The notes: a model not told the origin generated them from the sequence alone. A stretch of 25,776 bases of DNA from an uncultured virus (IMG/VR IMGVR_UViG_3300028025_004073) (IMGVR_UViG_3300028025_004073), one strand, 5' to 3'; counted from the first letter of the stretch, positions 1-25,776 are shown. Numbers and translations are program-made.

Positions 1-417
1 GACATTCTTTTTGTTGACGGTGTGTATCTAATGGATGACGAGCAAGGAGAACCAAAGGGTTCGCCACAGGCGCTCACAAACATCACTCGGTCTTTAAAGC
101 GTCTTGCACAGACTGCTGACATTCCAATTGTTGGGACTACCCAGGTTCTTTCATGGAAGTTGGGTAACAAGAAGTCACGCAAGGTAACGGTTGACTCAAT
201 TGGTTACACCTCGTCATTTGCTCAAGACTCAGACCTTGTTATTGCAGTTGAGTCTGATCCAGATATTGAGAACCAAGGAATCATTCGTGTAGTCATTGCA
301 CGTTCAGCCCCACAAGGAGAGATTAGAATTAACTGGGACTGGAACAACATGGACTTTACAGAGGTAGGAGAAGATGAGGATGATAATGACTCGGACAATG
401 ACAACTGGTACTACTGA
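1..417 (+). CDS. dnaB: DnaB-like replicative helicase, C-terminal part (5' truncated by the window)
   Basis: Frame open from base 1 (DILFVDGVYLM, Walker B-like). SF4-type motifs 'ITRSLKRLAQ..DIPIVGTTQ' and 'SSFAQDSDLVI'; acidic tail; directly upstream of primase. Confidence 0.8.
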   Translation, partial: DILFVDGVYLMDDEQGEPKGSPQALTNITRSLKRLAQTADIPIVGTTQVLSWKLGNKKSRKVTVDSIGYTSSFAQDSDLVIAVESDPDIENQGIIRVVIARSAPQGEIRINWDWNNMDFTEVGEDEDDNDSDNDNWYY

Positions 418-1309
418 TATTGCTGGTGTCCTAACTCAGTTAGGAGTAACCGTAAAGCGTGTAGGTGAGAAGGAAATATCTGGGTGTTGTCCTGTACACG
501 CTGCACGAACTGGTAAAGAAGATAGGTCACCATCGTGGTCAATGAATGCAAACACTGGTTTGTGGATTTGTTATTCCTGTGGTGCTAAAGGAACATTGTC
601 AACCCTTGTTTCAGAACTTACTGGTGAGCCAGACAGCATTATTGCTGTACATACTTTCTTGATTAACTCTGGTCTTGAAAGATTGACAGCAGAACCTGTT
701 GCTGAGTTAAAGCCAGAAGTAGATTGGAAAATGTTTAGTTCTTTTCCAGCGCCCTCTGACAACTGGTTGTGGACTCGTGGTCTTGATAGAGCGTCTGCAA
801 GAAAGTATGGAGTTAGGTTTGATGAGAAGAAACAAGCATGGATTCTTCCCATAGTTTCTTCGTTTGGTGAATTGCTTGGGTGGCAAGAGAAAGAACCATC
901 ACAGGTTCGCAACTACCCAATCGGGATTAAGAAGTCAGATACGCTATTTGGCCTAGACAAAGTTTCTCAAAAGATTGTAATGGTTGTTGAGTCCCCGTTA
1001 GATGTAGTCAGGGTTGACACTGTTATGGATGGGGTAAGTGCCGTGGCAACTTTTGGAGCACACGTAAGTAAGGCCCAGATACGTCTTCTATCCGAACATG
1101 CTGACGGGTTAATTATTGCTATGGATAATGATGAGGCAGGTATTGAGTCTGCAAAACGTATTACAAAGCAGTTACCAGCGTTTAGGTATGGTGTAAAATA
1201 TATACACTACGCACACACGAACGCAAAAGACATCGGTGAAATGACTCAAGACGAAACGCTAACGGCAATAAAGCAAGCATCAGTAATACCTTGGTGGATA
1301 AATGTTTAA
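374..1309 (+). CDS. dnaG: DNA primase (CHC2 zinc finger + TOPRIM); true start may be 380 or 398
   Basis: CPVH...SPSWSMN..TGLWICYSCG zinc finger; TOPRIM VVESPLD, MDNDEAG and KDIGEM. Confidence 0.9.
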   Translation: MRMIMTRTMTTGTTDIAGVLTQLGVTVKRVGEKEISGCCPVHAARTGKEDRSPSWSMNANTGLWICYSCGAKGTLSTLVSELTGEPDSIIAVHTFLINSGLERLTAEPVAELKPEVDWKMFSSFPAPSDNWLWTRGLDRASARKYGVRFDEKKQAWILPIVSSFGELLGWQEKEPSQVRNYPIGIKKSDTLFGLDKVSQKIVMVVESPLDVVRVDTVMDGVSAVATFGAHVSKAQIRLLSEHADGLIIAMDNDEAGIESAKRITKQLPAFRYGVKYIHYAHTNAKDIGEMTQDETLTAIKQASVIPWWINV

Positions 1310-2846
1310 AGGGAAACTTTATCCGTTTCAAGAAGAGGCAACCGAACTCATGGTTGACCGTGGTCAAATGTTGTTAGCCCTAGTGATGGGTGCTGGTAAA
1401 ACTGTTACTACTATTGCTGCACTAGAAAAGTTGTTTGAGTCTGGTGAGATAAAGAAAGTAATTGTGGTAGTCCCATCTGCATTGAAGTATCAATGGGCTA
1501 GAGAAATTAAAAAGTTTACTGATTCTGATGTCGTTGTTATTGATGGTTCTGCTGCCGCTAGAAAGAAAGAATGGCGTAACGCACTCAGCGCAAAGTACGT
1601 TGTTGTTAACCCTGAATCATTAGTTAACGACTTGGCTCATTTTGAAAAACATAAGTTTGATGCAATTGTGGTTGACGAAGCAACCATGATTAAGACCCCA
1701 AGAGCCAAGCGTTCTAGGCTCATTAAGCGCATAGGTAAGAAATACCATTACAGGTTTGCGCTCACTGGTCAGCCTATTGAGAATCGCCCAGAAGAATTGT
1801 TTTCTATTATGGAGTTTGTTGACCCAGCAGTACTTGGGAAGTTTGAAGTGTTTGACCGCACCTTTATTGTGCGTGATCATTTTGGTAAGCCAAGCAGATA
1901 TCGAAATCTTAAGGCTCTAAATGAAAGTATGCAAGACGTAATGGTCCGCAAAACTCGTGAAGATATTCAAGACCAGTTGCCCCAAGTAATCAACCACTTC
2001 ATTCCAGTACCATTTGATTCCGCAGGTGCTGCTGTGTATAGGAAGTTGTCTAATGACTTGCTTGATTCTATTCAAAAAGCAATAACCCAACATGGCAGAG
2101 GGTTTGATTTGTGGGCGCACTATTACGGAAACAATAAGAACATGGAAGCACAGGGGGATGTCATGTCCAGATTGACTACCCTACGTATGTTCTGTGATAA
2201 CCCAGAACTGGTAAAGATATCCGCAGAGCAATACCTAGACGACAATAACGATCAAGGTAGTAAGCATGCTTCTCAAGTTGTAGCACAGGGTCTTATTCCA
2301 GAGAGGTTTAACACCCCCAAGTTAGATGCGGTGCTTCAGTACATTGAAGATGTTTTAAATGAAGATCCAAAGAATAAAGTTGTATTGTTTTCGTTTTTTA
2401 AAAACAATTTACGATTAATTCAAAACGCTACAAAAGGGCTAACCAACAGCGTTTTGTTTATGGGTGGCATGGATATGATGTCTAGAGACAGAGCAAAACA
2501 ACAGTTTGCTAACGATCCAAACACCCGTTTGTTCTTATCATCGGATGCTGGTGGCTACGGTGTGGACTTACCTGTGGCTAACTATTTGATTTCCTATGAC
2601 CTTCCTTGGAGCGCTGGAAAACTAGACCAACGAGAAGCCAGAATTATCAGGTTGTCATCTGAGTTTCCGCACGTTAACATAGTCTCATTCGTAATGAAGG
2701 GGAGTATTGAAGAGAGGCAATACGAAATGTTGCAAGAGAAAAGGAACATCAACAAAGCATTCGTTGATGGTGGTCACGACCACAAAGGAAACTTTCAACT
2801 GAACTTAGGCGCATTGTCTTCGTTCTTAACAAACAGCGAGGTATAA
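1302..2846 (+). CDS. SNF2-family (SF2) helicase
   Basis: LYPFQ Q-motif, MGAGKT Walker A, VVPSALKYQW, DEAT Walker B variant, ALTGQP, SDAGGYGVDL, YDLPWS..KLDQREARIIR. Confidence 0.92.
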   Translation: MFKGKLYPFQEEATELMVDRGQMLLALVMGAGKTVTTIAALEKLFESGEIKKVIVVVPSALKYQWAREIKKFTDSDVVVIDGSAAARKKEWRNALSAKYVVVNPESLVNDLAHFEKHKFDAIVVDEATMIKTPRAKRSRLIKRIGKKYHYRFALTGQPIENRPEELFSIMEFVDPAVLGKFEVFDRTFIVRDHFGKPSRYRNLKALNESMQDVMVRKTREDIQDQLPQVINHFIPVPFDSAGAAVYRKLSNDLLDSIQKAITQHGRGFDLWAHYYGNNKNMEAQGDVMSRLTTLRMFCDNPELVKISAEQYLDDNNDQGSKHASQVVAQGLIPERFNTPKLDAVLQYIEDVLNEDPKNKVVLFSFFKNNLRLIQNATKGLTNSVLFMGGMDMMSRDRAKQQFANDPNTRLFLSSDAGGYGVDLPVANYLISYDLPWSAGKLDQREARIIRLSSEFPHVNIVSFVMKGSIEERQYEMLQEKRNINKAFVDGGHDHKGNFQLNLGALSSFLTNSEV

Positions 2847-2847
2847 C

Positions 2848-3267
2848 ATGGCAAAGATTGTAAGAGAAACACCAGCATCAGAATTTAATGAAGCGCATGC
2901 ACGGCGAGTGGTTGAGGATTACAAGAACCACAAGTCAATGCTTGACCAAGTTCAGAAAAGAGCAGACGCTCTTAAAGCAGAACTAACTGAGATGCTTGTT
3001 GCTCACGGTAACCCAGATGAAAAGGGAAACATCTGGATTGACTTGGGAGATGTAGAACTTAAGCGTGAGCGCCGTGTATCCAAATCGTTTAACACCAGTG
3101 CTGCTGAAGCATGGGCTAAAGAGAACGGTCATTGGGATACTGTAAAAGAAGTTATTGAAGTTCTTAGTGAGGACAAGTTGCTTGGCCTTGCTTGGAATGA
3201 CGAAAACATTCAAGAGAAAGTTAAGACGTTTTATGTTGAGAAAGAAACATGGGCGCTCAAGGCTTAG
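2848..3267 (+). CDS. Hypothetical protein with N-terminal coiled coil
   Basis: 139 aa; AGCGAGG upstream; starts 1 nt after the helicase stop; heptad-like segment; no recognised family. Confidence 0.7.
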   Translation: MAKIVRETPASEFNEAHARRVVEDYKNHKSMLDQVQKRADALKAELTEMLVAHGNPDEKGNIWIDLGDVELKRERRVSKSFNTSAAEAWAKENGHWDTVKEVIEVLSEDKLLGLAWNDENIQEKVKTFYVEKETWALKA

Positions 3268-3689
3268 ATAGTTTTCTTGAGGATCTTCCTAACTACCCTG
3301 GAAAGAAGCCGCCTAAAAACAGGGCGGAAACTAAAAAGAGTAAGGAAGAAGATCCTTTTGAATTTCTTCACGCAACGTACTACCAGGTGCGTGGGGAAAA
3401 GGTGGCCTTCTACACAATTGGGGAGGTTGCCAAAGCACTTGGAAGAAAACCAGATACATTACGACACTGGGAACATGATGGAATTATTCCTGTTCCAAAG
3501 TTTCGGACTTCTCCTCCAGAGGGGAATCAAATTCCTGGAAAAAGTTCCAAGGGGCGTAGGCTTTACAGCCGAAGTCAGGTAGAGTTACTGCTATACGCAG
3601 TTGATCATTTTGGACTCAATAAAGCACGAGGACAAAATGTAGATTGGGTAGCATTCAAAAAACACATACATACACACTGGTCAAATTAA
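3249..3689 (+). CDS. MerR-type helix-turn-helix DNA-binding protein
   Basis: YTIGEVAKALGRKPDTLRHWEHDGIIP...RRLYS matches the MerR/excisionase HTH pattern. Confidence 0.8.
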   Translation: MGAQGLDSFLEDLPNYPGKKPPKNRAETKKSKEEDPFEFLHATYYQVRGEKVAFYTIGEVAKALGRKPDTLRHWEHDGIIPVPKFRTSPPEGNQIPGKSSKGRRLYSRSQVELLLYAVDHFGLNKARGQNVDWVAFKKHIHTHWSN

Positions 3690-3711
3690 ACACACGAAAG
3701 CAAGGTACATC

Positions 3712-4392
3712 ATGTCAAACCGTTATGACGAATATGAAGATGACGAGCAAGAAATTGCATCGCCAGTAAAAGCAAAGCAAACAAACGCAACTGAAGCACC
3801 AGCAGCACGATCAATCAAGCGTGGTTGGGGTGCAGCAGACCGTGTTCAGGAAGCATCCTCACCGTACGCACAGCGCTTCAAGGTAACTGAAGACACACAA
3901 GTCATCAAGTTCTTGGAAGACGAACCATACGCATCGTTCCGCACACACTGGATTGATGGTCGTCAAGGCCAGAAGTCTTTTGTCTGCTTGCATGACGATC
4001 CAAATGGTTGCCCACTTTGTGATGCAGGCAATCGCCCAAGCACGAAGTTTGCATTCAACATTGCAGTCCTTAGCAATGAAGAAGAAGCAATTGTTAAGTC
4101 GTTTGAAGTTGGCGTTCGTCTGATTGACCAACTAAAGAACTTCCACCTTGACCCACGTCAAGGACCTCTGTCCAAGAACTATTGGGCAGTATCCAAGACT
4201 GGCAAGGGAGCACAGACACAGACCATCTTGCAGATGGTACGTGAGCGTGACCTTGAGGAATGGAATCTCAAAGCATTTGATGAAGACACCATGAAGGTGT
4301 TGAACAACAATGCTTACGATCCAAGCATCATCAAGATCCCTACTCGCACAGAACTGTTGGAAGTAGCAACAGACATTCTTGACGCTCAATAA
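3712..4392 (+). CDS. Probable single-stranded DNA-binding protein (T4 gp32-like, Zn-binding)
   Basis: IKFL, HW, FVCL..DPNGCPLC and 'VSKTGKGAQT' pattern; position immediately before the DNA polymerase. Confidence 0.65.
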   Translation: MSNRYDEYEDDEQEIASPVKAKQTNATEAPAARSIKRGWGAADRVQEASSPYAQRFKVTEDTQVIKFLEDEPYASFRTHWIDGRQGQKSFVCLHDDPNGCPLCDAGNRPSTKFAFNIAVLSNEEEAIVKSFEVGVRLIDQLKNFHLDPRQGPLSKNYWAVSKTGKGAQTQTILQMVRERDLEEWNLKAFDEDTMKVLNNNAYDPSIIKIPTRTELLEVATDILDAQ

Positions 4393-4397
4393 TCTTT

Positions 4398-6449
4398 ATG
4401 CAACAGACGGTTCACACCGTTGAAGAGTTGCACAAACTTGTTGAGATAGTTACAAAGGCAGGGGAATTTGCCTTTGACATTGAGTCCCGTGGGGTTATTG
4501 AGCGCCATGATGATATCAATACACTTTTCTTGAAAGAGTGTAAAGATCACATTGCAACGCTCAAAAACCCTACGGATTCAATTGTTGCCTCATCAACGGA
4601 AGCAATTCGCCAACGATACCTAAAAGATTTAGCACTAGACCCTCTACGTAACGAGGTGTTTTGGATTGGCATTGCTACCTACGGTCACTCATGGGCTATA
4701 CCTATGGGTCATTTGCTTGGTGAGATAGTTATTCCAGAAGAACGTGGTGACGGTACAACCATCCCACCATCTGGATATCGCAAGGTAACAGCAAGCGGTA
4801 AGGAGTCAATGGCTAAAGCCAAATATGTGATTCCAGGTGTCTATTCAGACCCACCAGCGCAGTTATCTCGCTATGAAGTTTTTGAAGCGTTGCGCCCAAT
4901 ATTCTTTAGCGACCTTGTAAAGGTTGGTCACAACGTAAAGTTTGACGCTCGCTCTATTAAGAAGTACTACGGAGAGTTACCACCAGGTCCATACATGGAC
5001 ACGATGATTCTTCAACATCTAGAGAATGAGAACTCACAATCGTTTTCGTTGACTAACTTAATTGCCCAGAACTTTGGTGGGCATGATGCTTACGCCAAGG
5101 AAGGAAAACTTGGTGCTGTTATTAACACTGTTCCCTTTAGTTCTGCGGCTAAGTACGTTCACTTAGATGCTCGTTGGACATGGTTGCTTTACTCTAAGTT
5201 GCGTTCTAAGTTAAACCTTATTGAAGATTTACAGCCAGCCATTCAGCAAGAGTCTGAAGTTCTTCGGGTGCTCATGTGTATGGAAGAAGAAGGGATTACA
5301 GTTAACTCAGCCTCACTTAAGTTATTGAGGAAAGAACTGGATGCCAAGATGCGTGAGTGCCTACTGGACATTGTAGACAACTCCTACGCAGGGTTTAACC
5401 CAGACTCTAATAAGGACAAACAAACGTACTTGTTTACAGGTAAGCGAGCAGGTGGCCTAGGGCTTAAGCCAACTAAGAAGACCGCTAAGGGGGTTCCATC
5501 AGTTGATGCGGATGCTCTTGAGAAACTTAAAGGCAAGCATCCCTTGATCCCACTTTTGTTGCAATGGTCAGAACTTGGGAAGATGAAATCAACATATGTT
5601 GATGGTCTTATACCTAAGTTAAACAACGGCAAGTTGCACCCATCGTTTAACATGCACCGAGCAGCAACTGGTCGGTTATCTTCATCTAATCCAAACTTGC
5701 AGAACATTCCACGAGACTCCACCATCCGTAGTTTGTTTGTACCACCAGATAAGTACACCATGTTGGTGGCTGACTACGACCAGATTGAACTCCGAGTCAT
5801 GGCAATGTTTAGTCAAGATGAACGGTTGCTTCATATTTTTAAACACAACGAAGACATTCACGCCGCTACTGCGGCTGCCGTGTTTAAGAAGCCTTTAGAA
5901 GAGGTAACATCTGAAGAACGACAGATTGGTAAAGGTGTTAACTTCCTCACCGCATACGGTGGTGGTCATAAAAAACTTGCCCTACAAACAGGTATTGAAG
6001 AAGAACACGCTATGTCGATACTTGATAACTACTACAAGAGTTTTGCTGGGTTGACTAGGTGGAAGCAGATTGCTATTACCAAGGCTGTTCGTTCTGGGTA
6101 TGTGTCCACGATTAGTGGTCGCAGGCGTAGGCTTCCAGAGTTGTTATCAAAAGATTCGTTTACACAGTCACGAGCACAACGCCAAGCCATTAACGCCATT
6201 ATTCAGGGAAGCGCCGCAGATATCTGTAAGCAAGCCATGATTGATGTGGACAAGGCTTTTACAGGGACACAGGCAAGGATGCTTGTACAAGTGCATGACG
6301 AACTTGTAGCAATTGCCCCAGAAGAAGACGAAATCTCTGCAATGTCCACCCTAGTTACTGCGATGGGTCACGATAGGAGTATTATGGGGGTCACACTTAA
6401 AGTGTCGTGTCATGCAGCAACTAATTGGTCGGAGGCAAAAGGAAAATGA
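4398..6449 (+). CDS. polA: Family A DNA polymerase (3'-5' exonuclease + polymerase, no 5'-3' exonuclease)
   Basis: ExoI FDIES, ExoII GHNVKFD, ExoIII YVHLD; TGRLSSSNPNLQNIP; motif A ADYDQIELR; motif B RQIGKGVNFLTAYG; motif C QVHDEL. Confidence 0.97.
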   Translation: MQQTVHTVEELHKLVEIVTKAGEFAFDIESRGVIERHDDINTLFLKECKDHIATLKNPTDSIVASSTEAIRQRYLKDLALDPLRNEVFWIGIATYGHSWAIPMGHLLGEIVIPEERGDGTTIPPSGYRKVTASGKESMAKAKYVIPGVYSDPPAQLSRYEVFEALRPIFFSDLVKVGHNVKFDARSIKKYYGELPPGPYMDTMILQHLENENSQSFSLTNLIAQNFGGHDAYAKEGKLGAVINTVPFSSAAKYVHLDARWTWLLYSKLRSKLNLIEDLQPAIQQESEVLRVLMCMEEEGITVNSASLKLLRKELDAKMRECLLDIVDNSYAGFNPDSNKDKQTYLFTGKRAGGLGLKPTKKTAKGVPSVDADALEKLKGKHPLIPLLLQWSELGKMKSTYVDGLIPKLNNGKLHPSFNMHRAATGRLSSSNPNLQNIPRDSTIRSLFVPPDKYTMLVADYDQIELRVMAMFSQDERLLHIFKHNEDIHAATAAAVFKKPLEEVTSEERQIGKGVNFLTAYGGGHKKLALQTGIEEEHAMSILDNYYKSFAGLTRWKQIAITKAVRSGYVSTISGRRRRLPELLSKDSFTQSRAQRQAINAIIQGSAADICKQAMIDVDKAFTGTQARMLVQVHDELVAIAPEEDEISAMSTLVTAMGHDRSIMGVTLKVSCHAATNWSEAKGK

Positions 6450-6796
6450 ATCTTATTACTGAGAAAAGAAACTTCTGTCTTATGCTTTCCATTCCATCAG
6501 GACAAGACGTTGCTGTAAAGTTAGGCTTTACCCCATCTTCTGAAGATGTTAAGGAATTAGAGCAACAACAGATTGATGAGCAGTGGGAACTCCTACATGA
6601 TTTTGGAATCTTTGATGAGATTGCTGAGTCAGTTGATTGGTTTACAGAGGTTCTAACCACTAGCCTAGATGACGAGGAATTACCACCTTTGGCTGCGGTT
6701 GAAAGTTCAAAGAATGTGTTAATTTCTTATGGAATGGCACTTGTTCAAAAACTATTAGAAAATCAAATGATTGCGATAATCTCTCCGTTAGAATAA
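6446..6796 (+). CDS. Hypothetical acidic protein (116 aa)
   Basis: ATGA overlap with the polA stop places the start at 6446 rather than 6425. Confidence 0.7.
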   Translation: MNLITEKRNFCLMLSIPSGQDVAVKLGFTPSSEDVKELEQQQIDEQWELLHDFGIFDEIAESVDWFTEVLTTSLDDEELPPLAAVESSKNVLISYGMALVQKLLENQMIAIISPLE

Positions 6797-6806
6797 GGAA
6801 ACAATA

Positions 6807-7184
6807 ATGAGCAGTTGGTGGGATAGGAAGTTAAACAACGCACCCCAAGAAGAACGTAGGGCGTTACCGTCTGAGCGAGTAGTTTTGCCTGCACTACAAC
6901 AGCAAGCGCAACAACGTGTAATGCAGTCACCGTTACAGCACCAAACAACTGTTGCCCAACAAGTTGACCCTAACGGGCAGACCGACATGGGTACTGCTAT
7001 TCGTTCATGGAAAGGTGGGGAAGCACATCGTGTTGACGGTAACCAAACATGCCCACGATGTGGAAGTGGGAATGTATTTAGTAGATCAAATGCATCAGCA
7101 GGTGGAAAAGTTCCTGCTCCAAGATGCTTTCAATGTGGGTGGAACTCCCTGTATGATCAAGGTGAACAATCAAACTGGGTATAG
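6807..7184 (+). CDS. Hypothetical protein with C-terminal zinc ribbon
   Basis: AAGGA upstream; Gln-rich middle; CPRC...CFQC. Confidence 0.75.
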   Translation: MSSWWDRKLNNAPQEERRALPSERVVLPALQQQAQQRVMQSPLQHQTTVAQQVDPNGQTDMGTAIRSWKGGEAHRVDGNQTCPRCGSGNVFSRSNASAGGKVPAPRCFQCGWNSLYDQGEQSNWV

Positions 7185-7192
7185 GAGTATAC

Positions 7193-8215
7193 GTGGAAAA
7201 CAATTGGGACAGTCTGTCTTCAATCATTAATTCGGTTAACAAACAATATGGTGCAGGAACAATTGTTAAGGGTAGTGAAACCCGTGGCAAGTTAGAGCGT
7301 ATCTCTACAGGTATCTTGTCCTACGACCTCATGCTTGGTGGTGGTTGGCCTGTAAATCAATGGAGTGAAATCATTGGTGAAGAGTCATCAGGTAAGACTG
7401 CACTTGCATTTAAAACTATTGCAACTAACCAAGCACTCAACCCAGACTTCATCGCTTTGTGGATTGCTGCGGAAGAGTTTGTTCCTGAGTATGCAGAGTC
7501 CATAGGTGTTGACCTAGAACGTCTGTGGATTGTTGAAACCAACATCATGGAGCAGGCGTACAACTTGGTTATCAATGTCATGGCTAACCGTGCTGTTGAC
7601 ATGATTGTCATTGACTCACTACCTGCACTTGTTCCAGACGATGAGTCTGAGAAGATGATGGAAGAGTTCACCGTAGGTCTTGGTGCTCGTCTTACATCTA
7701 AGTTCTTCCGCAAGTCATCAGAGGCACAGAAGCGTTCACTTATTACTGATGAGCGCAACTGCACTGGATTGATGATCAACCAATGGAGACAAAAGATTGG
7801 TGTCATGTGGGGTGACCCACGTACAACACCAGGTGGGCTGGCAAAGAACTTTGCTTACTTCTGCCGTGTTGAAGTAAAGCGTGACGAATGGCTGAAAGAC
7901 AAAGATGAAGTTGTTGGTCAAACTATCAAGGCTCGTACACTCAAAAATAAGACTTATCGCCCTAACCAAAGTGCGATCATTGACTTCTATTTTGCAGACA
8001 CACAAGGATTTGAGAAAGGTGACTACGACACTCTTAAAGACATGTTGAACATCGGTATTGCTATTGACATCATTACTCGTGCTGGTGCTTACTACTCGTT
8101 TGGTGAGGGGCGCTGGCAAGGTAAGGACAAGATGCTTGATGCATTCCGTGAAGACCTTGATATGCAGAGAGACTTGATTGCCAAGGTTGAAGCGCACTAC
8201 GGTGTCGCACGGTGA
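7193..8215 (+). CDS. recA: RecA/UvsX-like recombinase
   Basis: AGGAG + GTG start; ISTG...DLMLGGGWP, GEESSGKT Walker A, IVIDSLPAL Walker B, INQWRQKIGVMWGDPRTTPGG, RAGAYYSF. Confidence 0.95.
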   Translation: MENNWDSLSSIINSVNKQYGAGTIVKGSETRGKLERISTGILSYDLMLGGGWPVNQWSEIIGEESSGKTALAFKTIATNQALNPDFIALWIAAEEFVPEYAESIGVDLERLWIVETNIMEQAYNLVINVMANRAVDMIVIDSLPALVPDDESEKMMEEFTVGLGARLTSKFFRKSSEAQKRSLITDERNCTGLMINQWRQKIGVMWGDPRTTPGGLAKNFAYFCRVEVKRDEWLKDKDEVVGQTIKARTLKNKTYRPNQSAIIDFYFADTQGFEKGDYDTLKDMLNIGIAIDIITRAGAYYSFGEGRWQGKDKMLDAFREDLDMQRDLIAKVEAHYGVAR

Positions 8216-8550
8216 GGATTATAGGGAAAGACCCAGCCGATGACAAACGAAAGATCAATAAAGCGTCTGTTAAGCAAGAGAAGCGAACCGCTAATTCGTA
8301 TAAGGGATCTCGTAATGCTCGCTCTGGTGCTGGTTGGCTTCGCAAAAATGATGTTCGTGCGGAGAACTTCCTCATTGAAAACAAACTCACAACAGGACTA
8401 ACACAGATAACTATTAAGGCACTTGATCTTGTTGAGTTGCGTGAACGTGCAATCATTGAGGAAAGAGTTCCTGTATTGCAGTTTGATATTGGCGGTAGGC
8501 GCTATGTTGTTATACCAGAAGATGATTTTTTGGAGATGATTGATGAGTGA
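8212..8550 (+). CDS. PD-(D/E)XK nuclease, Holliday-junction-resolvase-like
   Basis: QEKRTA...SGAGWLRKNDV...LIENK; GTGA overlap with the recA stop. Confidence 0.7.
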   Translation: MRIIGKDPADDKRKINKASVKQEKRTANSYKGSRNARSGAGWLRKNDVRAENFLIENKLTTGLTQITIKALDLVELRERAIIEERVPVLQFDIGGRRYVVIPEDDFLEMIDE

Positions 8551-9493
8551 GATGCATGACTACAAGAAGTTGCTGACCATGAATGGTCGTGTGCTTCCTA
8601 CTGTGGCTATGCAGATCCTAAAAGATCGTAATGTCAAGGAGTCCACACGGGATACAGACCACATTCACCCAAGCGATTTAGCAAAGCGTGATTGGTGTCC
8701 ACGTTCTAATTGGTACACCATTAAGAAGCACCCTAAAGACCCAGACAATTTTTCGTTTCAGCGCTTGAATGTGTTTGCTGAGGGACACTACATTCACGCT
8801 AAATGGCAGGACTGGCTAAATAACGCTGGTGTTCTTGAAGGTTTGTGGCAATGTAAGAACGATATTTGTAACCACAAATGGGAAGCGGTGAGTCCAGAGA
8901 AGTGTCCATCATGCGGAACCCCAAAACCTATTTACCGTGAAGTTCCAATTAGTAACGAAGAACATCATATTCTTGGTCATGCTGACGGTATTGTTAACGA
9001 CAAGCAAGGCCGTACTTTGATTGAGATTAAATCAGTTGGTCTTGGTTCAGTTCGTTTTGAAGCACCCGATTTGTATTACGCATATCAAAAGGGTGAAATA
9101 ACACTTGATGGTTTGTGGAAGAAGATTCGTCAACCTTTTGCAAGCCATATACGTCAAGGTTTGTTGTATATGTATTGCACTGGTATCCACCAAATGACAT
9201 TTCTATACGAATGGAAACCAACACAAGAAGTCAAAGAGTTTGTAGTTGGGTTTACTCCAGAATTAGTGCAACCAATGCTTGACAACTGCAAGCGACTTAT
9301 GTCAGCATTAAACGGAGATATTCCACCAATGCGACCAATGTGGGCAGAAGAACCTACATGCAATGGTTGTAAATACTGTCCTTATAAAAACACATGTTGG
9401 AGACTAGACGATGAATCCAGAGATGGAACTGTTCAAACAAAACTTCCCGTTACCAGAAAAGCCAAAGGGACTACTCCCCGAACTTCCTCGTAA
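8543..9493 (+). CDS. Cas4/RecB-like exonuclease with predicted Fe-S cluster
   Basis: HPSDL...WCPR, EGHYIH, GHADG...LIEIKS, QGLLY, C-terminal CKYCPYKNTCW; extra CxxxxC...CPSC insert. Confidence 0.85.
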   Translation: MSEMHDYKKLLTMNGRVLPTVAMQILKDRNVKESTRDTDHIHPSDLAKRDWCPRSNWYTIKKHPKDPDNFSFQRLNVFAEGHYIHAKWQDWLNNAGVLEGLWQCKNDICNHKWEAVSPEKCPSCGTPKPIYREVPISNEEHHILGHADGIVNDKQGRTLIEIKSVGLGSVRFEAPDLYYAYQKGEITLDGLWKKIRQPFASHIRQGLLYMYCTGIHQMTFLYEWKPTQEVKEFVVGFTPELVQPMLDNCKRLMSALNGDIPPMRPMWAEEPTCNGCKYCPYKNTCWRLDDESRDGTVQTKLPVTRKAKGTTPRTSS

Positions 9494-9881
9494 CATCGGA
9501 GACATCGGGGACTCCGATCTTATGGAGTTGTACACCGACTTTATGGCATGGTTGGTCTATGCCAAGGCTCAACTAGTTCAGGCTGAGATTTCAGAAGAAC
9601 GTGAGCGCAACATCCTTGAGTACCTACAGTCATCTGTATTGATTGAGCAGTGGGGTGACAAGGCTAAGGGTGATTTGGTTACCGTGGCTAAAGCCAAGCG
9701 AGATGTTGACCCAAAGATCCAAGATCAGATTGAAGTACACACACAGAAACGTGCGTACCGTAAGTTGGTAGACACTGTGTTTGATCGCTGCGAACGTGGT
9801 GCTCAAGTAGTTTCCCGTGAACTGTCACGCCGCATTGGTATGTCAGGTAAGGAACTTCGCCAACACAGATTTACGCCATAA
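9411..9881 (+). CDS. Helical hypothetical protein, possibly a UvsY-like recombination mediator
   Basis: 156 aa, long amphipathic helices, size and context near recA; overlaps the upstream gene by 83 nt. Function is inference only. Confidence 0.55.
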   Translation: MNPEMELFKQNFPLPEKPKGLLPELPRNIGDIGDSDLMELYTDFMAWLVYAKAQLVQAEISEERERNILEYLQSSVLIEQWGDKAKGDLVTVAKAKRDVDPKIQDQIEVHTQKRAYRKLVDTVFDRCERGAQVVSRELSRRIGMSGKELRQHRFTP

Positions 9882-9922
9882 AAAGTTTGTACCCACACAC
9901 CAAAATTTGGAGATAGACCCAG

Positions 9923-10294
9923 ATGGGAAATAAACACAAAGCAAAAGGGACATCGTTTGAAACCCTTATTGTTAACTACCTCAAAGAGCAAGATTTCTGT
10001 AATGCTCGCCGCACAGCCCTTGCTGGGGAGAATGATGCTGGTGACATCCACGGTGTGGTTCAGGCTCGTGAGATACCTGCCAAAGAACTTGCCATTCAGT
10101 GCAAGAATCAGAAGTCATTCAAACTAAGTGAATGGCTCAATGCCACTGTGGAGCAGGCATCTAGATTGACTTGTGGAGTACCTCTATTGGTGGTTAAACG
10201 ACCAGGAAAAGGTGCTGCTGCTGTTGGTGAATCCTATGCAATTATGCCGTTAGAAGACATGCTTAAATTGCTCAAGGATGCTGGTTACGCATAA
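9923..10294 (+). CDS. Holliday junction resolvase-like PD-(D/E)XK nuclease
   Basis: KAKGTSFE..IVNYL, DAGDI, IQCKNQK, PLLVVKRPG: Hjc-like phage resolvase pattern. Confidence 0.8.
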   Translation: MGNKHKAKGTSFETLIVNYLKEQDFCNARRTALAGENDAGDIHGVVQAREIPAKELAIQCKNQKSFKLSEWLNATVEQASRLTCGVPLLVVKRPGKGAAAVGESYAIMPLEDMLKLLKDAGYA

Positions 10295-10295
10295 A

Positions 10296-10304
10296 TGATA
10301 TTAT
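10296..10304 (+). promoter_or_regulatory. Possible extended -10 promoter upstream of the spoVS-like gene
   Basis: TG-A-TATTAT in a 42-nt intergenic gap, followed by AGGAG before ATG 10337. No clear -35. Confidence 0.3.
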
Positions 10305-10336
10305 TGGGACAACTGTTTACCTAACTAGGAGTCAAT

Positions 10337-10627
10337 ATGTCCCAAGAATTGAATACAAAAGTTGAAGATGTCCTGAAAGTATCAGGATCAAGTAACCCCC
10401 AGAGCGTAGGTTCTATCCTTGCCCGTTCTATTGTGGCTGGTCATTTGCCCAAGATTCGGGCTATTGGCGCAAGCGCTGTAAACCAAGCCGCTAAAGCATC
10501 AGCAATCGCACGGGGGTTTGTTGCCCCACGTGGCATTGACTTATCTTTTGTTATTGGCTTTGATGATATTATTGGAGAGAATGGAGAGAATATCTCCGCT
10601 ATTTCCTTCAAACCCGTAGTGAGGTAA
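10337..10627 (+). CDS. spoVS: SpoVS family protein
   Basis: VLKVSGSSNPQSV...RAIGASAVNQAAKASAIARGFVAPRGIDL is close to the SpoVS signature; AGGAG RBS. Confidence 0.9.
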   Translation: MSQELNTKVEDVLKVSGSSNPQSVGSILARSIVAGHLPKIRAIGASAVNQAAKASAIARGFVAPRGIDLSFVIGFDDIIGENGENISAISFKPVVR

Positions 10628-10630
10628 AAC

Positions 10631-11197
10631 ATGGGCTGGTTTAATCGTGATAAGGTGAACGGGATTACACCGTTTGCAAACAGTGGCGCACATCGCCCAC
10701 GAGTAGGTGCAACCCCAGATACTCACACGGTGCGTGACGACAGTGGCAACACTACACAGGCGATGACCCAGCGCCGTGCAGACCGTGATGCTGCATCTGC
10801 ATCAGGACCACACTCTGGTTATATCAACCCAAGTGGTGGTGATGCAATGGGTCCAAAAAAACCTAATATTAAAATTGGTGCTGAATACACCACTTACCAT
10901 GAACCAGGTTCTCCAGAAGGTAAAGCAATCCTTAAGGACAAAAAGAAGACTGCAAAGGCTTTGAAGAACGTAAACAGTCCTAAAGTAATGAATGAATCAC
11001 GAGCAGCCGCAGGTTCATTTGAGGTTGCTAAAGCAGAAGAAACAAAGCGTATGAAAGATAATCGTGCTATTGCTGGTGGAGAAGGAACTCCATTCTCCGA
11101 AAAACCATCTGGCAGTGAAGCCGCATACCTTAAAGGTGGGGCTAAGGCTGAACAAGCCTACCGTCAAGGTGAAAACCGCAAGCGAATGGGAAAGTAA
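10631..11197 (+). CDS. Hypothetical, probably disordered basic protein
   Basis: 188 aa; GAGGT upstream; G/A/K/S-rich; stop overlaps the next start (TAATG). Confidence 0.7.
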   Translation: MGWFNRDKVNGITPFANSGAHRPRVGATPDTHTVRDDSGNTTQAMTQRRADRDAASASGPHSGYINPSGGDAMGPKKPNIKIGAEYTTYHEPGSPEGKAILKDKKKTAKALKNVNSPKVMNESRAAAGSFEVAKAEETKRMKDNRAIAGGEGTPFSEKPSGSEAAYLKGGAKAEQAYRQGENRKRMGK

Positions 11198-11448
11198 TGC
11201 GTAACCGCCCAAGAACTGCTGAAACAATTAAGTACGGTGGTCGTAAGGCTCGCCGCCAAGTTGATCAAGCGCATAATACATCTGCCCCAACAAACACAAC
11301 TGACAAGGCAAGAGAAGCACGTGATGCGTTTGCTAAAACAAACCCAGATATATATGGTGGCTGGCATCCACAAACTAACCCAGATTATTTCCTACAAGGG
11401 ACTCCGCCCCAGTACAGAGAAAATCGTATTTCTGATCTTAATTGGTAA
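11197..11448 (+). CDS. Hypothetical protein (83 aa)
   Basis: TAATG coupling to the upstream gene; Arg-rich N-terminus. Confidence 0.65.
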   Translation: MRNRPRTAETIKYGGRKARRQVDQAHNTSAPTNTTDKAREARDAFAKTNPDIYGGWHPQTNPDYFLQGTPPQYRENRISDLNW

Positions 11449-11468
11449 AACTACCCAAAAGGTAAATA

Positions 11469-11591
11469 ATGGCTGCTAAAAAGAAAAAGACTGCTAAAAA
11501 GAAAGTTGCTCCTAAAAAGGATGCCCCACGCCCTATCACTTCTGCGGCAGGTGCGGCTGGAGGGTTTATTACTAGCATTGGAACTATCTAA
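11469..11591 (+). CDS. 40-aa Lys-rich micro-protein (not in the ORF track)
   Basis: MAAKKKKTAKKKVAPKKDAPRPITSAAGAAGGFITSIGTI*; AAGGT upstream; fills the gap; stop overlaps ATG 11591 (TAATG). Confidence 0.7.
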   Translation: MAAKKKKTAKKKVAPKKDAPRPITSAAGAAGGFITSIGTI

Positions 11592-11803
11592 TGCCTAAAG
11601 GACAAGACACTCGCAATCACCCTAAGCGCCAAGTAGGTCCACAAACTTCTACTGGTGGTAGTGGTACAACCCCACCTAAGAAACCAGGAACTAAGACTGG
11701 TGGGTATGGTGACAACGAACAGCCCCCTAGAAAGCCTTTTGAGTATCAAGAATCATATGATGAATCTCGTGAAAACAGGTACAGTAACGGCTGGTACAAC
11801 TAA
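11591..11803 (+). CDS. MPRG-leader family protein 1 (70 aa)
   Basis: Starts MPKGQDTRNHPKRQVG; TAATG-coupled at both ends. Confidence 0.8.
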   Translation: MPKGQDTRNHPKRQVGPQTSTGGSGTTPPKKPGTKTGGYGDNEQPPRKPFEYQESYDESRENRYSNGWYN

Positions 11804-12303
11804 TGGCTGGGTCTTCACAGACCTCGTTTAACCATTGGCAAGGACCATCTGAAGCCTCTGGTGGTGCAACCCAAAACCAATTTGGTCCTGCTCCTGTTTT
11901 CCGTAACAACAAGGATTACCAACTTGCTGGTTATCGGACTATTTCAGATACCACGTACCCAGATGGATACCTTGGAACAATGTCGTCTAACCGCCGACAA
12001 GACAAGATTCTTGGAACGCTTAGTCGCAATAACGCCCGTCAATATTCTCGTGGTGTCCACAAAGGTGAGCGTATTAACCAAGGCGATTACCTATGGCCTA
12101 ACGAGTTCAATCTTTGGACTGGGATCGCCCATGAGTCACGAGGTCAGAAATTCGCACCCCCAGGCGCAGTGCCTGTACAATTGACTAATGACGGAAAAGT
12201 TGGTCCCAAAGGAATCCCACGGGTTATTGACCAACCTAATCAGGACTATATTGACGCTGAACGCCGTGCCAAACTCCAATCGCTTCGCCCTTCTTGGAGA
12301 TAA
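11803..12303 (+). CDS. Hypothetical protein (166 aa)
   Basis: TAATG coupling; contains YPDGYLGT and RGVHKGERI..YLWP segments; no function assignable. Confidence 0.75.
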   Translation: MAGSSQTSFNHWQGPSEASGGATQNQFGPAPVFRNNKDYQLAGYRTISDTTYPDGYLGTMSSNRRQDKILGTLSRNNARQYSRGVHKGERINQGDYLWPNEFNLWTGIAHESRGQKFAPPGAVPVQLTNDGKVGPKGIPRVIDQPNQDYIDAERRAKLQSLRPSWR

Positions 12304-12306
12304 GTA

Positions 12307-12846
12307 ATGGCTGCTAAGAAAAAGAATGGTCAACCACGGGCTAAAAAAGGTGATCCACATGCTGCTTATTGGACTCCTGAAAGAACAGAAGAATTTAGTA
12401 TAAGACAACGCCAAGAAAATGCATGGCTGATGGCAGAAGAATTAAAAAGCCAAGCGTTTATGGATCATCCAAATTTTGCTGAATTACATAATCAAATCCA
12501 CACAGAAGATAGGAATAGAGATCCTGAACACCATAATGCGCTATTGGGACAATATGAAAATCTTAAATCTCAAATAGAAAAAGAACGTAGTATTCCAGAA
12601 GGGCATTTTGAAGAACAGGCTCTTAATAAAGCAACAGATATTGCAAACCAGTTTGAAGAACAGGGTGTTAAAGGTCCTATTAATTTTCAAACATTAAGAG
12701 GAAATGGAAGATGGAACTTTGATGAAGTTTCTCCAGGAAAATACGTTCCAACAGGGAGACTTGCTGAAAGCATTAGTAAACCCAGTAAACCTCATATTTC
12801 TGCTCAACAATTTCCTGTATTTCAACAACCATCTTTATTTGACTAA
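12307..12846 (+). CDS. Hypothetical protein with MAAKKK N-terminus and QPSLFD C-terminus (179 aa)
   Basis: Starts 3 nt after the upstream stop; visibly more AT-rich than its neighbours. Confidence 0.75.
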   Translation: MAAKKKNGQPRAKKGDPHAAYWTPERTEEFSIRQRQENAWLMAEELKSQAFMDHPNFAELHNQIHTEDRNRDPEHHNALLGQYENLKSQIEKERSIPEGHFEEQALNKATDIANQFEEQGVKGPINFQTLRGNGRWNFDEVSPGKYVPTGRLAESISKPSKPHISAQQFPVFQQPSLFD

Positions 12847-12854
12847 GGCTGTAT

Positions 12855-15155
12855 ATGGCTAAGAAAAAGAAAAATAACCCACTAGAAGGTCTTCAACGAT
12901 TTGATGTCGCCCCTAATTATGTACCAGAGATAAACAAAATCTTAGGTATGCGTCACCGCTTGGCTGGTGCATCACATGATAAATATTGGAAATCAAGAGG
13001 GCATGGTGAAGAAGACATGCTTAAAACAAAATGGGACAGACGAGCCGACTACCTAGAAAAGGGATTAGTAACACCATATCAATGGGGTACGTTTAGTTCT
13101 GGAAGAAGAGGTCCAATTGACGAGGAAGGAAACATTATTAAATATAATGTTGACGAAAAAGGAAACAGAACAACTCCTGTTGACCCTAATCAATGGCCTG
13201 ATGATTACTACAGTTATGGACTAGAAGCACATCCTGATTACCAACCAGGTTTTGAACTGCATGGTCCAGTTCATGAAGGTGGGGAAATACCAGACTGGAT
13301 AGGAAACGCCGTTCATCCTTATCGCACTGGATTTCCTAAGCCTCCACCAACTACACCATTGTATGAACCTAAACCTACAAAGGCTGGTGCAAAAGAAACT
13401 CAAAAAAGGGAAGAAAACCGACTAAAAGTAAAAGAAACATACGAAAGTTCTAGAGATTCACTTCTCAATACTTCTAATAAAACTGGTAAAGTAGAAGAAC
13501 CTGCATTACCCCAAGCATCGGAGAAGCCAGTGGCTAAGAAAAAGAAAAGCGAATCAGAATACGTTCCTTCACAAAGTGAAAAGGATTTTGCCGCAGGCCG
13601 AATGCCTGGCATTACTGGAACTGAAGCAGAAGCCGCAGCAGCGCTTGATAAAGCACGTAAATCAAACACTCGCAGAGCAACTGGTAAGGCTAGAGAAAAA
13701 CTTCAAGCAGAAATTGAAGCACATCCTGACTTCCGTGGGACTAGAGAAGTTTCTGACGCTGAGTCAGATGCCCCTGCTCCAAAGGGTAAGGGTAAGGGTA
13801 AAAAGAAGCCTTCCGCTCCTGCTGTTGGCTCACCAGAGGCAGTTGAAGCAGAACTTGCTACAGGTCGTTCTGCTCAACGTGAGAAGCCACGACCACCAGA
13901 AGAACCAAAGAAGACCGCAGTAGAACAGTACATGGCAGATATTAACGACCCAGAAAAAACTGCACAGAAGAAGGCTGAAATTGATGCTGCAATGGCAGCA
14001 CCTGCCGAAACTAAAAAGAAGCGCAACTTTCCAAACGTCAATAATAAGCCAACTGCGGCAGAAACTGCTGCTGAGACTGATGCACCTGACAAAAAGAAGC
14101 CAGGTTATTACCGAGAAAAGTACGGCGCACTTCTTGATTCAATGACACCAGAAGAAAAAGCAATGAGCGAAGCAGGAATGGCTGCTGTTAGGGATAAAGA
14201 AGAAGCAGCACTGGATGCTGATGCCTACGGAGATGAGGTCGGTGTAATTCGCTTTGGCTCTGATGCTGAAGATGCTTCTTCTTCTTCAGATCCAAATTGG
14301 GAATACTGGAAAAAACCAGCAGGTGATGGTAAAAAGTTCATTCTTAACACTGATAAGAGTGGAACCAGTGAACCTGTTTACGGAACAGCGTCAGAGGCTA
14401 AGGCAAACGCAGAGCGTATTCGTCAAATTCGTACTGCTCGTGAAGGCGGAACAATGCGGACTTCGGAGAGTGCTCCACGCCCTGCTGATGGGAACTTCTA
14501 TGATTGGGGTTCGGAAACAGAACCAACTCCTGCATCACCTGCTTCACCATCAAGACCAGGTTTAGGTGGTCGTATGCGTACGTTCTTTGGTGGTGGAAGA
14601 GGTGGTCGTGCTGGAGGTACGCCAACTCCTGCAACTAACACACCAATGACACCCCCATCGGTATCAGGTGGTGGAAAACCAAGTGCAATGCCAGCACCAG
14701 CAGGTCCAAGTTCTTCAGCGCCTGCTCCATCTGCTCCATCAAGTCGTTCTGGTTCGTTCTATAACATTTCAGGACCAGTTACTTTTGGTGATCAAACAAA
14801 CCTTGGTCGTGGTGATTTTGGTGGTGGCAACGGCGGTGGAATCAATGTTAATAACAGCGCAAACATAAACTTTGCCCCACAAGTAATTGGTGAATCCACA
14901 TTCGGAAACATCACTGGTGGAACTGTTAACACTACTCCAACAGTGGCGAGCACTGCTGGTCGTGCAACATCAACAAACAGGGGAGCAACCGTTCTTTCAA
15001 CGGGTGGCCCTGCAAGTTCTGGTCAGCCTTCACACCCACGTGCAAGGAATGCACAGAGTGCAGGTCGCCCAACAACAAACAATGCAGCACCTGCTTCTGC
15101 ACCAGCACCAGCACCTGCTTCTCAACCAAAAAACCCACGTAGAAAGAAGCCATAA
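12855..15155 (+). CDS. Large low-complexity, probably disordered protein (766 aa)
   Basis: 2.3-kb open frame; K/E/A/P-rich middle and P/S/G/T/N-rich C-terminus; contains TFGDQTNLGRGDFGGG. Confidence 0.85.
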   Translation: MAKKKKNNPLEGLQRFDVAPNYVPEINKILGMRHRLAGASHDKYWKSRGHGEEDMLKTKWDRRADYLEKGLVTPYQWGTFSSGRRGPIDEEGNIIKYNVDEKGNRTTPVDPNQWPDDYYSYGLEAHPDYQPGFELHGPVHEGGEIPDWIGNAVHPYRTGFPKPPPTTPLYEPKPTKAGAKETQKREENRLKVKETYESSRDSLLNTSNKTGKVEEPALPQASEKPVAKKKKSESEYVPSQSEKDFAAGRMPGITGTEAEAAAALDKARKSNTRRATGKAREKLQAEIEAHPDFRGTREVSDAESDAPAPKGKGKGKKKPSAPAVGSPEAVEAELATGRSAQREKPRPPEEPKKTAVEQYMADINDPEKTAQKKAEIDAAMAAPAETKKKRNFPNVNNKPTAAETAAETDAPDKKKPGYYREKYGALLDSMTPEEKAMSEAGMAAVRDKEEAALDADAYGDEVGVIRFGSDAEDASSSSDPNWEYWKKPAGDGKKFILNTDKSGTSEPVYGTASEAKANAERIRQIRTAREGGTMRTSESAPRPADGNFYDWGSETEPTPASPASPSRPGLGGRMRTFFGGGRGGRAGGTPTPATNTPMTPPSVSGGGKPSAMPAPAGPSSSAPAPSAPSSRSGSFYNISGPVTFGDQTNLGRGDFGGGNGGGINVNNSANINFAPQVIGESTFGNITGGTVNTTPTVASTAGRATSTNRGATVLSTGGPASSGQPSHPRARNAQSAGRPTTNNAAPASAPAPAPASQPKNPRRKKP
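14781..14828 (+). repeat. 48-nt dispersed repeat, copy 1 (encodes TFGDQTNLGRGDFGGG)
   Basis: 44/48 identical to 17350-17397; the first 26 nt are identical; all 4 differences are synonymous third positions. Confidence 0.95.
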
Positions 15156-15433
15156 TGCCTAGAGGAGAAAACACAAATAACCACCCTAACCGCAGGGTTG
15201 ATCGTTCAGGATTTGCTGCTAGGTCTTCAGAAAGACTTCCTACTTTTATTGACCGCCAGACATCAGGTTCTGACAAATTCACAAGTCCTGGTAGCGGTGA
15301 CCACCCGTCATACCAAATACCAGAAGGTGAAATTGGGCATCCTGGTGATGTTAAGGGAGCACCACGCCGAAAAGGTACTGGGAACATCCTAATTGACCCA
15401 ATCACAAACACGTGGTCAAACACACCACAATAA
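15155..15433 (+). CDS. MPRG-leader family protein 2 (92 aa)
   Basis: Starts MPRGENTNNHPNRRVDRSGFAARSSE; TAATG-coupled. Confidence 0.8.
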   Translation: MPRGENTNNHPNRRVDRSGFAARSSERLPTFIDRQTSGSDKFTSPGSGDHPSYQIPEGEIGHPGDVKGAPRRKGTGNILIDPITNTWSNTPQ

Positions 15434-15444
15434 AGGAATAGTTT

Positions 15445-15753
15445 ATGCCTAGAGGTGAAGATACACGCCATCACGGTGCTCGCATCGTAAGTCTTGATGC
15501 ACATCGTGCTAAAAAGGCAAAGCCTTCAATGATGTCACGCATTAAAGATGCATTGATTGGGCCTCCAGGAAATCCTGACTTGGATGACCCAAACACGCCT
15601 GAGTACACAGGTCAAGAAGCCCGTTTGTCTGATATTGCCCCTCGCAACCTTATTGATAAGGCTAAGGGTGGTACTGGACAGGTAGAAAAGAAACCTTTAT
15701 TCTCTTGGGATGAAAACAACAATCCATCCTTTAGAGGAAAGCCAATTAAGTAG
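15445..15753 (+). CDS. MPRG-leader family protein 3 (102 aa)
   Basis: Starts MPRGEDTRHHGARIVSL; AAAGGA upstream. Confidence 0.8.
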   Translation: MPRGEDTRHHGARIVSLDAHRAKKAKPSMMSRIKDALIGPPGNPDLDDPNTPEYTGQEARLSDIAPRNLIDKAKGGTGQVEKKPLFSWDENNNPSFRGKPIK

Positions 15754-15775
15754 TAATTAGAGAAACGAGAAAATC

Positions 15776-16114
15776 ATGGCACATGACCACAGAATGAACC
15801 CAATATCAGACCCTTTTCTTACTGCTAAAGCACGTTTAGCAGAAGATGCAAAAGCAGGAATGCTAAGACGTAAAAATGGTGTTGGTCGTTATGGCGCATC
15901 AGGGTCAGTTGGTCAACGAGGTATGGACAAATATATGGAAGACCTCAAGCGAGAAACAGCAGATCTGGGTTTTGATCCTGAAAATATGGAACATTTAGGT
16001 GGAGTACATCGTGTGTATGCGGCACATTTACCTATCCAAGATAGGCACTACCTCACAGGAAACATGGGTTTACCTGAAACAACTTCACCAGACGCTTTTG
16101 ATTTTTTAAAATAG
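15776..16114 (+). CDS. Hypothetical protein (112 aa)
   Basis: Fills the gap between two leader-family genes; lacks the leader. Confidence 0.7.
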   Translation: MAHDHRMNPISDPFLTAKARLAEDAKAGMLRRKNGVGRYGASGSVGQRGMDKYMEDLKRETADLGFDPENMEHLGGVHRVYAAHLPIQDRHYLTGNMGLPETTSPDAFDFLK

Positions 16115-16119
16115 TCGTA

Positions 16120-16386
16120 ATGCCTAGAGGACAAGACACTCGTTTTCACATGGGTCGCCAGGTTGGGCGTGATGTTATGGACATGCATAACGAGATAAAA
16201 GAAATGCAAATGGAATCTCGTGAGCGTCAGGCTAGAAAACATACGCAAAATGATGAAGAATTTGAAGCGTATTTGGATGCTTACGGAAACGATGGTGTTG
16301 CTAAATCAAATGATGAACAATACCATCCTGAAGCACCTGAAAACTGGTCAAGTTATGACCCTAACTTTTACCCACCAGAGCACTAA
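16120..16386 (+). CDS. MPRG-leader family protein 4 (88 aa, acidic body)
   Basis: Starts MPRGQDTRFHMGRQVG; first 23 nt are 22/23 identical to the start of the 11591 ORF. Confidence 0.8.
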   Translation: MPRGQDTRFHMGRQVGRDVMDMHNEIKEMQMESRERQARKHTQNDEEFEAYLDAYGNDGVAKSNDEQYHPEAPENWSSYDPNFYPPEH

Positions 16387-16396
16387 GGAAGCAATT

Positions 16397-16669
16397 ATGG
16401 CTAATGGAGAATCCACAGAACATCACCCAAATCGCAGAGTTGACCGTGCAGGATGTGCTGCTAGGTCTTTAGAGTCTTCAGGGTCTTCAGGTTTGTTTGG
16501 TTATAGAGACAAGTTTAATGATGCACTTTCTATGCACATGTCTGGTGATTCCAGTGATTATGAAGCACTCCTTAAATCAGAAGGTTATCTAACTCCTAGT
16601 GGAAAAGTTACTGGAGCAGGTAGGACAAACCCTATGGCTAGAAATAGTTTGAATTGGGATACCGAATAA
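16397..16669 (+). CDS. MPRG-leader family protein 5 (90 aa; start revised from 16220)
   Basis: AAGGA then ATG 16397; starts MANGESTEHHPNRRVDRAGCAARSLE, paralogous to the N-terminus of the 15155 ORF. Confidence 0.8.
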   Translation: MANGESTEHHPNRRVDRAGCAARSLESSGSSGLFGYRDKFNDALSMHMSGDSSDYEALLKSEGYLTPSGKVTGAGRTNPMARNSLNWDTE

Positions 16670-16992
16670 TGCCTACTGTAGATAACCACAGAAACACACG
16701 CCCGTGGCAGTCTCGTGAAGAGATGTTGACTGATATTGCGTTGCAATCAGCCATTTCTGACCCAGAAACTATTCGTGCTACTCGCCCTGTTGTACCACAG
16801 CAAGCATTCCCAGAAAGTCGTGGGTTTTTAAAGCAAGAACTTGGGATTGTGGACATTTTGTCAGTGGATCGTTGGACACCACAATACCGTTCATGGGTTT
16901 CAGGTGCTCCTGTGATGTTCCAAAGAGCACAAATGAACGATGATGAGTTTAGTGGTTCTGGGCGATACTCAATGCAAAGTCTTTGGGTATAA
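16669..16992 (+). CDS. Hypothetical protein (107 aa; start revised from 16654)
   Basis: TAATG overlap at 16667-16671; starts MPTVDNHRNTRPWQS. Confidence 0.75.
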   Translation: MPTVDNHRNTRPWQSREEMLTDIALQSAISDPETIRATRPVVPQQAFPESRGFLKQELGIVDILSVDRWTPQYRSWVSGAPVMFQRAQMNDDEFSGSGRYSMQSLWV

Positions 16993-16998
16993 TTAGAC

Positions 16999-17877
16999 AT
17001 GGCTAATAACCCTTTCGGCGGTGTCCCTCAGCAGAATATGTCTGCCCCAACTGGGCAGATTCAAGGTGGAAACTTTGCAGCCCCACAGCCATACAACGCT
17101 GGTACTGGTTCTATGCAACGTAACTGGGGTGCAACTTCTGGCCCACCACAACAAGACAGCATGCTTGCACAAGGTATGAATGCATGGATGATGAATCCTG
17201 CAAACCGAAATAACTTTTACAACTATCGTGCTGGTCGTGGTGGTGGTGGTCGTGGGTTCTGGGGTCGTGGAAGAAAACAACAGCAACAGCAACCGCAAGG
17301 TCCACAAAGCCCATCAACTACATATACGATCAACCTTGATCAACGAGCAACTTTTGGTGATCAAACAAACCTTGGGCGTGGTGACTTTGGTGGAGGATCT
17401 GCTGGAGTTCAATTTCAACAACCAACAGGTCAGCAACCAGTAGGGCAGAACCCAGCAGGGCAAACTCCCAGGCAACGCCCACAGTTAACCCAAGAGCAAA
17501 GGGATCGTAGAAACGCTACTGCTCGTGCTCGCCGTTCTCTTGCTACGGACATTGCAAAGAATGGAACTCCAGATCAACAACAGCGCATTCAACAACAGGG
17601 TGTTGCTGGTGGTAGGGTTCGTCAACCACGACAGCCTAAAACTGCTGCACAATCTACGCCTGCGATGCAACCACCTGCTGCTACCAACACAAACACTAGC
17701 GCAAACGTAAACAACGCCCCACAAATTTACGCCCCTAAAAATGGTGGTGCTTCAACAGGTACTTCTGGTGCTCCAGGCAACCCATTTATTTCAATTGGTG
17801 GAATGCGTGGTGGAAATGCACAATCTGGTGGTGCTTCAGCACAAGGTGCTGATTTTGATAGAATTAATATCTACTGA
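16999..17877 (+). CDS. Q/N/G-rich low-complexity protein (292 aa)
   Basis: Poly-Q, RGG-like tract, very few acidic residues; carries the second TFGDQTNLGRGDFGGG copy. Confidence 0.8.
   Translation: MANNPFGGVPQQNMSAPTGQIQGGNFAAPQPYNAGTGSMQRNWGATSGPPQQDSMLAQGMNAWMMNPANRNNFYNYRAGRGGGGRGFWGRGRKQQQQQPQGPQSPSTTYTINLDQRATFGDQTNLGRGDFGGGSAGVQFQQPTGQQPVGQNPAGQTPRQRPQLTQEQRDRRNATARARRSLATDIAKNGTPDQQQRIQQQGVAGGRVRQPRQPKTAAQSTPAMQPPAATNTNTSANVNNAPQIYAPKNGGASTGTSGAPGNPFISIGGMRGGNAQSGGASAQGADFDRINIY
17350..17397 (+). repeat. 48-nt dispersed repeat, copy 2
   Basis: Matches 14781-14828 at 44/48 positions. Confidence 0.95.
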
Positions 17878-17891
17878 GTAAAAGGATCTTT

Positions 17892-18092
17892 ATGCAAAAC
17901 ATGGAACGCTCCGCAAACGCTGATCTCCGCAAAGGAATCATGGATGGAACATACAAATCGCTTACCCCAGATCGTGGTGGTGATGTTGAGATGGAGTATG
18001 TAACCAAGCGAAATATTGTTGCTCCACCTCAGTACGGGATTACTCCTCGTAACCCAATGGCTGAGGCAACTGAACCAGTAATTAGCCTCTAA
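17892..18092 (+). CDS. Hypothetical protein (66 aa)
   Basis: AAAGGA RBS; fits the gene spacing. Confidence 0.7.
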   Translation: MQNMERSANADLRKGIMDGTYKSLTPDRGGDVEMEYVTKRNIVAPPQYGITPRNPMAEATEPVISL

Positions 18093-18103
18093 AAGGTTGT
18101 AAT

Positions 18104-18439
18104 GTGGGTGACATTGTTGATATGGCGGAGTTCCGCAAGAAGAAGGCTGAACGCCAATTAAGTCAACGCCAGTTCCACCCTGCTGGTCAGGGTCTGTTTG
18201 GTGACGCTAAAAAGCAGATTGATGAAAGACTGTTTCACCAAAAGACTTTTGATCTTTTGAAAGGATTTCCAGACCAGACAATTCATGAGTTAGGTTCTGG
18301 TTTTGGTCATATTCCGAAGCAGATGGATATTATGAAGATGAAAGACTTGGACTATGATACTGTACGGTGGGATTTAGCGATGAATCCAGATTTTCATTAC
18401 ACATTAGGTCAAGCATTTAAGGACACTGATAATGAGTGA
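18104..18439 (+). CDS. Hypothetical protein (111 aa)
   Basis: AAAGGT upstream of GTG; starts MGDIVDMAEFRKKK. Confidence 0.7.
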   Translation: MGDIVDMAEFRKKKAERQLSQRQFHPAGQGLFGDAKKQIDERLFHQKTFDLLKGFPDQTIHELGSGFGHIPKQMDIMKMKDLDYDTVRWDLAMNPDFHYTLGQAFKDTDNE

Positions 18440-18611
18440 TAAAAAAGGTGCAAAGAAGGTTGCCAAAGTACTGAAAGAATATGCCAAAGGCGATCTTCAT
18501 TCAGGTTCTAAAGAAGGTCCTACGGTTACTTCCAAGAAGCAGGCAATTGCGATAGCATTGTCTGAAGCAGGTCAATCCAAAAAACAAACCAAGAAAAAGG
18601 CAGGTAAGTAA
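18432..18611 (+). CDS. 59-aa Lys-rich protein, DUF6496-like (not in the ORF track)
   Basis: MSDKKGAKKVAKVLKEYAKGDLHSGSKEGPTVTSKKQAIAIALSEAGQSKKQTKKKAGK*; the LHSG...KQAIAIALSEA motif is recognisable. Confidence 0.8.
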   Translation: MSDKKGAKKVAKVLKEYAKGDLHSGSKEGPTVTSKKQAIAIALSEAGQSKKQTKKKAGK

Positions 18612-18612
18612 T

Positions 18613-18717
18613 ATGTGTGCAGAATGTGGTTGCATGATGACAGATAAAAAAGCACCAGGTTATGGCAAGGGCAAAAAGAAAGCCGCTAAAAAAGCCGTTA
18701 AGAAGAAAAAGAAATAA
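18613..18717 (+). CDS. 34-aa CxxCGC + poly-Lys micro-protein (not in the ORF track)
   Basis: MCAECGCMMTDKKAPGYGKGKKKAAKKAVKKKKK*; starts 1 nt after the upstream stop. Confidence 0.7.
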   Translation: MCAECGCMMTDKKAPGYGKGKKKAAKKAVKKKKK

Positions 18718-18719
18718 CT

Positions 18720-18773
18720 ATGGCTTGCAAATCATGTGGTTGTTCTTGTAAGGACAAAAAGAAGAAGAAATAA
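18720..18773 (+). CDS. 17-aa CxxCGCxC + poly-Lys micro-peptide (not in the ORF track)
   Basis: MACKSCGCSCKDKKKKK*; same architecture as the upstream ORF; stop overlaps the next ATG (TAATG). Confidence 0.6.
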   Translation: MACKSCGCSCKDKKKKK

Positions 18774-18937
18774 TGGCTTCTAAAAAAGACGTTTGGGATA
18801 AACCAAATCCTAAAAAGAAATCAACTAAATTGACCCCTGAGCAAAAATCAGAGGCAAAGGCTCGTGCCAAGGCTGCTGGTCGCCCATACCCAAACTTAGT
18901 TGACAACATGGCTGTCAGTAAAAAGGGTAAAAAGTAA
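18773..18937 (+). CDS. 54-aa basic protein (not in the ORF track)
   Basis: MASKKDVWDKPNPKKKSTKLTPEQKSEAKARAKAAGRPYPNLVDNMAVSKKGKK*; TAATG-coupled at both ends, the second time into dps. Confidence 0.8.
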   Translation: MASKKDVWDKPNPKKKSTKLTPEQKSEAKARAKAAGRPYPNLVDNMAVSKKGKK

Positions 18938-19371
18938 TGGCAAAACTTGCTGATTCTCTCAAAACATTAATGTCTGATGTTGTCACGGAGTACTTCGTGG
19001 CGCACGGATACCACTGGAACGTAGAAGGGTCTGATTTTAGCCAATATCACGCTTTGTTTGAAGAGATTTACAGCGATGTTTATGGGAGCATTGATCCTCT
19101 TGCTGAGAACCTTCGCAAGTTGGATGTTTATGCCCCGTTTAGCCTCAAAACCTTCTTGGACAGCCGTACAGTAGAATCCAAGGAAGTAAAGCCAGACCCT
19201 AAAGCAATGGCTAAAGAGTTACTGCGTATTAATGATGAAGTTGCCAAATCAGTCAAGGTAGCATTTGATGCGGCAATTAAAGAGGATCAACAAGGAATTG
19301 CCAACTTCCTTGCTGATCGGATCGATATGCATGCAAAGTGGAGTTGGCAACTAAAATCATCAACTAAATAA
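18937..19371 (+). CDS. dps: Dps family mini-ferritin
   Basis: HWNVEGSDFSQYHALFEEIY...DPLAENLRKL carries the ferroxidase H/H/D/E pattern; HAKWSWQL C-terminal helix; 144 aa. Confidence 0.93.
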   Translation: MAKLADSLKTLMSDVVTEYFVAHGYHWNVEGSDFSQYHALFEEIYSDVYGSIDPLAENLRKLDVYAPFSLKTFLDSRTVESKEVKPDPKAMAKELLRINDEVAKSVKVAFDAAIKEDQQGIANFLADRIDMHAKWSWQLKSSTK

Positions 19372-19395
19372 CAAGTTCATAGAAAGTAGTACAAC

Positions 19396-19854
19396 ATGCC
19401 AAGACTTCTAGTTTGCAATTCTTGCGGAACAATGCACAAAATGCGTGATTATGACGGTAACGCAGATAATGACATGGAGTTGCAAGAAATTATCAAGATG
19501 CATCTTGCTCGTGCTCAAAACCCTGCCCCTGAAGCACACTTGTCTCAAATCTTCCGTTGTGACCAAGCAACATATGATGCCCTTGACGGTGAGACAGGGA
19601 TCAAAAAAGAATTGATGAAGAATGAGATTGAGGTTCGTGAAGTTCGTGATGACCTCAAAGTAGAAGCCCTCAAATGCTTCCAACGCCACGGTGCTCCTAA
19701 AGGCAGTTGCATTGACTGGGAAGATGAATCTAAGACGATTGGTCGCAAGACTGGTGTTCCAAAAGAACAATGGCAGTACCTTTGCCATTTCTGCCCAGTA
19801 GGTTCAGGTTACGTAGCAACCAAAGAACGTAAAGCGATGGGCATGTACAACTGA
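19396..19854 (+). CDS. Cys-rich hypothetical protein, probable metal binding
   Basis: CNSC at the N-terminus; CFQRH...C...CHFC near the C-terminus. Confidence 0.75.
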   Translation: MPRLLVCNSCGTMHKMRDYDGNADNDMELQEIIKMHLARAQNPAPEAHLSQIFRCDQATYDALDGETGIKKELMKNEIEVREVRDDLKVEALKCFQRHGAPKGSCIDWEDESKTIGRKTGVPKEQWQYLCHFCPVGSGYVATKERKAMGMYN

Positions 19855-20336
19855 TGCTTGTTGTTACTTTTGATGTATTAGCGTATGCAAATACTGACAA
19901 AGCGTTCTCCCCTGGTGCAAGACAACCTATTCCCGATGGTCAAAAACTGTACGAAGCGTTATTTGCACGGTACAACGGAAGACTTATCATTTTGGGGACT
20001 GATGTTGGTGCTGAGATTTTGACAGAGTGGGCAAAACGTGAAGGTTATAAATTTGCCACTGTTGAGGTAGCCAAGTCTGGAAAACCTTCAGATGTACGTG
20101 ACCGTGTACGGGACTTGAACGCCGTATACGGAAAAATTGACTGGTTTGTAGACACCAATCCTGAAACTGTTACTTTGGTAATGCAGGATGCTATTCCTTG
20201 CCTTTTGATGTGCTTGCCCAACTTTGTACGCCCAGAATGGCGAAATGATAAGCCTAGGGAAAGAAAGGTCTGGACAGACCTGACTCGTGAACTTGAAGTA
20301 CAGTCGTTGTACCGCACTAATGGAGGTGACGAGTGA
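19854..20336 (+). CDS. HAD-superfamily-like protein, degenerate motif I
   Basis: N-terminal hydrophobic strand LVVTFDVL (TxD where DxD is expected), LIILGT strand and WFVDTNP motif IV-like; TGATG-coupled. Confidence 0.45.
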   Translation: MLVVTFDVLAYANTDKAFSPGARQPIPDGQKLYEALFARYNGRLIILGTDVGAEILTEWAKREGYKFATVEVAKSGKPSDVRDRVRDLNAVYGKIDWFVDTNPETVTLVMQDAIPCLLMCLPNFVRPEWRNDKPRERKVWTDLTRELEVQSLYRTNGGDE

Positions 20337-21769
20337 AAATCTATTTTGCTAATGCCGAAAAGTCCTCTCACCGATCTTTGCTGTCCGCTTCTGGGGTAAC
20401 CAGATACGCCATAAACCTCACCCATTTGGCTGTGCCTAAGAAAAAAGAACTAGATTTATCTGTAATGTGCAATGGCGGTGAGGTCGTTTTGTACACTTCA
20501 GAAAGTGACGAAGATGTCACTCGTTACGATGATTTCCTACGTCAGCACTACGAAAACATTGCAATGGTCATTGGTCGCCCTGATTATGATGGGGCATGGC
20601 TAAACGAACGGTATATTCCTTTATGGAATGATGGTGACGATTTAGAGCGTTTGGCGTATTTATGCCAACGTCATGGCAGGGCCGCAGTCAGCGATAAGGC
20701 TGTAAACGGTAAAAACATTTCCCGTATTCGTAACCTCATTCAGAGGTGGGATGCCAAGTTAGTGGGGTTGTCATCTAAACCAGATGTCATTGAATCACTA
20801 CCTTGGGATTCAGTAGTCGTGGGGTCGTGGACATCGGCTGTGCGTTACGGGGAAACTCAGGTATGGGATGGTCACGGTCTACGCCGATACCCAGCACAGC
20901 AAAAAGATTCCGCCCGAAAGAAACACCGAGCCGACATTATTCGGTTAGGAATTGACTATGAACAGATAGTACAAGACGATAATGCTGAGGTTGCAAAGTT
21001 GGCAATCAAGTCTTGGCAAGCGTGGGAGCAAGGTGCTTTTGGGGTCTATGACCCTACAAATGACGATGACGAACAAGAAATAGGTCTATCGGAAAATAGT
21101 ACAAATCCTAATGATTTGCAAAATATTGGTAATGTCCAAAATGTGGCTTCTGGGGGTACAAGTATTATGATTAGGGGTGCTGACAAGCGGCACGAAGACG
21201 AAAAAGTATTATTACCAGTTATCGGTATCCAGAACATCACACCACAAATTGCTGAAAACCTTACAGAACTTGAAGATGAGGGCAATTCTGAGGCTTTTTC
21301 AACACCTGTTTTGCAGTATCAAAGTAACCTTTTGAGGCAGTGCAATCATTGTTATTTGTCCAGCCGTTGTCCTGCATTCAAGGAGAATTCTGATTGTGGA
21401 TTCAAATTGCCCGTAGAGATCAAAACTAAAGATCAGTTACAGGCTGCGATGAGGGCATTGTTGGAGATGCAAATGAGCCGAGTGCTGTTTGCTCGCTTTG
21501 CCGAAGAACTGGAAGGTCAAGGTCTTGACCCAGCATTGTCCGATGAGGTTGAGCGGTTGTTCTCTTTAGTTGAGAAGTTCAAAGACATTTCAGACACTCG
21601 TGATGTCATGCGTCTTGAGGTTGAAGCACGTGGCGGTGCAGGAGTACTTAGTCGTATCTTTGGCGCTCAAGTAGGCGAAGCCACCAGGCAACTTACAGGT
21701 GGTGGTTTGAATGCTAACCAGGCTGACAGTATGTACGCAGACATCCTTGATCTTTCGGATGAGGCTTGA
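20333..21769 (+). CDS. Multidomain protein: possible degenerate TGT/DpdA-like barrel + acidic linker + 4-Cys cluster + helical C-terminus
   Basis: ORF is clear (478 aa, GTGA overlap, GGAGG upstream). YIPLWN and LPWDSVVVGSWTSAVRYG recall TGT-like 'IPVxH' and 'PFxSxDSxSW...xG'; CNHC-x5-C-x8-C. Family call is tentative. Confidence 0.45.
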   Translation: MKIYFANAEKSSHRSLLSASGVTRYAINLTHLAVPKKKELDLSVMCNGGEVVLYTSESDEDVTRYDDFLRQHYENIAMVIGRPDYDGAWLNERYIPLWNDGDDLERLAYLCQRHGRAAVSDKAVNGKNISRIRNLIQRWDAKLVGLSSKPDVIESLPWDSVVVGSWTSAVRYGETQVWDGHGLRRYPAQQKDSARKKHRADIIRLGIDYEQIVQDDNAEVAKLAIKSWQAWEQGAFGVYDPTNDDDEQEIGLSENSTNPNDLQNIGNVQNVASGGTSIMIRGADKRHEDEKVLLPVIGIQNITPQIAENLTELEDEGNSEAFSTPVLQYQSNLLRQCNHCYLSSRCPAFKENSDCGFKLPVEIKTKDQLQAAMRALLEMQMSRVLFARFAEELEGQGLDPALSDEVERLFSLVEKFKDISDTRDVMRLEVEARGGAGVLSRIFGAQVGEATRQLTGGGLNANQADSMYADILDLSDEA

Positions 21770-21794
21770 CAAGACCATTCATAGGTTGTACGCT
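21766..21794 (+). promoter_or_regulatory. Housekeeping-sigma-type promoter
   Basis: TTGACA (21766-71), 17-nt spacer, TACGCT (21789-94), at an intergenic gap. Confidence 0.7.
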
Positions 21795-21821
21795 TGTACA
21801 TAACCTAGGAAATGGGGTTTT

Positions 21822-22061
21822 ATGGAGTCATTTGAGTTTGCAGTAATTCAAGACCTTCAAGTATCGCTTGCTCGTGCGTACGATGACAAGCAGGCTCTTC
21901 GCCAGATGATTGAAGCAATGGCTAAGAAGTTGGAAATGGCAGAATCTGTTGCCAAGACCGCTTCCTCGTATTGCCAGTCGTTGGTCAATGAAGACGAAAA
22001 TGCTGATGATGTCTTGGGTGTCCTAATCCAATCAGTTCACCATTGGAGTACAGAGAAGTAA
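21822..22061 (+). CDS. Hypothetical coiled-coil protein (79 aa)
   Basis: First ORF after the promoter; heptad-like helices. Confidence 0.7.
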   Translation: MESFEFAVIQDLQVSLARAYDDKQALRQMIEAMAKKLEMAESVAKTASSYCQSLVNEDENADDVLGVLIQSVHHWSTEK

Positions 22062-22101
22062 ATCTGTACTAAGGTATTCCTAATACGGATATTAGGAGTA
22101 C
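22047..22101 (+). promoter_or_regulatory. Two adjacent hairpins, the second sequestering an RBS
   Basis: AGTACAGA/TCTGTACT (22047-70, 8 bp) and GTATTCCTAATA-CGGA-TATTAGGAGTAC (22074-101, 12 bp with one G-U) covering the AGGAG before ATG 22105. Confidence 0.55.
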
Positions 22102-22104
22102 ATA

Positions 22105-22326
22105 ATGGGTGGACAAATATGGTCATGGGTGCTTGCCATCTTTGGAGTTACGGGAATGTGGTACGTGGGAAAGAAACACGCTCACGCATTCTTTTTTCTT
22201 TCAGTCAATGAATTGCTTTGGATTATTTTTGCTATTCAAACCAAACAATACGGATTTATATTCATGGCCTTCTGTTACGCCACCGTATATCTTCGTAATG
22301 GTCTGAAATGGTTACAGGAAAAGTAA
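22105..22326 (+). CDS. Small membrane protein, PnuC-like three-helix unit
   Basis: 73 aa with three hydrophobic segments; WSWVL..GV.GMW..GKK...LW...QYG pattern. Confidence 0.65.
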   Translation: MGGQIWSWVLAIFGVTGMWYVGKKHAHAFFFLSVNELLWIIFAIQTKQYGFIFMAFCYATVYLRNGLKWLQEK

Positions 22327-22403
22327 TGACAAAGGTATTCATTGTTATTGCGCTTGCTTGTTACTACATGGCTTTTCGTTCTAGTATGAATGAGAATTCG
22401 TAG
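22326..22403 (+). CDS. 25-aa hydrophobic micro-protein (not in the ORF track)
   Basis: MTKVFIVIALACYYMAFRSSMNENS*; TAATG overlap upstream and TAGTG overlap downstream. Confidence 0.5.
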   Translation: MTKVFIVIALACYYMAFRSSMNENS

Positions 22404-22834
22404 TGGCTGATTTTCATCTGAGGAACTACTCAGAAGACATCATGGCAGAAGGAGTAAACAAAGAGTTTATGAGAACGCTTGCTCACATCCTCTTACCGCA
22501 CGTATACATTGTTGGTACTTGCGTACACAGCGATTCAGAAGAAAACGTGAACACAGCAATTGACGTTGCTGATGATCTATACACAAGTGGTATTTGTTTG
22601 CCAGTTATTCCTGCACTCACTTACTACTGGGAAAAACGTCACCCAAGAGGTTATGAGTTTTACAACGAATATTGCTTTCAGATAATGAAACGCTGCGATG
22701 CTGTTTTTGTTGATGAGATTCAAGAAGGTGCTGACTGGCATATTGATGAACTTGCTGAAGCACAACGCTTAGGTCTTCCAATCTTCTGGTCATCAGGAGA
22801 CTTACAAAATTGGGTAGAAGACGGAGCAGAATGA
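22403..22834 (+). CDS. Nucleoside 2-deoxyribosyltransferase-like (DUF4406/DUF1937-type) protein
   Basis: VYIVG...N...A...A..L...G..PVIP...MKRCDAVF...ELAEAQRLGLPIF pattern. Start could be 22442. Confidence 0.65.
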   Translation: MADFHLRNYSEDIMAEGVNKEFMRTLAHILLPHVYIVGTCVHSDSEENVNTAIDVADDLYTSGICLPVIPALTYYWEKRHPRGYEFYNEYCFQIMKRCDAVFVDEIQEGADWHIDELAEAQRLGLPIFWSSGDLQNWVEDGAE

Positions 22835-23247
22835 TAACAACACCTGACTGGATGTCAGATTCTTTATGTAGAAAAAAACACGGAGACATTTGGTTTCCAC
22901 CGTTTGAAACGACAACTCCAGAAATCAATTACGCAATAGCAAAAAAAGTCTGCAATGTCTGTCCAGTTTGGGCAGACTGTTTGTCGTTTGGTAAGAAAGA
23001 AATATACGGAGTGTGGGGTGGGCTAACACCACAGGAACGATTGCCAATGCAAAAAGAATCAAAGCAACAATTTCTTGCTGAACACGGGACTGTTACACGT
23101 TACCGTCAAGGATGCATTTGCCCCATTTGCTGTGAAGCGCATGATGATATGGAAGACACAGAATATGTGCTTATTGAAGAAATCCCCAATATTGGAGATA
23201 AATTGCCCGATCTAAAAAAGTTGCTCAAGAGGTTGTTAGAGGGCTGA
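22831..23247 (+). CDS. whiB: WhiB family transcription factor with C-terminal Cys/His extension
   Basis: W...LC...WFP...CNVCPVWADC...YGVWGGLTPQER; then HGT..RY..GCICPIC; ATGA overlap fixes the start at 22831. Confidence 0.92.
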   Translation: MITTPDWMSDSLCRKKHGDIWFPPFETTTPEINYAIAKKVCNVCPVWADCLSFGKKEIYGVWGGLTPQERLPMQKESKQQFLAEHGTVTRYRQGCICPICCEAHDDMEDTEYVLIEEIPNIGDKLPDLKKLLKRLLEG

Positions 23248-23287
23248 CATCGTGTAAACTAGTAGTGCTCCCCATATCGAGCCTTGC

Positions 23288-23317
23288 GCCCCATACTTCA
23301 ATGGATGGGGCTTTTTT
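23288..23317 (+). terminator. Rho-independent terminator
   Basis: GCCCCAT-N10-ATGGGGC followed by TTTTTT in a 93-nt intergenic region. Confidence 0.7.
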
Positions 23318-23340
23318 ATTACCCGAACAAAGGATGATGA

Positions 23341-23871
23341 ATGCTTAGATTGTCGGAAATACTCAGAACTATTGCGCTGACAGGAAACCTTGTCCTCGCT
23401 TCCATTTTTTCTGTAATGTCCCCAAACACAGCAAGTACACCAGAATCTGTTTACCCAAAAACCCCAATACAAGTTGAGCCATATTTGATTGTGCCAACTA
23501 CAACCACAACGATTCCAGAACCCATTGACCCAAGAATCCCAGCAGATAAGTCAAAGAGATGCCCTCAGTTTGAGCAGGCATTTCGTGACTACGGTTTAGT
23601 CCCTGTGCAAGTGTTTTCGTATATTGCATGGCGTGAAAGCGGTTGTAATCCAGATGCAGTAAATGCTAAGTGGAAAAATGGAAAGATCGTTTGGACACTC
23701 AATAAGAATGGCTCATACGATAGCGGCCTTCTACAAGTCAATTCTTCATGGCAGACCGTAACAAGAAACATTTGTGGCGGAGAAATAAAACTTCTCAGAA
23801 CACTTGACTGCAACCTAAAAGTAAGCAAGTATTTACTTGATAATGGTGGATTGAGGCATTGGAGTTTATAA
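23341..23871 (+). CDS. Secreted or membrane-anchored SLT/lysozyme-like transglycosylase
   Basis: Hydrophobic N-terminal segment, Pro/Thr linker, IAWRESGCNP (catalytic ES), SGLLQVN, terminal GLRHW. Confidence 0.85.
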   Translation: MLRLSEILRTIALTGNLVLASIFSVMSPNTASTPESVYPKTPIQVEPYLIVPTTTTTIPEPIDPRIPADKSKRCPQFEQAFRDYGLVPVQVFSYIAWRESGCNPDAVNAKWKNGKIVWTLNKNGSYDSGLLQVNSSWQTVTRNICGGEIKLLRTLDCNLKVSKYLLDNGGLRHWSL

Positions 23872-24038
23872 TGTCAAAAGGAACAACGTATCTTTGCCCT
23901 TGGTGTAACCACAAGGTAATTTTATATGTGAGAACTAATTTCCCACCCATGCATCAATGTGGTGGTAGTACCCTTCCCGAAAAGTACCTTCCTATGCATG
24001 AGTTCCCTTCTAAGGCTGAAAAAGAATCTAAAGAATAG
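23871..24038 (+). CDS. 55-aa zinc-ribbon-like protein (not in the ORF track)
   Basis: MSKGTTYLCPWCNHKV...MHQCGG...; TAATG-coupled; fills the gap. Confidence 0.6.
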   Translation: MSKGTTYLCPWCNHKVILYVRTNFPPMHQCGGSTLPEKYLPMHEFPSKAEKESKE

Positions 24039-24040
24039 GG

Positions 24041-24069
24041 TTGTCGTCAGCGTAGAAAACCAGTAATGT
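24041..24069 (+). promoter_or_regulatory. Probable housekeeping-sigma promoter
   Basis: TTGTCG, 17-nt spacer, TAATGT; intergenic; followed by AAAGGAG and ATG 24095. Confidence 0.5.
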
Positions 24070-24094
24070 CATGCTCCTAGACAAAGGAGCAACA

Positions 24095-24433
24095 ATGGCA
24101 TACGAAAACATCAAGCCTTTGGGAGAAAATTGGGTGAATACCACAATCTCCGAAGGAACACTCCGCACTGAGGATTTGGCAAAAGCCTTTCTCAAAGTGA
24201 TCGGGGAACACGACCAAAAAATCAAAGATGCAATCCTTGACGAATGGACTGACGTTCTGTTTGCAATGATTGATCCAAAAGCAACACGTGACGAGGAACA
24301 AGAAATGTACCTTGTTGAGCACCTATGCAACGTCATGGATGCAATCGCACCAGAAGGTTGCATTTTTGGCGCACTGGAACATGACGGTGCTTGCTTTGGT
24401 TTCTGGGCTATGGAGGAAGTATGGGAGCGATAA
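24095..24433 (+). CDS. Hypothetical acidic phage protein (112 aa; start revised from 24071)
   Basis: AAAGGAG RBS; GTLRTEDL...APEGCIFG...DGACFGFW; function unknown. Confidence 0.75.
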   Translation: MAYENIKPLGENWVNTTISEGTLRTEDLAKAFLKVIGEHDQKIKDAILDEWTDVLFAMIDPKATRDEEQEMYLVEHLCNVMDAIAPEGCIFGALEHDGACFGFWAMEEVWER

Positions 24434-24744
24434 ATTACGAGGAGCGTTACATCCCAGAAGAAATTCGCAAGCCGCTTGTATTGCGTGAACCAATGACGTG
24501 GATGCAACATGGTACTTGCAAGAATGCACCACCAGATCAATTCTTTCCAGATCGCACGATGGGAAAAACTGATTACAAAAAAGTGATTGCAGAATATTGC
24601 AATGTATGCCCCGTAAAAGAAAGTTGTCTCAATTTTGCCATTGACAACTTTGAACTTGGTATCTGGGGTGGTACAACCACAAAAGGTCGTGTTGCAATTA
24701 GAGCAAAAATGGTGGAAGAAAGAAAAGCACAATGTCAGCAGTAG
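24421..24744 (+). CDS. whiB: WhiB family transcription factor (second copy)
   Basis: GGAGG RBS; W...TC...DQFFP...CNVCPVKESC...LGIWGGTT. Confidence 0.92.
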   Translation: MGAINYEERYIPEEIRKPLVLREPMTWMQHGTCKNAPPDQFFPDRTMGKTDYKKVIAEYCNVCPVKESCLNFAIDNFELGIWGGTTTKGRVAIRAKMVEERKAQCQQ

Positions 24745-25166
24745 TTCTTACATGGAAAGACACTGTTACCAACAAAAAGTATTTTGTATCCATTGAGTTC
24801 AATACCATTGATGGTGAAAATCGTTTTGTTGGATACGGAGTTTCATCTGTTGATGATTCTCAAATAACAGTTGAATTGACTCGCCGCATACCACTTATGA
24901 AGTTGGCAAAAGAAGCAACAGTGCGAGCATTTCCAAAACCAAAGTTCAACGCAACGCTCACTGGAGCACAACGGGGATCGACATTGCCCGATGATCTTTT
25001 GGAAGAAGTTGCAACCATTTACAAGGATGCAGTCAATTACAAAGTGTCACCGATTGAGGCTGTCGCAAAAGCGTTCAACATTTCAAAGTCCACGTCAGCC
25101 AAACGTGTGATGCTGGCTCGCAAGCATGGGTATCTAGGAAAAGCCACACGTGGCAAGGCTGGATAA
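24732..25166 (+). CDS. HTH DNA-binding protein
   Basis: C-terminal PIEAVAKAFNISKSTSAKRVMLARKHGYL helix-turn-helix pattern. Confidence 0.7.
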   Translation: MSAVVLTWKDTVTNKKYFVSIEFNTIDGENRFVGYGVSSVDDSQITVELTRRIPLMKLAKEATVRAFPKPKFNATLTGAQRGSTLPDDLLEEVATIYKDAVNYKVSPIEAVAKAFNISKSTSAKRVMLARKHGYLGKATRGKAG

Positions 25167-25183
25167 AAAGTTTGAAATGGTGG

Positions 25184-25212
25184 TTGCTATTCCACTCAAA
25201 TGTCTGTACTGT
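25184..25212 (+). promoter_or_regulatory. Probable housekeeping-sigma promoter
   Basis: TTGCTA, 17-nt spacer, TACTGT; intergenic; followed by AAAGGAG and ATG 25242. Confidence 0.55.
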
Positions 25213-25241
25213 TCCATACACGAACAACCAAAGGAGAAGAC

Positions 25242-25472
25242 ATGAAAGTAAGCAAGGTCATTGAGTTACTTAGCGAACTCAACCCAGATGAAGAGATTGC
25301 GTGTTCATGGTGGGAACGCAACTTGTTCACAGACACAGACGATGTAATCGTTTCAGAAGACAAGTGGAACAAAGCAGTAGACGAGTTTGACGCTGAAGGT
25401 GGATACGACAGCGTGAACGAACAAGTGTGGATGAATCTCAACTACGCAATCACAGGGGAAGGTGAGTTCTAA
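25242..25472 (+). CDS. Hypothetical acidic protein (76 aa; start revised from 25200)
   Basis: AAAGGAG RBS; starts MKVSKVIELLSELNPD. Confidence 0.75.
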   Translation: MKVSKVIELLSELNPDEEIACSWWERNLFTDTDDVIVSEDKWNKAVDEFDAEGGYDSVNEQVWMNLNYAITGEGEF

Positions 25473-25645
25473 TGAAACTCCAGAAGTACCGAGTCACTTA
25501 CACATACATTCGCACAGATGTATATGAGATTGAAGCAGATAGCCCACACACAGCAGAAGAACACGCATCTGACAAAGGTAAGTTCATTTTTGAACACGCC
25601 GAATTACAGAACGTGGAAGCAGTTGAAGAAGGAGGAAATCTGTAA
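25472..25645 (+). CDS. 57-aa hypothetical protein (not in the ORF track)
   Basis: MKLQKYRVTYTYIRTDVYEIEADSPHTAEE...; TAATG-coupled at both ends. Confidence 0.7.
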   Translation: MKLQKYRVTYTYIRTDVYEIEADSPHTAEEHASDKGKFIFEHAELQNVEAVEEGGNL

Positions 25646-25770
25646 TGTCAATTCTTGCAGATGTAACAATCACACTCCCAACAGAAACAATTTGGATGTG
25701 GATTGGTATCGCATACGGAGTAATTCAAACAACCATGTATTTCAAGTTCAAGGAGAAGCGCAATGGCTGA
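25645..25770 (+). CDS. 41-aa single-pass membrane protein (not in the ORF track)
   Basis: GGAGG upstream; MSILADVTITLPTETIWMWIGIAYGVIQTTMYFKFKEKRNG*; hydrophobic core then basic tail. Confidence 0.6.
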   Translation: MSILADVTITLPTETIWMWIGIAYGVIQTTMYFKFKEKRNG

Positions 25771-25776
25771 AGTAAC

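Follow-up and report, generated by a model that had tools for sequence, protein, structure and literature searches.

In Staphylococcus phage 80alpha, the capsid and scaffold proteins carry N-terminal leaders that are removed by the host protease Prp and mimic an extension of a host ribosomal protein. Encapsulin cargo-loading peptides, usually C-terminal and hydrophobic or glycine-rich, dock diverse cargo inside a shell of the HK97 fold. RiPP precursors (e.g. NHLP/Nif11-type) are encoded by many tandem genes per genome and have a conserved N-terminal leader and a hypervariable remainder, and the typical viral hijacking protein is a disordered carrier with a short terminal motif. The T-even internal proteins are described, in passages of two reports, as a diverse set with only an N-terminal capsid targeting sequence in common (PMC3012670, PMC9026906). 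According to the same passages, the first 10 residues of T4 IPIII suffice for targeting and for loading foreign proteins into the head, and the internal-protein cargo set differs between related phages (PMC3012670, PMC9026906).

The window analyzed here is a 25,776-nucleotide stretch of DNA from an uncultured virus (IMG/VR IMGVR_UViG_3300028025_004073), and it contains five small genes that begin with a common leader peptide. The leader is probably a docking tag for some shared receptor.

A 17-residue N-terminal leader on dissimilar proteins

The five genes are on the + strand (starts 11591, 15155, 15445, 16120, and 16397) and open with M-[PA]-[RKN]-G-[EQ]-[DNS]-T-x-x-H-x-x-R-x-V. The coordinates and N-termini given in the first-pass annotation were all confirmed in the window, as was the invariance of M1, G4, T7, H10, R13, and V15 within the five leaders. 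The first gene (11591..11803, +) encodes 70 aa (MPKGQDTRNHPKRQVG...; leader codons 1-17 at 11591-11641) with a P/G/K-rich body ending in ...RENRYSNGWYN, and its start overlaps the upstream stop (TAATG). The second (15155..15433, +; 92 aa, MPRGENTNNHPNRRVDR...; leader 15155-15205) has a start that overlaps the stop of a 766-aa ORF. The third (15445..15753, +; 102 aa, MPRGEDTRHHGARIVS...; leader 15445-15495) has 46 homologous clusters, all unnamed or "hypothetical", in which the body core DPNTPEYTGQEARLSD is conserved. It is followed, inside the array, by a small gene that has no leader (15776..16114, +; 112 aa, no leader HMM or family match). The fourth leader gene (16120..16386, +; 88 aa, MPRGQDTRFHMGRQVGR...; leader 16120-16170) has an acidic body and a whole-protein net charge of -9; its relatives keep the first ~40 residues and carry a different C-terminal module. 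The fifth (16397..16669, +; 90 aa, MANGESTEHHPNRRVDR...; leader 16397-16447) lies within a longer, GTG-started ORF (16220-16669), and residue 60 of that ORF, where the leader HMM matches, corresponds to the ATG at 16397.

Six-frame scans of the window gave no further occurrence of the motif beyond these genes. The patterns T..H..R.V and G..T..H..R.V were each found 5 times in the six frames, with T as residue 7 after an ATG in all cases, while 0.45 and 0.02 occurrences, respectively, were expected from the six-frame residue composition; in 200 shuffles, T..H..R.V had a mean of 0.47 and a maximum of 3.

The leader profile was searched against 1.84 billion protein representatives and gave 123 matches, 119 of which begin at residue 1. 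All 119 are proteins of 50-200 aa, and BLAST sorts their bodies into 89 groups, of which 75 have a single member. The loci examined contained 159 leader ORFs (76 distinct proteins, 33 body groups), with 1-5 leader genes in each of the ten whole virus records searched. The first-pass annotation had proposed such a profile search, naming N-terminal-only matches, several per genome, on non-homologous bodies as the supporting outcome, and this is what was obtained.

In the wider set the consensus is MARGEDT[RS]xHP[NG]RxV[GSD]R, exactly 17 residues. The length of ~15 aa given earlier was therefore too short: the information content is ~2.5 bits at position 17 and <0.9 bits from position 18, a step-like drop in the profile of the 119 representatives, and the conserved block closes abruptly on a basic residue. 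G4, R13, and V15 are invariant and D6, T7, H10, and P11 near-invariant across the 119 clusters, an invariance that is partly built in, as the same profile picked them. T7 and H10 are not universal beyond the window; H10 is replaced with D or N in 8/119 representatives, and in remote orthologues of the 15445 gene the leader reads MARGNDESRNGARIV. At position 2, the 119 representatives have A (78), P (38), or S (3). Residues 1-17 are polar except V15 and net-basic. The earlier exclusion of a Sec or Tat signal, based on the lack of a hydrophobic core, was borne out, with an 18-residue hydrophobic window in only 1/119 proteins.

It was also correct that no described family covers the leader. The five window genes had no match in Pfam, PHROGs, or NCBIfam, and none of 118 leader representatives searched against Pfam was above its cut-off (E up to 1). 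Only chance matches were obtained with the profile among PDB sequences (a designed repeat protein, a SecY loop), and the 15445 protein had no usable match in the protein atlas. A full-text literature search with leader strings gave no paper, and nothing on the leader motif was contained in titles, abstracts, and main-text passages on the motif concept, BRock, and freshwater actinophages. Across 596 billion bases of prokaryote genomes the pattern was matched in no more than 13 stretches, and no locus was obtained.

Selection on the leaders and on the bodies

The bodies had been described as unrelated, which holds for most pairs in the window (E >0.06); the 15155 and 16397 proteins are weak paralogues (E 0.008, 30% identity, 59 aa, with the leader removed), and the five genes represent four body types. 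Full-length alignment of the kind seen for ordinary paralogues was not observed, given 89 BLAST groups among 119 proteins and one weak pair in the window. The body designs include acidic helical ones, P/G-rich ones, and ones with zinc-ribbon-like CxxC pairs (11/119), and a charge-hydropathy plot places 97/119 bodies in its disordered zone. The AlphaFold2 model of the 15445 family was largely of low confidence (pLDDT 58.9), with residues 1-16 as coil. All five window proteins have a Trp close to the C-terminus, and Tyr or Trp was found within the last 8 residues in 71/119 proteins compared with 41.7 +/- 4.6 in random internal windows. The bodies are under purifying selection: dN/dS was 0.04-0.42 in the 7 leader-gene pairs with a computable ratio, so the bodies belong to real genes, and 0.05-0.20 for the body of the 15445 family.

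The variation of codons at invariant residues, reported earlier for the window, was confirmed on 30 distinct leader DNAs. At G4, T7, R13, and V15, codon positions 1 and 2 each carry 2.0 bits and position 3 carries 0.5-1.0 bits, and the codon of R3 is AGA or CGT. Selection acts at the level of the peptide and not of the RNA, as the third codon positions are free. A conserved RNA element at the gene starts was ruled out by the free third positions, the use of AGA and CGT for Arg, and the lack of an Rfam match in the window.

The earlier suggestion that the conserved 5' DNA aids shuffling gained direct support from one orthologous pair, in which the bodies differ by a dS of 0.06 and the leaders by a dS of 0.58 and a dN of 0.28. 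The altered patch of the leader is that of the neighboring paralogue, and the leader is thus exchanged between neighboring genes by gene conversion. Chimeric bodies were found as well: in other phages, the C-terminal module of the 11591 protein is fused to a body of the 15445 family.

These data bear on whether a shared reader of the leader is needed at all. The leader might be the slow-evolving vestige of a single ancestral gene, or might simply favor expression, while the disordered bodies drifted apart until no longer recognizable. Disordered sequence diverges fast, the genes stand in tandem like duplicates, one pair in the window is still recognizable as paralogues, and the C-terminal Trp is common to all five. 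Drift, however, does not account for a peptide that is constrained at seven positions over 119 clusters, has free synonymous sites and a step-like boundary at residue 17, and is actively exchanged between genes, nor do the bodies look like drifted copies, being of clearly different designs; conservation at the RNA level is excluded by the codon analysis and the Rfam result. We therefore consider a leader without a reader highly improbable, and a docking tag remains the preferred explanation.

Distribution, gene neighborhoods, and candidate receptors

The tag is confined to one phage clade with an N4-gp56-family capsid protein, related to the Streptomyces myovirus BRock. The capsid protein belongs to Pfam Phage_capsid_3/4 and is an "N4-gp56 family major capsid protein" by the naming of one source; its family comprises >5,000 clusters. 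The reference was G005, which is complete and belongs to the window's lineage; the capsid proteins of the four leader-bearing records checked (low-GC G007; high-GC G008, G012, and G013) were 58-83% identical to that of G005. BRock has the same head type and no leader gene, and the head therefore does not need the tagged proteins. A 15-bit leader-like match in BRock was dismissed, as it is antisense to the annotated gp80. No cultured leader-bearing phage was found among the GenBank phage records searched, and the leader-bearing uncultured phages probably infect actinobacteria. Their GC content is 42-50% or 62-64%, and the leader consensus is identical in the low-GC and high-GC phages, so the binding site that is read must be highly conserved.

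In the window, the leader genes are part of a 7.5-kb co-directional run of genes for polar low-complexity proteins (10631..18092, +; composition table), none of which matches Pfam, PHROG, or NCBIfam. A conserved SpoVS-family gene (10337..10627, +; Pfam PF04232, E 4e-20) forms the left border of this region; it is present in 16/20 representative loci and corresponds to gp51 in BRock. The run also holds three genes conserved across loci: F2 (11803..12303, +; 166 aa), which opens a variable slot, F0 (16669..16992, +; ~102-107 aa), which closes the leader array, and F3 (17892..18092, +; 66 aa), downstream of F0 and by eye similar to BRock gp45. The F0 family comprises 436 clusters, all unnamed. 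Homologues of F2 were found by tblastn in only 6 of 50,697 phage records, from five Streptomyces phages (BRock twice, GiJojo, Alone3, LuckySocke, and pSt2308). Large low-complexity proteins encoded at 12855-15155 and 16999-17877 complete the run and have a TFGDQTNLGRGDFGGG box in common. Between 9800 and 19500, promoter and terminator predictions were no more frequent than in shuffled sequence.

A setting of this kind would be compatible with a sorting code of a new kind, in which the leader is a client-recruitment tag that gathers disordered proteins into a phage-built assembly other than the capsid, for example a condensate that may be scaffolded by the low-complexity proteins at 12855-15155 and 16999-17877 and have F2, F0, and F3 as its core. 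Disordered proteins are encoded one after another in the region and F0 is not confidently folded alone, both of which would fit; we nevertheless regard such an assembly as very unlikely.

The leader arrays of the window's lineage occupy the variable slot between F2 and F0, and the gene content between the conserved anchors differs from phage to phage. Among 20 representative loci, 17 had both a leader gene and F0, and in 17/17 the array was upstream of F0, directly in 14 and with two small genes between in 3; the array was also directly upstream of F0 in 6 of 7 further loci. Array genes are often translationally coupled, with 45 of 78 distinct leader-gene starts overlapping the preceding stop codon. 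This position and coupling make F0 the first candidate for a non-structural phage protein on which the leader could dock, F0 serving as an adaptor or chaperone, and its conservation together with a poor AlphaFold2 model (pLDDT 50 alone) is what would be expected of a protein that folds on a partner. Leader and F0 are not inseparable, however. A distance of 23 kb separates the leader gene from F0 in the complete genome G007, and the F2-F0 slot there consists of two small genes without a leader. The high-GC record G012 (68 kb, 58% complete) has leader genes and neither F0 nor F2, whereas in BRock, by eye, an F0-like gene directly follows F2 and there are no leader genes. The adjacency may merely mark a slot that tolerates insertions, and docking on F0 is judged quite improbable.

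A receptor in the host is a stronger candidate and the chief alternative to head loading. The leader would then be a host-directed short linear motif that docks on one conserved actinobacterial hub protein, e.g. of the transcription, replication, or proteolysis machinery, while the bodies add different activities or second contacts; on this reading the tagged proteins would not be packaged and would work inside the cell as take-over or anti-defence factors. The design is that of typical hijacking proteins, disordered with a short terminal motif, and the enrichment of Tyr and Trp near the C-terminus fits bipartite docking. One leader serves phages of both GC classes, and as these presumably infect different hosts, the target would have to be very conserved. 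Most genomes have their arrays at a distance from the head genes, amid genes for replication, recombination, and DNA modification, and the single leader gene of G007 is closely grouped with an ADP-ribosyltransferase-like gene near a sigma-factor-like gene. Unrelated actinophages, however, should also have acquired a tag for a host hub, yet tblastn, a weak tool for a 17-residue motif, found a leader match with 0/3 leader proteins in the 50,697 GenBank phage records, among them those of thousands of actinophages, and every context recovered is from one phage clade with a common head type. On balance, we consider a host hub rather unlikely.

Possible head loading and comparison with known systems

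For the docking tag, the most likely receptor would be a conserved part of the assembling phage head. We propose that one clade joins the 17-residue peptide to many small, mostly disordered proteins via duplication and recombination within the leader DNA, that a single shared receptor recognizes all of the tagged proteins, and that these would enter the capsid and be delivered together with the DNA. That the tag loads proteins into the head specifically, as the T4 capsid targeting sequence does, is an analogy that we hold tentatively, as a serious possibility somewhat short of probable. Residue 2 is always Pro, Ala, or Ser, and the initiator Met should therefore be removed; the free N-terminus would probably be part of the recognized signal, which would be why the motif is never internal.

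Head loading is favored by the limitation of the tag to phages of one capsid type and by three distinct high-GC contigs that have leader genes in the interval bounded by the large terminase and the portal (immediately upstream of the latter in two), followed by the scaffold and capsid genes. One of these terminase-portal arrays encloses a homologue of the gene after the terminase in the window's lineage. The tagged proteins are also cargo-like, being small and mostly disordered, with the leader modeled as coil. Against head loading, most arrays lie beside replication and DNA-modification genes, away from the head genes. The G007 neighborhood would fit injection but also an early take-over of the host. 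A complex prediction with the leader alignment, capsid protein, scaffold, and F0 together, with the portal left out and run without controls, scored 0.00 against a mark of 0.32 and weighs neither way.

No classical prohead protease, gp21-like or other, was found with PHROGs and Pfam in the head module of G005, which likewise counts against head loading. The leader HMM matched no other ORF in any locus examined, including those for capsid, scaffold, and portal. The MAKGNDE start of the scaffold in four records of the window's kind was considered as a diverged leader and dropped, as it has no R13 or V15 and reads MAKNSSPEGD in G004. With no match in other ORFs and a scaffold start that is not conserved, there is no shared cleavage motif like that of the T4 substrates.

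The leader could also be a processing or turnover signal, i.e. a degron or cleavage tag setting when the proteins are destroyed or activated, read by a phage HslV/proteasome-like peptidase or by a host AAA+ protease engaging the free disordered N-terminus. A free disordered N-terminus with a small residue 2 suits unfoldase engagement or N-terminal recognition. The leader has this strictly N-terminal position, small residue 2, and disordered context, along with a sharp end on basic residue 17, and the window's lineage encodes an N-terminal-threonine peptidase (MTTIVAV...; PHROG "peptidase HslV family", with weak Pfam Proteasome and NCBIfam HslV matches), which adjoins the portal in G005. The HslV-like gene is missing, however, from G007, which is complete and leader-bearing, and this peptidase was set aside as an obligatory reader for that reason. 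No known degron in Pfam, NCBIfam, PHROGs, or PDB sequences resembles the motif, and it is not obvious why >100 protein families would need one elaborate 17-residue degron. Such a signal appears improbable to us, and loading into the head is retained as the preferred role of the docking tag.

If the tag does load the head, the clade would have a modular protein-delivery system with >100 natural cargo families, a rich stock of candidate anti-defence and take-over factors for freshwater and soil Actinobacteria. The 17-residue handle could also be used, like the T4 sequence, to load chosen proteins into particles. Docking on a host hub would instead make this one of the clearest cases in bacterial viruses of motif-based hijacking via disordered miniproteins. 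Either way, >100 orphan phage protein families are now linked by one peptide and could be assigned to a common step.

Among the known systems, RiPP precursors resemble the arrays in having several tandem genes with one conserved N-terminal leader and a variable remainder. The "cores" here, however, are 35-180 polar residues under ordinary purifying selection rather than short and Cys/Ser/Thr-rich, and no RiPP modifying enzyme, leader peptidase, or exporter was matched with Pfam or PHROG among the 42 window ORFs. Viral hijacking motifs are similar in their disordered carrier, short conserved terminal motif, and loose aromatic or charged C-terminal tail, although the leader, compared with typical linear motifs of 3-10 residues, is much longer and has a stricter position. 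Encapsulin cargo peptides are likewise short and terminal, and the present phages have a capsid protein of that shell type; no sequence likeness to the encapsulin peptides was seen, and binding to the capsid is a candidate interaction in our case. Phage 80alpha also has a short N-terminal peptide on several phage proteins that is read by a single processing enzyme, but there the leader is on major structural proteins, whereas here the tag is absent from the capsid and scaffold and marks accessory miniproteins.

The T4 capsid targeting sequence (IPI, IPII, IPIII, and Alt) differs from the present leader in its processing, since in T4 a prohead protease removes the peptide at a motif shared with head proteins, whereas in the complete relative no gp21-type protease and no cleavage motif in common with capsid, scaffold, or portal was found. 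The present tag is 17 polar, net-basic residues long and was found solely on proteins of 50-200 aa, none of them enzyme-sized like Alt. In both systems, as far as the passages cited above describe T4, a lytic myovirus has one short, conserved peptide at the N-termini of proteins that are otherwise dissimilar, fast-evolving, and mostly small, and the genes are located in variable regions outside the core head operon.

Leader genes in the window

All credible genes of the window were on the + strand. A replication and recombination module (primase, SNF2 helicase, MerR-type regulator, SSB, family-A DNA polymerase, RecA/UvsX-like recombinase, resolvases, Cas4-type exonuclease, and a SpoVS-family protein, 10337–10627) was followed by a run of 7.5 kb (10631–18092, +) whose genes encode polar, low-complexity products with no match in Pfam, PHROG or NCBIfam. 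DUF6496, Dps/ferritin, queuine-tRNA-ribosyltransferase-like (DpdA-type) and WhiB genes were located downstream. The five leader genes (starting at 11591, 15155, 15445, 16120, and 16397) were all within the polar run, and the N-termini read in the first-pass annotation were all confirmed. In the six-frame translation, T..H..R.V and G..T..H..R.V occurred five times each, always with T as residue 7 counted from ATG (expected, 0.45 and 0.02, respectively; maximum, 3 over 200 shuffles), and the feature is real, far beyond chance. The bodies, i.e., the remainders after the leader, had been called unrelated; this held for most pairs, which showed no likeness after leader removal, but not for 15155 and 16397, which were weakly alike (E 0.008). 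All five proteins had a Trp near the C-terminus.

The run also contained genes for two large low-complexity proteins of 766 and 292 aa (12855–15155 and 16999–17877), which shared a 25-residue box around TFGDQTNLGRGDFGGG (E 7e-8) and were otherwise Ala/Pro/Gly/Gln-rich, with no family match. Three genes (11469–11591, 12307–12846, and 12855–15155) began with MA(A)KKK(K), possibly another N-terminal feature that recurs in the region; a small gene upstream of F2 in the related virus G007 resembled them. The window ORFs 22810–23247 (WhiB by Pfam and PHROGs) and 24391–24744 formed one BLAST family, with a single member in most loci compared.

Spread and shape of the leader

Related virus contigs were recovered with back-translated leader patterns. 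When every ORF of a first set of these loci was scanned with a leader HMM, N-terminal placement held: all 107 matches were at the start codon, the seeming offsets being longer upstream alternative starts. The full set of loci contained 159 start-aligned leader ORFs (76 distinct proteins, 33 body groups), and each of the ten whole virus records searched had 1–5 leader genes. A profile built from 18 leaders was run against 1.84 billion representatives (E up to 0.001) and gave 123 matches, 119 of which started at residue 1 and measured 50–200 aa (P0050–P0171 and P0001). The remaining four were repeat proteins, each matched weakly at several internal positions. Two library proteins unrelated to each other, P0076 and P0150, carried several internal FHSTRKVSR copies partly mimicking leader positions 9–17, and are likely to be repeat proteins with a separate origin.

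Across the 119 proteins, the logo read M, A/P/S, R/K/N, G, E/Q/K, D, T, R/S, x (positions 1–9) and H, P, N/G/A, R, x, V, G/S/D, R/K (positions 10–17), after which information dropped abruptly; its invariance is partly built in, because the profile itself selected these proteins. As predicted from the window, several unlike bodies stood behind one leader (89 BLAST groups among 119 bodies, 75 of them singletons). Most bodies (97/119) fell in the disordered zone of the charge-hydropathy plot, one had a hydrophobic stretch, and 11 had paired CxxC motifs; none of 118 leader proteins had a Pfam family above the cut-off. In the AlphaFold2 model of the 15445 family (30 sequences, pLDDT 58.9), residues 1–16 were low-confidence coil. 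The C-terminal tails of the 119 proteins were enriched in Tyr/Trp and charged residues without a fixed register, with Y or W within the last 8 residues in 71 proteins (41.7 ± 4.6 for internal windows). C-terminal Trp endings were also seen in F2 (…W[RK]), most F0 members (…LW.), and the window ORF 11197–11448 (…LNW).

Genomic contexts, selection, and host phages

Leader genes were found in three contexts. In the low-GC lineage (42–50% GC), the order was a RusA-like resolvase, SpoVS, variable genes, F2 (11803–12303 in the window), variable genes, the leader array, F0 (16669–16992), a large low-complexity protein, F3 (17892–18092), and then genes up to DpdA. A leader gene and F0 occurred together in 17 of 20 representative loci, the array being upstream of F0 in all 17 (with no gene in between in 14 and two small ones in three), and the array directly adjoined F0 in 6/7 further loci. 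In three distinct high-GC contigs (62–64% GC), leader genes occupied the interval from the large terminase to the portal, followed by scaffold and capsid genes. G007 had a single leader gene, ahead of an ADP-ribosyltransferase-like gene, near a sigma-factor-like gene and 23 kb from F0, and its F2–F0 slot contained two small genes without the leader. Docking of the leader on F0 would accord with the arrays beside F0 and less with G007, and is very unlikely.

BRock, a Streptomyces myovirus (PMC7453282), retained SpoVS and F2; by sequence reading, F0-like and F3-like genes followed F2, with no leader genes. The F2–F0 slot is a variable region. SpoVS and F2 formed a syntenic core common to the window and BRock (gp51 and gp48; L044 8060–10186), and gp47 and gp45 resembled F0 and F3, respectively, by sequence reading; F0 alone was not confidently folded (pLDDT 50). 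The ADP-ribosyltransferase-like gene of G007 (L038:10615–11103, +; Pfam PARP, E 2.7e-9; ART-PolyVal) overlapped the small gene next after the sole leader gene, with a Sigma70_r4 protein encoded ~1.4 kb downstream. Small Lys-rich proteins were encoded beside leader genes in both lineages: DUF6496 (window 18432–18611) and a 58-aa product between two leader genes of a high-GC contig (L061:1674–1850, +).

G4, T7, R13, and V15 had invariant first and second codon positions and a variable third position among 30 distinct leader DNAs, as the first-pass annotation had proposed for selection on the peptide; Arg3 was encoded by AGA or CGT. Rfam gave no match in the window. Selection acts on the leader peptide, not on RNA. 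The arrays are largely translationally coupled, since 45 of 78 distinct leader-gene starts overlapped the stop codon of the preceding gene (TAATG or TGATG); an SD-like word preceded 24. The bodies are under purifying selection (dN/dS 0.04–0.42 in the seven leader-gene pairs with a computable ratio). The orthologues L007:10288 and L008:9373 had nearly identical bodies (dS 0.06) and leaders differing by dS 0.58 and dN 0.28, the divergent patch (codons 6–12) being identical to the leader of the adjacent gene L007:10001, a case of gene conversion between leaders. The C-terminal module of the 11591 protein ended some orthologues of the 15445 body, and alternative C-terminal modules occurred within the 16120 family.

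By polymerase, F2, and capsid protein, the nearest cultured relatives were BRock-type Streptomyces myoviruses. An actinobacterial host is likely, since WhiB genes serve as actinophage markers (excerpts of PMC10914622). The complete 98-kb relative G005 is a myovirus: the portal is of the SPP1 type, with an HslV/proteasome-like peptidase encoded beside it, the scaffold is a coiled coil, and the capsid protein belongs to the N4-gp56 family. The capsid proteins of four leader-bearing relatives checked (G007, G008, G012, and G013) were 58–83% identical to that of G005, and the leader is confined to phages of one head type. The BRock capsid protein was 64% identical to that of G005, and no leader gene was found in BRock. 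The leader pattern occurred in only 13 stretches of 596 billion bases of prokaryote genomes, with no locus recovered, and three queries did not find the leader in 50,697 GenBank phage records.

The peptidase gene of G005 (L012:19015–19647, −; N-terminal threonine, MTTIVAV...), two genes upstream of the portal, was also present in G002, G003, and G004 (with an in-frame TAG in the last) and absent from G007 and BRock; its product might be an unusual head-maturation protease. The IMG/VR direct terminal repeat of G005 (98,060 bp; L011, L015) fell between F2 and the leader genes, within the run of polar-protein genes, and may mark a genuine end of the genome or have arisen when a permuted genome was assembled.

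Leader function and known systems

We argue for one common reader of the free N-terminal peptide, because the 17-residue leader is restricted to the N-terminus, ends sharply and is strongly constrained, has a small residue at position 2, and spans dozens of unrelated disordered miniproteins among which it is actively exchanged. Removal of the initiator Met by methionine aminopeptidase is expected before a small residue 2. That the leaders have no shared reader is the least probable reading, below even docking on F0; a turnover or processing signal is only a little less improbable than these, and docking on a conserved host protein, although ahead of all three, is unlikely.

Loading of the tagged miniproteins into the phage head is ranked first, at somewhat under even chances, because the tag is confined to one head type, its consensus is unchanged between lineages with scaffolds only 30–35% identical, and leader genes occupy the terminase–portal interval in one lineage. 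Against head loading stand the missing protease, the missing shared cleavage motif, and the non-structural gene context in most genomes.

Comparison with the defining features of known classes rejected a Sec/Tat signal, a RiPP leader, an RNA element, and an ordinary paralogue family. The earlier view that no described family has this motif was upheld by curated families and by the papers found in literature searches. In head loading, the leader would act like the capsid targeting sequence (CTS) of T4 internal proteins. The two are alike in layout, but Pfam and PHROGs identified no gp21-type protease in the head module of G005, and we claim no membership in the T4 system. Phage accessory proteins with portable N-terminal address tags are already known as a kind; the leader is a genuine and widespread N-terminal peptide module of phage miniproteins, previously undescribed and with a putative function.
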